Translations under genes and position numbers: made by a program | Notes under the pieces: model-generated | What the model was told of the DNA's origin: nothing | What the model saw: only the letters and a program-made list of their open reading frames with translations | The model's database searches: none | Source: a phage | DNA length: 64,000 nucleotides | Assembly (NCBI GenBank): GCA_027218345.1 | Contig: GCA_027218345.1_3950.1 | Reading direction: 5' to 3' (one strand) | Shown here: piece after piece, positions 1-64,000 of the stretch | Position numbering within the stretch: position 1 is the first letter of the stretch | How the letters are laid out: every line of letters begins with the position of its first letter

Positions 1-232
1 ATCAGGTTTTTCCCACGTCCAGCAAGTGCATTGAGAATAGTTTTTTCGCTTGAAAGCGTACCATCTATCATAGTTGCCGTGTAGTGGTTGATTTTATTCC
101 CGTTGATATCATACTTAAAATTGAATGCGTGAACAACAATTTTATTCCCTTTAAAATTCTCATCAAGTGACTTCTCCAGTGCGTTGCGAAAGTTGTCTTT
201 GTTGATGAATTTAGGTGCACGATATGCCATTT
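1..232 (-). CDS. hypothetical protein, 5' part only (gene runs off window start)
   Basis: ATG at 230-232 preceded by GGAG-like RBS; open frame to window edge on minus strand (MAYRAPKFINKDNF...); not in ORF track because truncated. Confidence 0.35.
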
Positions 233-445
233 TTGAATCTCCAGTTTAGGACTTTATTTAGTGGGGAAGGTCATTCCCTCCCCGTTGATGCAAATACTAG
301 ATAACCACGTTCAAAGAGTCAAGAAAAAATTTTAAAAATATTTTTGGCAAAACTGTAATGAAACGGGCGCACACGACTACCACAAAACAGAACACAAATC
401 AAGAATTATTTCTCAATCCGCTACAAATTTTTCTCTTGACTTTTG

Positions 446-480
446 GGGAGAGGGGGAGTAAGAGGGGGAGAGGGGTTGGT
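446..480 (+). repeat. G-tract run (GGGG-AGA-GGGGG-AGTAAGA-GGGGG-AGA-GGGG), potential G-quadruplex
   Basis: Four runs of 4 or more G separated by 3-7 nt in an otherwise AT-rich non-coding region. Confidence 0.4.
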
Positions 481-499
481 CTGGCTCTCTATAAAAACC

Positions 500-690
500 T
501 ACCTGCACAATCCTAAAATGATTTTTCTTGCCCGACCTGAGTGTGGTCTGCACGTTTTGAAAATGAAAAAGCTCTTTGGAGATTATCTGCACAGTTTGAA
601 AATGAATTTTCTCTTTGGAGTTCAAAATTCTCTCTACAGATTTCTCTACAGAACTCTACCTGCACAATTCTGAAATGAAAAAGCCCTCCT
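500..690. repeat. iteron-like direct repeats (4 copies of CTGCACRNTTYYRAAAATGA..., 25-35 bp)
   Basis: Copies at about 501-532, 550-584, 588-622, 655-688; also tandem TCTCTACAGA at 627-648; non-coding. Confidence 0.5.
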
Positions 691-751
691 TACCTGAAAA
701 ATTTACCAGATAAGAAAGGCTTAGGCTATTGTGAATATACTACAGAGTTTC

Positions 752-1537
752 TTAGTTCTTTGCGTCTAAGAAGGTAACTTCTGGTGAAGAGAAAACTGTC
801 TCGATATCCTCATCAGTTCTTGCATAGATATAAGTATCTGCATCACTGCCAAATGTTACTGCAATCCTGTGATTGCTCTTCGACAGGTGGGTAACTAGAG
901 CGTTACTCAGAGACATCTTTTCAACCGGAGGGTTACTTTGATGTATCTTACCTTTTCTTCGTCTGAAGAGGGTAACTGCGTTATCTGTGAACACTGCTAC
1001 ACCTGCAAAGTATTCTGGTTCACAGTAGTTCTTCCAACCTGAGAGTAACTTGTGGTACATCTCTCCTTCATAGACATATAGATAAACATCTACACTCTTC
1101 ATCACCTGATTGATGATAACTGTGACGGCTTGAGGGTCAAGTCCATCGATACCTGCACCAATCATAGGTAAACCAACTTTCTTCAACTGATTGACTTCAC
1201 AGTATCTGTTAAGCTGCTTCAAAGATGACTCTAAAGCACTGTATCGGGCATCTTTACCAGTATGAAGTTGGGTGTAAAGGTTAGCTATACGACCTTGTTT
1301 TAAACGTGCTACAGAGAAATTACCTAGTAAATTTTCACAGGGTTTGTGGCGAATGCCACCTGCAAACAGGTAAACTTCTGTGTCAGTATCATACACTTTT
1401 GGATAACGCTTAGAAATAGTTGCTGCAATACCTGCACCCATGAAATTCATACAGTTGCAACCATGACCAATGATGTCAAACTTACCTTTATCAAATGCGT
1501 CAAATATATCGCCATTGATGATTTTTACAATACCCAT
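752..1537 (-). CDS. macro-domain protein (TARG1/DarG-like ADP-ribose hydrolase fold) with about 100-aa C-terminal extension
   Basis: N-terminal GDIF..DIIGHGCNC..MGAGIA and later PMIGAGIDGLD resemble TARG1 GDLF..LAHCIS.DCRMGAGIA / PRIGCGLDRL. Confidence 0.5.
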   Translation of the reverse strand: MGIVKIINGDIFDAFDKGKFDIIGHGCNCMNFMGAGIAATISKRYPKVYDTDTEVYLFAGGIRHKPCENLLGNFSVARLKQGRIANLYTQLHTGKDARYSALESSLKQLNRYCEVNQLKKVGLPMIGAGIDGLDPQAVTVIINQVMKSVDVYLYVYEGEMYHKLLSGWKNYCEPEYFAGVAVFTDNAVTLFRRRKGKIHQSNPPVEKMSLSNALVTHLSKSNHRIAVTFGSDADTYIYARTDEDIETVFSSPEVTFLDAKN

Positions 1538-1738
1538 TTAACATCTCTCCCAAGATTCTTTATCTTCTGAAGGCTTTACACGTTGCCCTTCGTGGTCTAC
1601 CCAGATACATCCACAACCTTCACAGATTACTGGCATTGCATAGCCAGCTTTAAAGTCATCTTCAGTGATAAGACCTTTTAAGTCTCCTGTATCACGCCCG
1701 AACATTTCGATAGCACAATCTTTGCAGAAGTCAGCCAT
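1538..1738 (-). CDS. small Cys-rich (zinc-ribbon-like) protein
   Basis: ORF 1538-1816; probable start at internal Met (MADFCKDC...CEGCGC); CxxC pairs. Confidence 0.3.
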   Translation of the reverse strand: MADFCKDCAIEMFGRDTGDLKGLITEDDFKAGYAMPVICEGCGCIWVDHEGQRVKPSEDKESWERC

Positions 1739-1958
1739 GAATAATTGCCTCTTGAATGATGATACCTTTGCCACAACGACTTTTGAAGTCTTCCAATGGT
1801 TGTGAGATGAAGCCACGCAAGCAATAACTAAATGCTAATTTTTCCCTGTAGGCTATCACATCATTTGCTGTAAATGGAATCACTTTATTTCTTCCAATGA
1901 ATACTGCTGAACGTACAATCTTGCGGGTCTTTTTATCTCTGGCTAGTATTACTTTCAT
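1731..1958 (-). CDS. hypothetical protein
   Basis: 75-aa ORF in co-directional gene array. Confidence 0.3.
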   Translation of the reverse strand: MKVILARDKKTRKIVRSAVFIGRNKVIPFTANDVIAYREKLAFSYCLRGFISQPLEDFKSRCGKGIIIQEAIIHG

Positions 1959-2259
1959 AGTTTACCTTCTCAGTTAGCTCATACAAGTCAACATGCTCAA
2001 TGCTATCAATGTTGATACCAATCTTTTTGAAGCGTTCTATCACTTCGTTGTCAGTCATCCATATCAGACACCAATGATTCTGAATGGATTCTTCAAGAAG
2101 GTCAACACAATCTTTAAAAGTTTTTGTATCACTTCTTGTTCCGACTACTGCGATTGTCCCATACAACCACTTACCATTACCATAAGATACTTGTGCTACG
2201 CCAACTTCTTTATCTTTCTCGTAGTAAACGGCTACAAAGTCTCTTCCATTAATCTGCAT
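1933..2259 (-). CDS. hypothetical protein
   Basis: 108-aa ORF, tightly packed with neighbours. Confidence 0.35.
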   Translation of the reverse strand: MQINGRDFVAVYYEKDKEVGVAQVSYGNGKWLYGTIAVVGTRSDTKTFKDCVDLLEESIQNHWCLIWMTDNEVIERFKKIGINIDSIEHVDLYELTEKVNYESNTSQR

Positions 2260-2261
2260 AG

Positions 2262-2534
2262 TTACTTCCTCGTTTTAAGAACTGCTAAGATTTCTTTAGA
2301 GTCTGGTAAGAACCATGTGTAGTGATTCTCTTTGATTTCTGGATGAGTGTCAACCTTTATTTTGCACTCTTTACCAACATGCTTAAGCTGTGCTGTGATA
2401 CCTTGCATAAAGATGTGACACATTACATTATCCATAATCGTAGGTAAGAAATCAATCCTCATGTAAGTATCTTTCGGTCTCGGTAGAAGTAAGTAACCTT
2501 CTGTGTAGAAAGTTTCATCATTACTTTGTGTCAT
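2262..2534 (-). CDS. hypothetical protein
   Basis: 90-aa ORF; stop abuts next gene. Confidence 0.35.
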   Translation of the reverse strand: MTQSNDETFYTEGYLLLPRPKDTYMRIDFLPTIMDNVMCHIFMQGITAQLKHVGKECKIKVDTHPEIKENHYTWFLPDSKEILAVLKTRK

Positions 2535-2800
2535 TACTGCTTATTCCCTAATAAAATCATATCAATCAAGTTGTTAGCTTTCATAGTACACTGATAGTAC
2601 CCGTCACGATAAAACTCAAGGGCTTCTGATAAGTCTGCACCAGTGTTACCTTTGACAGCATATCTTACATCTTCCTGAGTGTACTTATCACTTTCACTTA
2701 CTTGGGAGTTTTTGAATGTATTGCTCACTTTGTTCGTTGAACACCCTGACATAGTTATCAGTAACACAAACATTATAAAACTCTGGCTTAGTCTTTTCAT
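2534..2800 (-). CDS. outer-membrane lipoprotein, candidate o-spanin
   Basis: Signal peptide with lipobox LITMSGC; start overlaps 3' end of upstream TM protein gene in another frame. Confidence 0.45.
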   Translation of the reverse strand: MKRLSQSFIMFVLLITMSGCSTNKVSNTFKNSQVSESDKYTQEDVRYAVKGNTGADLSEALEFYRDGYYQCTMKANNLIDMILLGNKQ

Positions 2801-3041
2801 ATGTCAGTACCTCTTTTGTGTGCTTATTCTTAGCAAGCACGTCTTTCAAATCATTTTTGTAATTGGTGCTCAGTGTAGCTAATCCTTCCTGATAAGCATC
2901 TTTAGCAACACTTATTAGCTTCTGGTTGTTTAGCTCAGTTTCAGCAACTTGGTAGTCTCTATAAGAGTATCCTCCCCAGACACCTGCCCCAACTAAGAAA
3001 ACAATTATGAAAGTAGCTTGACAGAACTCTTTAAATGTCAT
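2694..3041 (-). CDS. N-terminal-anchored membrane protein, candidate i-spanin
   Basis: Single N-terminal TM segment (FIIVFLVGAGVWGGYSY) then periplasmic helical domain; overlaps lipoprotein gene. Confidence 0.45.
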   Translation of the reverse strand: MTFKEFCQATFIIVFLVGAGVWGGYSYRDYQVAETELNNQKLISVAKDAYQEGLATLSTNYKNDLKDVLAKNKHTKEVLTYEKTKPEFYNVCVTDNYVRVFNEQSEQYIQKLPSK

Positions 3042-3060
3042 TTAACAATCTCCTGAAATG

Positions 3061-3082
3061 AAAAAGGCTCCCGAAGGAGCCT
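3061..3082 (-). terminator. rho-independent terminator (AGGCTCC-CGAA-GGAGCCT hairpin, U-run on minus strand)
   Basis: Perfect 7-bp GC-rich stem with tetraloop; A-run on plus side means U-run in minus transcript. Confidence 0.55.
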
Positions 3083-3093
3083 GTATCTTAACC

Positions 3094-3558
3094 TTAACCG
3101 AGGACTTTAGCAAGGATATTCGCAGCCATCGAAGAAGCTTTTGCAGCAGCAACTACGCCAGCTTTGACAGTGCTATCCTTAATAGCAGATACCGTTGCAG
3201 CATCAGTAAAGAGATAAGTGATTGTTTTGGAACCACTTGTAAAGGAAAGCATAAGGGTAGTTTCCAGATTGAAAGAGCGATACGGAGCACCTTCTTTAAC
3301 GATACCTTCAGCACCTAACTCTGAAGCCTTACCCATATCATAGATAGTCATCAGGTTTTCTTTGTGTGCAGTCGTTGAACCAACACCTTTTACGTGCTTC
3401 TTAACGTTCAACAATGCACGATATTCACGAATGCTGCCATCAGCTTTTACATTAACAGCACGGAAAATTTTACCTTCAAAGTTACCTTGAATCATTTTAC
3501 GAACTACTTCAGATTTGTTTGCCGTATCGTCCAGTGCTACCGTAATGATATTGTTCAT
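3094..3558 (-). CDS. hypothetical protein
   Basis: 154-aa ORF with hairpin terminator downstream. Confidence 0.4.
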   Translation of the reverse strand: MNNIITVALDDTANKSEVVRKMIQGNFEGKIFRAVNVKADGSIREYRALLNVKKHVKGVGSTTAHKENLMTIYDMGKASELGAEGIVKEGAPYRSFNLETTLMLSFTSGSKTITYLFTDAATVSAIKDSTVKAGVVAAAKASSMAANILAKVLG

Positions 3559-3568
3559 AAGTTTTCTC

Positions 3569-4264
3569 TCAATGTTTAACTAACATGGTTTTAATGTGTG
3601 GAAGGATTCTGTTTACCTTCTGAACATTCTTCTCTGTATCTTCTATAAAGCATACTATATTAAAGTAAGGAAGAATGCAAGACTGAATCATCCTCACTTT
3701 CAAACTTTCTGCACTTATAGAGTTAGCTCCAAAACCACGCATAAAAAGCATGTAATCATGCTCTATGTAATGCCTTAAAAACATCTCAGTAGGTACTCTC
3801 TGAGATTCACCTCTCGCTGTCAAGAGTCCAATAGTAGCATGATTAGAGATTGCATCAATAATATTGAAAACATACGTTGGTTTTGCACTTACAGAATCAA
3901 GCAAATTAGTGTACTGTGAAAATGAACCATCAATCAGTTCCGTTGAGCAATCTTCGTGATTAAAATTTGTAAGAACACCATCAATATCTGCTAAGATGAG
4001 GTTACCTTTTTCTACAAGGTCTTTATTGACTATGACTAAACTGTCACGTCTTACACCTATAGATTGCCCCGTCTCTTTATCCACAACGTTCACAATCGGT
4101 TCTGAAGTGTGGAACTCTTCAAGTGAACATACAACTTCTCTTGCAGTGTCTTCAAAATCCCTGCACTGTTCTGGAGTCCATACACAGGAATCAAGACCTA
4201 ACTCATGAGGATGTAAGTCATAAGCATGACACAGGACTTCATCAGACTTTCTTAATTTTTTCAT
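3569..4264 (-). CDS. hypothetical protein, possible HAD-type phosphatase/nucleotidase
   Basis: DIDGVL (DxDG motif I-like) and LLTARGE; weak assignment. Confidence 0.3.
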   Translation of the reverse strand: MKKLRKSDEVLCHAYDLHPHELGLDSCVWTPEQCRDFEDTAREVVCSLEEFHTSEPIVNVVDKETGQSIGVRRDSLVIVNKDLVEKGNLILADIDGVLTNFNHEDCSTELIDGSFSQYTNLLDSVSAKPTYVFNIIDAISNHATIGLLTARGESQRVPTEMFLRHYIEHDYMLFMRGFGANSISAESLKVRMIQSCILPYFNIVCFIEDTEKNVQKVNRILPHIKTMLVKH

Positions 4265-4790
4265 GGTTTACCTTAGAAATGTTTGTTGCAAATTCACATT
4301 GAGCAATAACTTTCATGTTGTTATAGACATCTTGAGAATATTTCTTAGCTTTAGGGATTCTGTACGAATACCCAGCATTATATGATGCTAAAACTTTTTG
4401 TAAAGTCTTCTTTGACTTTGGCTGACCATGCACCTTTGTCCAAAACTCAAGTTCTTTGTGCGTTTCCTTTGCAGCATAGTCAAAGTCTTTTAAGAGTTTC
4501 TTTTTAGCCACATTAGGACTAATTTTGTTACGCTTTACAACAGTCTTCAAGTGATTCTGGAAAATACCATAATCATGTGTCTTTTTATTCTCTACCTTCA
4601 GACCTAACTCTGACTCTTGTAAGGCTATAGCAGCTAGAGTGATACCCCAACCTTTACCCATGTTATTCTCACCATACTGGTAAGCTTTTAACATGTTTAC
4701 TTTTTGGCTAATTGATAGCTCTGGGCAGTCAACTGCATAAGATAAGTGTGCTGTAAACATTAAGCACAAACCTAGAATCAATTTCTTCAT
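4242..4790 (-). CDS. secreted lytic transglycosylase (SLT-domain) protein, candidate endolysin
   Basis: N-terminal signal peptide MKKLILGLCLMFTAHLSYA; SLT-like catalytic region LQESELG...YGIFQ. Confidence 0.5.
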   Translation of the reverse strand: MKKLILGLCLMFTAHLSYAVDCPELSISQKVNMLKAYQYGENNMGKGWGITLAAIALQESELGLKVENKKTHDYGIFQNHLKTVVKRNKISPNVAKKKLLKDFDYAAKETHKELEFWTKVHGQPKSKKTLQKVLASYNAGYSYRIPKAKKYSQDVYNNMKVIAQCEFATNISKVNHEKIKKV

Positions 4791-4856
4791 TGGTTCTCCT
4801 GTTTAGTTTATCGTGACAACAATTATACAGCACTCTGCACAAAATACAAATAAAAA

Positions 4857-4878
4857 AGGCCGCCGAAGCAGCCTTTTA
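4857..4878. terminator. weak hairpin flanked by A-run and T-run (possible bidirectional terminator)
   Basis: AAAAAAGGCCGCCGAAGCAGCCTTTT between rIIB-like gene and transglycosylase gene; stem imperfect. Confidence 0.3.
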
Positions 4879-4890
4879 AGAAATTACTTA

Positions 4891-6000
4891 TTAGATTTCA
4901 CGTTTACGTTGAGAGATGAGTTCACCAGCAGTGCCAACGATGACATGCAAAGCTTCAGTCTTACCGTCCCATGCTTCCAGCACTTTACGTTGATTATCAA
5001 CGATTGCTGCAACTTCATAACGAGAGGAACGCATCTTCATATCGTTGTAATCAGTTGGTACGGATACAACGTCTCGTGGATGGACACGAACCTTCAGAAT
5101 TGTATCACCTGAGAAGCAACGAACATAATCCCAAGCACCAACGTGAAGACCTTGAGAGCAAGTCACGTTACGGTTATTATCAACCATCCAACGTGGCATT
5201 TCTACAACGTTACCCAAATCATTAGGTACTCTGTAGGTGTGAGAGTCAACCAGCTTGCCTTCACGAGTAGAGACTTTCTTCCAACCAATGATGTAACCTT
5301 CTTCATCAATTTCAACATCAAGGTGAGATACAAATCCCCAAAGTTGTTCTACGGAATCTTTAGATGGGTTTTCCATCAGCTTTTCGAAGAACATTACAAG
5401 GCGTTCAAAACCCTTATCTCCAGTCTTCATCATGTGAAGAATACGGTCAACCAGAGTAGAACGCATCTCAACAGCACCGTAGAATAACTTATCACCTTTG
5501 ATTGTGATAGCACCCTGAGTGAAGTTTTCGATAGACTTACGAATGTTCATCAGTTCAAAGGCTTTCTTAAACTCACCTTTCACAACATGAACTACAATCT
5601 CTTGATAGTTCGGATGAGTAGACTCAACAATTTCAGACTCTGAACCATAAGTCATAATTACAGAGTCACCAGTAATCATGTACTCAATCTTGTCATCTTT
5701 CTGCATAGCTTCATGTAGTTTATTTACTGGAGCTTTCTGTACAGACTCTTTAACAACCTTTTCAACTGGTTTGTCAGCTTTCTTTTTAAAGGTCTTAGCA
5801 ACTTGCTTCAAAGTCTTCGTAGCTGGTGTAGAAGTCGCCTTCTTATTCCCTTTTAAGGTTGCTTCATGACGCTCTACAGCACGACCGACTGAACGGGTTG
5901 AGGTGTTAAATTTCTGTGCAATAGCTGTTTTAGTCAGCTTGCCCTCTTTAACCAGTTTGTAAATTTCTGCGTCAATCTGTGCTTTAGTTTTAGTAGTCAT
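4891..6000 (-). CDS. rIIB: rIIB-like protein with N-terminal HTH
   Basis: 369 aa, lies immediately downstream of rIIA-like gene; N-terminal helix-turn-helix-like segment and Lys-rich linker; identity by synteny. Confidence 0.4.
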   Translation of the reverse strand: MTTKTKAQIDAEIYKLVKEGKLTKTAIAQKFNTSTRSVGRAVERHEATLKGNKKATSTPATKTLKQVAKTFKKKADKPVEKVVKESVQKAPVNKLHEAMQKDDKIEYMITGDSVIMTYGSESEIVESTHPNYQEIVVHVVKGEFKKAFELMNIRKSIENFTQGAITIKGDKLFYGAVEMRSTLVDRILHMMKTGDKGFERLVMFFEKLMENPSKDSVEQLWGFVSHLDVEIDEEGYIIGWKKVSTREGKLVDSHTYRVPNDLGNVVEMPRWMVDNNRNVTCSQGLHVGAWDYVRCFSGDTILKVRVHPRDVVSVPTDYNDMKMRSSRYEVAAIVDNQRKVLEAWDGKTEALHVIVGTAGELISQRKREI

Positions 6001-6043
6001 CTTATTACTCTCTCTTGTCAGTTAATAATCATTTTGTGATGCT

Positions 6044-6074
6044 ATTTTAAGGGGCTTTGAAGCCCCTTGTCAAA
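6044..6074 (-). promoter_or_regulatory. candidate sigma70-like promoter with GC hairpin in spacer (TTGACA-N19-TAAAAT)
   Basis: Minus-strand TTGACA at 6069-6074, TAAAAT at 6044-6049; spacer contains GGGGCTT-CAA-AGCCCC hairpin; upstream of rIIB-like gene. Confidence 0.3.
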
Positions 6075-6078
6075 TACT

Positions 6079-8445
6079 TTAATCGTAATCTGTTGTACCT
6101 TCTGGAACACATTTTACATCAAAGCCTAAGAACTTACTCACTTCGATGGGTGACACTTTATTCCAATCTAAATGAGAAAGCAAGAAGTTTTCTTGTTTTC
6201 TTTTTGAAAGGTAGTTTGTCACCTTAATAACCATACGGTCACCAGCTTTCTTAATTTTCTTGTACAGCTTTGTATCATTGTCAAGACAGTCTTTCAAAGT
6301 TTTCAATACACTAATGGTATAAGTGTATGCAAATGGTGCAGCAACGTATTGGATTTTACCGAACATTGCCTCTACAGCCTCTTCATTTCCTTCTAGGAAG
6401 ATAGTTTTGTTTGTATCCCTTGAATAACAATACCCGCGAGAAATCTTCCTGTTATTAAACGTAAAGTCTCTGGCAATAATCCAACTGCTTGTAAGGTCAA
6501 GGACACCATTCATATAGATACGCGTCATATATCTGTTATGGTTAATCCAGTGAACATCAGTTAAGCTGTCGTTCAAGAGTTTCTCATCTACTTCAATCCA
6601 ATCTTCTGGTATCTTTTTCCAATTTGCTTTTCGGAAAACATAGACTGTCTTACCTGTAACATTAGCAACTGACTTAGCTACATCTTCTGGAGATGAGCAA
6701 AAACATTCACCATCAACTGTGTCACCAATTGCCTTAATGTAAAGCTGAGGTTCTTCAATTGTGTCTAAGTCCTCTGACACCTCTTTGTAGGAGGCTACAC
6801 CTTCTGCTGGAACAGCTTTCCAGAGTTTTACAACACCTCTTACAGCTTCTTTACGCTGATAATGGTGTTCCTTATCAGACATCTTCACAATCTTTAACAA
6901 ACTCTTATCAAGTTTGTGTAGATTGATTAGGTCGTCTAACTCTTTCTCATTAGAGAATACGAAGACAATACCGTTGTATCTGTGAAACAGACTTGACTCG
7001 CTGGCATAGTCTCGACATGCACCACGTAGAATCTGGTTGCGTCCTACAGTCTTCTCAGTACCGTTTTTATTGCGACGGTCATTAATCACGAACAAAAACT
7101 GTTCAATTTGGCTTTTACGCATTACACCAAAGATATTGAACATACTTGCCTCTTGAGTGTAGGAAAGTGCTGTTGCACGAATCTTACTCTCTAAAGAGTT
7201 GAACTTGACATAAGCAACTGGGTTATAAAGATAATCTACTTTAGGGATATTGTTCCCGTTCCTATCAACCTTAATATTGCCTTTACCGTCACGTTCATAA
7301 ATGACTGAGCCGTCTTCTGCGTAGATAATCCCACGACGAATGTTTAGCAATTCTTCTTCCAGAGAATCAAGCTTAACGCCTCCCCACTCTAGCTTTGGAC
7401 ACACAGCATTAAACATCTCTCGTGAGTTCAAACGTAACTCAGCATAAGCCTGTGCAGCATCCATGAGTGTAGGTTGGCTATTAACTTTCTTGATAACATC
7501 CTTTGTAATGGCTTCAGTTATCTTTTTAGTAGCCTCAATGATAACATTTTTTGTAGTGTCATTCATCTGCAATGCTTCACGAGAAGCTGCAATAGCAACT
7601 GAACCAATAGGCATGTAGATGTTTACAAGGTCTACGCTCCTACGGAAAAATTCTGGCAATACTTTGAAGAAATCATCTCCAAGTAATGCTTCCATGTTAA
7701 CAGGGTAGGCAATGTTACCCATCACCACATTAAACTCTGTTCTGTTAGCGCCAGAACGCCAGCTTTGCTTATGAATCATGGCATCATAAACACCTTCTTC
7801 ACGGGCAATGACGTTCATATCTGCTAATACATCGTCGTACTCAATATTACTTTCTGGTTTTACAGTGAAGTATGAGTACACATTCCCAGCTTCTTCAAAG
7901 AACTTTGAGATACGGTGGTCAGCAACTGCCACACGTACAGCTAAACCATTAGGTTCTTTTGTTGGGTTAGTTGTCAGCTTAGTTACTTGAGGGATACCAT
8001 TCTCAAGATAAACAGAGTACTTATTAACAACACCGTCAACATAGCTAGATACTGTGAATGACTGAGCAATTGCAAATGGTGACTTTGAGCCGATACCCAT
8101 TGCACCAATGTAGTCATTAGAGTCATTCTTCGTAGAAGCTCCATAGTTTAGGTACAAACTCATAACTTTATCATGAGTCAATCCAGTTCCAAAATCACGA
8201 ACTTCGAAGTAAGGCTCAAAACGAGTAGGTAAATGCACATGGAATGGAATGTTCTCTTTTCCAGCTTCTTTCTGAGCATCTACTGCGTTACATGACAGTT
8301 CACGAATCACTGCCCTTTCTTTAAAGGTGTATACACCAGAACTCAAAAGGCTGAACATCTCAGGTGTCATTGTAATCTGTGCTTGAGATGTCTCTAAAGA
8401 AGTTGAACTCTTAATCACTTCTGCGTGGTCATTTACCATGCGCAT
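6079..8445 (-). CDS. rIIA: rIIA-like protein (GHKL ATPase-like N-terminus)
   Basis: 788 aa; N-terminal IRELSCNAVDA resembles Bergerat-fold N-box; size and pairing with rIIB-like gene; RBS AAGAGGAAA upstream. Confidence 0.55.
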   Translation of the reverse strand: MRMVNDHAEVIKSSTSLETSQAQITMTPEMFSLLSSGVYTFKERAVIRELSCNAVDAQKEAGKENIPFHVHLPTRFEPYFEVRDFGTGLTHDKVMSLYLNYGASTKNDSNDYIGAMGIGSKSPFAIAQSFTVSSYVDGVVNKYSVYLENGIPQVTKLTTNPTKEPNGLAVRVAVADHRISKFFEEAGNVYSYFTVKPESNIEYDDVLADMNVIAREEGVYDAMIHKQSWRSGANRTEFNVVMGNIAYPVNMEALLGDDFFKVLPEFFRRSVDLVNIYMPIGSVAIAASREALQMNDTTKNVIIEATKKITEAITKDVIKKVNSQPTLMDAAQAYAELRLNSREMFNAVCPKLEWGGVKLDSLEEELLNIRRGIIYAEDGSVIYERDGKGNIKVDRNGNNIPKVDYLYNPVAYVKFNSLESKIRATALSYTQEASMFNIFGVMRKSQIEQFLFVINDRRNKNGTEKTVGRNQILRGACRDYASESSLFHRYNGIVFVFSNEKELDDLINLHKLDKSLLKIVKMSDKEHHYQRKEAVRGVVKLWKAVPAEGVASYKEVSEDLDTIEEPQLYIKAIGDTVDGECFCSSPEDVAKSVANVTGKTVYVFRKANWKKIPEDWIEVDEKLLNDSLTDVHWINHNRYMTRIYMNGVLDLTSSWIIARDFTFNNRKISRGYCYSRDTNKTIFLEGNEEAVEAMFGKIQYVAAPFAYTYTISVLKTLKDCLDNDTKLYKKIKKAGDRMVIKVTNYLSKRKQENFLLSHLDWNKVSPIEVSKFLGFDVKCVPEGTTDYD

Positions 8446-8472
8446 AATACTTTCCTCTTAGTTTACTGTTAA

Positions 8473-8649
8473 ATTACTTATTAAACATTTTACCAGAACC
8501 ACCACACATAGGGCAACAACCTGCTCTTGTATACCCTTCTCCGTTACAGTAGTCACACTTCTTGTGTTCTGCAAAGTACTTACAAAGAAGATAAACAAGG
8601 ACTGCTACACTACCAAGTGACAGTAAAATTTCTATCCAATATGCTTGCA
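8473..8649 (-). CDS. small membrane/zinc-ribbon protein (58 aa, below track cutoff)
   Basis: ATG ORF MQAYWIEILLSLGSVAVLVYLL...CDYCNGEG...CCPMCGGSG; one TM plus CxxC...CxxC. Confidence 0.3.
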
Positions 8650-8967
8650 TGACTCACCTCTCATATTTTTGTAAAGGATAAAGCTTCTGTCATGGACGAT
8701 ACTTGTAGATACTGCAAAGTTACTTTCAAGCATCTGTTTGTTTGGATTGTAGAAGCTTTTTTTAAACTCGTCAAGTGCAAATTGGTGATTATCTGGAAGA
8801 CCTTTTATGCAGACCTTTATTGTGATTGCTGCTGCGACCTTGCCAGTCAGTTCTTCTTTAGCTGCTACTAAAATTTTGTTAAGGAACTTATGACCATCTT
8901 CAGGATTCTTGATGTTCTCCCAACGTTCTTCTAAGATAATGTTGATGTTCATCTCTTTTATTTTCAT
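8632..8967 (-). CDS. hypothetical protein
   Basis: 111-aa ORF. Confidence 0.4.
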   Translation of the reverse strand: MKIKEMNINIILEERWENIKNPEDGHKFLNKILVAAKEELTGKVAAAITIKVCIKGLPDNHQFALDEFKKSFYNPNKQMLESNFAVSTSIVHDRSFILYKNMRGESCKHIG

Positions 8968-8984
8968 AGTTTTCTCCAGAAATT

Positions 8985-9006
8985 AAAAAGGCTCCCGTAG
9001 GAGCCT
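8985..9006 (-). terminator. rho-independent terminator (AGGCTCC-CGTA-GGAGCCT)
   Basis: Same stem sequence as hairpins at 3065 and 40080; A-run on plus side; downstream of nadV. Confidence 0.55.
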
Positions 9007-9020
9007 CTTATCATATACTT

Positions 9021-10802
9021 TTAAAGCTGCTTGTCAATATTATTTCGAATATCGCCAAGAGTTGTGTAACCGAACTGCTCAGAGTCACTAAAGACTAAAC
9101 GTAAAGCACAAGCTGGATGTTCAAGCACATCTGCAAAGCTCTGGAATCCATAGCCATCTACAGCTTTCAGCTTATCACCATCCCACATGGGCGCTACACC
9201 ACCAAAAGCAGACTTCTTAACACCGCTATCTGTTTTAGGGTCTTTTGCAAGCATAATCTCTTTACCACCAATGCTTGCAAGAGTTGCTTTGACAGCAAAT
9301 GCAAAGGTGTCACGAGTCATGTACTGGTAAGTATAAGAACCTACACCAAACACTACGTTAGAGCTTGCAAAACCCATTTCATACAGACGCTTCAGGATTT
9401 CGTTTGCACGTTCCAACGTGATAGAGTCACCATAGATAAGGCCGATATGTTCATCCAGTACCTTAAAACCTTTAGAGTTGATAGTTCCTCCAAAGATGTT
9501 ATACAAGGTCTTAATAGCTCCATCAATCTCTGCTACAGGACGTGTTACAACGTTTGCAGAACCAACCATATAAGCATTCTTCAACATCACTGTATCAGCA
9601 ACTTCAAAGTCTTCTCTGTCAACAACCATTTCGTAGCCTTCTGACAGTAGCCATCCAGCAATGCCATAGTTGATGTTTTCAAGCTTCATGTTCAGAACAG
9701 CATTCAACATTGTGTCACTAGCTTCCAGCTTGCTTAGGTGCTCGTAATAAGCCTTCTTAGCACACTCTAAGTGGATTGCTTTATAGCCTGTGACAATATG
9801 TACAGGGTCTCCAGAGTCAGGGCGAATTACCAGTTTGCCGTCACGTTCCATAATCTCTTTACGAAGTGCTGGTAATATAACTGATACAGTTCTCCAGAAG
9901 TTATAAGTATCTGAAACAACACTTGCAATACCAGTTGGGTAAGTTTCTGTTAAGAAACGACGGAAGGTTTGTAACTCACCTTTAAAGCGTCTTTCTTCTT
10001 CAATCAACTCATTACCACCTTCCCAAGCAATGTTTGCACACATTACAGAGTGTTCAGTGGCTGGTACAGAACTGCCAATATCAGAAATTGGGTAAGACTG
10101 TCCATAGATGCGTTTAGCTGTATATACAGCAGGGAAGCTATCAGTTCCTTTAAAGCTGGTTAAGTGACCTACAGCATTAAATGCGTCATCGGTAAAGCCG
10201 GACATACCACGCATAGCAAAGTCATGGCACTGATAAGGTAAATGTAAGTCATTGTCACAAGTAAGGTCAGCCCACTTCTTACAGATGCGTTTATAATGCA
10301 ATGCAATAGTCGCAATGGTACAAGCCTTCCAAATCTCAGCAGAGAAAGCATCTTCCAGATAACCTGCTACCCAATGGAAACCTGAAACAGTGTTCTGGAA
10401 GACAATCATTGGGACACGCATAGGGACAACTGTGCCTTCTTCTACAGCGTATACTTCAACTGGTAGATAACCTAAGTCGTGAAGTGCTTCCCAATGCTCT
10501 CGACCGATAGCATCTTTACCCAGAACACCATTCATGACTTCTAAGATTTCGTCAATTGCTTCTTTTTTATCACGTTCAAAGAAAGTGGCGTTCCAGTGGT
10601 CTATCAAGTAATCTTTAACAAAACGTTGAATACCAAAAGCCACTACACCATCAATTGCTAAGGGGCTGTTAAACCATTTATCACTACGTGGTGTCAGGTT
10701 GAACATCAAATATTCTGTTGCACTAGGATATTGATTGATATGGCCTGATTTGTAGCAATCTGCGTTAAGTCCTGCTGGAACTGCATAAAGTGATTTAGTC
10801 AT
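9021..10802 (-). CDS. nadV: nicotinamide phosphoribosyltransferase (NadV/NAMPT-like)
   Basis: NAPRTase-family features (N-terminal ...NADCYKSGHINQYP..., about 590 aa); start set at internal Met because the track start lies inside an intergenic hairpin. Confidence 0.6.
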   Translation of the reverse strand: MTKSLYAVPAGLNADCYKSGHINQYPSATEYLMFNLTPRSDKWFNSPLAIDGVVAFGIQRFVKDYLIDHWNATFFERDKKEAIDEILEVMNGVLGKDAIGREHWEALHDLGYLPVEVYAVEEGTVVPMRVPMIVFQNTVSGFHWVAGYLEDAFSAEIWKACTIATIALHYKRICKKWADLTCDNDLHLPYQCHDFAMRGMSGFTDDAFNAVGHLTSFKGTDSFPAVYTAKRIYGQSYPISDIGSSVPATEHSVMCANIAWEGGNELIEEERRFKGELQTFRRFLTETYPTGIASVVSDTYNFWRTVSVILPALRKEIMERDGKLVIRPDSGDPVHIVTGYKAIHLECAKKAYYEHLSKLEASDTMLNAVLNMKLENINYGIAGWLLSEGYEMVVDREDFEVADTVMLKNAYMVGSANVVTRPVAEIDGAIKTLYNIFGGTINSKGFKVLDEHIGLIYGDSITLERANEILKRLYEMGFASSNVVFGVGSYTYQYMTRDTFAFAVKATLASIGGKEIMLAKDPKTDSGVKKSAFGGVAPMWDGDKLKAVDGYGFQSFADVLEHPACALRLVFSDSEQFGYTTLGDIRNNIDKQL

Positions 10803-10816
10803 CTTGTAATCTCTCT

Positions 10817-10840
10817 CAAAAGTGGGGCTTACAAGCCCCA
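10817..10840 (-). terminator. hairpin (TGGGGCTT-ACA-AGCCCCA) between prs and nadV; terminator/attenuator candidate
   Basis: 7-bp GC stem with A-run on plus side (U-rich tail on minus transcript). Confidence 0.4.
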
Positions 10841-10849
10841 TGTAATAAT

Positions 10850-11749
10850 TTAATCAAGGTTTGCTACAGTTACTTGACCATAGTGTGACAAACCACGGTC
10901 TTTCGCTTCACCTAAAGTATTTGTAGTGTAGATATGGTCGATTCCGTTGTCAAGCAAGTTTTCAACACCTTTAGAGAAAATCCCATGTGTTACATATAGT
11001 TCCACACGTTTTGCACCTGCTTCACGAAGATGTTTGGCTGCTTCTATGAAGGTTCTACCACCATCACAGATATCATCCAGAATCATGACGGTTTTATCTG
11101 TCAAATCAACATCATCAAGGATTCGCATACCAGTAATTTCACCAGTCTTAAGGTTACGCACTTTAGACATTGTGATGTATGGTTTATCCACCTCTTTAGC
11201 GGTCTCTGCAACCTTCTTAGCAGCACCTGCATCTGGGGCTACTAAGTAATCAATCAGTGGGTCATTTGCATAGTGGACTGCAATTTCCTTTTGAGGAATA
11301 CTCTGGAAGCAATTGAAAAGGTTATCTGGAACGTAACTGTGAGGGTCAACTGCACAGACTGCACCAAATCCCATTGCATTCACCTGTTTAGCAAAAACCT
11401 TTAAAGCTGCTGCATCACCTTTAAACATGTGACGGTCATATCGTGCATTTGGTAAGTAGTAAAAAATGACAGTCTTCAGGGCATAATCATGAGGAACTAA
11501 ATCATCAATTGATTCTTTAGCAAGTGCCACAGCAAACAATGTGTCTTTGTCATAACCCTTTACAATCATAACCACATTGTTAATAGATGATGCTGCATAA
11601 GCAGTAAAATCAACAAGCTCTTGTGAAAAATGTCCACCAATCTCACCAGAAGGGAATTGGATGATGTTAAACTCTTCTTCATGAGTTCCTTTAGTCGGTG
11701 AATGAACTGTAACACGGATAGATGTTTTCATAGTTTCTCTCTTAGTCAA
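10850..11749 (-). CDS. prs: ribose-phosphate pyrophosphokinase (PRPP synthetase)
   Basis: PRTase signature VMILDDICDGGRT and Prs-like N-terminal half; 299 aa. Confidence 0.7.
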   Translation of the reverse strand: MTKRETMKTSIRVTVHSPTKGTHEEEFNIIQFPSGEIGGHFSQELVDFTAYAASSINNVVMIVKGYDKDTLFAVALAKESIDDLVPHDYALKTVIFYYLPNARYDRHMFKGDAAALKVFAKQVNAMGFGAVCAVDPHSYVPDNLFNCFQSIPQKEIAVHYANDPLIDYLVAPDAGAAKKVAETAKEVDKPYITMSKVRNLKTGEITGMRILDDVDLTDKTVMILDDICDGGRTFIEAAKHLREAGAKRVELYVTHGIFSKGVENLLDNGIDHIYTTNTLGEAKDRGLSHYGQVTVANLD

Positions 11750-12020
11750 AAGTTACGTTTGTTACTGCCATTGCAGATTTGCATTTTGCAGGGTCTACAA
11801 CGTGATAAAGTACACTACAGTTACCTGTGCTGTCTGGGACAGGCTTTACCCATTGATGCTTTATAGTTGGCTCTCCTAAGTCTTTGTAAGAACCATCTGT
11901 AAAGTTGTTTACCATCTCAAGTGCAATTGGTTCTGGAACATGACCGCGTATCATGTACATCTCACAACCATTACCACCTTCACTGACTAATGGTAAAATC
12001 TCCCACTTTTCTTTAGCCAT
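11742..12020 (-). CDS. hypothetical protein
   Basis: 92-aa ORF. Confidence 0.35.
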   Translation of the reverse strand: MAKEKWEILPLVSEGGNGCEMYMIRGHVPEPIALEMVNNFTDGSYKDLGEPTIKHQWVKPVPDSTGNCSVLYHVVDPAKCKSAMAVTNVTFD

Positions 12021-12528
12021 TGTAAGTTGCTCTATAAACTGTCTCGAACTTCAACAGGAGAGATATTGCCAAATCTGTATAGTTGTTGTCAAGCACATCT
12101 GGCATATTATTTTTGATATATTTCTCTTGCTCTTCATAGGTCATCTTAGGGATACTTAGGAGGCTATCTCCTTGCTTCTGGTTATCAGCTTTAGTTTGGA
12201 TAAACCAGTTCGCACAGTGATGTTCACCACCTTTTGTAACAGGTTTGTGGTGGCCTAGTGTAAATGTTTGCTTACCCGTATACCTGCAAAGATTGTTCAG
12301 TGTTGCAATGGTGTTCTTCACAACACACCATTCATACAGGTTATCTATTGTGTAGTGTGGGTAATAACGGACAAGTGCTCTTTCACGGAAGTTATCATGA
12401 TTCCAAAGAACCATGTGATTAGAATTTGAAGGGTCATATTTGTGGGAGTCTATAAACTCTTGACGCTCATCAAAGCTGAGTCTTAGAACTGACATTGCAA
12501 CCGAACGTTTCAGGTTTGACAGGTACAT
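12013..12528 (-). CDS. hypothetical protein, possible HNH-like nuclease
   Basis: NNLC...GHHKPVTKGGEHH segment loosely HNH-like; inserted between prs and nrdG region; weak. Confidence 0.3.
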   Translation of the reverse strand: MYLSNLKRSVAMSVLRLSFDERQEFIDSHKYDPSNSNHMVLWNHDNFRERALVRYYPHYTIDNLYEWCVVKNTIATLNNLCRYTGKQTFTLGHHKPVTKGGEHHCANWFIQTKADNQKQGDSLLSIPKMTYEEQEKYIKNNMPDVLDNNYTDLAISLLLKFETVYRATYNG

Positions 12529-12579
12529 TTTACCTCCAAAATAAAAAGGGAACCTTTACAGTCCCCTTATAGTATCTGT

Positions 12580-12900
12580 TTACTGAGCTACTTTCAAGAT
12601 GCTTGTGAATGAAATCTCACTCTCATCCATAAACTCTTTTGCTTCTCCAGTAACTTTCACAAAGTTATCTAGGCAGATAATCTTCTTATCTTTCTTGCTG
12701 TAGGTTAGCTTAACCTTTTCAATATCTTTCTTAGAACTTTTCTCTTCATTGAAGAGTTTTACAGCCTCTTTAAACGGTAGGTATGAACCATCGTCGTCGC
12801 TAATAAAACCTGTGCCACAATAGTAGAAGTTGTATTCTTTAGCCATAAACTGGCACAGTACGAAAATCTGTAATTTGCGAGTGTTATAAACTTTGCTCAT
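12580..12900 (-). CDS. hypothetical protein
   Basis: 106-aa ORF. Confidence 0.35.
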   Translation of the reverse strand: MSKVYNTRKLQIFVLCQFMAKEYNFYYCGTGFISDDDGSYLPFKEAVKLFNEEKSSKKDIEKVKLTYSKKDKKIICLDNFVKVTGEAKEFMDESEISFTSILKVAQ

Positions 12901-12902
12901 GA

Positions 12903-13160
12903 TTATTTAGCCTTCTTATTGCGTTTACGGTTACGAGCTTTCTTAGCTGCTCGTTTAATAGCTGCTGCACCAGTTGGTCGATGTGCTTGTTTTTTACCAC
13001 CTTTACCACGGCCTACATAGATACTTTTCATAATCTCATTAGCCAGCTTCTCATCCATCTTGAAGTTCTGCATAAGGTGAGTCACATCAACGCCAGTGAG
13101 CATACCTAATGAAGCTAGTGCTGCTTTTACTTTTGATTTAAAACTGTTCCAGAGTCCCAT
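12903..13160 (-). CDS. hypothetical protein with highly basic C-terminus
   Basis: 85 aa; C-terminal KRAAKKARNRKRNKKAK. Confidence 0.35.
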   Translation of the reverse strand: MGLWNSFKSKVKAALASLGMLTGVDVTHLMQNFKMDEKLANEIMKSIYVGRGKGGKKQAHRPTGAAAIKRAAKKARNRKRNKKAK

Positions 13161-13283
13161 TTCGTATCTCTCTCAATCTTTTCACAAAATGTTTTAAGTT
13201 CTTTTCAGTGACACAAACGGTTAAGTTTGTTCTGTAGAACATTGTAAAGTGCCCTTTACCGATAACCTACTTTACGACTAGAC

Positions 13284-13769
13284 TTACTCTGCTCGCCATT
13301 GACAATCGCCTTGCCATCCATACTCTTTTCTCCAGAGGTTTTGGTTATCAGAACCACGATATGGTTTAACTGTTGGTTTAGAAGAATCATACTTACCATC
13401 AATCACCACGTCAACATATTTCATCACATCTAGATGAATTTTTTCGTGTAACTGAAAACCTGTCCAGAGCCAGATAGACTTTTCTGGGTAAACAGTTTTA
13501 ATACGTTTACATATGTTGGTGACTTCTTGAATGTTTCTGTCATCAAGAGGTTCTCCACCAAGTATTGACAAACCACTGATGGCCTCATCATCCATTAATT
13601 TAATGATGCCGTAGAGGTTTGCATAAGTAAACTCTTTACCAGCATTAAACTTCCAAGACTCCCTGTTAAAGCAGCCTTCACAGTGATGTTTACAACCAGC
13701 TACGAAGAGGCTTACACGAACCCCTTCGCCATTAGCTGTGTCAAATGGTCGAATCTCCATGTAATTCAT
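13284..13769 (-). CDS. nrdG: anaerobic ribonucleotide reductase activating protein (radical SAM)
   Basis: N-terminal FDTANGEGVRVSLFVAGCKHHCEGCFN, typical NrdG Cys cluster; 161 aa. Confidence 0.7.
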   Translation of the reverse strand: MNYMEIRPFDTANGEGVRVSLFVAGCKHHCEGCFNRESWKFNAGKEFTYANLYGIIKLMDDEAISGLSILGGEPLDDRNIQEVTNICKRIKTVYPEKSIWLWTGFQLHEKIHLDVMKYVDVVIDGKYDSSKPTVKPYRGSDNQNLWRKEYGWQGDCQWRAE

Positions 13770-13778
13770 CTAGTTACC

Positions 13779-14078
13779 TCACCAATACATATAAGTGCTC
13801 TGAGCAGCTTTCTTTGGAGACTTGCTGTCAATGTCAAAATCTTCATCTAAGAAGGATGTCTTAGAAAGCTGACTGATTTGTGTTCTTGTAAGACGTTTAG
13901 TAGCCTTCTTAATCTCTCTACAAGGCTGACTTGTAAAGTCATAAGAGCCACCTTTTCTGGACATCATATCAGAATGGAAGTAGACATCTGAAGCATTTTC
14001 TCTGTTACGTACCTCATTTCTCCACTCATAGAGTCCGTGAACGTTCTTTAAACCTTTTCTTCGAATTGTTTTACTCAT
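13779..14078 (-). CDS. hypothetical protein
   Basis: 99-aa ORF. Confidence 0.35.
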   Translation of the reverse strand: MSKTIRRKGLKNVHGLYEWRNEVRNRENASDVYFHSDMMSRKGGSYDFTSQPCREIKKATKRLTRTQISQLSKTSFLDEDFDIDSKSPKKAAQSTYMYW

Positions 14079-14470
14079 TCAAACACCACCTGACAAGGAA
14101 CCTGTTTAGTAATAAATTCTTCACAGTGTTCTTTAATGAAGTTTTGTAATGGCACACAATCTTGTGCACAAGTCATTAGCATAATGTACTCTGGATTCAT
14201 GATGTTTTCAAGAGTGTAGAAGACAACATCATCAGATAATTCATGACCGTCTTCTTCAGACCAAGTTCCAGAGACTACAGCTAATTTGTCAAGCAACTCA
14301 TTAGGCAACGCTGCACCATCTTCTACGGAATCACTTAGAACGTTGTCACTGATGTACAATGTGAAGGTCGTATGGAATGTTGAATATCTTACGTGATTCT
14401 TTTCGCAAGAGCCACACTCTGAGGCGTAATCTTTAATCCACTCTAACTGTTTTTGATTCAACTTAATCAT
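14075..14470 (-). CDS. hypothetical protein
   Basis: 131-aa ORF, overlapping stop/start with neighbours. Confidence 0.35.
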   Translation of the reverse strand: MIKLNQKQLEWIKDYASECGSCEKNHVRYSTFHTTFTLYISDNVLSDSVEDGAALPNELLDKLAVVSGTWSEEDGHELSDDVVFYTLENIMNPEYIMLMTCAQDCVPLQNFIKEHCEEFITKQVPCQVVFE

Positions 14471-14667
14471 AATTTCACCTTAGTTGGTAATGCACTGAAT
14501 GCTATAGCTAACCCTAAAAATGGTTTGAAACATGACCATAAATCCATCTGACCATGATATGCGAAACTCCATTGTGGGTCTGAAAAACCCCATACCATAA
14601 CACTAACCCCAAAGAAGAAGATTAGAATGTGGAGTATGTATATCAACGTTTTTGATATTTTAAACAT
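14467..14667 (-). CDS. small membrane protein
   Basis: 66 aa with two hydrophobic segments. Confidence 0.3.
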   Translation of the reverse strand: MFKISKTLIYILHILIFFFGVSVMVWGFSDPQWSFAYHGQMDLWSCFKPFLGLAIAFSALPTKVKL

Positions 14668-14821
14668 TTTAACTTATCTCTCAACTCACAATAAGAGAGT
14701 CCTAAAAAGAACCCTAGTAAGACAGAACCTATGAACAACCCAATAATACTCTCTGCCATATCTAACATCCAATAAAAAAGGTGATGTAAGCCTATCAAGA
14801 CTCACACCACCTTGTCAAGTT

Positions 14822-15769
14822 TTACATAGAAACTCTGTCACGAATCTCAGCAATTTTTGCATCATTCATTCGGGATTCACCTTTAATCTTAGTCCATCCA
14901 AGATAACCACACACCCTGTTAATCACAGAGATATCATGTGAATGGCAAACCTCACATTCTTCAACATCAGCCTTTGGTCTGTTACCACAATGCTCACAGA
15001 TTGCTAAGTCAAAGTTAAGCCCCTGATAAAAACCTTTCAACATCCCTCTGGTAATACAACTTTTAAGTGCTGTTAAGTTTTCTGGGTTAGCTACCCTTAC
15101 ATACTGGATTCTGCCACCTCTACAGATGTGGAAGAATGGCTCTTCTAAGTCCTGCTTCTCAAATGGTGAAATGTTTGCTGCAACATTCATATGGAAACTG
15201 TTTGTAAAGTATTCCTTGTCAGAAACGCCTTTGATAACACCAAACATATCTCTGAACTGTTTTAGCTGAGTTCCACACAATGACTCTGCTGGAGTGCCAT
15301 ATACTGCATACAGGAAGCCATCTTCATTCTTAAACTCTTCAGTTTTCATGTTAATGTATGCCAGAACATCGTATGCAAAACTAGAACTTCCAACTTCATG
15401 GAGTCGTTTACCTTCAGCAAGAACAGATAACTCATCAAGCGCAGTAACCCCAAAAGAAGCTGTGAAGGACTTCACGATATCCCAACCAACCTTGTCGGTA
15501 GGTTTTTTAGTTCCTTTGTACAAACCACCTTGTGTGAATGCAAGAGGGTTAGAACTTGCTGGCATATTAGCAATCATTTCGTAGCGTTTCTTGTGGAAGC
15601 TGCGAATCATCTCTAGGTACTTATCAAGCTCTTTCCAGAAATCTAAACCATTCTCTTTAGAATACTGGTAAATCATTGGTAAGTTCAAAGATACCGCACC
15701 AATGTTAGCACGACCTACATAAAACTCTTCACCATCTTCGTTATGGTATGGTGATAAAAATGCTCTACA
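14822..15769 (-). CDS. nrdD: anaerobic ribonucleoside-triphosphate reductase, exon 2 (C-terminal part with glycyl-radical site)
   Basis: Frame stays open upstream of the track start back to a Cys codon near 15767-15769 (CRAFLSPYHNEDGEEFYVGRANIGAVSLNLP...); C-terminal Zn ribbon CEHCG...CEVCH and RVCGYLG. Confidence 0.7.
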   Translation of the reverse strand, partial: CRAFLSPYHNEDGEEFYVGRANIGAVSLNLPMIYQYSKENGLDFWKELDKYLEMIRSFHKKRYEMIANMPASSNPLAFTQGGLYKGTKKPTDKVGWDIVKSFTASFGVTALDELSVLAEGKRLHEVGSSSFAYDVLAYINMKTEEFKNEDGFLYAVYGTPAESLCGTQLKQFRDMFGVIKGVSDKEYFTNSFHMNVAANISPFEKQDLEEPFFHICRGGRIQYVRVANPENLTALKSCITRGMLKGFYQGLNFDLAICEHCGNRPKADVEECEVCHSHDISVINRVCGYLGWTKIKGESRMNDAKIAEIRDRVSM

Positions 15770-16085
15770 CTTGTTGTTCAGGTAAGTTCGCTACGCTTAC
15801 CCCGCTTTATTCAAGCTGCTTACTGTCGCCAGTAAGTCCAGACTATATCTTCTACTTATTTCTAAGTAGCGTACCATTTCGAGTCGCTTGACCCTACACC
15901 GCTACATTCATCACGGTTAGTCGTTCGGCATTTAGATGTATTCAAACTCATATTCGAAGTTACTTGGCATGTAAGACTCCTATGTTGTATAGTTTCTTAC
16001 ATCGTACATCATTTAGCACAGGATTGTCTACTCTTGTAGAGTTTCCCTGTTTAGGCACGTTTTAGATGAGCTATAGAGCTTGTTA
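15770..16085 (-). ncRNA. group I self-splicing intron (about 315 nt, no ORF) interrupting nrdD
   Basis: P-like AACAGGGAAAC, Q-like CAATCCTGTGC, S-like AAGATATAGTCTGG (plus 15841-15852 is its complement), 5' exon ends in U, intron ends in G; boundaries +/-2 nt. Confidence 0.65.
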
Positions 16086-17282
16086 ACCCATCGGCGAAAT
16101 AACCTTGCCAGAACGCTCAAAAGCTTCTGCTACAGCACCATGACCAGATACACTTAAGAAATCTGGATACATCGCTTTAGAGCAACACTCAATAGCTTTA
16201 CTGTACAGGTGACTTTGACAGATATTTTCATCATGTCTCTTCTGGTCATAAATATAAACCAGTTTAGGGAATACAACAGGCTTCTTGCTCTTACCTTGTC
16301 CATTCATACGAACATCTAGGAGAGTACTTGCAATCATGTATTGTAGCCGGTTGTCTTCATTAGACATATCTGAGTCAAGTAAACCAAATGTCAAAGTTGT
16401 GAATGCGAAATCACCACGGCTGCAAGGTACGGTGTTTAGCTTCATTTCAAGTGATTGAAAACCTTGAGTCAATTCAAGCTGTAGCTGCTCCATGACATAA
16501 TTATGGTAATGTTCTTTAGGAATACCATAAGATGCTGCTTTCTCAGCATGGTAACGTAGAGACTTCTTAGCATACGGTACAAGTACCTTATCAATCTCTG
16601 CTAAAGTAAAGCCACCAAATTGCTGTGCAGTTGCTGAAAGAACTACATCACCAATAACCTGTAAGGCTGACAGCACAGACTTTGGTTCACAGTATTCAAT
16701 GCCAGACATTTCAAAGCCACCTTTCAGTACTTTACCAATGTCAAACAAGCAACAGTTAATACCACCAAAAATTAGGTCTCTTAAATCATGGATATAGATA
16801 AACCCTTTTTCAATGGCTTCAAGTTCCTCTGGTGTTAAGTGGTACTGTTTAAAGATTTCTTTAGTCAGATAACCACGAATAATTGAACCTTTTGTAGAAA
16901 TTAAACTGCTGTCAAAATTAGCGTTTTCTCTGTCACCTAAGAAGAGTGTATCTTTGGTCTTCTGGTAGAGTTCATCCCAATTTTGAGCAACCTCTTTACG
17001 GTAATTTCTATATGTTGAGTAAGACTCATAAATCTCGTGATTGACTTCTGCCAAAGCACCCTCAACAATACTGTGAATATCATTTACTGAAACGAGTAAA
17101 TTATTCTGCTTAGTGGACTTTACCAGAATCCTCATAAATGCTGACTCAAGAGCTTGGGTAACATCTGGTGGAAGCTCTTTATAACCAACTCTGTTAGCTG
17201 ACTTTGTGACTGCTACTAAAACTTTTTTGATATCAGGTTCTTCGAGTGAGCCATTCTTTTTAATAATCTGTACTTTGTTCAT
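16086..17282 (-). CDS. nrdD: anaerobic ribonucleoside-triphosphate reductase, exon 1 (N-terminal part with ATP-cone)
   Basis: 399-aa ORF ending ...VISPMG then stop that falls inside the intron; class III RNR-like; continuity with exon 2 after intron removal. Confidence 0.7.
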
Positions 17283-17301
17283 TATTGCCCCTTTACATGC
17301 T

Positions 17302-17322
17302 AAAAAGGTCTCCGAAGAGACC
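17302..17322 (-). terminator. rho-independent terminator (GGTCTC-CGAA-GAGACC)
   Basis: 6-bp GC stem, tetraloop, flanking A-run and T-rich tract. Confidence 0.5.
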
Positions 17323-17330
17323 CTTTCATT

Positions 17331-17537
17331 TTAAATCTTTTTAGAAAACTTCGCAAAGAGTTCTCTTAGTTTTTCAGTGATGTCCAGATGTATCTCTAGG
17401 ATTTCAAATATAACCCATAGTAACATGACTCCAAACAACAAACCTTGTTTAAAGTCAGTAAATAGGTTAGCAATAAGCATACCAATTACAATAACTGGTG
17501 CATCAATAACCAAACCTTCCCAAAGGCGTTTAAGCAT
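17331..17537 (-). CDS. small membrane protein
   Basis: 68 aa, two hydrophobic helices. Confidence 0.3.
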   Translation of the reverse strand: MLKRLWEGLVIDAPVIVIGMLIANLFTDFKQGLLFGVMLLWVIFEILEIHLDITEKLRELFAKFSKKI

Positions 17538-17772
17538 TATTCACCTCTGCCATAAAATTCTGTAGCGTCCCAACAGGTTTTAGGTTTTGTCCATCAGTTT
17601 TCATGATGAATGGCATCTGACGAACTGGCATCTGTGCAATGTCCATTAGTTCCGATAGCTCATAGTCCTGCCCTAACATTCTCACAACATGGTCAATACC
17701 ACGAGCTTTTGCAAAATTCTTTGCAGTCTCACACTGAGGGCATCCAGTTTTGGAGTAAATTACATAAGTCAT
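17530..17772 (-). CDS. glutaredoxin/NrdH-like redoxin
   Basis: CPQC active-site motif near N-terminus, 80 aa, adjacent to nrdB. Confidence 0.6.
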   Translation of the reverse strand: MTYVIYSKTGCPQCETAKNFAKARGIDHVVRMLGQDYELSELMDIAQMPVRQMPFIMKTDGQNLKPVGTLQNFMAEVNNA

Positions 17773-18905
17773 TAAGGAACCTCTAAAAATCCACTATTCA
17801 AATCATCTACAACAGTATTCAACAGGTACGCGCCATTCTGTTGCTCCTGATTAGCATTCTGCTCTTTATCAATTTCCATCTTCTTAATCATGTACTTCAA
17901 AGGTGGTTCTTTAGGAGCTACAAAATCTCTTTGAATGCCAAACATATCATACAGTGGGGCAGCATTATAGTAAACCCACTCATGAAGAAGCTTTGTATTC
18001 AAGCCAACTACAGCACGTCCTTCGGAGAAGATATAATACGACCATTTCTCTTCACTTTCAACTACTTCATCTAAGATTACTTTAATCTCTGGAAGAATTT
18101 GTTGAAAAGCTTTCTGCCACTCATCATCTCTTAAAGTTTCTTTTAAAACTTCAATATCAATTTTAGTGTGAAGGATTTCGTCAAGCATAATTTTCTGGAC
18201 AGCTTGAGCAATACCCTGAAATTTATCTTGAGCATCAAGTGCAAAGGTACATGCAAAGGATGCCATAAAAGATATACCTTCAAGTGCAGTCACTGCAAAC
18301 AGCCCTTTTAGAATCACTTTATGGAAGTGTAAAGGGTCTTTGTCCAGAAGTGAATCACGCACATAACTCAGACGGTAGTTTATACCTTCATCCAGTAATT
18401 CTTCAAGAACACGATTCACAGTTTTTAATCGGTCTTGCACAGCAACATTCTGGTTAATCTCATCTAAGATTGTTTCAGGGTTTTTAATACATTGCCTCAC
18501 AATCTCTGAGTAAGTAAGAGCATGTAGGTTTTCAATCTCAGACTGCTTCATAATTGCAGTTGCATAGATGTCATCAGAGATAAATGGTGCAAAGGCAAAT
18601 GCCAAGCTCTTAGCAACTTGAGTATCCGCCTCCCATTGCCACTTAAGAATCTCAAGCATTACACCTGACATTGATGCTGGGACACTCTCAAAATCAAGAC
18701 GAGATTGTTCAAAAGGGAACTCATCTTCTGACCAGTCTTGTGCTTTTTGTTGTTTATAAAGTTCAAAGATTTTTGGGTAGTGTTTATTAAGTGAGTCAAA
18801 AGTTTTTCTCTCACCACCTAAAAAGATTGGGTGCTGGTTAATCATAGCGTGATTTCTCCTTTCTTTATCATTTCTAAGGCTTGTTTTCTGTCTAAAACTT
18901 CCCAA
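17772..18905 (-). CDS. nrdB: ribonucleotide reductase small subunit (class I beta)
   Basis: 377 aa, typical size and ferritin-like helical sequence; adjacent to nrdA. Confidence 0.75.
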   Translation of the reverse strand: MGSFRQKTSLRNDKERRNHAMINQHPIFLGGERKTFDSLNKHYPKIFELYKQQKAQDWSEDEFPFEQSRLDFESVPASMSGVMLEILKWQWEADTQVAKSLAFAFAPFISDDIYATAIMKQSEIENLHALTYSEIVRQCIKNPETILDEINQNVAVQDRLKTVNRVLEELLDEGINYRLSYVRDSLLDKDPLHFHKVILKGLFAVTALEGISFMASFACTFALDAQDKFQGIAQAVQKIMLDEILHTKIDIEVLKETLRDDEWQKAFQQILPEIKVILDEVVESEEKWSYYIFSEGRAVVGLNTKLLHEWVYYNAAPLYDMFGIQRDFVAPKEPPLKYMIKKMEIDKEQNANQEQQNGAYLLNTVVDDLNSGFLEVP

Positions 18906-19099
18906 TTTTCTTTGTTAAACATCTCATAAGGTCTTGCGTAGATTTTACCATCTGCTATAGAGATGTAAGAGATACCAGCAACCCATGAGTCATCCTTTTG
19001 TTTTATCATCATATCTGTGCTACTCACATAGTACATCGTTTTCCGAGGCTTGTGGAGCAAGTATATAGGCCGCTCATGTTTTTCTATTAAATCTTTCAT
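18842..19099 (-). CDS. hypothetical protein between nrdA and nrdB
   Basis: Track ORF 18842-19183; probable start at internal Met (MKDLIEK...). Confidence 0.3.
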   Translation of the reverse strand: MKDLIEKHERPIYLLHKPRKTMYYVSSTDMMIKQKDDSWVAGISYISIADGKIYARPYEMFNKENWEVLDRKQALEMIKKGEITL

Positions 19100-19154
19100 G
19101 GTCTCTCCAAAGTTATTTTTAAAGGGTCTTTTACGACCCTCATAGTTGTTAAAA

Positions 19155-21389
19155 CTAAACACCACAACCCTCGCAATAAGCATCTTGCAGTGCAGATTTA
19201 CCTACACCAATGCGACTGTTAAGGTAGTACATGGTTTTCATACCTACCGAGTTGGCATAAATCATGTACTTCAAAGCTTGAGCCAATGATACCTTCTTAG
19301 CTTTTGCGTAGTCAACATAGAAGTCTGAAGAGATAGCTTGACCAGTGAACTTTTGAACAATTGCATAACAATCAATCAGGTCAAAGGTGTCAATACCCCA
19401 AGCAATTTCATAGACATACTTCAACTCTTCATAATCTGGAACAATAAACAGTACGTTACCAGTTGCAGACTTTTTAGTTAAAATAAAGTCACGAATTGGG
19501 TACAAGCCATTTGTTGTATTAGTTGCTAGTGAAGAACTCTCGTTAGGCATGTAAGCTTCTAATACAGAGTTACGGATTCCACCATTTTCTTTAATACGTT
19601 GTGCTAAGTCATCCCAATCATATCTTAGTTTTGCATCATGCTTCTCATCAATCTTCTTGTTAGCTGTCTTTGGAGGAACCCACCCTTCAGGATACTTAGT
19701 GAACTGCATATACTCAGGTACACCACGTTCTTTAGCAAGTCTTAAAGAAGCTTCGTGTAAGTAGTAAGAGTGCATTTCAGCAAGCTCATGAAGCTTCGTC
19801 TTACCTGCCCTTGAAGAATAGTTCACGTAGTTCTTCGCAAGGTAATGAGCCACATTCGTAAGGCCAATCCCAACAGAGCGACGCTTCTGAACATGGTTGC
19901 GCATCGACGGATACGGATAATCCATAAGGTCAATAACGGAGTCAACCATTGCAAGAGCATAATAAGCAACGTCAGCGTATTCATCTTCTGAAATTCTCCC
20001 TGCAACCAAACTAGCTAGGAAGCAAAGAGCCACCTCACCATCCTCTTTCACAGCATCGTCTCTGTAAAGGTCTGTCTCCTTCTCAAAGCCGTATACTGGC
20101 AACACAATTTCCATACAAAGATTTGACATCTTCAAAGGCTCTTTAAATGGTGTATGTGTGTTTGCATTATTTGTGAAGAATGGGTACACACGACCTGTTG
20201 CGTAACGTTGCTGGATAAACAGTTTAGCAATTTCACGAGCCTTTACTCGTCTGTGCTTAACACCAGAATGTACTGCGTGACCAACTGCCATAGCAAACTC
20301 ATCAGCAGATGCAGTGTAGAACATATCATAAAGTTTTGGTGCATCCTTGTAAGAGAATAGCAACCAATCTGTATCATATTGAACACACTGCCAGAAATAA
20401 TCATTTGTACCAAATGAGTAGTCCATCTCATTAATACGTTTAGAAGGGACCGTTGTAGGGTGCTTCAAACGTAGTAAATCTTCAATCTGCGGGTCTAGAG
20501 CGGTGTAGAAGTTGTTAGCTGAACCACCACGACTCTTCTGTTTATTTGCCTCTACAGATGAACGTACAAGCTTGTAATAAGGTAGTTTACCCATGTGTTC
20601 AATAGTGTTTTGACGGATACCATCACCAATAGTACGAGTCTCCATCAACATACCAATACCAGCTTGCTTCGTAGTCATATCATAAGCAACCTTTGCAGCA
20701 ATACCCAGCGACTCAGCAGTATCGTTTGCCTTAATCAAACAGCATGACGCATAACCTGACTTAGTAGCACGTAAACCATTCAGATAAGGCGTAGGAGCGT
20801 TAATCTTCAGGTCAGATAGGTAAGTGTACAGCTTAATAACATCTTGCAGTCTACGGTGCTTTGGTTGCTTCTCGAAGGCTTTCATAGCCATACCCATAAA
20901 CATAAATTGTGGTGACTCAAAAAGTCTTCCCGTTTTAATATCACGGATACCATATTTATCTCTGAACTGCTTCAACACTGCATAGCCGTAAGAGATATCT
21001 TTTGAGTGCACAATGTATCCTTGCAGATATTCAAGCTCTTCCTGAGAATAGTCCATCTTCTCCCAAAGTCCTGCTCTCTCCATATTTTTAACGAAGGTAA
21101 CCAGCGTAGGAACCTTAGTAAAGCCTCCAAAGGCTTCTTTGTAGATAATACCCAAAAGCAGTCGTCCAGCCATATCTGAGTACTCTTGAGTTTGTTTATC
21201 AACACAAACATCAATCATGGCTTGGTGCATCTCTTTTGTAGTGCAACCCTCATAGACACGTTTCATAGCTTCCATAGTGACTTCTGACCAGATAATTCCA
21301 CGTTTATCTGCCCATGATGCCCACTTATTCAGTCTTTCTGGGTCAAAGCTTACTACTGTACCGTTTGATTTTTTAATTGTCTTAATCAT
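19155..21389 (-). CDS. nrdA: ribonucleotide reductase large subunit (class I alpha)
   Basis: 744 aa with N-terminal ATP-cone-like region and C-terminal Cys pair; NrdA-like throughout. Confidence 0.8.
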   Translation of the reverse strand: MIKTIKKSNGTVVSFDPERLNKWASWADKRGIIWSEVTMEAMKRVYEGCTTKEMHQAMIDVCVDKQTQEYSDMAGRLLLGIIYKEAFGGFTKVPTLVTFVKNMERAGLWEKMDYSQEELEYLQGYIVHSKDISYGYAVLKQFRDKYGIRDIKTGRLFESPQFMFMGMAMKAFEKQPKHRRLQDVIKLYTYLSDLKINAPTPYLNGLRATKSGYASCCLIKANDTAESLGIAAKVAYDMTTKQAGIGMLMETRTIGDGIRQNTIEHMGKLPYYKLVRSSVEANKQKSRGGSANNFYTALDPQIEDLLRLKHPTTVPSKRINEMDYSFGTNDYFWQCVQYDTDWLLFSYKDAPKLYDMFYTASADEFAMAVGHAVHSGVKHRRVKAREIAKLFIQQRYATGRVYPFFTNNANTHTPFKEPLKMSNLCMEIVLPVYGFEKETDLYRDDAVKEDGEVALCFLASLVAGRISEDEYADVAYYALAMVDSVIDLMDYPYPSMRNHVQKRRSVGIGLTNVAHYLAKNYVNYSSRAGKTKLHELAEMHSYYLHEASLRLAKERGVPEYMQFTKYPEGWVPPKTANKKIDEKHDAKLRYDWDDLAQRIKENGGIRNSVLEAYMPNESSSLATNTTNGLYPIRDFILTKKSATGNVLFIVPDYEELKYVYEIAWGIDTFDLIDCYAIVQKFTGQAISSDFYVDYAKAKKVSLAQALKYMIYANSVGMKTMYYLNSRIGVGKSALQDAYCEGCGV

Positions 21390-21406
21390 TTTTGAATCCT
21401 ACAGAT

Positions 21407-21429
21407 GAAAAGAGCCTCCGAAGAGGCTC
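21407..21429 (-). terminator. rho-independent terminator (GAGCCTC-CGAA-GAGGCTC)
   Basis: 7-bp stem with tetraloop, A-run on plus side; upstream of nrdA start. Confidence 0.5.
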
Positions 21430-21435
21430 CCTAGT

Positions 21436-21774
21436 TTAAATCTTGAAAATTTGCTCATTCTGCCACATATCGTAAAACTTATCACTTACTTTTGTGACTG
21501 AAGAAGTGTGCATACAATTCAGGGAGAACCATGATGATGTATTATCATCCATAAGTGTTTCAAGTTTTTGTGTAACGTTCACATCCATGTCTGCAACAAC
21601 GTAATTGCCTCGCATCTTGCAAACAATTCTTCCAAACAAGATTGCACTTCTACCTCTTCGGTCATCACAGTACATAACTGTGTCCCCGTGCTTAACATCT
21701 TGTCCGAGGCTGTCAACGCCTAACTTAGCACCTGAGACAATATCATCATAAGATAACTTTTTTGCTTTAGACAC
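21436..21774 (-). CDS. hypothetical protein
   Basis: 112-aa ORF. Confidence 0.35.
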   Translation of the reverse strand: MSKAKKLSYDDIVSGAKLGVDSLGQDVKHGDTVMYCDDRRGRSAILFGRIVCKMRGNYVVADMDVNVTQKLETLMDDNTSSWFSLNCMHTSSVTKVSDKFYDMWQNEQIFKI

Positions 21775-22099
21775 GGTATTTCTCCAAGTTTCTTTTTAGA
21801 TATAACCAACCATAGTCAGTCCTTTCTACACCCATAAAGAGCGGAGCCATCACAACTTTACCGAAAGTATTTCTGTGTTGGCAGATTTCAAAGGAATACT
21901 CTTTCTCAATATCAATCCCATATTTGTACAGGACTGCTTTTAAAACTTGTTCATTGTCCAGAAGTGTATCTGGAGTCTCACCATATTTTTCTAGTAACGG
22001 GTCATTCATGAACACCGTCATAGAAATATTGTAGTTTGAGAAGTGGCTCTTCTGAGCCACACCCTCTTTATTAATGTTCTGTGAATCCATTATAACCAA
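21767..22099 (-). CDS. hypothetical protein
   Basis: 110-aa ORF. Confidence 0.35.
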   Translation of the reverse strand: MVIMDSQNINKEGVAQKSHFSNYNISMTVFMNDPLLEKYGETPDTLLDNEQVLKAVLYKYGIDIEKEYSFEICQHRNTFGKVVMAPLFMGVERTDYGWLYLKRNLEKYRV

Positions 22100-22826
22100 C
22101 CCCTTTTAACCAGCACTTCAGGTTATTAGCATCATAATTCAGTTTCGGGTATGAGGTTACATGGAACTGCTCACCATCATAATAGACAATATCTGCAATC
22201 CATAGTCCATTCTCTTTACAGAAGTCTTTATCTGCTTTAGAGGTAATTGGATTAACTTCTACAAAACCATCTACACCCAAATCCTTTAAGCTACCTACAA
22301 TACCTTTGCAGATAACGCATGTCTCAGATACTACCACAAAAAGTTCTTGGCTTTCAAGTTCTACAATGTATTCACCAAGCTGTACTTTTGGGAGATTCGA
22401 TTGCTTCATAATCTTCCCATCGGCTACACGAACAATTGCGTACCACTCTTTACCATCAACTATTGACATTCTGACAATACAATCTTGACCAGTACGCTTC
22501 TCAATATCTGCAAGACGTTTTAAAGCTTCTTCATAGTTATCTGTGTACTTCAGGTCATTATTATGGCAAACAGCTTTCATAGCACCGTTATGGTCATGTT
22601 GTGACAGATAAATCAAGCCGTCAAGAACATATTGCAAATCTGCCTGAGCATCCAGTGTCTCAATGGGGTCTTTCTCTTCAATTGCTTTTACAAGCTCTTT
22701 TGCTTCTTCAAGCATACACAGAGATTGAGATTTCAAAGATTCCCAATACTCATTACTGTAAGGTTGCTTTTGAGTGTTTCCACAACGAAGGTTCCAGTTT
22801 TTTACTGATTCTCTTGAGTTAAACAT
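22071..22826 (-). CDS. MazG/HisE-like NTP pyrophosphohydrolase domain protein with unknown C-terminal domain
   Basis: N-terminal EEAKELVKAIEE...DAQADLQYVLDGLIY matches the MazG EExxE...ADLLYHL pattern. Confidence 0.4.
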   Translation of the reverse strand: MFNSRESVKNWNLRCGNTQKQPYSNEYWESLKSQSLCMLEEAKELVKAIEEKDPIETLDAQADLQYVLDGLIYLSQHDHNGAMKAVCHNNDLKYTDNYEEALKRLADIEKRTGQDCIVRMSIVDGKEWYAIVRVADGKIMKQSNLPKVQLGEYIVELESQELFVVVSETCVICKGIVGSLKDLGVDGFVEVNPITSKADKDFCKENGLWIADIVYYDGEQFHVTSYPKLNYDANNLKCWLKGVGYNGFTEH

Positions 22827-23065
22827 TCGGACTCCTTAAAATATTTGTTAACCTTTAGCTCTCGTGTTTCAATATATTCTAGATGCTCACGTAGCTCTTG
22901 ACGTTTAAGCATTAGGTGCTGCATTTGAGACTCAACAGCTTCAACTTCTTTAATTATTGATTCTCTAGCATTTGCAAGGATGCGCTCAAGTTCTTCAATC
23001 TTGCTGTCAACTTTTGCTACATGACTCACAGCTTTGCTTTTGTTAAACATTTTATTCTCTCTCAA
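22802..23065 (-). CDS. hypothetical coiled-coil protein
   Basis: 87 aa, heptad-rich charged sequence. Confidence 0.3.
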   Translation of the reverse strand: MRENKMFNKSKAVSHVAKVDSKIEELERILANARESIIKEVEAVESQMQHLMLKRQELREHLEYIETRELKVNKYFKESECLTQENQ

Positions 23066-23071
23066 TAGTTG

Positions 23072-23569
23072 TCAAGCACAATTTGCTTTCATTACCTTAT
23101 GGATTCTTTTTTCAGCGTCTTCATAAGTTTCTTTAGTGATAAACTTAATTGCTGCAATATTGGCATTGTAGAAGAGTCTGAGCTTCGAGTCAATCCTTTT
23201 TGTCATTACATCGAATTTATGTTGAAGGTTAGCTTCACCATAAACTAGGCCACCTTTTGTGTAGTAGGTCTGAATAATGTAAAAGTCAAAAAATTCTTTT
23301 CCAAAGCTTTCAATATCTTTTTTAATATACTCAGAAGAAGTTTCATAAGTCATCCAATCACTCTCCTTAGTAACTACCTTCTTCCGAGTCTTGCCAGCAA
23401 CTTTTCTTTTGGTCACGCTATTAAACTGTTTCCTTCCGATATAATATTGCCCAGTCTTCTTACAGTGTACTAAATAGACAAAACCAAAATGTTTAGTGGG
23501 GTCAACTTCCCCACATAAAGATACCCAATGACCGTAGGTGGGGCAATTGCCAAATCCTTTAATTTTCAT
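23072..23569 (-). CDS. GIY-YIG domain protein (possible free-standing homing endonuclease)
   Basis: GFVYLVHCKKTGQYYIGRKQ resembles the GIY...YIG catalytic motif; sits between conserved genes. Confidence 0.4.
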   Translation of the reverse strand: MKIKGFGNCPTYGHWVSLCGEVDPTKHFGFVYLVHCKKTGQYYIGRKQFNSVTKRKVAGKTRKKVVTKESDWMTYETSSEYIKKDIESFGKEFFDFYIIQTYYTKGGLVYGEANLQHKFDVMTKRIDSKLRLFYNANIAAIKFITKETYEDAEKRIHKVMKANCA

Positions 23570-24599
23570 TCATACATGGCTCCCAATTATATTTCTTAAA
23601 AGTGAAATCGTCTTTCTTGTTTCTTTCCTGATAAGCTAAGAAAAAGTGTTGCTGCATTAACTCTAAAGGTGTTCTGGTAATTGTTTGACCATCCCATGAT
23701 ACATAAGTGTAGGAGTCTTTCTTAGCATATAGCTCGTAAATTGCATCAAGACACTCTTTATAAGTATTTTTCCCTTCAAGAGCCTTCATCACAGCAGCTT
23801 TGCCAACACCCTTTAAACCAAAATAATTATCCGCATTATCACCAGCCACAGCTTGGTAACAAAGAAATTTAAAACCTACCCCAACTGTCTTCTTAGCTTT
23901 TGGTGTCGATTTTATTGGACAATCCCAAATTTCACCAACGTTGTTATCAGCAATGAAAATCAAAGGTGACTTTTCATAGGTCATATCAATGCAGTAAGTC
24001 CCTTCAGCTTGACGAAGGTCTTTATCAATACTCATTAAGGCAGCCTTTTTTCCCATCTTTTCAGCTTTAGCAATAACGATAGAGTCAGCTTCAAATCCAT
24101 CAAGAATCAATTTGAACTCTGGTCTTGACAGAAGGTATTCACGACAAGCGACTAAGTGTGTTGGTGTGACAGCATCTTTACGGTTACCTTGATATTGGTG
24201 CTCAAGACCTTTAATGTCTTTGTGTTTATGCACACCTTTCTCTGTTAAATAACCTACCCAAGTTCTTTCTTTACCAACAACCTTAAGCCATTCCTGAAGC
24301 ACCTGTTGAGTAGCCATGATAGCTTCTTTTTCACTCTTAGCTTCTTTCCAAGTCTGTCTTTCCCATTCATCTTCATCAAATGTCAGGCCAAGTTCTTCCA
24401 CAAGGATTCTCTGGTCTGCTAACCATCTTGCAGCATCTTTCGCATTGTCAAATGGTTCAGATTCTTCTGCTGTGAGTTTATTGACGTATTTATATTTTGC
24501 TTTCTCAACTACACAAGCACCTTTATAGGCAATGCTGTCAGAGTCAATAAAAACATGTGTAACTGAATCGGGAAGTTTTGTTAATGTGTACTTCTCCAT
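23559..24599 (-). CDS. 5'-3' exonuclease / flap endonuclease (RNase H-like)
   Basis: N-terminal acidic cluster HVFIDSDSIAY and helix-3-turn-helix motif GDNADNYFGLKGVGKAA. Confidence 0.65.
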   Translation of the reverse strand: MEKYTLTKLPDSVTHVFIDSDSIAYKGACVVEKAKYKYVNKLTAEESEPFDNAKDAARWLADQRILVEELGLTFDEDEWERQTWKEAKSEKEAIMATQQVLQEWLKVVGKERTWVGYLTEKGVHKHKDIKGLEHQYQGNRKDAVTPTHLVACREYLLSRPEFKLILDGFEADSIVIAKAEKMGKKAALMSIDKDLRQAEGTYCIDMTYEKSPLIFIADNNVGEIWDCPIKSTPKAKKTVGVGFKFLCYQAVAGDNADNYFGLKGVGKAAVMKALEGKNTYKECLDAIYELYAKKDSYTYVSWDGQTITRTPLELMQQHFFLAYQERNKKDDFTFKKYNWEPCMNEN

Positions 24600-24661
24600 T
24601 ATGGCTCTCCATATGAAAAAGCCCCATACTAAGTACAGGGCTTTAAAGTAACTTTTAGAGA

Positions 24662-25519
24662 TTAGTCTTCTGTATCGAAGTCTTCATCTTCTTCGTCATC
24701 TGGGTCTGGCAAATCTTCATCATCACCATCATCAGAATCATTCGAAGGTTTATGGTCTTTTGCGTCTTCTTCAGTGATTTCACCGTTATCTTCAACACCA
24801 TCAAGACCAAGCATAGCCAGTTCGTCTTCATCCAGTTCAGGTTCACCGTTAGCACCGTTACCACCAGTGTAAGGTACAAGAGTATCAATGATAAACTGTT
24901 CCTGAATAGGTTTTGTCAGAACATTGTTCTCAAAAGTGTAGAAGTGAGTAGAAAGAATCACACTACCAAAAGAACCGTTACCGACTGCAATATCTGGATG
25001 AATTACATCATAGTTCTTGTCATCTTCATGTTTATCAGATGCTTGAGCTTTGATTTTCTTCATCGGCTGTTTAACAGCTACACGCTTACCATTTACTTCT
25101 TCAATCAGCATCACAGGGAATGACTGTTTAGCTGTCCATACAGCACCATCTTTATAAGCTGCTGCACGACTTACTTTCAAGATGTGGTAAGTGTCTGCTT
25201 CAAATGGTGGTTTGCAACCAAACTTCTCTTCGAAGTCATCTGCATCAACTGCTTCAGTAGTAACTTTATCCCAACCTTCTGGGTTTTTCTTAGACTTAGT
25301 AAACTCTTTAAATAGTTTGTTACCATCTTCTGCCAGAATTGAAACACTGTAGTTACAATCTTTTCCTGGGAATTTCTTATCAATGGATTTACCTTTTGCC
25401 GGACGTGGTGAAGTGTTCAGGTAATAAAACCAAACATCTTTCAACAGGTAACGCAGAGTTTGACGTTCAGTACCATTGTACTTCTCTACCGGAGCTTTCA
25501 TTTTAACAACTTTAGACAT
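24662..25519 (-). CDS. single-stranded DNA-binding protein-like, acidic C-terminal tail
   Basis: 285 aa ending in DDGDDEDLPDPDDEEDEDFDTED; located in replication cluster. Confidence 0.4.
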   Translation of the reverse strand: MSKVVKMKAPVEKYNGTERQTLRYLLKDVWFYYLNTSPRPAKGKSIDKKFPGKDCNYSVSILAEDGNKLFKEFTKSKKNPEGWDKVTTEAVDADDFEEKFGCKPPFEADTYHILKVSRAAAYKDGAVWTAKQSFPVMLIEEVNGKRVAVKQPMKKIKAQASDKHEDDKNYDVIHPDIAVGNGSFGSVILSTHFYTFENNVLTKPIQEQFIIDTLVPYTGGNGANGEPELDEDELAMLGLDGVEDNGEITEEDAKDHKPSNDSDDGDDEDLPDPDDEEDEDFDTED

Positions 25520-25737
25520 TATTTAAACCTCTATCTCAATTTATGAAGAGTACCAATTCTAATTTGTTGATACTCTATTGTCAAACATTAATTACTGGAA
25601 GTTGTGCTTATCTTTAGAAGCTGCTTTACGTGCAGTTTTTCCAGTTCTTACACGCTTCTCTTCATAGTATTTTGCTGGTTTACCAGCAGTGGCTTTTAAG
25701 GAATCCCCAAAAACTTGTTCAAATGCTTTAGAGTGTT

Positions 25738-26025
25738 TCATGATATTCTCCGATATACTTGATATTCAAACACATTTTCTTTAATTATAAACAGCCAACC
25801 AATATTATGTCGAGGTATAGTAATAGTGACTGTTATTATACTGTGATGGAACTTTTCTTCTACCTCAACGCCTCCATCACATTTCATGTAGAGCATTCTA
25901 TAGAACCTATCAACCTTTGTCAAACACTCTTCCTGAAATTTATTTAAACTTTTTTCTTCAAAGAAGGGTATGAACCCCTCTCTTTTATAACTATCACTCA
26001 GTTTCAAACGGGCAGTCATCTGCAT
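25738..26025 (-). CDS. hypothetical protein
   Basis: 95-aa ORF upstream of SSB-like gene. Confidence 0.3.
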   Translation of the reverse strand: MQMTARLKLSDSYKREGFIPFFEEKSLNKFQEECLTKVDRFYRMLYMKCDGGVEVEEKFHHSIITVTITIPRHNIGWLFIIKENVFEYQVYRRIS

Positions 26026-27985
26026 CCTCGCTTAATACAGGTGGAATTGTTGAGCTTTGACGTTGTTCTTCAGTATAGACTTCACCAGTCTCACGGTCAA
26101 ACACTTCATCCTCATAATGAGGTAAAGAGTCATCGTAATGGTCTTCAGCTTCACCAATACCAAACTGTTGACGAATATTTTCTGCTGCACCATCAATATC
26201 AACACCACATCCAGAAGCTTTGATAAGACGTCCTGTATCTGGATTGTACCAAGTATGACCAGCAATACCTGTTGACTTACCATGACGACGACATTTAGTT
26301 AACTTGATTTTTGTCAAGTTTTTCTTAACAGGGTCTGGGTCAACCTTGTTACGCATTAACAGAATGTTGTTCATAGAAATCTGGAAATACGCACCAGAGC
26401 CTTTGATATCCTCTTCAGAGATATCTCCACCTTCAGAGTTGGCTTTCTGACCACCTGCACTCTTACGAACGTGACAGACGTTTACCTGTGCATACTGGTA
26501 GCGTTTGCAACGACGCAATAGCTCAGATAAAACTTCCTCTTCATCCGTATCTGAACGTGACAGAGCCAACGTAATAGGGTCAAGAATAATAATCTTACAG
26601 TCTAAGCTGTTAACAAGATAGTCAACAAACTCCAGCAAGTTATCTTGGTCAATTGCCCCTTGATGGTCTACGATGTGGATACGACGACCTTTAGACAGTT
26701 CTGCGTGTGCCTTCTTCAATTCATCCCAATCACGTTCGTCATAAGGAATCTCAGAAATCTGCTTGCTTAGGTGGATTGCACAGAGCATCTCCATCAACTC
26801 TTCATAGGTATCTTCTACAGGAATTACACCAATATTGTAATCGGTATCTTTCCAAGCAGTATAAATCATTTCACGAGTGTATGCAGATTTACCCACTGAA
26901 GATGGTGCTGCCAGAGTTGTAATCTCACCTAAACCATAACCGCCATAAGTCAGTCTGTTCAAATCTCCGAAAGATTCTGGGAAAGGAATCAATGGAATCT
27001 GACCACGATTCTTCATTGCCTCAAAACCATCTGCGAAGTTCTTGATACCAGCAGGACAGTAACGAGGTGCATTGTAGATACGCTGCTTAAATCCTTCCAG
27101 AACTGTATCTTTCTCTTTATAGAACTTTGTCCACCATTCGTTAAGGTCTTTTACACCTTCTGGATACTGGAATAAACGAACCTTCTCAATAGGGAGGATA
27201 CCAGCAGCCTCTTTGGTAGCTTTAGCACCTGCTTCATCGTTATCAAAGCACAAGTAAATCTCATCAAATGATGTGATGTACTGATAGTTGTCTTTGATAG
27301 ACTTAATGTTTGCACCGGATGGAACAGATACGTGACAGTAATTCTTACGACGAGACTTGTCTTTAATCGCAAGAGAAGTCATATAGATTGCTGTCGCACA
27401 TTCCATCTCACCTTCCCAGATGAATAGACGGTTACCACCTTCTGGAGCAATCCATGAACCGAACATTGCCAGCTCACCTTTAATGTCTCCAACACCACCA
27501 GAAAAGTCTTTTAGCTTACCACGTAGGTGCTCTTTTGGATGGTCTTCTGGGTAACGGTGACGAACACGGTAGCCAACATGCTCTAGTTTGCCATCTTCAT
27601 TGCGTTTGTAAGTTGGGTAGAAATGTGCGTCAATTTCACCATCACTGTCAATGTCAACCTTGATACCTAAGCGTTCAAGAACTTTTGCAGGAATCTTCCT
27701 ATCTTTCAAGTCCATAGCTTCTAGGTTTTCTTTTACATCTTCTAAGTCCATTCCACGGAAAGTACGGTTTTTATTGTCTGAACCAGTAGAATAAGTGCTC
27801 ACGATTTGTCCTTTATCAAAATCCCACTCTGGGAAACCTTTGTTACAACTAAAGCAAGTCATTGAATAAGAATCATCGTCATGATGATAGATTGAACCAG
27901 CATCTGATGAACCACAACGTGGACATGCACAATGACCAATAAACTGACCAGCCTCTTTCAATTTACGACCTTTAGACATTAGCAC
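25994..27985 (-). CDS. DNA primase/helicase (T7 gp4-like)
   Basis: N-terminal Zn finger CPRCG...CFSCN, central primase region, C-terminal DnaB-like Walker A PSSVGKSAYT. Confidence 0.7.
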   Translation of the reverse strand: MLMSKGRKLKEAGQFIGHCACPRCGSSDAGSIYHHDDDSYSMTCFSCNKGFPEWDFDKGQIVSTYSTGSDNKNRTFRGMDLEDVKENLEAMDLKDRKIPAKVLERLGIKVDIDSDGEIDAHFYPTYKRNEDGKLEHVGYRVRHRYPEDHPKEHLRGKLKDFSGGVGDIKGELAMFGSWIAPEGGNRLFIWEGEMECATAIYMTSLAIKDKSRRKNYCHVSVPSGANIKSIKDNYQYITSFDEIYLCFDNDEAGAKATKEAAGILPIEKVRLFQYPEGVKDLNEWWTKFYKEKDTVLEGFKQRIYNAPRYCPAGIKNFADGFEAMKNRGQIPLIPFPESFGDLNRLTYGGYGLGEITTLAAPSSVGKSAYTREMIYTAWKDTDYNIGVIPVEDTYEELMEMLCAIHLSKQISEIPYDERDWDELKKAHAELSKGRRIHIVDHQGAIDQDNLLEFVDYLVNSLDCKIIILDPITLALSRSDTDEEEVLSELLRRCKRYQYAQVNVCHVRKSAGGQKANSEGGDISEEDIKGSGAYFQISMNNILLMRNKVDPDPVKKNLTKIKLTKCRRHGKSTGIAGHTWYNPDTGRLIKASGCGVDIDGAAENIRQQFGIGEAEDHYDDSLPHYEDEVFDRETGEVYTEEQRQSSTIPPVLSEDADDCPFETE

Positions 27986-28172
27986 CTCTTCGTTGTAGTT
28001 CTGCCTTCAATCCGTTTTCAATCTTGTCCAGTTCATGAATTTCATCTGCAATCTCTTTCCTTCGTGATTCAACTCTCTTAAGACGTTCAATCATTACCTC
28101 ATTGGAAAGAGATGAGAGTTCCACTAAACGGTGGTCAATAACTTTAAAATTGTCTTTTACTCTCATCTTCAC
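27972..28172 (-). CDS. hypothetical protein
   Basis: 66-aa charged/coiled ORF. Confidence 0.3.
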   Translation of the reverse strand: MKMRVKDNFKVIDHRLVELSSLSNEVMIERLKRVESRRKEIADEIHELDKIENGLKAELQRRGANV

Positions 28173-28180
28173 TCTCTCTT

Positions 28181-28924
28181 TTAAACTTTAATGATGGCTC
28201 TTAGCTTGTTCTCAAGGTCTGCAAGAGTACCATTATTATGAATAATGTCACGCTCATATTTTGTAGAAATCCCATTTTCTGAAACATGTGATGAAACTTT
28301 GTCCACATTGTCTCTTTTTACTTCAATAGTTTGGTGTGCAAATCTACTCAGCCATTCAGCTTCAGAGTCAAATCTTAAATCACTGATTAAGACAAAACCA
28401 TATTGATTTCTAAGTGAGCACATTTCATGGAATCTAACCATTCTTTTTTCAAGGTCTTTAGACCAGAACTTGTCGCCCATTACTTTACGGACAACTTCAG
28501 TACCCCAAATCTGTTGAATTTGTCTTGATGAGAATTTATACTTTTTACTAAATCCCAGACGTGTTAATAGGGTAGGTTTAGCAACCTTCTTAAGCTCCAT
28601 GATTAATCGTCCGGTTAACTCTGACATAAGCTTGAAGTCCATATGGTAACGTTCATCTCTGAAGGTGAACTCCATAGCTTCCGTAACTTTAAACATCAGC
28701 TCAGGATATGATAAGTCAAATACCTGTGGAGTCTCTTTAGTTTCACCATACAGGTCATTCCAAGTCAGGTCAAATATCTTTGATGCAGACAGTTTAAGGT
28801 TGTCTGCAAAGGCCATTACAGCAACATTGTAACCATACTCATCCTCTAAGATGTTCTTCACAATAGAACATGAAGTGTCTTTTCCAGAACGTGCCTTTCC
28901 AGTAAATGCAATAATATCACTCAT
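28181..28924 (-). CDS. deoxynucleoside monophosphate kinase
   Basis: P-loop FTGKARSGKDT near N-terminus, as in T4 gene 1 dNMP kinase. Confidence 0.55.
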   Translation of the reverse strand: MSDIIAFTGKARSGKDTSCSIVKNILEDEYGYNVAVMAFADNLKLSASKIFDLTWNDLYGETKETPQVFDLSYPELMFKVTEAMEFTFRDERYHMDFKLMSELTGRLIMELKKVAKPTLLTRLGFSKKYKFSSRQIQQIWGTEVVRKVMGDKFWSKDLEKRMVRFHEMCSLRNQYGFVLISDLRFDSEAEWLSRFAHQTIEVKRDNVDKVSSHVSENGISTKYERDIIHNNGTLADLENKLRAIIKV

Positions 28925-28985
28925 TTTATCTCCCTTAATTACTAAAAAGCCCCCAACTAAGGAGGCTTGTAAGATTTATAAAGAC

Positions 28986-29786
28986 TTAGTGCAGTTGGTC
29001 AGCATACTCTTTTTCAGCCATAGCTGAGATTTGCTTCACAAAATCATCACCGAAGTTAATGCGTAGCTTCTCTTCAATGATTGAAGCACCAATATTCACC
29101 AAAACATCATTGATTGCTTGCATACTAACGCCACCAGTCATTTCCTCAATGAACTCAATGCTCACACCCATCATCTGTGACAGTTGGATTAGTGCAACGA
29201 TATTCATCATCGTAGAGATAGCTGGAATCATCAGTGCAACTTTCACCTGAAGTGGTTCAATGTCAGCTACAGAGTCATTTTCAGCAGCTTCTTCCAAAGA
29301 CTCTTTAGTTTGCTGGATAATCTCTTTGATTCGTGGGTTTAATTCTTCTACGCCCCAATCAAGTTTTTCATATCGTGAAAGTTTCTCTTCCATACGCTTC
29401 TCAAGAACAGCCATAACAGCACTGGTTGATGAAATTAACAGGTCAATTAGTTCATCATTACCTGCGAGTAGTAGCAAGTCTTTTTCTTCAGTGGTCATGG
29501 CAATATAGTCATTTTTCTGCATCTCATAAAAAATGAACTCTGCAAGAGCATCAACACCTACAACGATAGATGCTAAAGCAAGTGTTTTGTCGCAAAGCAT
29601 CATGTTGACCTGTTCTGCAAAAGCACCGTTATCAGACTTGTCTTCAGGCAAGTTATAGCTTGCAGGCATAAACTGTTCTGTGTAGTTGTTGCCACGAAGA
29701 ATCATAGCCATGCTTTCTACGGCATTGATTAAGAACGCTTCGTCAATACCTTTTTCTTCAAGCATCTTTTCTACATCGATATTCAT
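28986..29786 (-). CDS. hypothetical acidic protein
   Basis: 266 aa, strongly acidic. Confidence 0.35.
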   Translation of the reverse strand: MNIDVEKMLEEKGIDEAFLINAVESMAMILRGNNYTEQFMPASYNLPEDKSDNGAFAEQVNMMLCDKTLALASIVVGVDALAEFIFYEMQKNDYIAMTTEEKDLLLLAGNDELIDLLISSTSAVMAVLEKRMEEKLSRYEKLDWGVEELNPRIKEIIQQTKESLEEAAENDSVADIEPLQVKVALMIPAISTMMNIVALIQLSQMMGVSIEFIEEMTGGVSMQAINDVLVNIGASIIEEKLRINFGDDFVKQISAMAEKEYADQLH

Positions 29787-29787
29787 A

Positions 29788-30210
29788 TTATTTCTCTCTC
29801 AGTTGGTTAAGTTTCTTTCTAGAACATTTTAAGTTTTCGGATGAAGAAAAGTCAAGTGTCTTTTCAGAACGTGGATAATAGTGCCTATCCCAAGAAGTTT
29901 CAACATCGTTAATCAGTGACGCTAGATTACACAGGTCTGTACCACTTTGCAACCTCTTTTTAAGAGAATCTAGTAAAGCAACTGTGTCTTTAGCTTTACG
30001 TCTCGCTGTAGCAACATCTTTCATATGCTCAAATACAGAGCATTTTAAGTCATCTTCATAGTTTTCAGACAACTCTATTTCATGTTGTATATCAACCATT
30101 CTCCTGTGATGGTGAGCATATTCCCGTTGAGCAGCAATGTCAAGTTCTTCCAACTTCTGCAAAGCTCTAACAAAGTCAGCTATGTCTGGGTGAACAAACA
30201 TTTTCTGCAT
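29788..30210 (-). CDS. hypothetical protein
   Basis: 140-aa ORF, first gene of minus-strand block. Confidence 0.35.
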   Translation of the reverse strand: MQKMFVHPDIADFVRALQKLEELDIAAQREYAHHHRRMVDIQHEIELSENYEDDLKCSVFEHMKDVATARRKAKDTVALLDSLKKRLQSGTDLCNLASLINDVETSWDRHYYPRSEKTLDFSSSENLKCSRKKLNQLREK

Positions 30211-30467
30211 GTAAGCCTCTTTTAAGTAACTATTAAGTTTTAATCTTTTATCTTAACGTATTCTATACGTTATACTTTAAAGCTTTTTAAAAGCTATTAA
30301 ATAATCTTTTAAGAATTTTAAAGTATCTGTATAGTTAAACTGTTAAGTAACCTTTTAAGTAAAAACCCACTTCGCAAAGATTAACACCTTGTCAAGTACA
30401 TTGTCAACTTGCTTTTTATAATTTTTTGCAGTAATGTATGTGGTTAATGATTTTAGAGGGAGTAAAA
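30211..30467. promoter_or_regulatory. AT-rich divergent intergenic control region with repeated TTAAGTAA motifs
   Basis: Lies between divergent minus (29788-30210) and plus (DNA polymerase) genes; TTTTAAGTAA-like motif at about 30219, 30342, 30352; TTGTCA and TATAAT hexamers present but spacing not canonical. Confidence 0.35.
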
Positions 30468-32610
30468 ATGGAAAACGTAGATTTTAAAAACTTACATTTG
30501 GTTGGCGATACAGAAACTGATGGTTTACTCCTTGAGTTCACTAAAGTACACGTAATGGCTTTCGCAGACTATAAATCTGACGATGAAGAGCCACCTGTAT
30601 GGGTCTTTACAGATGAGCCTATCCTCGGTCACAAGTACACTAAGTACATTAAGGGTGGTTTACGTGAAGGTGTTGAGTTTGCGTTAAAGGCAAAACGACT
30701 TTGTATCCATAACGGCCTCGGTTATGACTGGTGGGTCTTCAATCACATTGCACCGGATTTATGGAACTTTGATAATCCAAAGTGTAAGCCGTGGAGTAAT
30801 TTCTTTCAGGATTCTCTTATCCAGTCTCGTGTTCAGTGGATGGATAGACCAACTCCAAAGGGTTATAAAGGTGCTCATGGCTTGGCTGCATGGGGTGCTC
30901 GTGTTGGTGTCCGTAAACCAGAGATTGAACATTGGGGTGTGTGGAATGCAGAAATCTTCACTCGTGTTGTGGAAGATATCCGTATTAACGCCAAAACTAA
31001 ACGCGCACTAGATAATGAATATCTCAAGCTGAAGAAGTGTGGCATAGACACCTATGAAACCTATATGCGAGCTAAAGAAACATCTTTCTGGATGAGTCAA
31101 CAAGCTATCAATGGTTGGAAAGCTGATAAAGAGCTTATGGAGTTCCATGTAAAGGAACTTGACAAGTTGACTAATGAGCTTGCTTCGGAAGTTGAACCAC
31201 ATCTTCCTCCAACTATTAAGACCAAAGGTAAAGTTACTGGGGAAGAGTTTGCAAAAGCTTGGAATGAGTATGTTGAAGCATTTGGTCATGCAGATGGACT
31301 GAAGAGAATCACCAAGTACCCTAAGACAAAGTATCGTCAGCAGGTACGTAATGGTGAAATGCAGACATATGAAATCAAGCCATTTGGTAAGCCAACTACA
31401 AAGATTTTTAACATTGAAAAGAGAAATTGCTATACGCCAACCAACTCTGTAACTGGTGAAGAGTACAAGGAAGGTTTTGTAGCAATGAAGGATGCTCGTG
31501 CAATTTGCAATGAGTTGAACGCAAAGATTGGTAAGAAATGCAAAGACTGGAAGCCAGTAAAAACAGTCAAAACTGTGAAGTACTATAACAGCCACGTTGT
31601 TAACCACTTTGAACTTGAGTCAAGTCGCTACACAGGATTGATTGATGCACCATATACACCAATTGAGTTTGAAGTTTCTCGTATGACTCAGGTAGCAGTT
31701 GTTAAAGACTACTTGAAATCAGTTGGTTGGATTCCAGATGACTGGAACTACAAGAAAGACTCAGATGGTCGCCCTGTCAAAGTTTGTCGTTTCAAAGACA
31801 ATAAAAAGATGATTACAAAGCATCCTAAGTGGCAGGAGATGGTTGAGCGGTGTGGTTTGAGCTATGTTGAGCATGAAGGTGTACAGTACATTGAGCATAA
31901 CTGGTCTGTGAAGAAATACACAGATTTGCTTGAGCCTTGCTTAATCCGTACTTCACCAAAACTTACTGAATCATCTTATGATACGATTGAAGGTGAACTT
32001 GGACAGAAGATTGCTAAGTACTATACTTTGATGCACAGACGCAGAACTATTGAGAACTCAAAGGATGATGAAAAAGGTTGGTTGAACCAGATTCGTCCTG
32101 ATGGTCGCCTTAGTGCTGGTGCAATGGTATTTGGTACTTCAACTGGACGTATGACACAATATGGTATTGTAAACGTACCGTCTGGTGCTGCTGTCTATGG
32201 AGCACCTATGAGGGCAGTGTGGATTTGTGAAGATGGAACCAACGTAGTCTCCGTTGATATGAACTCAGCCCAGCTAGTTCTTCTTTGCAACTTTATGGGT
32301 GATAAAGAGTTCACTAAAGCAGTAACTGAAGGTAAAGAGTCAGTAGAATTTACCAAGCAAGAAGATGGGAGGTATTATTGCAAACATCTTGATAAGTACC
32401 TTAATCCAGAAACTGATAAGTATCTTCGTTATGATGCTGAGAATGACCTCTATGAGGTCTACACAGGGACTGATGCGCATACACTGAACAGTATTTACTT
32501 TGGTCTGAACAAGGAGGAAGATATTGTTCGTTGTAGGGAGACACAGGATGAGGAACTTCTTCACGAGATTACAAAAGGCCGTAAGAAAGCCAAAAATGGC
32601 ATTTATGCGT
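30468..32610 (+). CDS. family A DNA polymerase, exon 1 (3'-5' exonuclease and polymerase domains through motif B start)
   Basis: RBS AGAGGGAG then ATG at 30468; DTETDG exo motif; ends ...RKKAKNGIYA within motif B; track ORF continues 13 codons into intron before stop. Confidence 0.75.
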
Positions 32611-32877
32611 CAGTGGCGCATGTAAAACGTTGTGAATTGCTGGAAGCCTAAGTCTGTAAAGATATGGTAATCAGCAGCGAAGCCTCTTAAGAGGAACGTT
32701 CAGAGACTATCGAAAAGCATACTTAACGTATGAACTGAGTAGAGTAGGGTGGTAAGCTAATGACCATCCCAAGTGCAACGGTAGCACCACTGCTACGTGA
32801 TATAGTCCGACACTCCGTAGAAATGCGGAGAAGTTCATAAGAGAACTGGTACACCTTGCGAGTGTATTGACCAGATG
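32611..32877 (+). ncRNA. group I self-splicing intron (267 nt, no ORF) in DNA polymerase motif B
   Basis: P AATTGCTGGAAG 32635-32646, Q AATCAGCAGC 32669-32678, R GTTCAGAGACTA 32698-32709, S GATATAGTCC 32799-32808; P1 exon ATGCGT with intron GCGCAT (U-G at splice site); terminal G at 32877. Confidence 0.8.
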
Positions 32878-33434
32878 TATTGTTCGGGGCTGGAGACGAG
32901 AAGTTTGCAAAAACTATCAAGGCATCATCTACGGAAGAAGGTGCATTGACTAAACAAACTTACTATATGCGTCTGCCAAAGATTAAGAAGTTACTTGATA
33001 GCTTAGAAGCCGATTTTAAGGCGTCTAAAAAGGCTCTGGAAGAGGTTTTTGGGAAGAATTCTTCAATTGCTAAAGGTGGTTATATCAGGGTCGCTGGAGC
33101 ATGGATATGGTGCAAATCTCCACATAAACTACTGAACTACCTCCTGATGAGTTCGGAAGCACAGATTCAGAATGAGGCCATCAACCTAGCAGCAAGAAAA
33201 GCCTGTGAAGATGGCCTGACAAAACTGAATGCTCGAAAACCAGCTATCGGAGCAAGGTTACTTCTGGCATATCACGATGAAAATAGTTGGGAATGTCCAG
33301 AGGGTATGACACATGATATGAAAGCAATTGCTGACTGGATGTATGGACAAGCTTCAAAAAACTTAGGTTTGAGGAAAGAAACACTTGTAACTGGTACAGC
33401 AAAGGTTGGTAAGAGCTGGTATGAGGTACATTGA
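32878..33434 (+). CDS. family A DNA polymerase, exon 2 (motif B remainder and motif C)
   Basis: Joined reading gives ...KNGIYA-LL-FGAGDEKFAKTI, matching T7 gp5-type motif B KxxIYGxLYGAGDEK; ...LLAYHDENSWECPEG resembles motif C (HDE). Confidence 0.75.
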
Positions 33435-33437
33435 TTA

Positions 33438-33971
33438 ATGGATTTAATTTTACAAAAACGTTTAAAGGAGCTGCTGCACTATGACCCCGAAACAGGGGTC
33501 TTTACTTGGCTTCGTAGAGAAGGTAAATCAAGAGCTGTTAGTGTTTTTAACAGTAATTATGCAGGAAAGGTGGCAGGTAATATCCAGACTGACTCAAGTG
33601 GTCATAAACAGATTAGTATCTATTTTGACAAGAAAGCACATAAAGCACACAGACTCGCATGGCTTTACGTGTATGGCAAGATGCCAAAAGGTATCATTGA
33701 CCATATCAACGGCGACTCACTTGACAACAGGATTGTAAACTTAAGGGAAGCAGATGATTTTCAAAGTGCTTGGAATAAAGGTAAACCAGTCACCAATAAA
33801 TCTGGGTACAAGGGTGTAAGTCTTAAGAAGAAGTCTGGTAAGTGGGTCGCACAGATAAGTTATAAAGGTAAGAAGATGTTTTTAGGTTACCATGACACAC
33901 CTGAAGAAGCCCATAAAGCTTACTGTGAAGCTGCTATTAAACTCCACGGAGAGTTTGCAAAACTAAGTTGA
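33438..33971 (+). CDS. HNH endonuclease with AP2 DNA-binding domain (free-standing homing endonuclease candidate)
   Basis: HNH core HRLAWLYVYG...IDHINGDSLDNRIVNLR and AP2-like GYKGVSLKKKSGKWVAQISYKGKKMFLGYHDTPEEAHKAY. Confidence 0.6.
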   Translation: MDLILQKRLKELLHYDPETGVFTWLRREGKSRAVSVFNSNYAGKVAGNIQTDSSGHKQISIYFDKKAHKAHRLAWLYVYGKMPKGIIDHINGDSLDNRIVNLREADDFQSAWNKGKPVTNKSGYKGVSLKKKSGKWVAQISYKGKKMFLGYHDTPEEAHKAYCEAAIKLHGEFAKLS

Positions 33972-34022
33972 CAAGGTGCTCAGGGAAGAGTACCTTATAC
34001 AATATCTTGTATAGGAGAGCTT

Positions 34023-34232
34023 ATGAGCCACCGTGGAAGAACCCATGCAGCGATGATGAAAGGTGCTTCAAAAGAGACTATCAAAAATCGTAAGCAGAAG
34101 TTGTTTGAGAGAATGAACAGGTTAATTGACAATTCATCTCTTTCAGGTTCTGAGAAGGTTTTCTTGAAAGGTAATCTGAAAAGCATTGCACAAGAACTTG
34201 TAGATATTGAATATTGGAGACATCAAAAATGA
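34023..34232 (+). CDS. hypothetical protein
   Basis: 69-aa ORF. Confidence 0.3.
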   Translation: MSHRGRTHAAMMKGASKETIKNRKQKLFERMNRLIDNSSLSGSEKVFLKGNLKSIAQELVDIEYWRHQK

Positions 34233-34447
34233 CACTTGCAGACGTTATTCAGCAACTTCATGATAACTGCTACACTCCAGAGTTAATTCAGGAGATGTCC
34301 ATTGCAGTCATGCCTAGCAAGTTCGTAAAAACCTTTAACAACGACGCTTTAAGGTCTACACACATCCTTATCGTTGACGGTAAGATTGCAAAAGACCGTA
34401 CTGGAGTACTTAAAGGTGAACGTATTGATATTCTGGAGTTGCTATGA
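34214..34447 (+). CDS. hypothetical protein
   Basis: 77-aa ORF. Confidence 0.3.
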   Translation: METSKMTLADVIQQLHDNCYTPELIQEMSIAVMPSKFVKTFNNDALRSTHILIVDGKIAKDRTGVLKGERIDILELL

Positions 34448-34579
34448 AGAAAATGTACAGTCTCTGGGGAAGGGTTGGTGAAGGTTTTGACTGGACACTT
34501 CTTCGTTCAAACGTTAAACGTAGTGAATTACCAGAACTCATCACTCACTATTTAAAAACATACAGAGAGGTAGACTATC

Positions 34580-34837
34580 GTGAACAATAAGGTTAAGAGT
34601 TGTGTGAAAGCAATGGTTGCACTTGGAGTAATTTTTCTATCTGGCTGCAATCCCTCTTACGAGGACAAAAATGCTTCTTATAGTCTCCCACCAGAGATGC
34701 AAGATTGCAAAGTCTATAAGTTAAATGGGGATGCAATAAGCAGAGATATTGTTGTTGTCAGATGTCCAAACTCTCAAACAACAACATCTTATAGCTATGG
34801 CAAAAATGGTCAATCACATACTACGGTTATTGAGTGA
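34580..34837 (+). CDS. small lipoprotein
   Basis: Signal peptide with lipobox FLSGC. Confidence 0.4.
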   Translation: MNNKVKSCVKAMVALGVIFLSGCNPSYEDKNASYSLPPEMQDCKVYKLNGDAISRDIVVVRCPNSQTTTSYSYGKNGQSHTTVIE

Positions 34838-34847
34838 GGTTTTCACG

Positions 34848-35054
34848 ATGGAAGTCCTAGTAAACTATATCTACTGTTATGATGTTGTTCACTCCACTAC
34901 AACGGTAGCTCAACGTAACCCAATCGTACCACGAGAAGGTGAATTGGTTCGCATTGAGGGTTGGACTTACACTGTGGAAAGCATCATTCATAAGTTTGAT
35001 GTTGCTGGCGATGTTCAAGTTATCGACGTAGAAATTGGTGGTAAGAGAAAATGA
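34848..35054 (+). CDS. hypothetical protein
   Basis: Track ORF 34749-35054; ATG at 34848 avoids overlap with upstream gene. Confidence 0.3.
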   Translation: MEVLVNYIYCYDVVHSTTTVAQRNPIVPREGELVRIEGWTYTVESIIHKFDVAGDVQVIDVEIGGKRK

Positions 35055-35269
35055 CTGTAGAAGATAAATTTAAGAACGCAGTTCTTACAGAAGATGGTGA
35101 GCTTGAAACATTCATTCTTCGTGTTGATGGTAAGCTATTCCGGTGTCGTTGTGGGTCAAACTGTTTCCATAAACCAGATAAAAATGACTTAGAGCTTTAC
35201 GCATGTAATGCTTGCAATACTTGGTATCACTCAGAGGTTAAAAATGACAATTCTGTACAAACAAAATAA
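35051..35269 (+). CDS. small zinc-ribbon protein
   Basis: CRCGSNC...CNAC Cys pairs, 72 aa. Confidence 0.3.
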   Translation: MTVEDKFKNAVLTEDGELETFILRVDGKLFRCRCGSNCFHKPDKNDLELYACNACNTWYHSEVKNDNSVQTK

Positions 35270-36344
35270 AGATGGCTCTTTCAATGTCTGGTCATGCGTT
35301 GCTGTAGGTGACAAAGTTATTACAACCTACGGTAAAGAAAATGGCAAGATGATGTTTGAAGAGTATACAGCAGAACCTAAAAACATCGGTAAAAAGAATG
35401 AGCGTAATGCTGAACAACAAGCTCTCTTTGAAGTTGCTGCTAAGTATAAAAAGCAAGTTGACCGTAAAGGTTATGCTTACACAAAAGAGTCTGCACAGAA
35501 TACTGAGAAGGTAGGTGTACAGCTTGCTCATGATGCTGCAAAGGTTAGCCATGCAAAGTATCTGAAGTTCCCTGCTGATGCTCAACCAAAACTTGATGGT
35601 GTCCGTTGTAGAATTTCAAGAGGTGATGATTCAGTTAGTTTCACGGCTTATTCTCGTGAGAATACTGTTTATAAAATACCTACTGAGCTAACACCTGACA
35701 TTATGACTATGTTAAGACTCCATGCAGACGTTGATGAGTTTGACGGGGAGGTTTATGCTCATGGGTGGGACTTAGAAGATATTGTCTCCATGATTAAAAA
35801 TGAAGACAACCCAGACAGACATCTTCTTAAGTTTTACTGGTATGACATCTGTGATAGCACTAAGACGTGGCCTGAACGTAGGGATATTATTGAGACTTCA
35901 CCATTGAATGACTTGAGAGATGGCTGTAAAGTTGTCCCTGTTAAGTCTCGTCGTGTAAACTCTTGGGAAGAATTTGATGAAGCTCATGATAAGTGGGTTG
36001 AAGTTAAGTTTGAAGGTGCAATGTACCGTTCAATCTCTGAAGACTCCTTCTATGAGTGTTGTCACCGTTCATACTTCTTGATTAAGCACAAGAAGATGCA
36101 CACTGAAGAGTTTAAAGTGACTGGTGTAAAGACTGATAAACGTGGTCATGGTAAGTTCGTTGTAGAGACTCTTCCTAACGTCTTTGTAGATGTCTCATGG
36201 AAGACTACTCATGAGAAGAAACAGTATCTTGCTGAACATCCTGAAGAGTTTATCGGGAAACCTTTAACGGTTCAGTTCCAGAAGATGACTCGTAAGGGGT
36301 CTTTACAGTTCCCTGTTGGGTTAGTTATACGAGATTATGAATAA
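35244..36344 (+). CDS. ATP-dependent DNA ligase
   Basis: Adenylation motif I KLDGVRC; size about 366 aa; track ORF starts at 35208, ATG at 35244 preferred. Confidence 0.65.
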   Translation: MTILYKQNKDGSFNVWSCVAVGDKVITTYGKENGKMMFEEYTAEPKNIGKKNERNAEQQALFEVAAKYKKQVDRKGYAYTKESAQNTEKVGVQLAHDAAKVSHAKYLKFPADAQPKLDGVRCRISRGDDSVSFTAYSRENTVYKIPTELTPDIMTMLRLHADVDEFDGEVYAHGWDLEDIVSMIKNEDNPDRHLLKFYWYDICDSTKTWPERRDIIETSPLNDLRDGCKVVPVKSRRVNSWEEFDEAHDKWVEVKFEGAMYRSISEDSFYECCHRSYFLIKHKKMHTEEFKVTGVKTDKRGHGKFVVETLPNVFVDVSWKTTHEKKQYLAEHPEEFIGKPLTVQFQKMTRKGSLQFPVGLVIRDYE

Positions 36345-36350
36345 AAGTTG

Positions 36351-36378
36351 TTGACATAGAAAATTTGGTGAGTATACT
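36351..36378 (+). promoter_or_regulatory. sigma70-like promoter (TTGACA-N16-TATACT)
   Basis: Consensus -35 at 36351-36356, -10 at 36373-36378 in intergenic region after ligase. Confidence 0.45.
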
Positions 36379-36512
36379 GAGCAGCATAAACCAACAGGTA
36401 CTCACCAGCATCACTTAAGAGTCTTCTAAGAGGGTTTTAAGTGATGTTTGGTTTGGTATGGAAGGATGGCAGTAGCCTTATAAAAAATCTGCCAAATAAG
36501 CTATAAAATCTG

Positions 36513-36541
36513 TTGACAAGTCAGGTGTTATAGCTTATTTT
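36513..36541 (+). promoter_or_regulatory. sigma70-like promoter (TTGACA-N17-TATTTT)
   Basis: -35 at 36513-36518, -10 at 36536-36541; RBS GAGG 8 nt upstream of ATG at 36586. Confidence 0.4.
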
Positions 36542-36585
36542 TATGCTCAACGTAATACAAAATTTAATATAACTTTGAGGTCATT

Positions 36586-36969
36586 ATGAAAAAGGTTTTA
36601 TTAGCTGCTGCAATGGTTATGGCAATGAATTTACAAGTCAATGCAACAGAACTTCCAAATGTGGACTTGTCAGGTGTTCCAGAAGACACTTGCCAGATTG
36701 TTAAAGGTGTTGCCATAGCTAATGGTGAGTTACTTAAACCAATCTCTGAAGAGTCTTTGACAGAGATGACTGATAAGGTGACTGACTATCAATATCGCGT
36801 TCTTGCAGAGTATTTCCTGCAATCTGCAAATATTAAAGAGAAGCACCATGACGATATTGATGTACAGGCTATGCTCAACCATCGTATCCAGTTTAAAGAA
36901 GATTTGATGCAAAAAGCTATGTATGGTGTTGAGTATTTCTTAGAAAACAGAAGCTGCACAGGTATTTGA
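36586..36969 (+). CDS. secreted hypothetical protein
   Basis: N-terminal signal peptide MKKVLLAAAMVMAMNLQVNA. Confidence 0.4.
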   Translation: MKKVLLAAAMVMAMNLQVNATELPNVDLSGVPEDTCQIVKGVAIANGELLKPISEESLTEMTDKVTDYQYRVLAEYFLQSANIKEKHHDDIDVQAMLNHRIQFKEDLMQKAMYGVEYFLENRSCTGI

Positions 36970-36970
36970 T

Positions 36971-37183
36971 ATGGCTCTTAAAAAGTTACATCCCAGAAGC
37001 GGTTATGGTAAGATAATTGACGATACAGATGGCTTTACAGTCTTTACAGTTATCTGTCAAGATGATTCACAGATTGAAAAGGCTCTTGATGATTATCTTA
37101 ACGATGAACGTGAAAAGGTTAGGGCTACAAACATAGATTCATTAATTGACACTTCACGCAAACGGAAGAAGAAAGATGAATGA
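36971..37183 (+). CDS. hypothetical protein
   Basis: 70-aa ORF with basic C-terminus. Confidence 0.3.
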   Translation: MALKKLHPRSGYGKIIDDTDGFTVFTVICQDDSQIEKALDDYLNDEREKVRATNIDSLIDTSRKRKKKDE

Positions 37184-37475
37184 GGTTTTTGACCCTTATG
37201 CCCCACAAGATGATTGGGAGGCTGATAGAGAGGCTGAAATGGAGAGCTATATTTGTCCAATGGATGTAGACGAGATGAGAGACTTCGTTGCACATCGTTT
37301 TAAGAGAGAGATTAAATCCAGAGGTCTTTCTCAAGAGCAAGTTGCTAAAATTTGTGGCATCTCTCAGGCTCGTGTATCCAACATAATCCATCTCACTGGT
37401 AACGTCTCACTTGAGTATATGTTGGAAGTGTGTGAAAAATTTGGTGTTAATTTCAATTTAAGGTTGGCAGATTAA
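37179..37475 (+). CDS. HTH (XRE-like) DNA-binding protein
   Basis: C-terminal LSQEQVAKICGISQARVSNII helix-turn-helix; ATG at 37179 overlaps upstream stop. Confidence 0.4.
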   Translation, partial: NEVFDPYAPQDDWEADREAEMESYICPMDVDEMRDFVAHRFKREIKSRGLSQEQVAKICGISQARVSNIIHLTGNVSLEYMLEVCEKFGVNFNLRLAD

Positions 37476-37476
37476 T

Positions 37477-37836
37477 ATGAAACGTGAAAACATTATCCAC
37501 TCTGAAAACTTCGCATTAGGCTTTTATGGCGTACCAACTCACCTTGAAAAGTATTATGGTGTGAAGATTCTCTCCAATCTCATTATGGCTTACAAAGATG
37601 GTAAGATTAAGCACACTGAGAAGAAACGTGTCATGGGCTATATGGCTGTAGGTTCAGCAATCTCGAACATTAAGCTGGAAACCACTAGCAGTCAGACTGT
37701 GAAAGACCACTTCATCAAAGAGCTTTACCAGAATCTTGATGGGGTAGATGTTCAGGCTGTTTGGCTGGATGTTGATGGTCATAACTACACAAGTTTTGTT
37801 TTCAAAAACGATGACATTAAGTGCTTGTTCCCATAA
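37477..37836 (+). CDS. hypothetical protein
   Basis: 119-aa ORF. Confidence 0.35.
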   Translation: MKRENIIHSENFALGFYGVPTHLEKYYGVKILSNLIMAYKDGKIKHTEKKRVMGYMAVGSAISNIKLETTSSQTVKDHFIKELYQNLDGVDVQAVWLDVDGHNYTSFVFKNDDIKCLFP

Positions 37837-37849
37837 TAGGTGATTAACT

Positions 37850-38365
37850 ATGATTGATATCTACTTACAAGATGCTCATGCAGATTTCCTTAAAGAGATG
37901 CTTAAAAAGTTTATGGCTTCACAGTATGAGAATGAAGCATCTTTTAAAATAGTTACATGTGGTGATGAAGCTGGTTTTGTTGAGATTGAACATGAAGGTA
38001 CTGGTAAGACTGTTTGTAAGCTACCTGATAGTATGTTCTCTAACACATTCTTAACAAAGACTAGTATAAGTGTTAAGCTTGTTCCTCAGATTGAAACATA
38101 CTCTGGTACAGATTACCCTAAAGGCTTTAAGTCACTGATGAAGCACTTCTTGGATGACTTTGTAAGTAATCTTCTTAGTGAGATAACAGAAAGCCGTACA
38201 ATATTAACTGTAGAGAATATCGGAGGAACTATCAGGATTACTTCTGACCGCTACTCTATGAGTCTCTTCGACTTCGTTCCTAAGAACTTTGATGGTATTC
38301 TGGATGAAGAAGATGACTGTGTAGACTTTATATTGGTTCTTGAACCAGTTTTTGAGGTTAAATAA
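37850..38365 (+). CDS. hypothetical protein
   Basis: 171-aa ORF. Confidence 0.35.
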   Translation: MIDIYLQDAHADFLKEMLKKFMASQYENEASFKIVTCGDEAGFVEIEHEGTGKTVCKLPDSMFSNTFLTKTSISVKLVPQIETYSGTDYPKGFKSLMKHFLDDFVSNLLSEITESRTILTVENIGGTIRITSDRYSMSLFDFVPKNFDGILDEEDDCVDFILVLEPVFEVK

Positions 38366-38626
38366 ATGAAAATTGAACACTGCTATGAGTCTGATGGAAC
38401 ACCTATCCGTTGTCCACATTGTGGGTGTACAGACTTGCAAGGTGAAGTTCATGTGATTGTTAATGGTCATATAGCTGAAGAAAGTACTACATGTGTTGGT
38501 TGTGGTGAGCATCTATCATTCTGGGCTTATGGTTCATACCAACCTGCACCACACTTAATCTACCATAGCAATAAAGCTGTGAAGAATGTTATCAATTGGT
38601 TCATTAAGAAAGGATTTACAAAATGA
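38366..38626 (+). CDS. small zinc-ribbon protein
   Basis: CPHCGC...CVGCG Cys pairs. Confidence 0.3.
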   Translation: MKIEHCYESDGTPIRCPHCGCTDLQGEVHVIVNGHIAEESTTCVGCGEHLSFWAYGSYQPAPHLIYHSNKAVKNVINWFIKKGFTK

Positions 38627-39168
38627 TTAAATTAATCTTTGCAAGTGGTGAAAATGGTGAGTTTGGTACTCCAACTGGTATGCCGTGGCCTCGACATAAA
38701 CAGGACATGCAAGAGTTTAAGAGACTCACTAAAAACAACTTAGTAGTGATGGGTAACGAGACTTTCAAGACTCTGGGGAGTAAGCCTTTACCAGAACGTG
38801 CAAATCTCATCTTAACAAATTCTGTACCATATCTAGGCATAGACTTTGGCAAAGATGATGTGATGTATGCTAAGGCCAGCAAAGAATCCTTTGGAGCATT
38901 TTTGAAGTATCTTGATAGCTCTATTGATGAAGATGTCTTTGTAATTGGTGGTGCAGGTGTTCTTGTCAATGCTTTGCCGTATGCTGGTGTAGTTTTCCAT
39001 ACAGTTTTCCATAAAGTTACTGAAGAGGCCACTGTGTATTTACCTTTTGAAAACTTCTTTGATAAGCTGTATGATAACCGTGTATTTGCAAAGGTACAGT
39101 CAAGACCCTCAGATGATGGTAAAGCAACCTTTGAAATCTATGTTCCACAAGTAAAAGGGCACTTTTGA
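38623..39168 (+). CDS. folA: dihydrofolate reductase
   Basis: N-terminal MIKLIFA...GxPWxxxxD-type DHFR pattern, 181 aa, directly upstream of thymidylate synthase. Confidence 0.7.
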   Translation: MIKLIFASGENGEFGTPTGMPWPRHKQDMQEFKRLTKNNLVVMGNETFKTLGSKPLPERANLILTNSVPYLGIDFGKDDVMYAKASKESFGAFLKYLDSSIDEDVFVIGGAGVLVNALPYAGVVFHTVFHKVTEEATVYLPFENFFDKLYDNRVFAKVQSRPSDDGKATFEIYVPQVKGHF

Positions 39169-39169
39169 T

Positions 39170-40069
39170 ATGTCACAAGCTGATTTGAGTTACAAAAATA
39201 TCCTGAACCATGTTTTATCCGTTGGTGAACTGCGTACTACACGAACTGGAGACGTTATCTCTGCATTTGCTCCACCACAGTTTCGTTTTGATATGCGTAC
39301 TGGTTTCCCACTCTTAACATCTAAACAGGTGTTTACAAGGCAAGTTATTGGGGAAGCTTTATGGTTCCTGAATGGTGAGAATAAACTGGGTGAACTCCGT
39401 TACCGTACTTGGGGTGAAAATGACGGAGAACGTTGGACTATCTGGTCAGATGATTTTAAACGCTGGTTAAGTTCTAATTATTCTTCTGAACAAGATTGGT
39501 TAGAGGATGCAGGTGGAAGAATCTATGGGGTTCAGTGGAGAAACTTTGAAGGCCATAACGGTTGTGTTGTAGACCAGTTAGAGACCTTAGTAACGAAGAT
39601 GAAGGGTGATATCACAGACCGTTACATGCTTGTTAATGCTTGGAATGCAGCAGATATTGCAGCAAACTCAATGGCTCTAGCACCTTGTCATGTTCTGTTT
39701 CAGATTTATATTACTAACGAGGGTGAAGTTGACTTACAATGGTATCAGCGTTCTGTAGACACCTTTTTAGGACTTCCATTTAACATTGCATCTTATGGTT
39801 TTATTCTGGAAGTTCTTTGCAAGATGACTGGATACACTCCACGATACTTGATAGGTGTCTTTGGGGATACTCAGATTTATCAGAACCATATGAAGCAGGT
39901 TTATGAACTGATGAACAATGAAGAGTTCCATGCACCTACTTTTGAGATTGGTGTTCAGCTTAACACTCTAAGTGATTTAAAACATCTTACTGCAAGTGAT
40001 TTTATTGGTGGCATTAACAATTACCAACATGCAGGAAAGATTGAAGCACCTTTGTCAGTAGGTAAGTAA
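39170..40069 (+). CDS. thyA: thymidylate synthase
   Basis: Active-site region LAPCHVLFQ and conserved TS blocks (R..RTG..., DTFLGLPFN); 299 aa. Confidence 0.8.
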   Translation: MSQADLSYKNILNHVLSVGELRTTRTGDVISAFAPPQFRFDMRTGFPLLTSKQVFTRQVIGEALWFLNGENKLGELRYRTWGENDGERWTIWSDDFKRWLSSNYSSEQDWLEDAGGRIYGVQWRNFEGHNGCVVDQLETLVTKMKGDITDRYMLVNAWNAADIAANSMALAPCHVLFQIYITNEGEVDLQWYQRSVDTFLGLPFNIASYGFILEVLCKMTGYTPRYLIGVFGDTQIYQNHMKQVYELMNNEEFHAPTFEIGVQLNTLSDLKHLTASDFIGGINNYQHAGKIEAPLSVGK

Positions 40070-40071
40070 AA

Positions 40072-40115
40072 ACAAAAAAGGCTCCCGTAAAAAGGAGCCT
40101 TAAAATTTTATTTTT
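40072..40115. terminator. bidirectional rho-independent terminator at convergent junction
   Basis: AGGCTCC-CGTAAAAA-GGAGCCT hairpin flanked by A-run upstream and T-run downstream; between plus-strand thyA and minus-strand structural block. Confidence 0.6.
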
Positions 40116-40479
40116 CAGTATTCTTTGTGTTCTTCTCAGTAATAGCTTGGAGGGCTGATACTGATTGAGCCAGATTATTCACACTGTCAGAGAATTTATC
40201 AAGAGTTTTGGTAAGTTTTGCGTTTTCACCCTTAACATTCTCTAACTGAACTTTCTGGTTCTCCATCCCTAGCTGAATCAGTCTCATGTCAGACTGTAAA
40301 TCACGAATAGCTGAATAGTTACTTTTGGAATAATTATCTAGCTGCTGTAACTTTGTTGTGACAGACACTTCTTGCTTACCACTTGAAACTTGCATAGTGG
40401 TATACATCCCAATAACACTAAAAATACCAACTACAATTGCACCAATATTATTTTTAAAAGCTTCCTCTAGCCACTTCAT
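40108..40479 (-). CDS. membrane-anchored coiled-coil protein
   Basis: N-terminal TM (IGAIVVGIFSVIGMY) then coiled coil; last gene of structural block. Confidence 0.35.
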   Translation of the reverse strand: MKWLEEAFKNNIGAIVVGIFSVIGMYTTMQVSSGKQEVSVTTKLQQLDNYSKSNYSAIRDLQSDMRLIQLGMENQKVQLENVKGENAKLTKTLDKFSDSVNNLAQSVSALQAITEKNTKNTEK

Positions 40480-40673
40480 TTATTCTCCCCCTTAAAAGCT
40501 TTTTCTAAGTTATCTACGAACTCATCATCAATAGGTGTGTCTGTTTTACTCGCAAGGTATCTTGCAAGCCTAAAGAACACTTTCTCAATCATGTATTCAC
40601 TTAGAAGGGATAAAATGAGTTTCCAGAAGAAGCTACCTAGATTTTTTAGAAGAATTGCTAGGATTGTAGGCAT
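40476..40673 (-). CDS. small membrane protein
   Basis: 65 aa, one hydrophobic helix and charged C-terminus. Confidence 0.3.
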   Translation of the reverse strand: MPTILAILLKNLGSFFWKLILSLLSEYMIEKVFFRLARYLASKTDTPIDDEFVDNLEKAFKGENK

Positions 40674-40752
40674 TTAATCACCTCATCAGCCAAGATGGTG
40701 AGAATACCCATAAAGAATATTAACACCATCTTAACAATCAGTCAACAAGGGA

Positions 40753-43143
40753 TTAAGCAGCTCTCACCCAAGCCATTAACTTGTAGAACTGGTTAGTAAC
40801 ACTAAATGCTGACCCAGAACCTGTACCACCAGTGTTACCACTGACTGTGTGGCTGTGAGCACCAATACCTACAGAGTGGGAATGGTCGCCAGCACCGCTT
40901 GTAGTACCAGACCATGTATGTGTATGGTTACCAGTTGTGTTAGTGTTAGGGAATTTATTGTCCCTTCTGTCAAGCCAGTCAAGAGTTCTCGTCTTGTTAT
41001 TGCTAACAGTTGTATAACCGTACTGAGCATCACCACCATTAACCAATAGCAGACCTAAGTGGTGAGCGTGGTTACCAGCAGCACTTGTTGTACCACTTAC
41101 AGAGTGAGTATGACCACCAGTGCTATTAGTGTTCTTCGTACCATAATCAAAAGATGAAGTGGTAGCAGAGAATCTATGGGTGTGTGATGGTAAGTTGCCA
41201 ACAGATAGCGTCACAGAATCTGAACCACCAGTTGTAGCAACATCTGAACCATTTGCTGCTGCAATTCTGATAGTTCTCCCAACACCATTGTTCAGGTACG
41301 TCCAAGTTAGACCAGGAAGTGCTGTATTAGGGTCAACATTACTGTTAAACCACGTTACGATACCTACTGGATAGATTTTGTTAAGGTCTGTAGAGTCACT
41401 TACTGCCTGTGCAATCTTCTGGTCAGTTTCTGCTTTAGTGTATGCACCAATTTCTGAAGGGGTTGGTTTATCTTGGTCTGTATAGATTTTAGACCATACC
41501 TGCTCAAAGCCATACCCATCTCGTGCTGTTCTATACCAAAAACCCCCATTTCTGTAGAGAAATTTTAACTGAACGGCTGGTGTAGAACCAAGACCCTGAA
41601 ACATATGGTAGACTAGCTGTGTTGAACCAGCAGTTTTATCCGTAACACTATACAGACCTGTTTTTGCATTCCATGCAACACCATCACCATCCTTTTCAGA
41701 AGCTGTGCCAGTAACACTTGCGAGCATATACCTAGAGTTTGCGGCAGATTGGGTATAGTATCTAGCATCTAAGTTAGAGAAGTCAGATGGTTGAACTTGA
41801 CCAGTAATGATTAGATTCTTATTAGCCTTAATCGCTGAAGGCATAAGAGTAATTTGAGTCCCAGAGTAGCTGTTGTTTAAGGCTACATCATTAGAGTTTG
41901 TGCCACCTACACCTACCCACCACCTAGATACATTCTCAGTGTCAACACCACGGATATATTGTGGAAGCCCCTGTGTTAAGTTCCTCAATACTAAGCCTTC
42001 ATTATTTGATACAATAGTCTGCACATTCACGAAAGTGTTAGACACATTAATCTTAGCAAGATTATTCAAAGTAGCTGCTGGAATATATCTAGAGTCAATG
42101 TTAGTCCAATCAGATGGTTGAACTTGACCAGTGATTTTTACACTCTTATTAAATGTAGCACCAGACGAGTTTAAGACAATTGAGGTATTGCCCTTGTAAT
42201 CGTAAAATGTGATATTGTCATTTGCATCACCTTTACCGATATACCACAGATTATTGTTTTCAACATCTTTTGCTAGGATGAACAAAGACTCATTAACAGC
42301 TTTATTTTTTAGCATGATAGCAGCAGCATTAGAGCTAACACTAACATAGTTGCTGAAGGTGTTTAAACCACTAAAAGTGTTATTCGCAGTTAACTGTGCA
42401 AACCTCTGATTAGCAACTGTCTGAGTGAAGTATCTAGCATCTAAGTTAGAGAAGTCAGAAGGCTGAACTTGACCCATGACTCTTAGTGTCTTGTTAAATG
42501 ACGCTGTTGCGTCAAGGGTTAACATTGAGCCAGTGGCATGATTGTACAGATAAACATTAGTGTTGTTTGCATTTCCCTGTCCAACATACCACGTTTGCTG
42601 GTTATTAGCATCTCTACCCTGAATATATGAAGCTCCTGCATTAGTTGCTTTCTTAAGAGTTAACTGCTCACCATCAACGACAATTGCTTGCCTAATGTTG
42701 AAGTTATTTGTTACAGCCAACCTTGCATATCTTGCATCATTCTCTTCATTAGTTCTCATCCCAAGTTCATTAGGACTTGGTTTATTCAGAGTATGATAAA
42801 CAGTTGCTGACCTTGAAGCATCTGCAATAGTTAGCCTAAGACCATTTGCGTTAATTTTAAAAGTCTTTAAAACATCACCAATATTAATCTCAGAAGAGCC
42901 TGTAGGGTCAAAGACTGCCTTGCCACCGTAAAGTAACTTAACAATTCCTAAGTCACCCTTCATAGTGCTACCAACAATCTGAACAAATCTTTCAAGTTTA
43001 AAAGATGCTAAGAAGTCTTGATAGGTCATTCGACGGTCTTCATCACCCAGCATTTCAGGTCTCTTTTTAACTCTGACATGAAGAAGGTCATCTGAACGGA
43101 TTGTATCGATTGAGTTTAATTCACTCAACTTGTAATCTGCCAT
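40753..43143 (-). CDS. tail fibre protein with three internal repeats and His-rich C-terminal tip
   Basis: 796 aa; three copies of GQVQPSD(F/W)(S/T)N(L/I)D(A/S)RY about 110 aa apart; C-terminal HxH clusters ([30 protein letters not shown]). Confidence 0.6.
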
Positions 43144-43157
43144 TATAAATTTTCCTC

Positions 43158-43180
43158 TTAAAAGGGGCTATCAAGCCCCT
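43158..43180 (-). terminator. hairpin (AGGGGCT-ATCA-AGCCCCT) between the two tail fibre genes
   Basis: 7-bp GC stem with A-run on plus side; followed by RBS AAGAGGA before 43143 start. Confidence 0.45.
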
Positions 43181-43189
43181 GTAAAGAAA

Positions 43190-44377
43190 TTAAGCTGTTC
43201 TCTGCCATACATACAGTACGAAGGATGGCTGCTCAATGTTGAAAGCTTGTCCACCACCAACACTGTTAGTGTTCCCGCTATGTGTATGCTCAGAAGAAGA
43301 AACTGTCACAGTACCATTGTGTGTATGTGAACCAATGCCAACCGTATGGCTGTGAGCACCAATACCAACCGTGTGGCTGTGGTTACCAGTCGTGTTAGTG
43401 GTAACACTGAAAGAGTGAGTGTGTGAACCAGCGACTTCACAGACAGCATCTGCTGAGTACCATGATTGGTCATTCCTTGTAGACCAAACCATTGCAGGTC
43501 TTTCCGATAGACCGCCACCTGCTTCATAGGTCAATCTGTGGTTGTGAGCACCAGCAGCACTTGTTGACCCACTACCAACGTGATTGTGGTTACCAGTTGT
43601 GTTAGTGGTCTTAGTCCCATAGTCAAAAGAGTTGGTAGTCTTAGTTCCATAATCAAAAGCTGAAATTGACACCGTTGCATTGTGGGTGTGACCACCACCA
43701 CTAAGAGACACAGAGTGAGAGTGTTGAGGCATGTTATTAACTGACAAAGTGACAGTTGAAGCACCAAATACAGAACCTGCTGGTCTTGTTTCAGAGTCAT
43801 AACCAACCAATGCTCTACCTTTTGAAACTAACTCCCAAGTTCCTCCACAAATTAAATACGTAGAAGGGTTTGCAGAGTTCATGGAAAGATGGATAGTGCC
43901 TACTGGATAAGAAGCCTGAACAGCCTTGTACAAGTTATTTACTGCTCTTGCCGTAGCATACTTATCTGCATCTTCGTTATAAAGGTTGGATGTTGTCCAG
44001 TTCTGAACATTACTCAATCCTACCTGTGCCTTAGTTGTATTGTGTGGGTTGCTCTTGTCCTGAATATGCTGTTGAACAAGATTATTAACCTCTTCTGAAG
44101 ACATAATCTGTAGATTTGCTCTTGCCTGAGCTACATTAGTAACATCTGATAAGTTATTTGCAGCAACTAACTGAAGAGCATTAATAACATTATCTAAACC
44201 AATTTGTGTTTTAGTAACGCCATGTGGGTTATTTCTTAGGCTTGAGTGTGGAGCAAGTAATTGCTCAAGAGTACATCTCTTATCCTCAATACCCTGCTTA
44301 AGATGGAAGATATCACTAAGGTCAATTGGTAAGGCTGCTTGAGGCAAGGCACTAATTTGAATTTCACCTACTGCCAT
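43190..44377 (-). CDS. tail fibre protein with His-rich tip domain
   Basis: 395 aa; repeated HxH motifs ([39 protein letters not shown]); tandem FDYGTKTTN duplication. Confidence 0.55.
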   Translation of the reverse strand: MAVGEIQISALPQAALPIDLSDIFHLKQGIEDKRCTLEQLLAPHSSLRNNPHGVTKTQIGLDNVINALQLVAANNLSDVTNVAQARANLQIMSSEEVNNLVQQHIQDKSNPHNTTKAQVGLSNVQNWTTSNLYNEDADKYATARAVNNLYKAVQASYPVGTIHLSMNSANPSTYLICGGTWELVSKGRALVGYDSETRPAGSVFGASTVTLSVNNMPQHSHSVSLSGGGHTHNATVSISAFDYGTKTTNSFDYGTKTTNTTGNHNHVGSGSTSAAGAHNHRLTYEAGGGLSERPAMVWSTRNDQSWYSADAVCEVAGSHTHSFSVTTNTTGNHSHTVGIGAHSHTVGIGSHTHNGTVTVSSSEHTHSGNTNSVGGGQAFNIEQPSFVLYVWQRTA

Positions 44378-44379
44378 TA

Positions 44380-52395
<8,016 letters not shown>

Positions 52396-52396
<1 letters not shown>

Positions 52397-52635
52397 TACA
52401 TTTTTCCTGCTCTTCTAAGTTCGTTGTAAGCAATTTCCTCTTTATACGACCTCTGAATTTCAAGAAATTGTCTCAATGATAATAAATCAGAGAATGTCAT
52501 AGCAAAGAGTTGGTCAAGTGTTTCTTTACACCCTTCCATACCATAAATAGCAAGCACAAATTTCATCTCGTCTGCTTCTTCATAGGTTGCCTCTACAGCA
52601 GCATCAGTTAGTGGTGTCTGTAGAGTGTTACCCAT
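52396..52635 (-). CDS. tail assembly chaperone, frameshift extension (T-domain-like)
   Basis: 79-aa ORF in -1 frame relative to upstream chaperone ORF. Confidence 0.5.
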
Positions 52636-52637
52636 GT

Positions 52638-53036
52638 TTACTGAGAAGTTAGGCTTTTGAAAATGCTTGCTTCGAAAAAACTTCCGAAGTTTGCCTCCAG
52701 CGCAAATGCTAAGTAATCAATAAACTCGCCATAGTTTGCTTGGAAGTACGTATCAATATTAAGTGGGAAGTCATCAACAGTTGCCCCTTGAAATAACAGG
52801 GTAGCCATTTCTTCAAGGTTAATTTCTTCAATTCTGTCAAAACAAGCTTCAACAAGTTCTTTAAATGGAACCATTGGAGCTTCTTTCTTACCCTTGTCAG
52901 TCAGACTTGAAAGCATCTGTGCAAAAGTTGGAACAACAATTTTACCCAACTTCATAGACATCTTAATACCATCTCTTGCCCCAAGCAGAACGATATTTAC
53001 TTTCTTACCATTAATTACTCTAGATTCTGTTTTCAT
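52638..53036 (-). CDS. tail assembly chaperone (G-like)
   Basis: 132-aa ORF between tube and tape measure genes; contains slippery TTTTTTC near its 3' end. Confidence 0.5.
   Translation of the reverse strand: MKTESRVINGKKVNIVLLGARDGIKMSMKLGKIVVPTFAQMLSSLTDKGKKEAPMVPFKELVEACFDRIEEINLEEMATLLFQGATVDDFPLNIDTYFQANYGEFIDYLAFALEANFGSFFEASIFKSLTSQ
52674..52680 (-). other. -1 programmed ribosomal frameshift slippery heptamer T_TTT_TTC
   Basis: In-frame X_XXY_YYZ heptamer (codons TTT TTC = FF in ...GSFFEAS...); -1 frame stays open into downstream 79-aa ORF. Confidence 0.5.
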
Positions 53037-53062
53037 TGTGATTCCTTAATACTTTTAAAAGA

Positions 53063-53097
53063 AACAAAAAAGGGGAAGACCTTTTAAAGTCTCCCCC
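53063..53097 (-). terminator. rho-independent terminator after tail tube gene
   Basis: GGGGAAGAC...GTCTCCCC hairpin with A-run on plus side. Confidence 0.45.
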
Positions 53098-53109
53098 TTA
53101 TAGGATTTA

Positions 53110-53556
53110 TTAAACACTTGACGCTGGAATTGTAGAAGTGTAGTCTAACTTCTCACAACCAAAAATCCAAGTTTTAGAGTTCTGGTCACGACCAAGTTCA
53201 ATCTGTGGTAATTCCTGCAACCAAGCATTAATACCAGTTGCCAGAACAGAGCCTGATGGGTCGTAGATTACGAAGTTAGAAGAGATATCTTCTTCAAGTT
53301 CCATATTGTCTTGTTTAGCTTGAATTGCAGAAAGCATCTGGTTAGAGAGAGAAGTCTGCATTAACTCAATCTCAATAGTACCTGTCTTGTCTGCATTTCT
53401 TGTCAGAGCAACTTGACCACCTGCACCAACAACTGGTGTCACAAGCGGTGATGTTCTCTGTAGACGCAAGAATGAATCTGGGGCAAAGCCTTCAATGGCA
53501 ATACCATTCCAGCTACATACAACGTCTTTAGGGGAATATTGCTGATACATAGCCAT
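53110..53556 (-). CDS. tail tube protein
   Basis: 148 aa, follows sheath gene and precedes chaperones. Confidence 0.5.
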   Translation of the reverse strand: MAMYQQYSPKDVVCSWNGIAIEGFAPDSFLRLQRTSPLVTPVVGAGGQVALTRNADKTGTIEIELMQTSLSNQMLSAIQAKQDNMELEEDISSNFVIYDPSGSVLATGINAWLQELPQIELGRDQNSKTWIFGCEKLDYTSTIPASSV

Positions 53557-53571
53557 TCCAATTTACCTCTA

Positions 53572-54924
53572 TTATTCGTAAGCCACTGTACCTTTCAAGT
53601 CAACATCCAAGATAGCCCCTGCTAAGATACCTGCGAAGGTAACATCTTTCAGGATACGAGCTTTCTTGTCTGCCAAAGCAACTTGAGAGGCTTTAGGAAC
53701 ATTAACTGTGTAAGATGACAGGAAGTTTCTGTTGACTGCTCTTTGTAGAGAGGTTTCAATGACTTGACGAATACGGGTAATACCAGTATCATCATAAGTA
53801 ATCTTACCACCCTTCTGGTTAATTAGCAAGTCTCTCAGAGAAGTTTTCAGGTCTGATTCTAACCAGTCAACGCCACGGACGATATCAATCCATTCCCCAC
53901 CAGAAGTAATCCCTCTACGAACCACTGGAACACCACCATCAAGGTCAATAAAGTTACAGTGACGTACATCTAAAGCAGACTTCTGAATACTTGTCAGAGG
54001 TCTCTGATTAGATGGTTGTAGAGAAGCTGCTACACCAGTTAGCTGAGCATTACCCCAAGCAATTGAACCTGCATCATATGGAGCACCATAAGCAATGTAT
54101 GCCATCTCTGGATAGTCTTCTGCTGCTGCGTGATGCCACAAGCAAACTGTGTGAGTATACATGCTCTTAGCAAGCTGTGCTGGAACATCACTTGCACTGG
54201 CTAATTCTGTACCTTGTAGTGCTGATACATCAGAGTTAGCAGTGAAGAAGATTTTCTTACGAGCCTGAATCTCAGAAGCCATTGCTAAGACAAACTGTTG
54301 AGTTCTGTCTTCTGCTGCAATGAAATACCAGTCAGTAGAATAAGCTTCAATAGCTGCCAGAGCAGTTGATGCTGTATCAGCAGTTGTACTTGCAATATAC
54401 ACAGTCTGTGCTGTAGTTGTTACTTTCACAAAGTCATTATCACCCGCTTTGGTAATAACCATTGTGGCAGAACCATTGCTACCAGTTACATTCACAGAAA
54501 CCTTATCTTTGATTGTTGGGTCAGCTTCAATCTGTGTTTTAAACTGTTGCAACACTACCTCAGCAGTGTCTGAGTCTTGTGCTGTGTACTGGTATGGTTG
54601 AGAGATTCCGCCGCCAGCAGCTACAGTAATTGAGTAGTCTGTACTTTCTGTAACGGCATCAGGAATTGATACAGTGTACTGCATAGCACGTCTACCAATA
54701 TAAAGCTGAGTTACTTTAGGAGTCTGACTCCAAAGTTGTTTAGCAGCCTTATATGCAGCAGAGTTTTCATCGAAATCTTCAGCAACTTCAGTTAAGGAAG
54801 TGTAACCACGTACTCTTTCTTCAAAGTTATCTGTTGAAGCTAAGAATAGTGGCAAACCAAAACCTTCTCTTGTAGTTCCTGCGGTGTTCAATGTAATATC
54901 TACATTAACAATTGGATTCCACAT
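53572..54924 (-). CDS. tail sheath protein
   Basis: 450 aa, position upstream of tube gene; contractile-tail gene order. Confidence 0.55.
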   Translation of the reverse strand: MWNPIVNVDITLNTAGTTREGFGLPLFLASTDNFEERVRGYTSLTEVAEDFDENSAAYKAAKQLWSQTPKVTQLYIGRRAMQYTVSIPDAVTESTDYSITVAAGGGISQPYQYTAQDSDTAEVVLQQFKTQIEADPTIKDKVSVNVTGSNGSATMVITKAGDNDFVKVTTTAQTVYIASTTADTASTALAAIEAYSTDWYFIAAEDRTQQFVLAMASEIQARKKIFFTANSDVSALQGTELASASDVPAQLAKSMYTHTVCLWHHAAAEDYPEMAYIAYGAPYDAGSIAWGNAQLTGVAASLQPSNQRPLTSIQKSALDVRHCNFIDLDGGVPVVRRGITSGGEWIDIVRGVDWLESDLKTSLRDLLINQKGGKITYDDTGITRIRQVIETSLQRAVNRNFLSSYTVNVPKASQVALADKKARILKDVTFAGILAGAILDVDLKGTVAYE

Positions 54925-55524
54925 TTATTTTACCCCTTTGGAGTCTACATCTAGATGGATAGTATATTCTGGTGGCTCTTGTCCTTCTTCATAAACCAAC
55001 TCACCATCAACAATGACACGCTCAATAATACTTCCACGTTCATCTTTTAGGACTGAGTTCTTTACAAGAGTTACAACAAGAGGTGCAGAATTTTCGAAAT
55101 CTGTATTGAGATAAGTGTAATCATTTGGGATTGCTCCAGTGTCCAGTACTGTAGCTCCTGTTTCTTCAAGAATTAAATCCCTGACTGAACTCATCTCTAA
55201 TCGTTGTTTAAGCTCAAGCATAATGCTGTGAGCACCTTTACCATTCACCGTAATTAATACTGGAATCTGAAAAGCAATTCTGTAGCAAACTACATCATCC
55301 TCAACAAACTTATCAAGAACCCAACCATAAGGTGTTGCAGCATCTTGACAATATACGGTAATAAATGGCTGGTCAGGTTTTAAACCTTTGTCATTTGAGT
55401 TATCAGAAGGGTAAGCTCTAATTACATTCGGTCTATTATTTTTATCACGAGCTAGTCTGTGACCAATAACATCCACTAAGGTTCTAACTAGACCTTTTTC
55501 AAGTTCTGCTGTTTCTAACTGCAT
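54925..55524 (-). CDS. tail/neck completion protein
   Basis: 199 aa between capsid and sheath genes. Confidence 0.3.
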   Translation of the reverse strand: MQLETAELEKGLVRTLVDVIGHRLARDKNNRPNVIRAYPSDNSNDKGLKPDQPFITVYCQDAATPYGWVLDKFVEDDVVCYRIAFQIPVLITVNGKGAHSIMLELKQRLEMSSVRDLILEETGATVLDTGAIPNDYTYLNTDFENSAPLVVTLVKNSVLKDERGSIIERVIVDGELVYEEGQEPPEYTIHLDVDSKGVK

Positions 55525-55900
55525 TCATTTTATCCCTTCTAATAATGATATATTCATAATGGGACGTATGGGCTAATTGCTGTGACCAATCCATAGTCAT
55601 AAATACTTCATACTCATGACCATCAATCATAACAATATCAGACTCATTCCACTCTACATCATCTGAAGTTCTAAGTTTATATGTGGTATACAGGATTCTT
55701 GTATCGGTAAGCCTAATACCTTCCGGTAAAGCAATCTGTGTACCATTCTTTACAGAACCTTTGATATATGGCTGGATATTACCTTTACAGTTAACCTCTA
55801 CAATATCTTGTGAAGCTACCCAATCACCATCATCATTATAATAACCGTCTTCAGAGACTTTACGCTTTACTACAAAGCTGTGTCTGTTTAAGAGTCTCAT
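55499..55900 (-). CDS. head-tail connector protein
   Basis: 133 aa, positional. Confidence 0.3.
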   Translation of the reverse strand: MRLLNRHSFVVKRKVSEDGYYNDDGDWVASQDIVEVNCKGNIQPYIKGSVKNGTQIALPEGIRLTDTRILYTTYKLRTSDDVEWNESDIVMIDGHEYEVFMTMDWSQQLAHTSHYEYIIIRRDKMNAVRNSRT

Positions 55901-56379
55901 TTTTTAATACCCTTCTTAGTAGAAATTTTATAAGCAAGGTTATCTCTTAAGTCACCTGTCTCAACAAGAGGTGCATTAAAGCCTTTTTTCTTGACTGTGG
56001 AAGGTGCGTTAGGAGGGAGGATAGCAGAATTACCAAAACCTCTTTTAATTGCCTTCTGAGCATTCTTTGCAAATGCTTCTAAGGTATTTGAAGGGTCTGT
56101 GTTGAGACTGCTAAGTTGCTTATATAGATTCTTCTTAGTCTGCTCTAACAAGGTCTGTCTGTTTAGCATCATAGTGATTTCAAACAACCTACGATATACT
56201 TTACCAGAAGCTGAAGGAACCCCAATAACTTCTTGTAAATACATTAAAGCAGGATAAGAAAAACCAGAGCTATGTTGACCTTGTTCTTGAAAATACCCAA
56301 CTTGAGCATTAGCCGTTTGCAAGTTCTTCATAGCCCCGACTAATTTTGCTCTAGCGGGGTGAATAACCCTTTTAACCAT
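55897..56379 (-). CDS. head-tail connector protein
   Basis: 160 aa, positional. Confidence 0.3.
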   Translation of the reverse strand: MVKRVIHPARAKLVGAMKNLQTANAQVGYFQEQGQHSSGFSYPALMYLQEVIGVPSASGKVYRRLFEITMMLNRQTLLEQTKKNLYKQLSSLNTDPSNTLEAFAKNAQKAIKRGFGNSAILPPNAPSTVKKKGFNAPLVETGDLRDNLAYKISTKKGIKK

Positions 56380-56828
56380 TATTCATCTCGCTCGATAATA
56401 AATACGCCATTAACACGGTTGCAGTAATCTCTGCCTTCGTATCTGGCAGCATCACCATATTCTGTGTATTTCTTGACAGAGCAAGGATTCTGACGACGCA
56501 TGTCAATATCACACTGATTAATACCACCTGCATAGGGTAGTCCTGAAACAGAGCTTTTAACAAGGTCGTCATAAACAGCTTTCAGAGACTTGAATCTGGA
56601 AGAGTTACGTAAATAAACACCACCAACCTTCTCATCTCCCATCTTGGCTACTTGAAAGAGTAAATATTTAAGAGCTTTGATGGCTGCTTTCTTTTCATCC
56701 TTTCCAGATTCTAGATAGAACCACTCTAGCACAGACTGCTCAATAAGAATTTCATCATTATTGGTGTCTGTGCAGAGGATTCTTACTCTATCAAGAGGGT
56801 TATTGGCTGGGTCGCCTATATAACACAT
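56379..56828 (-). CDS. head completion/connector protein
   Basis: 149 aa, positional. Confidence 0.3.
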   Translation of the reverse strand: MCYIGDPANNPLDRVRILCTDTNNDEILIEQSVLEWFYLESGKDEKKAAIKALKYLLFQVAKMGDEKVGGVYLRNSSRFKSLKAVYDDLVKSSVSGLPYAGGINQCDIDMRRQNPCSVKKYTEYGDAARYEGRDYCNRVNGVFIIERDE

Positions 56829-56849
56829 TCATAACCCTCCTTAAGAATA

Positions 56850-57956
56850 TTAGTCAGCTTTAGCGTCAGCACGAACATCTACCAGCAACTGAGGACGAGT
56901 ACAGTATGGCAGCATGTAAGAGTGAGCTTCGAAGTCAATACCTTCGTCACGGTCTTTTTCGTATTCGAATACGTACAGTTCCTGACCAAGTGTATTTGCG
57001 TAACCCATCTTAGGACATGGACCATATGCAACTTCGAAGATGTTGTTAGCTTCACCCAGCATAGATACGTTAGGGAAGGCATGACCAACACCAACAGTTG
57101 CTGCTACACTATCAATGCTCACCAGAGTGTGAACCTTACCGCGCTTGTCTTTGAACTTACCGTTGTACTGGACAAACTTAACACCACCGTAGTAGAAGGT
57201 GTTCATATGAGCCTGAACGCCGTCAGTACCACCAGTTCTCAGAGAACCAGTAATCTGTTGCCAAGCCAGCGGAGTCTGCTGTGCAAGATAAGCGTCACGA
57301 ATCTTAGGATGCTTAACCAGTTTGCTGAAGAATACACGGTCAACAACTACGTGAATTTCTTCACCGTTGATTACAGTGCCAGTCTTAGCTTCGTCTTCCA
57401 TGTGCATACGCAGTTCTTCAATAGAAGCGTCGATGTCAGCATTAGGATTGTCAAGGTCGAAGTAAACAGTCTTCTTCTCAACGTCGAATTGCTTGTACAG
57501 GTCAGCGTACAGAGTACCACGAGCATCAACAACTTTACCCTTCAGAGCTTGCATAAACAGGAACTCACGAGTAATATCGAACTTGGTACGAATCTTCATC
57601 AGCTTCTTAGCACGGACTACAGCTTCAGTAGTCAGTTCGTTTGCAGTGCCTGGCTGACGTACACCCTGAATCTCATCAGGAGTAATGCTTTCAACTTCTT
57701 TGAAGTACATCATTGGGAAGCTGATTTGACGAACACGCTCAGGTGCGCTAGTCTCTGCTTTACGGCTATCACGGTCTACCGCATCAAGCAAGCTAACATC
57801 CCAATCAGTCAAGTCCATCAGGAAAGTGGTTTGGGTGATTGGTGCTGAACGGAACAGACCTAAGTTGGAAATATACCCATAAGTATTTGGGATAGACTGG
57901 ACTTCGCCAGTCAGGTCAGCAAGGAAAAATCTGCTTTTTTCAGAATTAGTCAACAT
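56850..57956 (-). CDS. major capsid protein (lambda gpE-like)
   Basis: 368 aa; position after protease/scaffold and decoration genes. Confidence 0.6.
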   Translation of the reverse strand: MLTNSEKSRFFLADLTGEVQSIPNTYGYISNLGLFRSAPITQTTFLMDLTDWDVSLLDAVDRDSRKAETSAPERVRQISFPMMYFKEVESITPDEIQGVRQPGTANELTTEAVVRAKKLMKIRTKFDITREFLFMQALKGKVVDARGTLYADLYKQFDVEKKTVYFDLDNPNADIDASIEELRMHMEDEAKTGTVINGEEIHVVVDRVFFSKLVKHPKIRDAYLAQQTPLAWQQITGSLRTGGTDGVQAHMNTFYYGGVKFVQYNGKFKDKRGKVHTLVSIDSVAATVGVGHAFPNVSMLGEANNIFEVAYGPCPKMGYANTLGQELYVFEYEKDRDEGIDFEAHSYMLPYCTRPQLLVDVRADAKAD

Positions 57957-57989
57957 TGTAAAATTCTCCAGAATGTCTTATTATTGTTA

Positions 57990-58367
57990 TTACAGGCCAG
58001 TTGGTACGAAATCAATACCTTTAGCAGCCAGAGCCTTCTTGACTTCATCAGCATTAACGCTTGATTCAAGAGTCAGCATGTCTTTCAGTTCTGCATCGCG
58101 GTAGATACCTACCACTTTCAACTGACCGTGATAAGACAGTTGTGAGTCTGCATAAAAGTTAACGATACATACAGAGTCAGCCTGAGCTTCTTGCCCTGCT
58201 GTAACCTTAGTACCATCTGCTTTCAGAACTTCACCTACACGGTATTCTGTTGAAGCAACCGGAGTGTACTCTTTACGAGAGTGGCCTGTTGGGGTAACCT
58301 GTTCCCAAAGAATGATATCATTCAGAGGTTCTCTTTTACCTAACTTAGTAAAACCTTGATATGCCAT
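57990..58367 (-). CDS. head decoration protein (gpD-like)
   Basis: 125 aa directly upstream of capsid gene, lambda C-Nu3-D-E order. Confidence 0.4.
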   Translation of the reverse strand: MAYQGFTKLGKREPLNDIILWEQVTPTGHSRKEYTPVASTEYRVGEVLKADGTKVTAGQEAQADSVCIVNFYADSQLSYHGQLKVVGIYRDAELKDMLTLESSVNADEVKKALAAKGIDFVPTGL

Positions 58368-58378
58368 TATTGTGTTCC

Positions 58379-59725
58379 TTATTTGATAAGAGATTTTAGA
58401 GCATTCTGGAGAGCCAGTTTGCGTTGTTCAGCGGTGTCTTCGGAAGCATTCTTAGCTGGTTCTTTTTCTTCTTCAACCAAATCAGCTTCGCCGTCATTAC
58501 CCACTTCTTCCATAGCGTTGGAATGTTCAAGAACAGCACCAGCAGTTTCTTTCAGCTTGGTAATTTCTGATTCTTTTTCTTCCATTGCAGCAGCATGGGA
58601 CGCGATAGTTTCATTAAGTTTCTGGTTAGCACCTTCCATAGCATTCATAAACAGAACACTCAGAGGGTTGTCAAGACCAGCACCTAAAATAGTCGTTGCA
58701 GCTTCTTTTGCATCAAATCCAAAAGCTTCAGCAGAAGCAGAAATCTTATTAGTCAAATCTGACAAAGCAGCTTCCTGTTCTTTAGCTTTCATTTGAGCAA
58801 CCTGAAGACGCAAAGCTTCTAGTTCTTGCTTTTCTTGTTCAGTCATTTCTTCACCTGAATTGTTAACGTTTAAACTTACAGGAGCCTCTTCAGAACCTTG
58901 TAAGTAATTTAAGAAATCATCTTGAGACATGATTGAGTTAATTAAACCAAGTTCAAGAGCTTCCTGAGCAGAATAAACATTCGCCTCAGTATTCTTTACA
59001 GCTTCTTCAGAGAGATTACGAGATTCTGCTACAAAACCTGTAAAGGTTGCGTAGGTATCATTAATTCTCTTTTGAAGTCTTTCTTTGCTTTCTTCTGAGA
59101 GTGCTTGGAATGGTGAACCCATACCTTTAAACTCACCAGCTTTGATGACGTTAATTGTTACGCCATTCTTTTCAAATGCCTTAGTTAATTCCTGATGAAC
59201 CATGATTACACCAATAGAACCAACATCTGCATCTGGTGATGCAATAATTTCTTCAGCAGAAGATGCAAGAGCATATGCAGCGGAACAAGCGAACTCATCT
59301 ACATAAGCAATAATTTTCTTTTGGCCTCTTGAAGCCATAATGTGACGTGCTAATTCAAAGCAACCTGAAGCTTCACCACCACCGGAATCAATATGCAGAA
59401 CAATAGTCTTAATTGACTCATCTGCTAAAGCTTCGTCAAAGCCTCTACGTAAACCCTCATAAGAGCTTAATCCACCTGTACACATTGCATCAATGAATGT
59501 CATACGATGGGTTAAACCACCCATAATAGGGATAATAGCAATGTCATCTTTTACTTTTAAAAGACTTCTTGCTTCACCTTTGGGTTTATCAAAGTTTACT
59601 GCTGCTTGGACATCACCCAGCAATCTGTTATTCACATAAGTTGCTGCTGAGTGAGCTAATGATTCAGTGGCTAGTAAAGGTTGGTTGAATAATCTATCAG
59701 CAAGTCTGAAGATATTCGAACTCAT
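58379..59725 (-). CDS. prohead protease (S49/ClpP-like) fused to scaffold-like C-terminal domain
   Basis: S49-like region ...IIAYVDEFACSAAYALASSAEEIIASPDADVGSIGV...; C-terminal Glu/Ala/Lys-rich coiled coil. Confidence 0.6.
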   Translation of the reverse strand: MSSNIFRLADRLFNQPLLATESLAHSAATYVNNRLLGDVQAAVNFDKPKGEARSLLKVKDDIAIIPIMGGLTHRMTFIDAMCTGGLSSYEGLRRGFDEALADESIKTIVLHIDSGGGEASGCFELARHIMASRGQKKIIAYVDEFACSAAYALASSAEEIIASPDADVGSIGVIMVHQELTKAFEKNGVTINVIKAGEFKGMGSPFQALSEESKERLQKRINDTYATFTGFVAESRNLSEEAVKNTEANVYSAQEALELGLINSIMSQDDFLNYLQGSEEAPVSLNVNNSGEEMTEQEKQELEALRLQVAQMKAKEQEAALSDLTNKISASAEAFGFDAKEAATTILGAGLDNPLSVLFMNAMEGANQKLNETIASHAAAMEEKESEITKLKETAGAVLEHSNAMEEVGNDGEADLVEEEKEPAKNASEDTAEQRKLALQNALKSLIK

Positions 59726-59736
59726 TTTTACTCACC

Positions 59737-60069
59737 CTATTTGTTTAAATCTACAGAGACTGAAGAGATAACATAGATACCTTCTTCAGCAAAGAATTGA
59801 GGTTTGCTAAGAGCACCAGTTGCCACGCATTTATCGTTAGCATCCCACAAGCTATAGTGTGAGACCGTTGCAGAAGCTGGAACAGTAATATTAACTGTGT
59901 CTTCTGAGGCAATTAAGCCATTATCCGGTTCAGAAAAATAAATAGCCACTGGCTGAGTAACCTTATTTGCTGTAGGGTCTGCCGTTGGGTCTACATTGTG
60001 TAAAATAATAGTCGTTGGGGTTAGCGTGGCGAGGATTTTATTCTTACCATCAATAGTTAATGTTCCCAT
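59737..60069 (-). CDS. hypothetical head protein
   Basis: 110 aa. Confidence 0.3.
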   Translation of the reverse strand: MGTLTIDGKNKILATLTPTTIILHNVDPTADPTANKVTQPVAIYFSEPDNGLIASEDTVNITVPASATVSHYSLWDANDKCVATGALSKPQFFAEEGIYVISSVSVDLNK

Positions 60070-60569
60070 TAATTAAACCTTACTTTTTGTTTAAGGACTG
60101 TTGAATGGTTACCAGATTCATCTACCACATTTACAATCATATCATATACTTTGCCTTTGACAAGTACTTTGTAATCATTTTGTGAAAAAATGTACTCAAG
60201 TCTGTTTGTTTCTTTATTAACTGTCATTGGAGATTGAAATGCAGTGTCGAGGGTAATGAAAGCGGCTTCAATGCTATTAACATTGATACGTTTATTCTCG
60301 CAGTTATATAACTTTACACCCAAAAGGCATGAACTGTCAAATGGAATTTTAACAATTTCACTACAATTTCCTAAAATAAACGGTTTTCCACTCATTGGTG
60401 CATCAAGTAACCTGCAAATAGTGAAAACGTCAGAGGTTCCACCATCACTTACATAACCTGAAAGGCTGACCCTTGAGCCAGCCTCTACAGATAATTTGTC
60501 AGTGATAATAAGAACACCTCTATACGAATGCACTCTTGTAGCATTTGAAATAGAGATAACTTCAGCCAT
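60069..60569 (-). CDS. hypothetical head protein
   Basis: 166 aa. Confidence 0.3.
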   Translation of the reverse strand: MAEVISISNATRVHSYRGVLIITDKLSVEAGSRVSLSGYVSDGGTSDVFTICRLLDAPMSGKPFILGNCSEIVKIPFDSSCLLGVKLYNCENKRINVNSIEAAFITLDTAFQSPMTVNKETNRLEYIFSQNDYKVLVKGKVYDMIVNVVDESGNHSTVLKQKVRFN

Positions 60570-62044
60570 TATTTATTTGCCTTATTTGCTGTGCTTGGGT
60601 CTTTCGCTGAAGGTGTCTTTGCAGTACCTTCTCCAGCGGTCTTATAGCCATCTCCTGAACGGCTTTGACTATTTGGAGAAAGCTTTTCAGATACTGGCTG
60701 AGACTCATCAGCAGGAGGAAGACCAATATGCTCTCTAAGCTTGTTAGATAGCTCTTTGTCAACTTCCAAAGCACCTACTGCAACAGTCTTCTGGATATAA
60801 GAACCAATTACTTCAAGGTCTGGGGTTTCGATATCATCATATGTGATTTGTACATGTTCTTCATCGTCCCACATATTAAGAGCATAAGTCTGTGCAACTA
60901 AATCACGGTTAATTACGTTCTTAATTTGCTTCAGCAGAATATCTACTGACATTGCTAGTAAGCTTGTCTTAGAATCTGCAAGAGAGAATGAACCATATTT
61001 TGACTGACCCATAGCAAGAACATCTGACATAAATGCCATCATAATCTGCTTGGAATATCTGTCAATAATAGAACCTGTATCGTATGCTTTAGCACCCTGT
61101 CTAGAAACTAATGAGAACTCGAAAATATCCTCTTTAGTGTCTGGGTCGATATATCTAGGCCAGATTAAACCTGCTCTATCATTAGCAATCATATCGTTAA
61201 CAACAGTTTTGCAGTATTGTACGAAAGCTTTCTTTTCAGGTTCTGCATTTTCATCTAGATAATCTGGTGGTAAACCAATCTTTGGCATACCTACCAAGTC
61301 TCTTGAAACACCAACTGCTTCATACTCTTCAATCTGAACTTTATACTTCCACGGTACATAGGCATTAAGTAATGGTGAACGACCTTCTGGGTTTCCATAT
61401 TCATCATCATACTTAAACAGCATGAATTTAGCTCGTGGAAGTTTTCTTGTTAGTGGTCTTTCTCCAAGATTAATTGCTCCAGCAATATGTGAAACATTTC
61501 TCAGATTCTGTCTAACACCAGTAACTTTTCTAAAGTCTTCGTCAAAATACCACTTATCAAGTGTTGATTGGTTTCTGATTGGTAATTTAGCCCATCCAAT
61601 TAGACCATCATCAAATTTTGACTGGTACTTTCCTTTTTTACCCTGTCGCTTCTTATAAACTTTCTCGTTAACACAGAACCCATAAGTGCAGAATGACATT
61701 ACAGAATTAATAAAATCTGCCCAATCATGCTCCATGTCATCCATTAAAGAATTAAAGAAGTCTGCTCTTTCAAGCATTTTAGGGTCTTGCTCTTTTCCCT
61801 TTGGAGGTACGAATCTCCAGTTGACTTTTCTGACAAACATCTTAATAATATTTACAGATGCTGCTACAGCAGGGTCACGCATCATTAATTGGAAAGTTTT
61901 AATACTTTCAGGGAACCTTAGTGCCTGACGAGGTTCTTCATAGATTCTTCCATTCTTAACCTTCAGACCCAAAGAACCTACTTCACCCATTCTAAATGGT
62001 GGTAAGCTTTCTTGTGTTTCTGTAATATCTGCCATTCTTCTCAC
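60569..62044 (-). CDS. portal protein
   Basis: 491 aa, immediately downstream of large terminase gene. Confidence 0.6.
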   Translation of the reverse strand: MRRMADITETQESLPPFRMGEVGSLGLKVKNGRIYEEPRQALRFPESIKTFQLMMRDPAVAASVNIIKMFVRKVNWRFVPPKGKEQDPKMLERADFFNSLMDDMEHDWADFINSVMSFCTYGFCVNEKVYKKRQGKKGKYQSKFDDGLIGWAKLPIRNQSTLDKWYFDEDFRKVTGVRQNLRNVSHIAGAINLGERPLTRKLPRAKFMLFKYDDEYGNPEGRSPLLNAYVPWKYKVQIEEYEAVGVSRDLVGMPKIGLPPDYLDENAEPEKKAFVQYCKTVVNDMIANDRAGLIWPRYIDPDTKEDIFEFSLVSRQGAKAYDTGSIIDRYSKQIMMAFMSDVLAMGQSKYGSFSLADSKTSLLAMSVDILLKQIKNVINRDLVAQTYALNMWDDEEHVQITYDDIETPDLEVIGSYIQKTVAVGALEVDKELSNKLREHIGLPPADESQPVSEKLSPNSQSRSGDGYKTAGEGTAKTPSAKDPSTANKANK

Positions 62045-62051
62045 CTAGCTA

Positions 62052-63668
62052 TCAACGTCTAAGCCCCTCATATGGGTTTCCTCTCACTAAGTCTGTGTGA
62101 GCACCCATTGATGGTGGCTTGAATAATTTAACTTCGTTCAGACTGTTGAAAGCATCACTGGTAGCATCCACTTGGTCATCTTTAGTTTTACCATCACCAC
62201 AAAAGCCTTCAAGCTCTTGGAAGTAAGCTTCATTCCAACTACCTCTCAAGACTTTTACAAGTCCAGCTTCAGAAGCAGCAGAAAACCCCGCAAATCGGGT
62301 AACTTTATCTTTATTTGTTGGTTTAGCTCTTGCACGATAGCCTTTCTCGGCAAGTTTCCTGATGAGGGATGTTGCGTAGGATTTACCAGCAGCGCCTGGG
62401 TCTTGAGGGATAAAAATACCAGTTCGCTTACCGTCACTTTCAGCAGTCAAATTAATTTGTGTTTCGACTCCAGAGGGTCTATCTCTAAATCTTACTACAT
62501 CAATGATATAATAGCAACCGTCTTTTTTAGATTTACCCATCTTAACACCTGCTGTCCAGTCTGGATTAGGGTTAACCTCAGATGGTAAAGTTGCTGCTAA
62601 GTCCCATGCTCTAACATCAAATACATCTTCTGGGAGTGAATCAACAATTTCACACCATTGTCTTTGCCAATAGTTTGAACCTTCTGCACGAGCCTTCCAG
62701 TTACCGAAACGAAGTCTTGCAACGTTTACAGGGGTGTTGTTTTCAAGCTTACCGCGATATTTTGGTTCTAAGAAGTCAAGAATTGGGTTATCATCAATCG
62801 TACCAGAGATGAAGGTGTATGTTTGAGGAATCTCAAGAGGGAACATTTCAAGAATCTTGTCTCTCTCCCAATCAGAAACCATCACACCATCGTTCATTAC
62901 ATACCAACGAATACGACCACACTTTTCAGGGTCTGGATAGCCTTCTTCATCTAAGAATGGCTCTACCCAATCATAAATAAAGTGGTCTCTGTCTGGGTTC
63001 ATGGAAATCTTCATGTATGAATCACCTTCAGCACCAGAACGTAGACGGGTTTGTAGGTATGAAATCTGTGAAGCAGAGAAGTGTGTACCTTCGTCAAAGT
63101 AAATAGCTGAGTATTCAATACCCTGATGACCTTCAGCGTGCTTTTCAAGTTCTAGGTAGGTGAACTTGATAGTTGCCCCAGAAGGGAATGTGATAGTCAT
63201 CTTCTGCTCGTGAGGAACCCCACCAAACTTACCAAATAGTTTCTTTGCAGCAGGCCATAAACCACCTTGTAACTGTGTTGTATTTCGACGGAAATATACA
63301 GCATTGTAGTTAGGGTCTTCAATAAATCTTAAAGAGTCCATTAACAATGCAGCAGTTTTACCAGCACCAGCAGCACCACCATAAAGAACCAAGTCAGCAT
63401 TAGTATTTAAAAAGACCTCTTGAGAACCCGGCTGAGGGGCTACATAGTTCTTATCAGTCATCAATTTAAAGATGAGGCGAACTTGGTCTGGTGTATATCT
63501 TAATAAAGTCAGAATTTGAGTTGGAAGGAATTTAGAGGGGTCTTTACCGAACGATTTGATAATTTCTTTTACTTCATCAGAAAGCCCCAACTCTCCAGCT
63601 AGGACTTTCCTAACATCTTCCACTCGCTTCTGCTTAACAGCATTTAAGTCCATTAAGCACCTCCGCAA
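62052..63668 (-). CDS. terminase large subunit
   Basis: Walker A YGGAAGAGKTAAL, Walker B-like ...IYFDEGTHF, C-terminal nuclease-like region; 538 aa. Confidence 0.8.
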   Translation of the reverse strand: MRRCLMDLNAVKQKRVEDVRKVLAGELGLSDEVKEIIKSFGKDPSKFLPTQILTLLRYTPDQVRLIFKLMTDKNYVAPQPGSQEVFLNTNADLVLYGGAAGAGKTAALLMDSLRFIEDPNYNAVYFRRNTTQLQGGLWPAAKKLFGKFGGVPHEQKMTITFPSGATIKFTYLELEKHAEGHQGIEYSAIYFDEGTHFSASQISYLQTRLRSGAEGDSYMKISMNPDRDHFIYDWVEPFLDEEGYPDPEKCGRIRWYVMNDGVMVSDWERDKILEMFPLEIPQTYTFISGTIDDNPILDFLEPKYRGKLENNTPVNVARLRFGNWKARAEGSNYWQRQWCEIVDSLPEDVFDVRAWDLAATLPSEVNPNPDWTAGVKMGKSKKDGCYYIIDVVRFRDRPSGVETQINLTAESDGKRTGIFIPQDPGAAGKSYATSLIRKLAEKGYRARAKPTNKDKVTRFAGFSAASEAGLVKVLRGSWNEAYFQELEGFCGDGKTKDDQVDATSDAFNSLNEVKLFKPPSMGAHTDLVRGNPYEGLRR

Positions 63669-63674
63669 ATAGAA

Positions 63675-63875
63675 TTATTCAGAGTCTGTAGCAGTCTCTT
63701 CTTTCTTAACTTCGAACTTTGCATCAACAGCATCAAGAAGTGCATCCATAGATGCTTCTTTAATATCAATACCTGTTGCTACAGATAATCTGTCTGCAAT
63801 TGCCATGATAGTATTCTGCATAAACTCTAACTTCTTGTTAGCTTCATAAAGTTCTTTATAAACGTTCTCACTCAT
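63675..63875 (-). CDS. hypothetical small protein (possible small terminase fragment or DNA-binding partner)
   Basis: 66-aa ORF upstream of large terminase gene. Confidence 0.25.
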   Translation of the reverse strand: MSENVYKELYEANKKLEFMQNTIMAIADRLSVATGIDIKEASMDALLDAVDAKFEVKKEETATDSE

Positions 63876-63911
63876 TATGTTTTCTCCAAATAACTAATCT
63901 TGTTTCCCCTT

Positions 63912-63935
63912 AAAAAAGACGGCACAGAGACCGTC
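63912..63935 (-). terminator. hairpin with U-run on minus strand
   Basis: GACGG-CACAGAGA-CCGTC preceded by AAAAAA on plus side. Confidence 0.35.
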
Positions 63936-64000
63936 AAGGAGAAACCACAATGTACGTCAGAGACATACTGTATAAGTCTTCCTATAAAGTATAACTCTGT

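Follow-up and report, generated by a model that had tools for sequence, protein, structure and literature searches.

A conserved, single-locus array of direct repeats between a terminator and an early promoter of a Felix O1-like phage: a putative protein-binding control element

A non-coding gap in a Felixounavirus (Felix O1-like myophage) holds an array of four direct repeats which, in the sequences compared, is the one non-coding element retained across the whole subfamily. We tentatively read this array as a cluster of cis-acting protein-binding sites that would serve as an upstream control or boundary element for the early promoter P1, with a probability of roughly 0.35, and we slightly prefer this kind of early-promoter or boundary control to a replication origin. 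The gap spans positions 231-751 of the window, that is, of the whole 64-kb stretch of DNA analysed here, and is enclosed by two minus-strand genes, the left one starting with its ATG at 230-228 and the right one ending with its stop codon at 754-752. Read along transcription, the terminator t13 is followed by the four direct repeats, a G/C tract, a conserved block, an A/T tract and finally P1 (Table 1). The initial annotation had already described an ORF-poor non-coding region (given as 233-751), four direct repeat copies at about 501, 550, 588 and 655, and a tandem pair of TCTCTACAGA; all three are borne out, with corrected gap limits, small shifts in the repeat coordinates, and the two members of the pair located at 631 and 643.

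Table 1. Features of the gap in 5' to 3' order on the minus strand (positions in the window)
Feature	Position	Strand	Basis or remark
Rho-independent terminator t13	681-722	-	17-pair stem then TTTCATTTCA (terminator scan)
Repeat unit A	659-693; core 660/661-678, TCATTTCAGAATTGTGCA on minus strand	-	repeat and motif scans
Tandem TCTCTACAGA pair	631-652	no strand	in the 73-bp gap between units A and B
Repeat unit B	586-620; core 587/588-605	-	repeat and motif scans
Repeat unit C	547-581; core 548/549-566	-	repeat and motif scans
Repeat unit D	499-528; core 503/504-521	-	repeat and motif scans
G-rich homopurine mirror repeat	445-475	+	G4-/H-DNA-capable; C-rich on transcribed strand
Conserved block	355-444	no strand	alignments; common to three genera
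A/T tract, UP-element-like, upstream of P1	323-350	-	26/30 A/T; conserved across genera
Sigma-70 early promoter P1, TTGACT-17-TAGTAT	294-322	-	promoter scan; annotated as promoter in ASO1B
5'-UTR hairpin GGGGAGGGAATGACCTTCCCC	263-283	-	read from sequence
First early gene: RBS GGAG 242-239, ATG 230-228	downstream of 5'-UTR hairpin	-	

The repeat core comprises 18 bases, TCATTTY-N-RR-NN-Y-GTGCA in the minus-strand reading, and its two halves, TCATTT and GTGCA, start 13 bp apart, about one helical turn. Scanning the window with the core motif returned the four local matches and one weak match elsewhere versus 0.16 expected, and none of 100 shuffles reached five matches; no further strong core copy was found elsewhere in the window or in the complete genome of phage LMP33. 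Beyond the core, the extended copies at 547-581, 586-620 and 659-693 are 100, 83 and 66 % alike, and those at 486-521 and 643-678 are 83 % alike. The units are spaced 73/39/45 bp apart, so that, by hand arithmetic at 10.5 bp per turn, units A and B are separated by 6.95 turns (73 bp) and units B and D by 8.0 turns (84 bp); units A, B and D thus lie near-integral turns apart, and unit C does not. At the upstream end of the array, the U-tract of t13 (~680-671) doubles as the start of repeat unit A, whose first 14 nucleotides (CTTTTTCATTTCAG) are identical to the tail of another terminator, t5, at 3053-3066. By inspection, units B and C retain a 3-bp remnant stem.

Both core and spacing are kept in Felixounavirus, Suspvirus, Mooglevirus and Kolesnikvirus, and the core also in an uncultured lineage (locus L060) whose proteins are only 30-38 % identical; the initial annotation would have been undermined by absence of the repeats from related genomes, and they are present in four genera plus this lineage. 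In Kolesnikvirus the core survives next to a macro-domain protein that is 40 % identical. In three genera the distances are 73-77, 39-41 and 45 bp; in Kolesnikvirus (locus L026) they are 37/37/39 bp, an extra repeat unit occupying the place of the A-B gap seen here, and a three-unit variant of the array retains a 75/45 spacing. Altogether, relatives carry three to five units, all in a single orientation. Within the gap, conservation is highest in the repeats, with a column identity of 0.86-0.98; P1 reaches 0.58-0.85 and the flanking ends of the coding sequences about 0.8. The array follows the macro-domain gene in all cases, the gene downstream differs between phages, and in all lineages examined apart from the uncultured one the last unit is followed, at a distance of 171-205 bp, by a promoter of the form TTGAC-17-TAnTAT. 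As for more distant homologues, relaxed two-copy scans of IMG/VR and metagenomes returned only arrays of the Ounavirinae type and unrelated tandem repeats. The contigs with such arrays had the size of Ounavirinae genomes or, where they were short, carried the Ounavirinae version of the repeat. Because the array is kept beyond a divergence of proteins to 30-40 % identity, it almost certainly marks a core cis-acting function that would be read by a very conserved factor. Being both unique and strongly selected, the array therefore has a plausible role in regulation or as an origin.

The sequence of t13 is listed under this name in Table 2 of the Felix O1 study (PMC3185647), and the annotations of phages KhF2 and ASO1B mark it as a terminator; on the transcribed strand it has the G+C-rich hairpin and subsequent U-tract expected of an intrinsic terminator. 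It closes the long rIIA-to-macro operon, which ends with the macro-domain gene adjacent to the array (Pfam E = 2e-6, in a flank domain scan that covered this protein only); the other neighbour is a variable small ORF. P1, about 180 bp downstream of the array, is the first sigma-70 promoter of a block of 13 early genes running to the right genome end. The A/T tract abuts the -35 element of P1 at 150 bp from the repeats, comes close with its 26 A/T bases in 30 to the window maximum of 27, and looks like a P1 UP element. Furthermore, an inverted repeat (314-333 / 425-444) connects the two sides of this region, the conserved block holding at 436-441 on the plus strand a TTGACT that is an inverted copy of the P1 -35/UP region. 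A plus-strand promoter at 436-464 was considered and rejected, since its -35 element is conserved but its -10 element is poor and promoter scans did not call it. The hairpin-RBS-ATG module that opens the first early gene recurs between small early genes of phage LMP33.

That a protein binds here, what it would be and how it would affect transcription we infer as follows. The four repeats would be tandem DNA binding sites for one sequence-specific factor, which would build a nucleoprotein complex of about 160 bp just after t13 and about 180 bp upstream of P1. Such a complex may set or shut off the activity of P1, and it may also shield the early block from read-through transcription of the upstream operon. 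The G/C tract would be a fixed-length spacer module that the array does not require, although in this phage it could provide a second barrier, either as a C-rich Rho-loading RNA or as a template-strand G4 or H-DNA. As the motif is constant across phage lineages, the binder would itself be very conserved, for instance a host factor or a core replication protein. Compared by eye with the consensus sequences of Fis, IHF, CRP, Lrp, marbox, sigma-54, sigma-32, sigma-E and lambda boxA, the core gave no convincing fit. The literature yielded no transcript, footprint or mutant data on the array, and in the relevant papers neither the core nor the G tract appears, G/C strings being found in two unrelated papers only. 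Two features fit early-promoter control less comfortably: the sites are 180-370 bp upstream of P1, a long distance by the standards of classical operators, and the other early promoters inside the terminal block have no such core sites, which is odd for a general early-gene regulator.

A very conserved binder fits a replication origin equally well, and an origin in which the repeats serve as iterons for an initiator or the phage helicase-primase, helped by the strong promoter and the A/T tract, is a possible though doubtful alternative. Consistent with it, the array is a single locus per genome with three to five direct repeats in one orientation (four cores in this phage, iterons calling for at least three at a single locus) and a two-part asymmetric core; its extreme conservation would suit a site that conserved replication or host proteins recognize, it has an A/T tract and a strong promoter nearby, and the literature offered no mapped origin for Felix O1-like phages. 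However, classical iterons have a period of 17-23 bp, whereas that of the array is 37-45 bp. No cognate initiator gene was seen among the flanking genes (the macro-domain gene and the small ORF), and the genes for DNA polymerase and primase-helicase are about 25-30 kb away. Moreover, the A/T tract, 150 bp removed from the repeats, reads as the UP element of P1, transcription from P1 runs away from the array and upstream transcription is stopped at t13, the GC skew only follows gene orientation, and a rival candidate for the origin exists at the terminal repeat, in a non-coding region of 1.6 kb that is dense in repeats. DnaA boxes were sought by scan and by hand and rejected: no match to TTWTNCACA of at least 8/9 occurs in the array of this window, where the scan gave 6-7/9 and comparison by hand 5-7/9. 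The units of Kolesnikvirus do reach 8/9, but such matches occur about 2.5 times per kb genome-wide.

The G-rich tract is the most conspicuous sequence of the gap, and the initial annotation had given it a central place. It was right about a purine tract with four G-runs that stands out from the genome, but not about its position, since GGGGAGAGGGGGAGTAAGAGGGGGAGAGGGG lies at 445-475 instead of 446-480. On both strands of the 64 kb, no other sequence fits the canonical G4 motif (four runs of G>=3 with loops of 1-7 nt); the tract has four runs of G4-5 separated by loops of 3, 7 and 3 nt, and holds four of the 42 runs of at least four G in the window. It is also a 29/31 mirror repeat with 14-nt arms around a TAA centre and one T interruption, and so a potential H-DNA-forming sequence, for which arms of at least ~10 nt are expected. 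The most G-over-C-skewed 60-nt stretch of the window contains the tract (27 G versus 4 C); correspondingly, the minus-sense RNA of 425-484 has 27 C versus 4 G, a window extreme. A Rho-loading (rut) site would be a C-rich, G-poor RNA segment of about 60-80 nt; the alternative allele described below, however, is not C-rich. That the tract itself, as G-quadruplex or H-DNA triplex, would be the functional element is nevertheless unlikely. Its singularity in the window and its mirror arms speak for such a role, as do a predicted G4-aware fold favoured by about 12 kcal/mol (-28.8 versus -17.1 kcal/mol without G4) and C-rich tracts at the equivalent place in Suspvirus, Mooglevirus and, shorter, Kolesnikvirus. 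However, the tract lies in a 54-nt spacer whose length is conserved and whose sequence is replaceable: about one third of the unique arrays (~11/33) carry an unrelated 54-nt allele instead, unit D and the conserved block being 59 nt apart in both Felixounavirus alleles, and the uncultured lineage has AT-rich sequence there. Repeats and conserved block are intact in all arrays in which the tract is replaced. Because about a third of the related arrays have an unrelated stretch of equal length, the tract is, on this comparison, a replaceable and not an essential part of the array, and a central role for it is not supported.

Could the array act as RNA rather than DNA? A structured non-coding RNA was rejected, as there is neither a conserved fold nor a known family: the RNAalifold consensus energies of the two strands were -3.0 and 0 kcal/mol, single-sequence folds had z-scores of -1.7 and +1.3, and a permissive Rfam search gave nothing below E = 0.9 in the region. 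A repeat-unit RNA, in its most specific version a decoy for abortive-infection toxins of type III (ToxN/AbiQ family), is quite unlikely, although the pseudo-ToxI repeats of phage phiTE provide a precedent for such a decoy (PMC3475682). At 37-45 nt the units have a length in keeping with type III antitoxin repeats, those of the enterobacterial loci measuring 35-38 nt, and a conserved TTGACT is located upstream on the plus strand. ToxN cleaves at AA^AU, and AAAU is present in every unit on the plus strand. Furthermore, a two-copy pattern run against 185,579 bacterial genomes had as its sole match the 37-nt repeat array of a genuine toxIN locus (Pfam ToxN E = 2.7e-47), which shares TGCACAnnCCTAAAATGA with unit D in plus-strand orientation; yet we estimate that one match in 596 Gb is within chance for a ~27-bit pattern inside tandem repeats. 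Similarity among the array units is only 66-83 %, against near-identity in ToxI, and the units lack both an Rfam match and a conserved fold. BLAST searches of 72,556 plasmids and of 5,426 E. coli genomes detected nothing similar to the array, and the enterobacterial ToxI of seven toxIN loci shares just the 11-mer GTGCAGnTAGA, on the opposite strand. Neither strand offers a promoter-repeats-terminator layout, as the plus strand has a poor -10 and no U-tract terminator and the minus strand has its terminator before the repeats. Finally, the universal and position-fixed conservation of the array does not resemble that of accessory anti-defence loci.

Regarding the genome ends, the initial annotation was correct in proposing an iteron-like array of protein-binding type, which proves to be non-coding, unique and under selection, but its suggestion of packaging or a physical end at this place does not hold. 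In the close relative Pr103Blw, PhageTerm data place a direct terminal repeat of 581 bp at 87,841-88,421 and the array gap at 81,479-81,999, about 6.7 kb off, and the KhF1 record breaks at the array only through an untrimmed circular overlap, with 377 bp present at both record ends. We know of no report of two-step DNA transfer in Felix O1-like phages. By analogy with the injection stop signal of T5, the array might nonetheless be a DNA-entry checkpoint, which we regard as very unlikely. In that case the right-terminal ~6.7 kb (7.6 % of the genome, with 13 small host-takeover genes) would enter first, a conserved host factor would hold up entry at the array, and entry would resume once early proteins were made. 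The geometry is suggestive, as the array of Pr103Blw lies ~6.7 kb, or 7.6 % of 88.4 kb, from the right physical end and borders, on its inner side, a terminal block whose 13 small genes are transcribed toward that end. In T5, the first-step transfer comprises 7.9 % of the genome and the stop region is a non-coding repeat cluster more conserved than its neighbouring ORFs, a property shared by the array. However, the DnaA boxes proposed for the T5 stop region have no counterpart in the array, which is also much shorter (~200 bp versus 1.2 kb).

Several annotators have called ORFs in this region. Those at 443-673 on the plus strand and 413-625 on the minus strand, listed in the initial annotation as low-complexity translations of the repeats, do exist and have no coding signature, and protein-coding ORFs were rejected on either strand: variable sites are evenly distributed over the three codon positions in all four candidate ORFs (65/62/63, 33/33/32, 59/57/61 and 39/39/38), and indels of 2 and 4 nt between genera, which are not multiples of three, break the frames. 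ORFs annotated across the array are thus spurious, which calls for caution by annotators. A functionless relic, formed by decayed duplicates of a terminator tail plus junction or by translated small ORFs, is strongly disfavoured: the t5 tail in unit A, the remnant stems of units B and C and the ORF calls would accord with it, but conservation exceeds that of the flanking coding sequence and persists at 30-40 % protein identity, the spacing of the units is conserved, and third-codon-position bias is missing along with frame-preserving indels.

Felix O1-like phages are widely used for typing, biocontrol and therapy of Salmonella and E. coli. The array offers a handle of 200 bp in these phages for pull-downs, scrambling mutants and strand-specific transcript mapping.

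Set beside known systems, the gap shares individual traits with several. Its G tract resembles other homopurine mirror repeats and canonical G4 motifs in its G-runs and mirror arms, but is not conserved among close relatives. With ToxI and the pseudo-ToxI RNAs of phage phiTE the array has in common tandem units of ~36-45 nt in a phage intergenic region with an AAAU in each; unlike them, its units are heterogeneous and show no one-strand arrangement of promoter, repeats and terminator, no Rfam match and no resemblance to enterobacterial ToxI. The injection stop of T5 (Repeat Region 3 of the first-step-transfer DNA) is likewise situated ~8 % from a genome end at the inner edge of small early genes, yet it extends over 1.2 kb and contains inverted repeats, palindromes and paired DnaA boxes, in contrast to four direct 18-bp cores devoid of a DnaA consensus. 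Iteron origins, such as lambda ori, those of iteron plasmids and T4 oriE, differ in their period of ~20 bp, in having a neighbouring initiator gene and in an A/T stretch adjacent to the repeats. Nevertheless, they too combine several direct repeats of one orientation at one non-coding locus with an A/T stretch and a promoter near, and, like iterons, the array has asymmetric cores that a single protein could recognize through contacts in two successive major grooves.

Four direct repeats, units A to D, occupy the 521-bp gap at 231-751 between two co-directional genes, and all genes around them lie on the minus strand. Their cores (503-521, 548-566, 587-605 and 660-678 in plus-strand coordinates) bear out the repeats claimed in the initial annotation, and the tandem pair (TCTCTACAGA at 631 and 643) and the ORFs that it named are present as well. 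The extended copies are 66-83% alike. Within the window, the core TCATTTY-N-RR-NN-Y-GTGCA, read on the minus strand, is confined to the array: four local matches, together with one weak match elsewhere in the window, compare with 0.16 expected, and five were reached in 0 of 100 shuffles. Both half-sites, TCATTT and GTGCA, are invariant, their starts being 13 bp apart, about one helical turn; all units are in direct orientation with preserved spacing, and near-integral helical turns separate units A, B and D. Unit A begins with 14 nt that also form the tail of t5 (3053-3066), a further Felix O1 terminator, so the units may have arisen by duplication of terminator tails, with a binding role acquired later. 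Furthermore, t5 and the terminator t13 have the tail CTTTTTCATTTCAG in common (3053-3066 and 673-683), and the 11-mer CTTTTTCATTT occurs three times in the window against 0.16 expected, two of the three inside the array.

Anatomy of the gap and its flanks in the direction of transcription
Feature	Position	Strand	Remarks
Macro-domain protein ORF, 261 aa	752-1537	minus	Pfam Macro E = 2e-6
Macro gene stop codon	754-752	minus	
Strong intrinsic terminator t13	722-681	minus	sequence in Felix O1 genome paper (PMC3185647); annotated terminator in relatives
Repeat unit A	659-693	minus	first bases are the t13 U-tract
73-bp gap between units A and B			contains TCTGTAGAGA pair
Repeat units B, C and D	586-620, 547-581, 499-528	minus	in that order after the 73-bp gap
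C-rich tract		minus	after unit D
Conserved block, about 90 nt			between C-rich tract and A/T tract
A/T tract			between conserved block and P1
Sigma-70 promoter P1, TTGACT-17-TAGTAT	322-294	minus	
5'-UTR hairpin, then RBS, then ATG	283-263 (hairpin)	minus	
Small early gene, left of array	230-228 (ATG)	minus	continues past window edge

The hairpin-plus-RBS module is found again between downstream small early genes, which is why BLAST gives several places per record. These genes are separated by two families of recurring intergenic modules of about 60-90 bp (window 263-283, minus strand; LMP33 locus L004, 11510-17206), one consisting of the hairpin GGGGAGGGAATGACCTTCCCC followed by TAAACTGGAGATTCAAAA-ATG and the other built on GGGGCTTA...TAAGCCCC. 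Since most are without a promoter, they resemble cassettes for processing or translation initiation. They match in part the 57-bp and 39-bp repeats of the Felix O1 genome paper, which also tabulates t13 and other direct repeats of at least 24 bp, the array and the G tract being absent there (PMC3185647). As to the macro-domain protein, its N-terminal Macro domain is conserved while the C-terminal part is variable or absent, with lengths of 261 aa in the window, 259 aa with a different C-terminus at locus L018 (3561-4340), and 148 aa at L060 (1170-1616), a divergent uncultured lineage.

Bases 1-3000 of the window have matches in 251 phage records, almost all from Felixounavirus (Felix O1-like myophages with genomes of 84-90 kb and a G+C content of about 39%), the best being 92-94% identical. 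The gap itself was found in 275 phage records, the match in Erwinia phages being limited to the repeats, and in the complete LMP33 genome, 99% identical over the gap, the core again occurs at a single locus. Alignments place the units in Felixounavirus, Suspvirus and Mooglevirus (spacing 73-77/39-41/45 bp) and in Kolesnikvirus (four units, 37/37/39 bp), and a three-unit variant retains the 75/45 spacing. The array extends to L060, an uncultured 88-kb contig for which a nucleotide match to GenBank phages was not found; here five units spaced by about 37-38 bp directly follow the macro gene, and identity to the window's proteins is only 38% for the macro and 30% for the kinase-like protein (40% for the Kolesnikvirus macro protein). 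The repeats are the best-conserved gap columns of the alignment (0.86-0.98), above P1 and the flanking gene ends. Furthermore, the macro gene always precedes the array and a strong TTGAC-17-TAnTAT promoter always lies 171-205 bp after it, whereas the gene following P1 varies among phages. When IMG/VR, JGI metagenomes and 185,579 bacterial species (one genome each) were scanned, the array turned up solely on contigs matching Ounavirinae in size or, where the contig was short, with Ounavirinae repeat sequence; the remaining matches were unrelated tandem repeats. On three metagenome contigs (L077, L078, L072), long arrays are built from identical copies of a 43-nt unit, AAAGTTATTATTGCAAGGTGCAAAATCATTTTTCCATTGTGGA, and are likewise unrelated to the phage. 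From these comparisons we infer purifying selection on a non-coding element rather than shared recent ancestry.

Several identities of the array were rejected. In each of the four candidate ORFs, variable sites are spread evenly over the codon positions (e.g. 65/62/63), and genera are separated by indels of 2 and 4 nt, a pattern which indicates that the hypothetical proteins called across the array are spurious. Such annotations occur in LMP33 (L004, 10691-11059), Moogle115 (L010, 1078-1302), mistaenkt_18 (L011, 1113-1421), Panisse_00107 (L009, 1386-1550) and at locus L065 (2215-2373). A structured RNA was dismissed on consensus folding energies of -3.0 and 0 kcal/mol and single-sequence z-scores of -1.7 and +1.3; a Rfam search of the array region found nothing. 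In this phage, no array match to the DnaA box reached at least 8/9 (units 5-7/9 by hand); Kolesnikvirus units reach 8/9, but against a background of about 2.5 such matches per kb throughout. The packaging or physical-end role initially proposed fails as well: PhageTerm analysis of phage Pr103Blw (PMC8303462) gave direct terminal repeats of 581 bp, whose annotated positions are 1-581 and 87,841-88,421; the array gap, at 81,479-81,999, lies about 6.7 kb in from the right end. That the KhF1 record (KT184313.1) breaks within the gap is due solely to an untrimmed circular overlap: 377 bp, equivalent to 318-694 of the window, stand at both of its ends. In LMP33 (MK482689.1), a 127-bp repeat annotated at the record ends (1-127 and 88283-88409) lies within the structural-gene region and is unlikely to be a physical terminal repeat of the Pr103Blw type.

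The window contains, over both strands, a single canonical G4 motif, the purine tract at 445-475; the G4-capable four-run tract described initially thus exists, at these coordinates rather than at 446-480. It contains 4 of the window's 42 runs of at least four G, allowing for G4 improves its folding energy by about 12 kcal/mol, and the 60 nt around it are the window's most G-over-C-skewed stretch. The tract has 29/31 mirror symmetry as well, its two 14-nt arms flanking TAA, which had gone unnoticed and makes it a candidate for H-DNA too. However, in about 11 of 33 unique arrays the tract is replaced by an unrelated sequence that is not C-rich, with unchanged flanks and the same 59 nt from unit D to the conserved block, and L060 carries AT-rich sequence at its position. 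Therefore, judged by sequence, the tract is a spacer module of constrained length rather than the essential part. Read as transcribed RNA, the tract exceeds every other stretch of the window in C-richness and G-poverty, and has the composition of a Rho-loading site. In this phage, the C-rich RNA could act as such a site or, alternatively, the template strand could form G4 or H-DNA; either would strengthen the t13 barrier.

What, then, does the array do? Because the long rIIA-to-macro operon has its terminator before it and the 13-gene terminal early block has its first promoter after it, we tentatively favor, at a probability of about 35%, an element that bounds or controls early transcription. 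The one-turn distance between half-sites, their direct orientation, the preserved spacing, the A/B/D phasing and the length-constrained spacers of free sequence suggest that a DNA-reading protein would build a complex of about 160 bp on it. Since the motif stayed constant while the proteins of these lineages diverged heavily, its reader is probably either host-encoded or one of the phage's highly conserved core proteins.

The main rival to early-transcription control is an origin of replication, which would suit the uniqueness and iteron-like form of the array. However, the period is 37-45 bp, no initiator gene or unwinding element adjoins the array, and the repeat-dense terminal region competes as candidate origin, which leaves this role rather unlikely. 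In LMP33, that 1.6-kb non-coding region (L004, 17456-19103) holds the terminal repeat and dense CTTGTTA / TGTTAAGA / TTAACA repeats, and is a candidate packaging or origin site; a similar TTAACA-rich stretch directly follows the L060 array (about 600-770).

Phage phiTE carries pseudo-ToxI repeats that neutralise ToxN (PMC3475682), and the array might be a comparable RNA decoy. Unit length fits, and each unit has an AAAU site on the plus strand; furthermore, the only bacterial match to the two-copy pattern of the array lay in a 37-nt repeat array that precedes an authentic ToxN toxin gene. Yet enterobacterial ToxI repeats have only GTGCAGnTAGA in common with the array, on the opposite strand, a similar array occurs in none of the plasmids or E. 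coli genomes of the searched collections, the units are heterogeneous, and the promoter-repeats-terminator order is found on neither single strand. We have thus mostly rejected the decoy as improbable. The bacterial match is a complete type III toxIN locus in a metagenome-assembled Acetatifactor genome (L042, 6583-7200, on the same contig as L069), with a promoter, about 1.8 copies of a 37-nt repeat, a terminator and the ToxN gene (Pfam E = 2.7e-47) in that order, and its repeat shares TGCACAnnCCTAAAATGA with phage unit D. Small mobilisable plasmids of 4.6-6.4 kb from Salmonella and E. coli O157 (L045, L047, L048) also carry toxIN, with 4.6-6.6 repeats of AGGTGATTTGCTACCTTTAAGTGCAGCTAGAAATT(C/T), which we take to be the Pectobacterium ToxI unit; diverged units of 36-38 nt occur at other enterobacterial toxIN loci.

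A DNA-entry checkpoint like that of T5, which would fit a location 7.6% of genome length from the end and repeats more conserved than the adjacent ORFs, as in the T5 pattern, is a long shot. The sequences of the array and the G tract were not found in the relevant papers searched, the G/C strings appearing only in two unrelated ones, and the array stands out as the most clearly conserved non-coding signal of a phage family in wide use. Its form is nonetheless a familiar one, that of a cis-acting repeat array, and nothing exotic.

What the first reader, a model, noticed from the sequence alone, without database searches (positions are those of the whole stretch)
752..1537. TARG1/DarG-type macro-domain protein: candidate counter-defence ADP-ribose hydrolase
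The N-terminal 150 aa show the macro-domain pattern of the TARG1/DarG branch (GDIF..DIIGHGCNC..MGAGIA and PMIGAGIDGLD, versus TARG1 GDLF..LAHCIS.DCRMGAGIA and PRIGCGLDRL). It is fused to an uncharacterised 100-aa C-terminal domain. Macro domains of this branch reverse ADP-ribosylation of DNA or protein (as the DarG antitoxin does). A phage-encoded copy in the early region, in the same transcriptional block as the NAD+ salvage genes, suggests it reverses host ADP-ribosyl-based defence or removes ADP-ribose-derived signals.
Basis: partly seen in the sequence, partly recalled or inferred. Interest (0 to 1): 0.75.

Follow-up and report, generated by a model that had tools for sequence, protein, structure and literature searches.

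The report
Phage macro-domain ADP-ribose hydrolase, orphan tail
This Felix-O1-like phage gene encodes an ADP-ribose-processing macro domain of the same family as two recently described phage anti-immunity enzymes (T4 AdfM and Vibrio-phage Adpp), fused to a fast-evolving C-terminal domain of unknown fold, so it is very probably a counter-defence enzyme whose exact target has not been tested.

Summary
The ORF is real: 752..1537, minus strand, 261 aa, in a Felixounavirus genome. Residues 1-157 form a confident macro domain of the ALC1-like/TARG1/Poa1p class. It is not TARG1/DarG-type in its chemistry. The catalytic Lys (TARG1 K84, DarG K80) is an invariant Gln (Q90). Q90 and N28 match Gln85 and Asn27 of SCO6735, a Gln-type macrodomain that removes thymidine-linked ADP-ribose from DNA. 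Two phage homologues are characterised. T4 Tk.4/AdfM (anti-DarTG2) is 34% identical (E 2e-22). Vibrio-phage Adpp is 28-31% identical; it is an ADPR-1''-phosphate phosphatase that feeds the NARP1 NAD+ pathway against aRES. The window copy shares AdfM's short post-Gln loop. Every NARP1-adjacent Adpp examined has a long loop. NARP1 does lie in the window, but 7.5 kb, 14 genes and three terminator-like hairpins away. The C-terminal 105 aa have no detectable homologue or fold match and evolve faster than the macro domain. In some relatives the whole gene is swapped for a 39%-identical allele. Verdict: a probable counter-defence hydrolase, most likely AdfM-like, and a new two-domain variant of a known kind.

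The parts
752..1537 (-). Complete gene: 261-aa protein with an N-terminal macro domain and an orphan C-terminal domain. It is the ortholog of FelixO1 'unknown', heid_44 'putative phosphatase' and Bas63 g95 'putative phosphatase'.
   Evidence: ORF list. PHROG_335 'phosphatase' E 2e-113 over residues 1-260. 92-98% identical proteins in about 200 Felixounavirus records.
1067..1537 (-). Macro domain, residues 1-157. It carries the adenine-contact G9-D10, loop 1 H25-G-C-N28-C...M33-G-A-G36-I-A38, the catalytic-position motif N86-L-Y-T-Q90 followed by a short 7-residue loop, and loop 2 P124-M-I-G127-A-G129-I-D131-G.
   Evidence: Pfam PF01661. PDB profile hits. Model with pLDDT mostly 84-96 in this region. 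Foldseek matches to TARG1, DarG and Poa1p. Invariant columns. Loop classes.
755..1066 (-). C-terminal domain, residues 158-261. It is beta-rich (six strands and one or two short helices), has no detectable homologue outside this protein family and no fold match.
681..722 (-). Terminator-like hairpin (17-bp stem followed by a T-run) 30 nt after the stop codon. It marks the gene as the last of its transcription unit.
   Evidence: Consensus scan. This is a pattern match only. Terminator-like sites were not enriched over shuffles in the region (5 found, 7.3 expected).
1538..1738 (-). Upstream 66-aa Cys-rich ORF (CxxC...CxxCxC). Its stop codon abuts the macro gene's ATG, so the two are likely co-transcribed and possibly translationally coupled.
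   Evidence: ORF list and sequence. PHROG_2210, unknown function, E 1e-40. It stays 98.5% conserved even where the macro gene is replaced.
9021..11749 (-). NARP1 pair: Adps at 10850..11749 and Namat at 9021..10841. It is a possible functional partner if the macro domain acts as Adpp does. It is context for the gene, not part of it.
   Evidence: NCBIfam Prs-like and Nampt-like hits. The same pair occurs in all 259 related records. NARP1 was discovered as genes 79-80 of Bas63, and Bas63 is a Felixounavirus.

Best explanation
The gene encodes a phage counter-defence enzyme. Its N-terminal macro domain binds ADP-ribose and hydrolyses the substituent on the ribose C1'' position. It uses the Gln/Asn-type active site (Q90 positioned by N28) described for SCO6735, not the Lys of TARG1 and DarG. 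The most likely specific role is that of T4 Tk.4/AdfM: during infection it strips the ADP-ribose that the host DarT2 toxin places on thymidines of phage single-stranded DNA, so replication can proceed. The lineage-specific, fast-evolving C-terminal domain is inferred to be a targeting or specificity module, for example one that binds a host defence protein, DNA or the replisome. What is shown here: the fold, the family, the active-site residues, the homology to AdfM and Adpp, the subtype, the dispensability of the Bas63 ortholog in the laboratory, and allelic replacement. What is inferred: the substrate, the defence system that is countered, and any role of the C-terminal domain.
For: Macro fold and ALC1-like class. 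H25, N28 and Q90 are invariant. They align to SCO6735 N27 and Q85, both essential for its dT-ADPr-DNA hydrolase activity and for rescue from DarT toxicity (PMC9411070); SCO6735 is also the top profile hit in the PDB. The closest characterised relative is T4 Tk.4 (34%, E 2e-22) and its ECO4 ortholog (35%, E 5e-24). Deleting tk.4 sensitises T4 to DarTG2. The window protein and Tk.4 share HGCNC and NLYTQ and the short 7-residue post-Gln loop. In my sample 0 of 33 short-loop macros lie within 2 kb of NARP1, against 16 of 35 long-loop macros (Fisher p = 3.6e-6, not corrected for phylogeny). The phiEa21-4 ortholog was already annotated 'Tk.4'. The best defence-library match is DarG, over the macro domain only. 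Two features are typical of an accessory, arms-race gene. Bas63 g95 scores about 0.6-1.1 on laboratory hosts in PhageMaP. The gene is also replaced by a 39%-identical allele in a backbone whose other genes are mostly 94-100% identical.
Against: There are no functional data for any Felixounavirus copy, and no paper found links Bas63 to DarTG2. The AdfM mechanism itself is inferred from genetics only. The NJ tree is unresolved at depth, with bootstraps below 50%, so placement in the AdfM subtype rests on pairwise scores and one loop. Loop length does not predict substrate mechanistically, because the DNA-active SCO6735 has a long loop. The genome carries NARP1, which gives an Adpp-type role a clear purpose. 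This isolate has a private G131D change in the diphosphate-binding loop whose effect is unknown. The C-terminal domain is roughly neutral in charge and shows no similarity to DarG's acidic DarT-binding domain.
Confidence: 0.45

Rival explanations
1. Adpp-like role. The macro domain is an ADP-ribose-1''-phosphate phosphatase. When an aRES (RES-domain) defence phosphorolyses NAD+ to nicotinamide and ADPR-1''P, it regenerates ADPR. The phage's own NARP1 enzymes (Adps and Namat, 7.5 kb upstream) can then rebuild NAD+. This would be a dispersed 'NARP1-AP' pathway.
For: It belongs to the same macro family as the biochemically validated Gary Adpp (28%, E 8e-15) and River4 (31%, E 4e-17), aligned end to end with the same H-x-x-N-C, N-x-Y-x-Q and G-x-G motifs. 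The genome encodes NARP1, which was discovered in the congeneric Bas63, on the same strand. aRES systems occur in E. coli, Klebsiella and Enterobacter, which are hosts or host relatives. Osterman et al. scanned only two genes either side of NARP1, so Felixounaviruses would have been missed; Table S1 contains none. NARP1-adjacent Adpp proteins are polyphyletic within the family, so the activity may be family-wide. GenBank and PHROG call the protein a 'phosphatase'.
Against: It is not in the NARP1 operon: 14 genes and three terminator-like hairpins intervene, including one directly after Namat. All NARP1-adjacent macros examined have the long post-Gln loop, whereas this one has the short Tk.4 type. 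It is less similar to Adpp than to Tk.4. Short-loop relatives mostly have no NARP1 gene within 10 kb. T4 has none, to my knowledge (not checked here).
Confidence: 0.3
2. A different ADP-ribose substrate. The enzyme might reverse ADP-ribosylation of RNA (for example CmdTAC-type defence) or of proteins. It might instead clear the ADPR-1''P/Appr>p by-products of RNA 2'-phosphotransferase reactions, as yeast Poa1p does. That would be a housekeeping or RNA-repair role, not DarT2 or aRES counter-defence.
For: Macro domains of this class are promiscuous: SCO6735 and TARG1 act on both DNA and protein. The Poa1p H23 equivalent (H25) is conserved, and Poa1p is among the top fold hits. A gene annotated 'polynucleotide kinase' lies in the same block. 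The macro domain is basic, pI 8.3-9.2.
Against: The 'polynucleotide kinase' has no Pfam support, and no RNA ligase or Tpt1 was seen nearby. The equivalents of Poa1p S30 and F152 are not conserved (F32; D131 or Gly). No phage precedent for these roles exists in this family. The allelic replacement pattern fits an arms-race gene better than a housekeeping one.
Confidence: 0.15
3. A non-catalytic ADP-ribose binder or sponge, or a decaying gene. In this isolate the G131D change in the diphosphate loop may have inactivated hydrolysis, leaving a binding protein or a pseudo-enzyme.
For: D131 is unique among 30 full-length relatives, which all have Gly in the conserved G-A-G-I-G-G loop. The ortholog is dispensable in the laboratory.
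Against: TARG1 naturally has Asp at this position, so the fold tolerates it. All other active-site residues are intact. The ORF is full length and 98% identical to relatives.
Confidence: 0.07

Closest known systems
T4 Tk.4 = AdfM (anti-DarT factor, macrodomain; HIDEN-SEQ preprint 10.1101/2025.11.20.689424)
   Same: It is a stand-alone phage macro domain of the same Gln-type family: 34% identity over the whole domain (E 2e-22), identical HGCNC and NLYTQ motifs, and the same short post-Gln loop. It is accessory in the laboratory.
   Different: Tk.4 is 155 aa with no C-terminal domain and is acidic (ECO4 ortholog pI 5.3, against 8.6 here). It sits in a different genomic context (tk-vs region). 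T4 has no NARP1 to my knowledge. An anti-DarTG2 phenotype has been shown for T4 only.
Adpp of the NARP1-AP pathway (Vibrio phage Gary KNV71_gp137; Osterman et al. 2026, 10.64898/2026.01.28.702374)
   Same: Same macro family and motifs, 28-31% identity. The phage also encodes Adps and Namat.
   Different: Adpp is encoded inside the NARP1 operon, whereas this gene is 14 genes away behind terminator-like sites. Adpp proteins have a 10-15-residue aromatic loop after the Gln, against 7 residues here. Adpp has no C-terminal domain.
SCO6735 (Streptomyces coelicolor) and BT1257: Gln-type ALC1-like macrodomains (PMC9411070; PDB 5E3B, 2FG1)
   Same: SCO6735 is the top profile hit among solved structures (1.5e-19). 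Its essential Gln85 and Asn27 correspond to the invariant Q90 and N28. It hydrolyses dT-ADPr on DNA without a catalytic Lys.
   Different: These are bacterial, single-domain proteins with a long mobile loop. SCO6735 Val25 corresponds to Gly26 here. There is no phage context.
DarG2 antitoxin, chimallivirus AdfM (PhiKZ gp104) and human TARG1
   Same: Same macro class and fold. DarG has the same two-part logic: a macro domain plus a second C-terminal domain.
   Different: Those enzymes use a catalytic Lys (K80, K78 and K84 respectively), which is Gln here. The NCBIfam DarG score of 48 bits is far below the 250-bit cut-off. The C-terminal domain here is unrelated to DarG's DarT-binding domain by sequence, fold search and charge. 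There is no adjacent DarT.
Yeast Poa1p (ADP-ribose-1''-phosphate phosphatase; PDB 6LFQ)
   Same: It shares the H-x-C-N-C...G-G-I-A N-terminal motif, matches by Foldseek at E 6e-10, and is the source of the 'phosphatase' annotation.
   Different: The equivalents of Poa1p S30 and F152 (the residues mutated in 6LFT and 6LFU) are not conserved. Ser occupies the Gln position, by my own alignment from the remembered Poa1p sequence (not a tool result). Its cellular role is in tRNA splicing.

Membership tests
Macro domain superfamily (Pfam PF01661) | Profile score above the Pfam gathering threshold, and the alpha/beta/alpha macro fold with two Gly-rich ADP-ribose-binding loops | tested here: met
   28.2 bits against a 22-bit cut-off. 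Foldseek E about 1e-10 and TM 0.77-0.86 to TARG1, DarG and Poa1p. G9-D10, M33-G-A-G36 and G127-A-G129 are conserved.
ALC1-like class (TARG1, DarG, SCO6735, Poa1p-like) | Best sequence and profile matches are to members of this class, not to MacroD, PARG or macroH2A types | tested here: met
   SCO6735 1.5e-19, TARG1 1e-18, BT1257 about 3e-18, Mtb DarG 1.2e-15 and Poa1p 2.9e-14. MacroD-type matches are 4e-3 or weaker.
TARG1-type hydrolase | Catalytic dyad Lys84/Asp125 | tested here: not met
   K84 aligns to the invariant Q90. D125 aligns to D131, which is Gly in 29 of 30 relatives.
DarG antitoxin (DarTG2) | Catalytic Lys80 | tested here: not met
   The position is occupied by Q90. This follows from the TARG1 and SCO6735 alignments together with the published equivalence K80 = K84 = Q85.
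DarG antitoxin (DarTG2) | Full-length equivalog score, a C-terminal DarT-binding domain, and an adjacent darT gene | tested here: not met
   NCBIfam antitoxin_DarG scores 48.3 bits against a 250-bit cut-off and matches profile positions 3-150 of 338 only. PADLOC DarG matches positions 14-146 of 329 only. The C-terminal domain has no match. The neighbours are phage genes of unknown function.
Gln-type ALC1-like macrodomains (SCO6735-like) | Gln at the catalytic-Lys position, held by an Asn in the H-x-C-N motif (SCO6735 Gln85 and Asn27) | tested here: met
   Q90 and N28 are invariant in all 21 family members aligned, and in 67 of 68 wider relatives for the Gln. Alignment to SCO6735. Residue roles come from PMC9411070.
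Gln-type ALC1-like macrodomains (SCO6735-like) | Hydrolysis of thymidine-linked ADP-ribose on ssDNA | not testable with these tools
   This needs a biochemical assay.
Phage AdfM (T4 Tk.4 type) | Homology to T4 Tk.4 over the whole macro domain, with the same motif subtype | tested here: met
   34% identity, E 2e-22. ECO4 ortholog 35%, E 5e-24. HGCNC and NLYTQ are identical and both have the 7-residue loop. The tree grouping is only weakly supported.
Phage AdfM (T4 Tk.4 type) | Required for phage growth on DarTG2-carrying hosts | not testable with these tools
   No published phenotype was found for Felixounaviruses. The PhageMaP defence panel of 33 Gao et al. systems yielded no reported hit for g95; 'DarTG' does not occur in that paper's text and aRES post-dates it.
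Adpp / NARP1-AP | Homology to Gary Adpp | tested here: met
   28% identity, E 8e-15 to Gary. 31% identity, E 4e-17 to River4.
Adpp / NARP1-AP | Encoded within the NARP1 operon (within two genes of Adps or Namat, as defined by the authors) | tested here: not met
   The gene is 7.5 kb and 14 genes downstream of Namat. Terminator-like hairpins lie at 9009..8986, 4877..4854 and 3082..3065. Table S1 contains no Felixounavirus.
Adpp / NARP1-AP | The same genome encodes Adps and Namat | tested here: met
   Window 9021..11749. These are orthologs of Bas63 g79-80.
Adpp / NARP1-AP | Long (10-15 aa) aromatic loop after the Gln. This is my own empirical marker for NARP1-adjacent macros, not a published criterion. 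| tested here: not met
   The window loop is 7 aa. All 14 Table S1 representatives, plus L077 and L080, are long.
Adpp / NARP1-AP | ADPR-1''-phosphate phosphatase activity | not testable with these tools
   This needs an LC-MS assay as in Osterman et al.
Poa1p-like phosphatase | Residues probed in the Poa1p structures (H23, S30, F152) | tested here: inconclusive
   The H23 equivalent (H25) is conserved. S30 and F152 align to F32 and D131/Gly by my reading of the partial alignments. The mutant names come, and their functional meaning was not checked in the primary paper.

The most novel reading that the evidence does not exclude
The protein may be a phage-built functional analogue of DarG with two layers. 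The Gln-type macro domain would be bifunctional at ribose C1'': it would both erase DarT2's thymidine-ADP-ribose marks and convert aRES-made ADPR-1''P into ADPR for the phage's own NARP1. The orphan, rapidly swapping C-terminal domain would be a new fold that binds and blocks a variable host defence protein or recruits the enzyme to replicating DNA. The discrete alleles (about 95%, 65% and 39% identity, and the unrelated tail in the phiEa21-4 group) would then be specificity variants matched to different host immune repertoires.
Probability: 0.12. Interest if true: 0.7.

Novelty: new variant of a known kind. Interest (0 to 1): 0.45.

Why it matters
Felixounaviruses are widely used Salmonella and E. 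coli biocontrol and therapy phages. Bas63, a member of the genus, is the phage in which NARP1 was discovered. If its macro gene (g95) is an Adpp, the largest group of NARP1-carrying coliphages would already be protected against aRES. The published figure that 15% of NARP1 phages carry the phosphatase would then be a substantial underestimate, caused by a two-gene search window. If it is an AdfM instead, it extends anti-DarTG2 macrodomains to a third phage lineage. It would also add an unexplained second domain that evolves like a specificity determinant. In either case the two activities now assigned to one macro family, DNA de-ADP-ribosylation and ADPR-1''P dephosphorylation, can be compared directly in a single genetically tractable phage.

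Tried and rejected
1. Fold search to separate TARG1, DarG and Poa1p: all tie at E about 1e-10, so it does not discriminate.
2. NJ phylogeny of 66 macro domains with 200 bootstraps: the deep nodes have under 50% support, so the window copy could not be placed in an AdfM or an Adpp clade. A first attempt with Biopython bootstrapping timed out.
3. NARP1 adjacency as a family-wide property: rejected, because only 5 of the 50 nearest macro-only IMG/VR loci have any Adps- or Namat-like gene within 10 kb.
5. The C-terminal domain as an acidic ssDNA mimic like the DarG C-terminal domain or AdfB: the net charge is about 0 and is not conserved across alleles, so nothing supports this.
6. An RNA-repair context: the 'polynucleotide kinase' neighbour has no Pfam support, and the other neighbours are of unknown function.
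7. A structured RNA in the downstream non-coding region: no Rfam match at E of 0.1 or better.
8. Literature searches for a DarTG2 or aRES phenotype of any Felixounavirus found none.
It was re-run without that row.
Full report
**What is there.** The window belongs to a Felixounavirus (FelixO1-like myovirus). The first 6 kb are about 95% identical to VpaE1_ev78, KhF3, UAB_Phi87 and some 230 other records. The reported ORF exists at 752..1537 on the minus strand. It starts with ATG and encodes 261 aa. All the quoted motifs are present. Pfam Macro is matched above its gathering threshold (28.2 against 22 bits, residues 25-141). PHROG_335 ('phosphatase') matches over the whole length at E 2e-113.

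**Distribution.** The full-length protein occurs only in Felixounavirus and close kin. 257 phage records cover at least 80% of the query, in identity classes of about 92-98% and about 64-67%. The N-terminal 155 aa alone have 30-44% identical homologues in about 2,500 other phage records.

**Fold and class.** An AlphaFold2 model built from 21 sequences has mean pLDDT 80.9. Blocks within residues 1-160 are mostly 84-96. Foldseek against the PDB returns TARG1 (1.6e-10), Thermus DarG (4.9e-10) and yeast Poa1p (5.9e-10) essentially tied. A profile of the family finds SCO6735 (1.5e-19), TARG1 (1e-18), BT1257, Mtb DarG (1.2e-15) and Poa1p (2.9e-14), while MacroD-type domains score 4e-3 or weaker.

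**Active site.** The family-invariant residues are H25-G-C-N28-C, M33-G-A-G36-I-A38, N86-L-Y-T-Q90 and P124-x-I-G127-A-G129.
- The catalytic Lys of TARG1 (K84), and by the published equivalence DarG K80, aligns to Q90.
- TARG1 D125 aligns to D131. That Asp is private to this isolate: 29 of 30 full-length relatives and all database clusters have Gly. The 'IDGLD versus LDRL' resemblance is therefore coincidental.
- The missing Lys does not imply inactivity. SCO6735 has Gln85 at this position, held by Asn27. Both residues are essential, and the enzyme removes thymidine-linked ADP-ribose from DNA and rescues cells from DarT (PMC9411070). Q90 and N28 are the equivalents here.
- The protein fails DarG membership. 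NCBIfam antitoxin_DarG gives 48 bits against a 250-bit cut-off, and both that model and PADLOC DarG match the macro part only.

**Two characterised phage homologues.**
- *Adpp.* Osterman et al. (bioRxiv 10.64898/2026.01.28.702374) showed that RES-domain 'aRES' defences convert NAD+ to nicotinamide and ADPR-1''-phosphate, which NARP1 cannot use. A Poa1p-like macro protein encoded inside some NARP1 operons, Adpp from Vibrio phage Gary, dephosphorylates it to ADPR and restores NAD+ synthesis. The window protein aligns end to end with Gary Adpp (28%, E 8e-15) and with River4 Adpp (31%, E 4e-17). River4 has the Adps-macro-Namat operon.
- *AdfM.* The HIDEN-SEQ preprint (10.1101/2025.11.20.689424) found that T4 tk.4 is the single gene needed for growth on DarTG2, and named it AdfM. 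T4 Tk.4 (NP_049723, 'contains A1pp phosphatase motif') is 34% identical to the window protein (E 2e-22). Its ECO4 ortholog is 35% identical (E 5e-24). Both share HGCNC and NLYTQ exactly.
- Tk.4, Adpp and the window protein thus belong to one Gln-type family. The chimallivirus AdfM (PhiKZ gp104) is a different, Lys-type DarG2-like macrodomain.

**Which of the two does the window copy resemble?** An NJ tree of 66 macro domains does not resolve the deep nodes. Ounavirinae copies cluster together with 46-62% support. NARP1-adjacent Adpp proteins are polyphyletic. One structural marker does separate the groups, namely the loop between the catalytic Gln and the conserved Tyr.
- The loop is 7 residues (Q-x-x-[PT]-G-x-[ND]-...) in the window copy, all Ounavirinae alleles, the T4 Tk.4 clade and TARG1.
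- It is 10-15 residues and aromatic-rich in all 14 Table S1 representatives. The same is true of my loci L080 and L077, which have a NARP1-like gene within 2 kb.
- Table S1 motif counts are NLYGQ 75, NVYGQ 30, NAYTQ 11, NLHAQ 4 and NLYTQ 2. The two NLYTQ entries are truncated and have the long loop.
- The contingency table (0 of 33 against 16 of 35) gives Fisher p = 3.6e-6. The sequences are phylogenetically non-independent. Loop length also has no proven link to substrate, since the DNA-active SCO6735 has a long loop.

Together with the higher similarity to Tk.4, this tilts the call towards an AdfM-like role without settling it.

**Context.** The gene lies at the distal end of a long minus-strand block: Adps (10850..11749), Namat (9021..10841), two small ORFs, rIIA, rIIB, an SLT-like lysin, a 'polynucleotide kinase' without Pfam support, spanins, four small ORFs of unknown function, and then the macro gene. 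The Adps/Namat pair corresponds to Bas63 genes 79-80, in which NARP1 was discovered, and Bas63 is a Felixounavirus. The 'NAD+ salvage genes' are therefore NARP1. They do not form one operon with the macro gene. Terminator-like hairpins lie at 9009..8986 (directly after Namat), 4877..4854 and 3082..3065, and a 17-bp-stem hairpin at 722..681 follows the macro gene's stop codon. Sigma-70-like promoter matches are modestly enriched (44 against 31.6 +/- 5.3). That is weak support at best for host-polymerase ('early') transcription. Expression timing was not established.

**Dispensability.** In PhageMaP (bioRxiv 10.1101/2024.10.10.617714) Bas63 gene 95, 'putative phosphatase', lies 15 genes after g80. 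Its scores are about 0.62-1.13 on laboratory hosts and about 0.95-1.04 on the defence strains shown, similar to the unchallenged g79 and g80. The main text does not list it among the counters to the 33 Gao et al. systems. The term 'DarTG' does not occur in that paper, and aRES was described later. This fits a conditionally useful accessory gene.

**The C-terminal domain (residues 158-261).** By every test available it is an orphan.
- There is no Pfam or PADLOC match.
- An exhaustive phmmer search of 1.84 billion representatives returned three hits: one full-length family member, one fragment, and one marginal repeat protein.
- It evolves faster than the macro domain: 53%, 49% and 26% identity against 76%, 76% and 49% in three allele classes.
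- In Erwinia phages phiEa104 and phiEa21-4, which I take to be another Ounavirinae genus and whose gene is annotated 'Tk.4', the macro domain is followed by a 105-aa tail with no detectable similarity.
- Its charge is about neutral and is not conserved, so it does not look like the acidic ssDNA-mimicking DarG C-terminal domain or ICP1 AdfB.

Its role as a targeting or specificity module is inference only.

**Allelic replacement.** Contig L004 is 95% identical in DNA to window 1952..11520. Most of its neighbouring proteins are 94-100% identical to the window's, and two small ORFs are 83-90% identical. Its macro-CTD protein is only 39% identical. That gene is bracketed by a 98.5%-identical upstream ORF and by 97.7%-identical downstream DNA, and its first ~140 nt still fall in a stretch of 84% nucleotide identity. 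The same allele occurs in L032 and L033. L033's contig length equals that of Salmonella phage Si3. Such cassette exchange in a conserved backbone is typical of loci under host-driven diversifying pressure.

**Conclusion.** It needs correction on the chemistry, which is Gln-type and not TARG1/DarG Lys-type. It also needs correction on the coincidental Asp and on the operon claim.

I assign about 0.85 to 'counter-defence hydrolase acting at ribose C1'' of an ADP-ribose adduct'. That splits into AdfM-like DNA de-ADP-ribosylation (0.45), Adpp-like ADPR-1''P phosphatase serving NARP1 (0.30, with possible overlap as a bifunctional enzyme), other substrates (0.15) and a binder or decaying gene (0.07).

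The macro domain is a new member of a family whose counter-defence functions were published in 2025-2026. The fusion to a fast-evolving orphan domain, and the dispersed arrangement relative to NARP1, make it a new variant and not a new kind.

Noticed in passing
window 752-1537, compared with locus L004:10001-10780 (also L032, L033): The whole macro-CTD gene is replaced by a 39%-identical allele in genomes whose flanking genes are mostly 94-100% identical and whose downstream DNA is 97.7% identical. The 5' ~140 nt of the gene still lie in a stretch of 84% nucleotide identity, which suggests a recombination breakpoint inside the gene. The allele's protein cluster has 96 member sequences.
   Followed up: partly
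window 1145-1147 (codon GAT, residue D131): This isolate has Asp where 29 of 30 full-length relatives and all database clusters have Gly, in the conserved diphosphate-binding loop G-A-G-I-G-G. It is a single-base change that happens to recreate TARG1's Asp125 position. Its effect on activity is unknown, and a sequencing error cannot be excluded.
   Followed up: partly
window 486-693: The roughly 520-bp non-coding gap downstream of the macro gene holds an array of 35-36-nt direct repeats sharing the core CTGCAC(A/G)NTT(T/C)TGAAAATGA. The copies start at 486, 547, 586 and 643/659 and are 66-83% identical. There is no Rfam match. They could be promoter or regulator-binding repeats ahead of the next minus-strand gene cluster.
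   Followed up: partly
loci L034:8483-9265 and L035:9998-10780 (Erwinia phages phiEa104 and phiEa21-4 group): The Erwinia-phage orthologs have Gln in place of the otherwise invariant His25 (AQGCNC), an acidic macro domain (pI 5.0-5.7 against 8.3-9.2) and a 105-aa tail with no detectable similarity to the Felixounavirus C-terminal domain. GenBank annotates the phiEa21-4 gene as 'Tk.4'.
   Followed up: partly
window 1538-1738 (minus strand): A 66-aa Cys-rich ORF (CxxC ... CxxCxC, zinc-ribbon-like; PHROG_2210, unknown function) ends exactly where the macro gene starts. It stays 98.5% conserved even where the macro gene is swapped. It may be a co-translated partner.
   Followed up: no
window 1731-1958 (minus strand), compared with L004:9560-9787: A second small ORF two genes upstream of the macro gene is also replaced in the Si3-type contig, with only 32% identity over 37 aa. 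The variable patch may therefore be larger than one gene.
   Followed up: no
window 3569-4264 (minus strand): The gene annotated 'polynucleotide kinase' in relatives and in PHROG_3970 has no Pfam match at E of 0.01 or better, so the annotation looks weakly founded.
   Followed up: no
window 9021-11749 and the relatives: In many relatives (for example VpaE1, Si3, Mushroom and skuden) the match to the Adps/Namat region is split in two by an HNH homing-endonuclease gene that this window lacks. A terminator-like hairpin lies directly after Namat at 9009..8986.
   Followed up: no
literature: Table S1 of 10.64898/2026.01.28.702374: The published NARP1-AP census scanned only two genes on each side of NARP1 and lists no Escherichia or Salmonella phage. 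About 250 Felixounavirus-type genomes carry both NARP1 and a same-family macro gene 14 genes apart. The reported 15% association may therefore be an underestimate if this macro domain has Adpp activity.
   Followed up: partly
loci L079 and L080 (172-kb and 372-kb contigs), L077, L043: A few uncultured-phage contigs have a long-loop macro gene within 0.7-2 kb of a Namat-like or Adps-like gene. These are probably additional NARP1-AP operons that are not among the cultured phages of Table S1.
   Followed up: no

Follow-up and report, generated by a model that had tools for sequence, protein, structure and literature searches.

The closest described relative of the locus treated here is NARP1, the operon of genes 79 and 80 of phage Bas63 (JohannRWettstein; bas63_0079 and bas63_0080, MZ501086.1), which was deleted and named by Osterman et al. 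(bioRxiv 10.1101/2024.02.11.579819). In that work the Δ79-80 phage plated about 20-fold more poorly on SIR2-HerA cells, where NAD+ was not sustained, and this defence was still overcome by wild-type Bas63 when the host was ΔpncC ΔnadR. An NMN route had at first been proposed by the same authors and was refuted by means of this host; since the operon works there, it does not act through NMN and a host adenylyltransferase. ADPR-pyrophosphate (ADPR-PP) accumulates during Bas63 infection, and its ion at m/z 720.010 is seen only if the operon is present (bioRxiv 10.1101/2024.02.11.579819).

The in vitro chemistry of the two enzymes, Adps and Namat, rests on SpβL1 Adps, SpβL1 Namat and the Adps of Vibrio phage ICP1, none of which comes from a Felixounavirus. 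Both ribose-5-phosphate and ADPR were tried as substrates of SpβL1 Adps, and the authors concluded that the enzyme takes ADPR in place of ribose-5-phosphate (bioRxiv 10.1101/2024.02.11.579819); the formation of ADPR-PP (and AMP) from ADPR and ATP, ribose-5-phosphate being unused, was shown for both the SpβL1 and the ICP1 enzyme (bioRxiv 10.1101/2024.02.11.579819; PMC13586617). When SpβL1 Namat was offered PRPP and ADPR-PP together, NAD+ was the sole product (bioRxiv 10.1101/2024.02.11.579819), and Namat homologues can, as a side activity in vitro, also turn PRPP into NMN, roughly half as fast as human NAMPT does (bioRxiv 10.1101/2024.02.11.579819; PMC12774641). The Adps clade is almost confined to phages, with 97% of its members linked to Namat (bioRxiv 10.1101/2024.02.11.579819). 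Two related systems are also described. NARP2 of Vibrio phage KVP40 (Nampt/NadV with the Nmnat-Nudix protein NatV) runs from PRPP to NMN with a phage NMNAT and has no Adps, and NARP1-AP of Vibrio phage Gary (bioRxiv 10.64898/2026.01.28.702374) consists of Adps, the Macro-domain phosphatase Adpp and Namat.

The window, that is the whole stretch of phage DNA that was analysed (64,000 nucleotides), covers about 64 kb of a genome of roughly 86-88 kb. The source is a Felixounavirus-type coliphage, and in DNA the region shares 95% identity with Felixounaviruses, JLBYU32, wV8 and HY02 among them. The pair is encoded on the minus strand, with adps first (10850-11731(-)), then 47 nt, and namat second (9021-10802(-)), in the gene order nrdG ... 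0077, 0078, adps, namat, 0082, 0083, rIIA that is also found in Bas63. It is housed in an early nucleotide-metabolism block, with nrdG/nrdD/nrdAB and genes for thymidylate synthase, DHFR and dNMP kinase nearby. The flanking ORFs (8474-8650, 8632-8967, 11742-12020 and 12013-12528) had no Pfam match, and no RyR-domain or other NARP-associated accessory gene was found beside the pair by Pfam. We assign a probability of about 0.93 to the reading of the pair as a Felixounavirus NARP1 operon of two genes, countering NAD+-depleting defence. What is established here is the orthology and synteny, together with the signature motifs and the limits of the genes; that the window's own proteins have the same activity is inferred. 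The NARP1 pair is already known and explained and adds nothing new to biology.

The likeness to Bas63 extends to the genus-level phage type, the flanks, the gene sizes (293 and 593 aa), the intergenic hairpin, the Shine-Dalgarno sequence and the start. The first approximately 600 nt of adps show 62-81% DNA identity to Bas63 as against 93-98% elsewhere, a mosaic, the adps allele of the window being of the wV8/HY02 type; bas63_0081, which lies 3′ of namat, is missing in the window; and an extra, non-conserved ATG is present at 10841. At the protein level Adps is identical to Bas63 gene 79 at 230 of 293 positions (78%), with the differing 22% clustered in the N-terminal third, and to wV8 Adps at 282 of 293, the latter being listed as Namat-associated in Table S1 of Osterman et al. 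(bioRxiv 10.1101/2024.02.11.579819). Namat is still closer, with 583 of 593 residues (98%) shared with Bas63 gene 80, and the Namats of wV8, HY02 and JLBYU32 are listed as "Adps-associated" (bioRxiv 10.1101/2024.02.11.579819).

The first gene, adps, encodes an ADP-ribose pyrophosphokinase (ADPR-PP synthetase) of 293 aa with a PRPS-like fold. The longest-ORF starts of the two genes are not the real ones. For adps the longest ORF has 299 aa (10850-11749) and begins at a TTG (11749) lying across the upstream gene's stop codon, and the start is the ATG at 11731, with a GAGAG Shine-Dalgarno sequence 5 nt upstream. The first-pass annotation had described the neighbours as a NAMPT-like protein and a PRPP synthetase; both minus-strand ORFs are indeed present and such labels are what a profile search by Pfam, NCBIfam and PHROG returns. 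The 299-aa ORF matches Pfam Pribosyltran and Pribosyl_synth, TIGR01251 ribP_PPkin (123.6 bits, cutoff 113) and PHROG 619. Only this broad TIGR01251 subfamily is passed, and the Prs equivalog thresholds of NCBIfam were missed by far, the best equivalog being PRK00934 (105 against a cutoff of 296) and the next Prs subfamily model PRK01259 (91 against 297). Against the PDB only generic Prs chains were matched, at 70 bits or less, in a copy without the ICP1 Adps structures. By phmmer, Adps scored 87-134 bits with four Adps proteins, among them 133.5 bits with a Pseudomonas-phage Adps, 112.2 with ICP1 and 87.4 with SpβL1 (ICP1 and SpβL1 sequences taken from the Osterman supplement), as against 49.6 bits with E. 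coli Prs in an alignment that spans the C-terminal two thirds of Adps only. With an HMM of four non-Ounavirinae Adps proteins the window protein reached 205.6 bits, E. coli Prs 94.7. Judged by these scores, the protein would stand far closer to phage Adps proteins than to cellular Prs. Pairwise identity was tried as a separator and rejected as non-discriminating (29% with E. coli Prs across 195 aa, 31-38% with Adps proteins); the two families are told apart by bit scores, HMM and C-terminal truncation.

The PRTase motif picked out earlier, MILDDICDGGRT, occupies residues 216-227 in the protein of 293 aa (11051-11086(-)) and would correspond to the "PP loop" of Adps, aligning with ICP1 D212-D213-I214-C215-D216...S220. 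In Adps this loop holds the β,γ-pyrophosphate donor of ATP and not the phosphate of ribose-5-phosphate (PMC13586617). Its DDICDG recurs in the Adps of ICP1, Pseudomonas and eugene, and the residues that follow differ: GRT in the window against AAS, GAT and GYT, so that the window reads CDGGRT and ICP1 CDGAAS; the SpβL1 loop is SSFGGT and that of canonical Prs IDTGGT. Eight of the nine residues in the ADPR-binding and catalytic set of ICP1 (F18, R87, F92, H121, D161, K185, D212, D213, D216) are identical, the window residues F26, R97, H131, D167, K190, D219, D220 and D223 corresponding to ICP1 F18, R87, H121, D161, K185, D212, D213 and D216; F228 likewise corresponds to ICP1 F221. The adenine contact F92 aligns with M102, the nearest Phe being the next residue, F103. 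The protein ends in ...GQVTVANLD and leaves the C-terminal tail of E. coli Prs without counterpart; the α11-α12 helix module is thus absent, and the absence of this PRPS module is a defining signature of Adps (PMC13586617). With ICP1 Adps the window protein shares the acceptor and catalytic residues, the DDICDG stretch, the KxRxxxTGxI β-hairpin and the α11-α12 loss, at 33% overall identity and with a longer, different N-terminal segment; its identity to SpβL1 Adps is 31%.

The second gene, namat, encodes a nicotinamide ADP-ribose transferase of 593 aa with a Nampt-like fold. The longest ORF has 606 aa (9021-10841), and the start is the ATG at 10802, with a GAGAGAG Shine-Dalgarno sequence (10811-10817(-)) 8 nt upstream in the same layout as in Bas63 and Mordin. 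The annotations of these two phages give the same 293-aa and 593/605-aa products, and the upstream ATG is absent in both, so that the downstream Met start suggested by the first-pass annotation holds. In Pfam the 606-aa ORF matches NAPRTase/NAMPT_N; it passes NCBIfam PRK09198 with 464.6 bits (cutoff 405) and scores 674.7 bits with PHROG 448, "nicotinamide phosphoribosyl transferase". Among solved structures the best are those of SpβL1 Namat (9W5W/9W5X, 434 bits), as against 140-176 bits for NAMPTs and 140 for human NAMPT. By alignment the protein belongs with another enzyme of the NAPRTase family, Namat, whose substrate differs, which is the outcome that the first-pass annotation had itself named as contrary to its reading.

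The Nampt-like catalytic core is intact (D15, Y17, F195, R198, D221, H251, R327, D329), and from Y17 onwards these residues align with SpβL1 Y15, F189, R192, D215, H245, R306 and D308. Both parts of the Namat selectivity clamp could be located. The clamp helix GSYTYQYMTRD (aa 488-498; 9309-9341(-)) is a case of the motif GSxΦxΦxΦTRD, which has an adenine-stacking role and is reported absent from Nampt (PMC12774641); it has Y at positions 3, 5 and 7, and its three Φ positions are T, Q and M in turn, Φ3 being mainly N or V in Namat (PMC12774641). The clamp loop PRSDKWF (aa 38-44 by alignment to SpβL1; 10671-10691(-)) has S-D-K-W after P-R, which places K42 third and the aromatic W43 fourth, at the position of SpβL1 R40, and is identical in sequence in Bas63. 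According to the published rule, either an R in third place supplies the stacking or a K/Y stands third and the next residue stacks, as in Bas63 (PMC12774641), and the loop of the window would by this rule provide W43 as its predicted stacking residue. Compared with SpβL1 Namat (PDB 9W5W, 9W5X; PMC12774641), the core, the helix motif, the clamp-loop stacking residue and the adps-namat order are alike; the window protein differs by insertions of approximately 83 and 15 aa, by a clamp loop that is 4 residues longer with K-W for R40, and by Y for F392, S for A362 and A for S190. The insertion of approximately 83 aa (aa 344-426; 9525-9773(-)) is an alignment gap in both SpβL1 Namat and NAMPT and is also present in Bas63 Namat; the 254 records in which tblastn found this segment all have it inside a Namat gene and are phages of the Felixounavirus, Mooglevirus and Suspvirus types, with 47% identity in Mordin.

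Under the NARP1 reading, NAD+-depleting defences (SIR2-HerA, type I Thoeris, DSR1/2, SEFIR) would cleave NAD+ to ADP-ribose and nicotinamide, Adps (10850-11731) would convert ADP-ribose and ATP to ADPR-PP, and Namat (9021-10802) would let nicotinamide displace the pyrophosphate of ADPR-PP, giving NAD+ in one step. This would be Nampt-type chemistry in which the adenine-binding clamp favours ADPR-PP over PRPP, with neither an NMN intermediate nor an adenylyltransferase. The pair shares its folds and general chemistry (ATP pyrophosphoryl transfer; nicotinamide displacing PPi) with E. coli Prs and with human and Xanthomonas NAMPT. The first-pass annotation had taken the product to be NMN, made from nicotinamide, ribose-5-phosphate and ATP by a true PRPP synthetase and a true NAMPT, in which case NAD+ would be completed by the host NadR/PncC route or by a phage NMNAT encoded elsewhere. 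The profile labels do read Prs and NAMPT, and the NMN formed by Namat homologues in vitro fits such a route. It is nevertheless very improbable: the Bas63 operon, with proteins 98% and 78% identical, protects in the ΔpncC ΔnadR host and leads to accumulation of ADPR-PP, Adps, by the conclusion of Osterman et al., takes ADPR instead of ribose-5-phosphate, Namat yields NAD+ alone when ADPR-PP is present, and in the window proteins the clamp motif of Namat and the truncation typical of Adps are both seen. A minor NMN flux might, on these analogies, accompany the main route.

No NARP2-type NMNAT/Nudix partner was found in the window either. CTP_transf_like and NUDIX were not found in a Pfam scan of positions 1-40673 that took in ORFs from 55 aa upwards, and the NMNAT motifs GxFxPx[HT]xGH and [SI]STxxR are absent from all six frames of the window. 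The scan of 1-40673 was made on concatenated pseudo-proteins and left out the NARP1 pair (scanned separately), rIIA (scanned separately, no Pfam match), rIIB and nrdB; in the structural half (40753-63875) the best 25 of 58 Pfam families are all structural or of nucleotide metabolism. The earlier observation that no NMNAT lies in the window therefore stands within this scope, and its corollary of a host-supplied last step falls, as NARP1 needs no NMN adenylyltransferase and the "missing last step" is no gap. With NARP2 the pair has in common a second enzyme of the Nampt superfamily and the purpose of opposing NAD+ depletion; it differs in having Adps and the Namat clamp motif, with no NMNAT found in about 64 of 86-88 kb. 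The setting in an early block shared with nrd, td, frd and dNMP-kinase genes could also suggest a housekeeping pair that boosts PRPP and pyridine nucleotides for phage DNA synthesis, with no role in immune evasion. This is hardly credible, even less so than the NMN route, as Bas63 Δ79-80 was compared also on empty-vector cells and the 20-fold loss was reported only on SIR2-HerA, and as the Adps clade is nearly exclusive to phages and linked to Namat. The claim of phage NAD+ reconstitution against NAD+-depleting immunity is borne out by the deletion phenotype of the orthologous Bas63 operon. Profile labels can mislead in such cases, "Prs" and "NAMPT" together implying an NMN route with a missing enzyme where the real process is a phage-specific two-step rebuild. 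Carriage of NARP1 predicts resistance to defences whose cleavage of NAD+ leaves ADPR together with nicotinamide (type I Thoeris, DSR1/2, SIR2-HerA, SEFIR) and may be used in host-range prediction and in the choice of therapeutic phages.

Carriage also predicts sensitivity to aRES-type defences, which leave ADPR-1''-phosphate, unless a distant Macro protein compensates. The window shares the Adps and Namat core of NARP1-AP and has no Macro gene within two genes of the pair. The sole Macro-domain ORF found lies at 752-1537(-), approximately 7.5 kb and 15 genes downstream, has a C-terminal extension of approximately 100 aa and has as its Bas63 orthologue bas63_0095, whose annotation reads "putative phosphatase". 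Identity of its protein to the Adpp proteins that accompany NARP1 in Vibrio phage Gary and Pseudomonas phage PN09 is 28-34%. It is conceivable, though rather doubtful, that Felixounaviruses run a "split" NARP1-AP in which this protein acts as an unlinked ADPR-1''-phosphate phosphatase; it would then supply ADPR to Adps and permit escape from aRES defence as well. The NARP1-AP survey was confined to two genes around NARP1, and phages of Escherichia and Salmonella are missing from its list (bioRxiv 10.64898/2026.01.28.702374), and with that limit it would miss a distant Macro gene. As a specific relative of Adpp the ORF was rejected, since 2,980 phage records, including T4-like phages that a first survey with the NARP1 locus as query had not retrieved, were equally similar by tblastn and it is no nearer Adpp than the T4-type macro proteins are. 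A polynucleotide kinase gene lies near it, so that it is at least as likely that the protein serves tRNA repair or ADP-ribosyl hydrolysis.

A stem-loop, UGGGGCU-UGUA-AGCCCCA (10823-10840(-)), separates the stop of adps (10850-10852) from the Shine-Dalgarno sequence of namat, and UUUU (10818-10821) comes after it. Of the ATG at 10841, the UG is covered by this stem-loop, in agreement with the GC hairpin noticed earlier over the longest namat start, and the position of the hairpin supports the downstream Met start. That it serves as a dedicated attenuator or terminator lowering namat relative to adps, as had been suspected, is unlikely. The 7 bp stem is stable (centroid structure) with its U4 run after it, it is kept invariant in Bas63 and in Mordin (locus 75.6% identical in DNA), the loop differing (UGAA and GAAA respectively), and a promoter-like TTGACA-17-TACACT lies inside the 3′ end of adps (10953-10925). 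Against these points, the terminator scan rejected the hairpin for too short a T tract, the local folding z-score is only -1.7, and no Rfam family matches it. The invariant stem gives no covariation support in Bas63 and Mordin, which says nothing either way. In VSe102 the junction holds an HNH endonuclease gene and no hairpin, and LinBro also has an HNH endonuclease gene in the locus. The same hairpin moreover recurs at two further intergenic sites, rIIA|rIIB and 43164-43179, giving three GGGGCT-N4-AGCCCC hairpins in the window where 0.01 are expected by chance, and the copy between adps and namat is one of a generic intergenic element. The end of the transcription unit is marked by a separate intrinsic terminator-like hairpin at 8986-9009(-), with a 10 bp stem and a T tract 12 nt past the namat stop, on which the sole Rfam match, a chance-level Histone3, falls.

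In the window, two long ORFs were found on the minus strand within 9021-11749. The upstream one, listed at 10850-11749 (299 aa), matched the Pfam families Pribosyltran and Pribosyl_synth, scored 123.6 bits with the NCBIfam model TIGR01251 ribP_PPkin (cutoff 113), was also matched by PHROG 619, 'ribose-phosphate pyrophosphokinase', and has the motif MILDDICDGGRT at nt 11051-11086. The downstream one, listed at 9021-10841 (606 aa), matched NAPRTase and NAMPT_N of Pfam, scored 464.6 bits with NCBIfam PRK09198 (cutoff 405) and was also matched by PHROG 448, 'nicotinamide phosphoribosyl transferase'. The ORFs, profile searches and motif thus confirm the first-pass annotation as far as the adjacency of a NAMPT-like and a ribose-phosphate pyrophosphokinase-like gene is concerned. 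By comparison with orthologues and homologues, the pair is identified here as the published and already known NARP1, an NAD+-rebuilding operon of adps (ADPR and ATP to ADPR-PP) and namat (ADPR-PP and nicotinamide to NAD+), for which the enzymology is that of the SpβL1 homologues and none is from a Felixounavirus.

The starts of the longest ORFs are wrong for both genes. TTG 11749 shares bases with the stop codon that ends the preceding 92-aa gene, and ATG 11731 has a GAGAG Shine-Dalgarno 5 nt upstream; ATG 10841 is without a Shine-Dalgarno and lies within a hairpin, and ATG 10802 has GAGAGAG 8 nt upstream, as expected from the downstream Met start which had been suggested for this gene. The shorter products are annotated in the phages Bas63 and Mordin, and the upstream namat ATG is absent from both. 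The real genes are therefore adps at 10850-11731 (minus strand, 293 aa) and namat at 9021-10802 (minus strand, 593 aa).

The region of the gene pair is 95% identical in DNA to Felixounaviruses including JLBYU32, wV8 and HY02, with matches in 259 phage records. Gene order around the pair is shared with Escherichia phage JohannRWettstein (Bas63, MZ501086.1): nrdG, three small genes and those of 171 and 92 aa come first, then the pair, then genes of 111 and 58 aa, rIIA and rIIB. Namat is identical to bas63_0080 at 583 of 593 residues, and Adps to bas63_0079 at 230 of 293 and to the wV8 Adps (an Osterman supplementary entry) at 282 of 293. For wV8, HY02 and JLBYU32, which are the closest relatives of the window, the supplementary tables give Adps as present and Namat as 'Adps-associated' (bioRxiv 10.1101/2024.02.11.579819). 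Against Bas63, the initial ~600 nt of adps (window 11130-11731, minus strand; 14747-15350 of the Bas63 locus) are only 62-81% identical in DNA, whereas the rest of the locus is at 93-98%; this drop indicates a recombination mosaic with its junction inside adps, and with two alleles, of wV8 type and Bas63 type, circulating in Felixounaviruses. The window also lacks bas63_0081, the hypothetical gene of 114 aa that comes next after namat in Bas63 (17509-17853 of that locus).

The chemistry was earlier taken to be formation of NMN, with the last step to NAD+ supplied by the host or encoded elsewhere. The discoverers of NARP1, who found it as genes 79-80 of Bas63, had started from the same idea (Prs giving PRPP, Nampt giving NMN and the host completing the route) and later refuted it themselves (bioRxiv 10.1101/2024.02.11.579819). 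Wild-type Bas63 still overcomes SIR2-HerA in a ΔpncC ΔnadR host, and the ion assigned to ADPR-pyrophosphate (m/z 720.010) was seen only when the operon was present (bioRxiv 10.1101/2024.02.11.579819). SpβL1 Adps was tried on ribose-5-phosphate and ADPR, from which the authors concluded that ADPR is used in place of ribose-5-phosphate; SpβL1 Namat converts ADPR-PP and nicotinamide to NAD+, and when PRPP and ADPR-PP were given together only NAD+ was produced (bioRxiv 10.1101/2024.02.11.579819). Both parts of the earlier chemistry are thus wrong, since the Bas63 orthologues work in the ΔpncC ΔnadR host with ADPR-PP accumulating only with the operon, and NARP1 Namat produces NAD+ itself. The general theme of NAD+ reconstitution against NADase defences was right: deletion of the Bas63 operon lowers plating on SIR2-HerA cells ~20-fold and abolishes the partial maintenance of NAD+ (bioRxiv 10.1101/2024.02.11.579819).

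The same NMN route would need an NMN adenylyltransferase, as in NARP2 of the KVP40 type, where Nampt is paired with Nmnat. No CTP_transf_like or NUDIX match was obtained among the ORFs of 1-40673 by Pfam scan, the NMNAT signature motif was not found in any of the six frames of the window, and no NMNAT-type family is among the strongest Pfam families listed for the whole window (best 25 of 58). The earlier remark that no such motif could be recognised therefore holds, and this absence is expected in NARP1 because Namat produces NAD+ itself.

The two proteins were also compared residue by residue with experimentally studied homologues. Adps keeps F26, R97, H131, D167, K190, D219, D220, D223 and F228 in alignment with ICP1 Adps (F18, R87, H121, D161, K185, D212, D213, D216 and F221, respectively), the structures of which have been reported (PMC13586617). 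A difference is seen at ICP1 F92, which aligns with M102 of the window protein, where Phe comes next. The C-terminal helical module of Prs is absent, and its loss is a defining signature of the Adps family (PMC13586617). Pairwise identity does not discriminate, since it is 29% with E. coli Prs and 31-38% with Adps proteins. In phmmer the window protein scored 133.5, 112.2, 100.1 and 87.4 bits with four Adps and 49.6 bits with E. coli Prs; an HMM of four non-Ounavirinae Adps gave it 205.6 bits and E. coli Prs 94.7 bits; and it lies far under the cutoffs of the NCBIfam equivalog Prs models. On phmmer and HMM scores, this predicted Adps is separated from Prs.

For Namat, the best solved structures were those of SpβL1 Namat (9W5W and 9W5X, 434 bits), against 176 bits for Xanthomonas Nampt and 140 bits for human NAMPT. 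The catalytic core is intact, with D15, Y17, F195, R198, D221, H251, R327 and D329 corresponding in order to SpβL1 D13, Y15, F189, R192, D215, H245, R306 and D308. The clamp helix motif GSxΦxΦxΦTRD, which is specific to Namat and has aromatic residues that stack with adenine in ADPR-PP or NAD+ (PMC12774641), is present as GSYTYQYMTRD at aa 488-498. In the clamp loop, K42 followed by W43 stands at the position of SpβL1 R40, which is the type with Lys and then a stacking residue illustrated by Bas63 (PMC12774641). Unlike SpβL1 Namat and NAMPT, the protein has an insertion of ~83 aa (aa 344-426, nt 9525-9773, minus strand) and a further one of 15 aa near aa 255-275. The larger insertion has no Pfam match, diverges faster than the core and was limited to the Namat genes of Felixounavirus, Mooglevirus and Suspvirus-type (Ounavirinae-type) phages; Bas63 Namat also has it, so the window is not set apart by it.

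A terminator-like hairpin (12568..12546, minus strand) with a promoter-like site precedes the 171-aa gene, the 92-aa gene, adps and namat, and the 53 nt between namat and the next gene (8968-9020) hold a strong terminator-like hairpin (9009..8986, minus strand) and a promoter-like site. The 171-aa gene (12013-12528, minus strand) lies two positions upstream of adps in apparently the same transcription unit; it has a weak HNH-endonuclease-like match (PHROG 2214, E=2e-6) and is conserved in Bas63 (0077) and Mordin.

Between adps and namat, the GC hairpin described earlier as overlapping the longest downstream start is indeed present (UGGGGCU-UGUA-AGCCCCA, 10840..10823, minus strand) and overlaps ATG 10841; UUUU and then the Shine-Dalgarno follow it. 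Its possible role as an attenuator has to be weighed against wider occurrence. Bas63 and Mordin have the identical stem with other loops (UGAA and GAAA, respectively), even though the Mordin locus is only 75.6% identical in DNA. GGGGCT-N4-AGCCCC occurs three times in the window, at 6051-6066 (rIIA/rIIB), 10824-10839 and 43164-43179, against a chance expectation of 0.01, and every copy is intergenic, just past a stop codon and before the Shine-Dalgarno of the next gene. In Salmonella virus VSe102 a free-standing HNH endonuclease gene lies exactly between adps and namat (2356-2847 of that locus) and the hairpin is absent there. Given the two further intergenic copies and the VSe102 absence, the hairpin looks like a generic intergenic RNA element that recurs in these phages and would act as a weak terminator or in RNA stability. 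It favours the downstream namat start, whereas a dedicated attenuator is conceivable but not supported. Within the adps-namat locus of LinBro, too, an HNH endonuclease gene is found; the junction seems to serve as a homing site, and contiguity of the two genes appears dispensable.

An ORF at 752-1537 (minus strand, 261 aa) begins with a Macro domain (PF01661, 24.5 bits, cutoff 22), and a further ~100 aa extend it at the C-terminus. Its Bas63 orthologue is bas63_0095, 'putative phosphatase'. The ORF matches PHROG 335, 'phosphatase', and shares 28% identity with the Vibrio phage Gary Adpp and 34% with the Pseudomonas phage PN09 Adpp. Adpp is an ADPR-1''-phosphate phosphatase which extends NARP1 to NARP1-AP and defeats aRES defence; the published survey covered a range of two genes from NARP1 and lists no Escherichia or Salmonella phages (bioRxiv 10.64898/2026.01.28.702374). 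Members of this Macro family from T4-like and many other phages (2,980 records) reach the same similarity, the best PDB match is OARD1/TARG1, and a polynucleotide kinase gene is near (3569-4264). In view of these three points, it is possible, with no specific support, that the ORF acts as an unlinked Adpp helping NARP1 against aRES; it could alternatively be a tRNA-repair or ADP-ribosylhydrolase enzyme.

Two group I introns were also observed. One, at 15819-16193 (minus strand; Rfam RF00028, 54.3 bits, gathering score 50), interrupts nrdD, which encodes the anaerobic ribonucleotide reductase, and so leaves the two ORFs 16083-17282 and 14822-15688; the Bas63 annotation has nrdD as a joined CDS that encloses a homing endonuclease, whereas the gap in the window is without any ORF of at least 55 aa. 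The other, at 32548-32830 (plus strand; RF00028, 62.8 bits), lies between the DNA polymerase A ORFs 30438-32651 and 32880-33434, which are immediately followed by an HNH_3/AP2 homing-endonuclease-like gene at 33438-33971.

Follow-up and report, generated by a model that had tools for sequence, protein, structure and literature searches.

The nrdD gene of this Felix O1-like phage is, with high confidence, interrupted by a group I intron that has no open reading frame, and whose splicing chemistry and mobility we infer from its sequence and its relatives. The intron lies in the window, that is, in the whole stretch of 64,000 nucleotides that was analysed, and it separates two ORFs which an initial annotation, made from the letters alone, had taken for the halves of one class III ribonucleotide reductase (RNR). 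This is confirmed by a conceptually spliced protein that aligns without a gap and by alleles of related phages in which the gene is a single ORF. The compact ORF-less group I intron that had been suspected between the two halves is likewise supported, by a covariance model, by comparative structure, by the intron-less alleles and by the gapless spliced protein. It had been placed at 15765-16090: its presence stands, but its ends had to be moved, the exact limits being 15770..16085 (Table 1).

Table 1. Features of the interrupted nrdD gene and of its intron (positions in the window)
Feature	Position	Strand	Remarks
nrdD exon 1	16086..17282	(-)	399 codons, ATP-cone to ...VISPMG; from ORF list and translation
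nrdD exon 2	14822..15769	(-)	Cys400 to RVCGYLG glycyl-radical motif, plus stop
nrdG	13284..13769	(-)	radical-SAM activase, functional partner of NrdD; Pfam Fer4_12 148 bits and Radical_SAM
Group I intron, IA2/sunY-like	15770..16085	(-)	316 nt; Rfam RF00028, sunY core identity, covariation, intron-less alleles
P1	16065..16092	(-)	exon GAUGGGU (16092..16086) and internal guide GCUCAUC (16071..16065)
P10 guide	16072..16079	(-)	GCUCUAUA; partner is the first 8 nt of exon 2, UGUAGAGC (15769..15762)
P3 5' strand, P4, P5, P6 5' strand	16016..16059	(-)
P3 5' strand	16059..16054	(-)
P4	16050..16045 with 16023..16018	(-)	strands AACAGGGAAAC and CAATCCTGTGC
P5	16040..16036 with 16031..16027	(-)
P6	16017..16016 (5' strand); 15929..15928 (3' strand)	(-)
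P6a	16010..16005 with 15940..15935	(-)	region 15928..16010; 64-nt loop
HNH homing-endonuclease remnant	15932..15981	(-)	Shine-Dalgarno AGGAG 15981..15977; 12-codon ORF MPSNFEYEFEYI and stop, 15970..15932
P7, P7.1, P7.2, P3 3' strand, P8	15841..15922	(-)
P7 (guanosine-binding helix)	15922..15918 with 15845..15841	(-)
P7.1	15916..15913 with 15902..15899	(-)	CCGU/GCGG, covariation
P7.2	15894..15890 with 15885..15881	(-)	GGGUC/GACUC, covariation
P3 3' strand	15875..15870	(-)
P8	15869..15863 with 15858..15852	(-)	GAAA loop
P9, P9.1, P9.2, 3' tail	15771..15836	(-)
P9	15836..15830 with 15825..15819	(-)	GCGA loop
P9.1	15816..15813 with 15807..15804	(-)
P9.2	15801..15796 with 15786..15781	(-)	loop GUAGCGAA
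3' tail	directly before terminal omega-G 15770	(-)	UGAACAACAA

The interrupted gene and its predicted spliced product

The upstream ORF, 16083..17282(-), reads ...VISPMG and then stops at a TAA, and its exon 1 part is collinear with amino acids 1-399 of NrdD from phage NBEco004, whose gene has no intron. The frame of the downstream ORF, 14822..15688(-), stays open upstream to the TAG at 15793..15791, the stop near 15791 that had already been noticed, and the stretch encoded there is CRAFLSPYHNEDGEEFYVGRANIGAVSLNLP. The N-terminus of exon 2 is CRAFL. Conceptual splicing after U16086, the final base of exon 1 and hence the 5' splice site, gives the predicted ligated sequence ...CCGAUGGGU-UGUAGAGCA... 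and a NrdD of 714 amino acids (...SPMG-CRAFL...). This protein matches TIGR02487 with 484 bits, and the alignment with homologues that had been proposed as a check has no gap or insertion at the junction: those with PDB entries 1h78 and 9d3x are gapless through it, and so is that with T4 NrdD over SPMG-CRSFL, in which T4 Cys290 and Asn311 fall within codons 1-22 of exon 2. Both residues (Asn311 in the GRxN motif) are active-site residues in the T4 NrdD structure. The intron is inserted at amino acids 399/400, directly ahead of the codon for the catalytic Cys (Cys290 in T4). No tRNA or tmRNA gene was found by a tRNA scan of the window.

The intron-less alleles of NBEco004, wV8 and EcSzw-2 have the exact junction ATGGGT-TGTAGA within one continuous ORF. 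The DNA alignment to an intron-less allele leaves the boundary ambiguous by 1 nt, with a T flanking both ends, and this ambiguity is settled because the intron must end in G. The intron consequently starts with UAAC, the opening UAA being in frame with exon 1, and ends with omega-G at 15770; it has no P2.

The ribozyme core

The match to a group I intron is far beyond chance. A covariance-model search, which the initial annotation had suggested, was run with Rfam RF00028 and gave 54.3 bits (E = 5e-11) for the complete window and, with the search restricted to the intron, 50.2 bits (E = 5e-12), so that the gathering score of 50 is reached, only just, by both. The whole-window alignment starts at 16193 and puts P1/P2 about 100 nt into exon 1, an artefact that is gone in the intron-only search. 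Among related loci searched at the gathering threshold, T4 sunY alone was detected; the search missed the ORF-less intervening sequence of phage nom along with the HNH-bearing Felix, rV5-like and Vibrio introns, presumably due to large P6 insertions or divergence, and protein and DNA alignments were used to place the boundaries of these missed loci manually.

Helices P1 and P3-P10 can all be drawn. In a comparative alignment of 13 helices, including the P3/P7 pseudoknot, 98.4% of the cells are paired and compensatory changes are seen in 26/68 pairs, against 33-41% paired and 0-4 pairs with compensatory changes in slid controls. The set comprises five sequences (from the window, rV5-like, Vibrio F89 and T4 sunY introns), the divergent IMG/VR introns being left out, and since the structure was drawn from the same five, the shuffle statistics overstate the support. 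MAFFT was out of register at P10, at distal P7.2, at P8 of the rV5-like intron and at P9.1 of F89; P10 and distal P7.2 were excluded from the formal pair count, P8 and P9.1 were kept in it with the misaligned cells scored as gaps or unpaired, and each of the four was checked in the individual sequences. The MFE fold, taken by itself, already contains P3-P6, P7.1, P7.2, P8, P9 and P9.2 (z = -2.6), and P9.1 comes from the centroid. The MFE fold also gave P6a, in which 5/6 pairs covary.

The substrate helices are equally complete. P1 has 7/7 pairs, with a U.G wobble at the splice site between U16086 and the first G of GCUCAUC; it is kept in 5/5 relatives, with a compensatory change at its distal pair, and the Rfam alignment agrees with it. 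P10 has 8/8 pairs, and in Vibrio phage F89 its guide and exon 2 have changed together (GAUUGGCA with UGCCGAUC). The motifs spotted beforehand thus find their places: the P-like and Q-like motifs are both strands of P4 (AACAGGGAAAC and CAATCCTGTGC), the S-like motif AAGATATAGTCTGG is J8/7 plus the P7 3' strand, and the pairing of GATGGGT with GCTCATC, the U that ends exon 1 (U16086) and the G that ends the intron (G15770) were all correctly read.

Introns of subgroup IA2 (T4 td/nrdB/sunY type) are marked by two additional helices, P7.1 and P7.2, which lie between P7 and the P3 3' strand. The window intron has both, together with homology to the T4 introns, which places it in this subgroup. Self-splicing is predicted, the P7 and J8/7 core being identical in sequence to that of the self-splicing T4 sunY intron.

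The lost endonuclease and the alleles of the genus

The initial annotation had seen no homing endonuclease ORF in the intron; indeed, there is no functional one, only a remnant of 12 codons. HNH-bearing sibling Felixounaviruses have an intron of 742 nt, which keeps in P6 a 154-aa I-HmuI-like ORF (HNH_3 and NUMOD) that the window copy is without. Alignment to such an allele reveals in the window copy a 426-nt in-frame deletion between two AAT repeats, and the remnant corresponds to the first 3 and the last 9 codons plus the stop of the 154-aa HNH gene, 142 codons being gone. The endpoints of the deletion are identical in 4/4 ORF-less alleles, and codon 3 of the remnant is Ser in the window and Asn in the other ORF-less alleles. 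This deletion, which took an I-HmuI-like HNH gene out of the P6 loop, is why the window intron is ORF-less, and the absence of the endonuclease ORF is secondary. The Shine-Dalgarno and AUG of the remnant lie partly within a predicted hairpin, and what is left of the endonuclease in P6, 64 nt, might in principle make folding slower.

The records of the genus comprise about 105 empty, 61 HNH-bearing and 35 ORF-less alleles, these counts being approximate as the database has duplicates. The 316-nt ORF-less form is found in about 35 database genomes at 96-99% identity. The HNH-bearing Felixounaviruses Andreotti, UAB_Phi87, BPS17W1 and FSL SP-010 have the intron at the same site, with a ribozyme 96-99% identical and the same exon 2 haplotype. 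This haplotype covers about the first 55 nt of exon 2, is distinct and mostly synonymous, and is common to all intron-bearing alleles: 10/60 positions at the start of exon 2 distinguish the window from NBEco004, which has no intron, versus 5.9% gene-wide, and across the three intron-less alleles the first 60 positions hold 9-12 differences. The genus thus presents what is seen with a homing intron, namely a presence/absence polymorphism at one site with a linked flanking exon haplotype. The haplotype is what homing-linked co-conversion or target-site protection would lead one to expect.

Alternative readings

The loss of the endonuclease might be regarded as the first step of a degeneration, in which case the intron would be a decayed relic that no longer splices and nrdD a pseudogene. 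The deletion of the endonuclease gene is compatible with this, as are the borderline Rfam score and the GenBank record of D1-2, where nrdD is a 'similar to' misc_feature, i.e. a possible pseudogene. We nevertheless consider this improbable, given that the catalytic joining segments and the helices are all intact, the differences between siblings being in loops or compensatory, and that both exons are open, with 127 nucleotide but only 8/714 amino-acid differences relative to the intron-less allele. Moreover, the 316-nt form is kept, at high identity, in its 35 or so database genomes, and the nrdG partner is intact.

In databases the gene is entered as two CDSs, which could also mean that each ORF gives its own polypeptide and that the two join to form an active enzyme, no RNA splicing being involved. 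A precedent for such a functional split RNR has been reported, the NrdA of Aeromonas phage Aeh1, which is split by mobE (PMC3045599; PMC3653736). The window nrdD is, however, not a fragmented gene of this Aeh1 nrdA-mobE type: the gap is filled by a complete ribozyme and not by an endonuclease cassette, and the first possible start of the second ORF (TTG 15688) lies 27 codons past the junction, with no obvious Shine-Dalgarno before 15688 or 15679. A second fragment started at 15688 would therefore be without Cys400 and the GRxN motif, which are absent from both stand-alone ORFs, and we hold separate translation to be highly improbable. Two further readings of the gap, as plain intergenic DNA separating independent genes or as an intein, have a probability close to nil. 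Only the deposition of two CDSs in the databases speaks for them, against intron-less alleles that are single continuous ORFs and the covariance-model and covariation evidence; an intein is excluded because the insertion opens with TAA and is not in-frame coding. A group I intron that is predicted to splice is the reading we retain.

Proposed splicing pathway and history

According to this group I intron reading, the pre-mRNA would fold into the P3-P9 catalytic core, and the guide GCUCAUC would pair with the exon 1 end GAUGGGU to form P1. A free guanosine bound in P7 would then attack after U16086, the adjacent guide GCUCUAUA would pair next with UGUAGAGC of exon 2 (P10), and the 3'-OH of exon 1 would attack after omega-G15770, so that the ligated exons encode the 714-aa NrdD with the catalytic Cys as the first residue of exon 2. 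Without splicing, translation would stop at the UAA that opens the intron. The ancestor was probably a mobile intron with an I-HmuI-like HNH gene in its P6 loop, emptied by the single 426-nt in-frame deletion. With its endonuclease gene deleted, the window copy would therefore be unable to home alone, and would spread only by descent, by recombination or in trans.

Annotation and use of the system

Group I introns at catalytic-site codons of phage RNR genes are textbook knowledge, and this one will not surprise specialists. In the intron-bearing Felixounavirus records that we inspected, nrdD is entered in the form of two CDSs or of a pseudogene-like feature, or spurious small ORFs are called within the intron; the papers found only describe nrdD as a gene that a homing endonuclease splits, or state that there are no introns (PMC3185647, PMC4837284, PMC3728262). 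'Two introns' are mentioned, without location, among the ncRNAs of phage SPJ41 in one paper. Our literature search, whose coverage stopped short of subscription journals, found no paper naming the Felixounavirus element an intron, and an earlier description is possible. For about 95 database genomes, the correct annotation is a joined CDS with an intron feature. The genus also displays, as a natural series, the stages of the homing cycle at one site, with empty, endonuclease-bearing and endonuclease-deleted alleles, in host phages that are about 95% identical, easily grown and provided with a linked exon haplotype of about 55 nt. This makes it a convenient system for HNH-driven homing, for the trans-mobilisation of ORF-less introns and for the movement of introns between sites.

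Comparison with T4 sunY and other introns

The closest known system is the T4 nrdD (sunY) intron, which lies in the same host gene and whose P6-trimmed core is about 75% identical from P1 to P9 (the T4 td core is 68% identical to that of the window). Both lack P2, have P7.1 and P7.2 and start with UAAC; the guides are nearly identical (GCUCAUG in T4 sunY, GCUCAUC here), the joining segments J4/5, J6/7 and J8/7 and the P7.1 loop, including GAAGAUAUAGUCUG, are identical, and the 3' end of T4 sunY contains the P9.2 loop GUAGCGAA as well. The precedent of T4 nrdD that the initial annotation had invoked thus holds for the gene and the ribozyme lineage, but not for the site. That the two sites coincide was rejected by tblastn and translation, which put the T4 site about 120 codons upstream: the T4 intron splits a Tyr codon (...QAYE-YEV) at about amino acid 280 of the window NrdD, whereas the window intron precedes the Cys at amino acid 400, and T4's own Cys site (CCGATGGGT-TGCCGT) is empty. 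The endonucleases differ too, T4 having a GIY-YIG gene (I-TevII) in a 3' (P9) extension and the window lineage an HNH gene in P6, now deleted.

Introns also fill the Cys site in rV5-like and Vibrio phages and in many uncultured ones. An identical ...MG-C(R)... insertion is seen in the rV5-like VB-EcoM-WM, in the IMG/VR contig L025, in Vibrio F89 g2 (intron 2) and in divergent uncultured phages. The host NrdDs of the rV5-like, Vibrio and uncultured phages have just 24-36% protein identity, and the P1/P10 logic is the same. The cores of the WM, L025 and F89 introns are 72-78% identical, with helix sequences that differ by compensatory changes. The P6 HNH endonucleases of the Cys-site introns are homologous (40-48% amino-acid identity), the ORF extending into P7 in WM and F89. 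In L025 the intron has neither an ORF nor a remnant of one; its P6 is a short sunY-like hairpin, and the intron looks as if it had never been invaded by an endonuclease, as opposed to having lost one.

It is conceivable, though we hold it to be rather unlikely, that one sunY-type ribozyme lineage came to occupy two nrdD sites, that of T4 and that of the catalytic Cys, by guide-directed ectopic insertion, e.g. by reverse splicing, and that the endonucleases (GIY-YIG in P9 of T4, HNH in P6) were acquired independently. At either site the 5' exon end (AUGAGU for T4, AUGGGU for the window) is able to pair with the guide GCUCAU. The identity of the sunY intron to the Cys-site introns (73-79%) is no lower than theirs among themselves (71-78%), and the host NrdD proteins are only about 30% identical. 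The form found in L025, at the Cys site and apparently never invaded, is compatible with such a two-site origin.

As for the lost endonuclease, which had an HNH_3 plus a NUMOD-like domain, its homologue is I-HmuI, the HNH nicking endonuclease of the DNA polymerase intron in Bacillus phage SPO1 (PDB 1u3e; E = 6e-11 over residues 3-145). I-HmuI belongs to a different host gene and a different phage group, and of its counterpart the window keeps 12 codons only.

The nrdD gene and its interruption

On the minus strand the genes are ordered nrdB, glutaredoxin, small membrane protein, nrdD, three small ORFs and nrdG. Over the 2.7 kb round the nrdD intron the window shares 95-96% identity with many Felix O1-like phages (genus Felixounavirus, Ounavirinae) that infect E. 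coli and Salmonella, among them Andreotti, EC6 and FSL SP-010. Two unannotated records, MG065664.1 and MG065668.1 ('Campylobacter phage A132' and 'A126'), are 95% identical to the window across the whole 2.7-kb nrdD locus, and their labels probably reflect mislabelling or contaminated assemblies.

Features of the nrdD locus and of the second intron (window positions)
Feature	Position	Strand	Remarks
nrdD 5' ORF	17282..16083	-	ends ...GKVISPMG, then TAA
nrdD exon 1	17282..16086	-	
Rfam RF00028 match	16193..15819	-	54.3 bits, E = 5e-11
nrdD intron	16085..15770	-	316 nt
HNH gene remnant	15970..15932	-	12-codon ORF MPSNFEYEFEYI and stop; Shine-Dalgarno AGGAG
TAG bounding the 3' frame	15793..15791	-	
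nrdD exon 2	15769..14822	-	
nrdD 3' ORF	15688..14822	-	Zn-ribbon cysteines, RVCGYLG
ORFs at the second intron (DNA polymerase, HNH_3 and AP2 endonuclease)	30438..32651, 32880..33434, 33438..33971		Pfam DNA_pol_A match in downstream ORF
Second group I intron	32548..32830	+	Rfam RF00028 match span, 62.8 bits

The frame of the 3' ORF stays open upstream as far as a TAG and there encodes CRAFLSPYHNEDGEEFYVGRANIGAVSLNLP. Once joined, the two exons form a single 714-codon frame that scores 484 bits against the NCBIfam model of NrdD (TIGR02487, cut-off 326), so that the two ORFs are indeed halves of one class III RNR, as the initial annotation had proposed. That annotation had also suggested aligning the conceptually spliced protein with NrdD homologues: in alignment with solved structures its ISPMGCRAFLSPY matches T4 VSPMGCRSFLSVW (1h78) and APMGCRSFLQGW (9d3x) with no gap across the junction. 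Counted there, exon 2 opens with the equivalent of T4 Cys290, and the Asn of the conserved GRxN motif falls on T4 Asn311; both are known active-site residues in the T4 NrdD structure. The motifs quoted in the annotation, the terminal U of exon 1 and the terminal G of the intron were all found; the intron itself stands, and the limits first given to it (15765-16090) were approximate.

Among the records inspected, some give nrdD as two CDSs and others as a 'similar to' feature; none has it as a joined CDS. In phage D1-2, nrdD is a 'similar to' misc_feature (1304..2910), and in phage L27 small 'hypothetical protein' CDSs, which are spurious, are called inside the intron (178..276 and 345..530). 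The only accounts in the searchable literature are of an nrdD divided by a homing endonuclease or of a lack of introns (PMC4837284, PMC3728262, PMC3185647); 'two introns' are mentioned among the ncRNAs of one Felixounavirus, with positions not given (PMC9951933).

The ribozyme

A covariance-model search, also proposed initially, reached the gathering score (50) of Rfam Intron_gpI. The 5' end of the 54.3-bit alignment runs off into exon 1; limited to 16100..15755, the search gave 50.2 bits and aligned GAUGGGU...GCUCAUC as P1, the same pairing that the initial annotation had put forward. In the drawn structure this P1 has a U.G at the splice site, and it is followed by P3 (CGUGCC/GGUACG), P4 (ACAGGG/UCCUGU), P5 (UCUAC/GUAGA), P6, P6a, P7 (GACUA/UAGUC), P7.1, P7.2, P8 (7 bp, GAAA loop), P9 (7 bp, GCGA loop), P9.1, P9.2 and a 3' tail ...AACAAG, with P2 absent; P10 pairs intron GCUCUAUA with exon 2 UGUAGAGC. 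The thermodynamic fold of the intron alone (-80.2 kcal/mol, z = -2.6) gives P3, P4, P5, P6, P6a, P7.1, P7.2, P8, P9 and P9.2, with P9.1 also in the centroid structure; P7, which is in a pseudoknot with P3, cannot show up in such a fold.

Five introns (window, Andreotti, rV5-like phage, Vibrio phage F89 and T4 sunY, the T4 nrdD intron) were aligned with the P6 loop trimmed. Standard pairs fill 98.4% of the cells and both sides have changed in 26 of the 68 pairs, against 33-41% paired and 0-4 both-side-changed pairs when the 3' partners are slid by 1-3 columns. With so few sequences, and with a structure derived from those very sequences, this is corroboration and not independent proof. P10 also covaries with the exon: in Vibrio F89, Cys-Arg is UGC CGA and the guide is GAUUGGCA in place of GCUCUAUA.

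The other group I intron of the window splits a family A DNA polymerase gene, directly 3' of which lies a free-standing ORF for an HNH_3 and AP2 endonuclease.

Empty, HNH-bearing and ORF-less alleles

In phage NBEco004, nrdD is one 2145-nt ORF (98.9% protein identity to the window) with the junction ...CCGATGGGT/TGTAGAGC..., and wV8 and the Suspvirus EcSzw-2 are intron-less with the same junction; the Felix O1 genome paper reports no insertions in these genes (PMC3185647). Many siblings carry the window's intron with an extra 426 nt coding for a 154-aa HNH protein with HNH_3 and NUMOD domains, a homologue of I-HmuI (PDB 1u3e, E = 6e-11). HNH-bearing alleles read ATGCCAAAT/TATCATG...GAACATAAT/AACTTTGAA and ORF-less alleles ATGCCAAAT/AACTTCGAA, to which the window adds one A-to-G change. 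Aligned, these sequences show the window copy to be an exact in-frame deletion: 142 codons have gone from between two AAT repeats. Its endpoints are common to four ORF-less alleles (window, EC6, L27 and D1-2), which therefore go back to one deletion event. The absence of a homing endonuclease ORF, noted initially, thus holds for the window copy, with its 12-codon remnant, but is secondary, being a 426-nt deletion relative to the HNH-bearing alleles. A hairpin predicted in the P6 extension partly encloses the Shine-Dalgarno sequence and AUG of the remnant.

In the phage collection, about 96 records have the intron at >=90% identity; 61 have the HNH-specific 426 nt, which leaves about 35 ORF-less, and the junction probe from an intron-less allele finds about 105 empty sites. 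These counts are approximate and include RefSeq/GenBank duplicates.

Of the 2145 exon positions, 127 (5.9%) differ between the window and NBEco004; in the opening 60 nt of exon 2 it is 10 of 60 (16.7%), with only one amino-acid change. Each of the six intron-bearing alleles compared has this exon 2 haplotype, whether it is ORF-less or carries the HNH gene, and the three intron-less alleles all have the alternative bases; in the 70-nt exon 1 flank the same alleles show no intron-linked split. Such a pattern is expected from homing co-conversion, or from changes that guard the occupied allele against its own endonuclease; either may apply here.

Is the intron functional?

The best-supported reading, held with high confidence, is that this IA2 intron is functional and self-splicing and has lost its endonuclease gene. 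The splicing chemistry is inferred from its anatomy and its homology to the T4 sunY intron, which self-splices. A non-splicing relic in an nrdD pseudogene is improbable, since the ribozyme core is intact, nrdG is intact and the exons carry 8 amino-acid against 127 nucleotide changes, and therefore appear to be under purifying selection. We give still less credit to a gene working in pieces, as Cys400 and the GRxN motif lie outside both stand-alone ORFs. An intergenic spacer or an intein, the least probable of all, is excluded by the continuous intron-less alleles and by the stop codon that opens the gap.

The Cys site in other phages

The insertion lies directly 5' of the catalytic Cys codon, and related introns occupy the same point elsewhere. 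Homologous introns lie exactly at ...MG/C... in the rV5-like phage VB-EcoM-WM, where P6 holds a homologous HNH gene (48% aa identity), and in Vibrio phage F89 g2, as the second of its two nrdD introns. The exact P7.1 18-mer CCGTGATGAATGTAGCGG occurs in 45 IMG/VR contigs; in about 20 of them nrdD exon 2 begins at the Cys codon, and in the other 25 or so no NrdD homology was found nearby, their introns presumably interrupting other genes. Some Cys-site contigs encode an NrdD just 24-36% identical to that of the window, with more divergent introns. Across these phages the Cys codon is a widely used intron site, which fits the known tendency of introns to occupy sequences coding for catalytic residues (PMC2988022).

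The rV5-like contig IMG/VR_UViG_3300010279_000001 (137 kb) has an ORF-less intron at this site (about 2280..2560). Its core shares 94% identity with the HNH-bearing rV5-like intron; P6, which holds no ORF remnant, is a short hairpin nearly the same as the P6 of T4 sunY. Where the window has a form derived by deletion, this one seems never to have been invaded.

Phage nrdD genes are broken at other points too: at about aa 223 in Clostridium phage CS36 and in F89 (intron 1), and at about aa 290 in phage nom. In F89 g2, nrdD is annotated in at least four pieces (1..3684); two HNH-containing intervening sequences interrupt it, one past about aa 223 and the other at the Cys site, and the CDS is broken once more at 3303/3304. 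In Escherichia phage nom (Vequintavirus), nrdD is split at a third site, about aa 290 of the window protein, by an intervening sequence that has no ORF and measures about 300 nt (1064..1376); it begins UAAC and has P7-like GACUAA and AGAUAGUC motifs, with no Rfam match at the gathering threshold.

Relation to the T4 sunY intron

The initial annotation had cited the T4 nrdD intron as a precedent for the type of site. The T4 intron, annotated with I-TevII, splits ...DAFQAYE/YEVNT at about aa 280 of the window protein, which puts it roughly 120 codons 5' of the Cys site, and the T4 Cys site (CCGATGGGT/TGCCGT) has no intron. The ribozyme nevertheless is a close relative of T4 sunY: the P6-trimmed cores are about 75% identical (68% for the T4 td core), with mostly compensatory differences, the joining segments are the same, the guides are almost identical (GCUCAUG in T4, GCUCAUC here), and both introns lack P2 and have a GUAGCGAA loop in P9.2. 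The Cys-site introns are at least as far from one another as T4 sunY is from them, and either 5' exon end, AUGAGU or AUGGGU, can be paired by a single guide sequence. We tentatively suggest, as the less probable course, that one sunY-type ribozyme moved, directed by its guide, between two nrdD sites and that the endonucleases were gained independently. T4 is thus a precedent for the gene and the ribozyme lineage only, whereas the site, and the type and position of the endonuclease in the lineage of the window, differ from those of T4.
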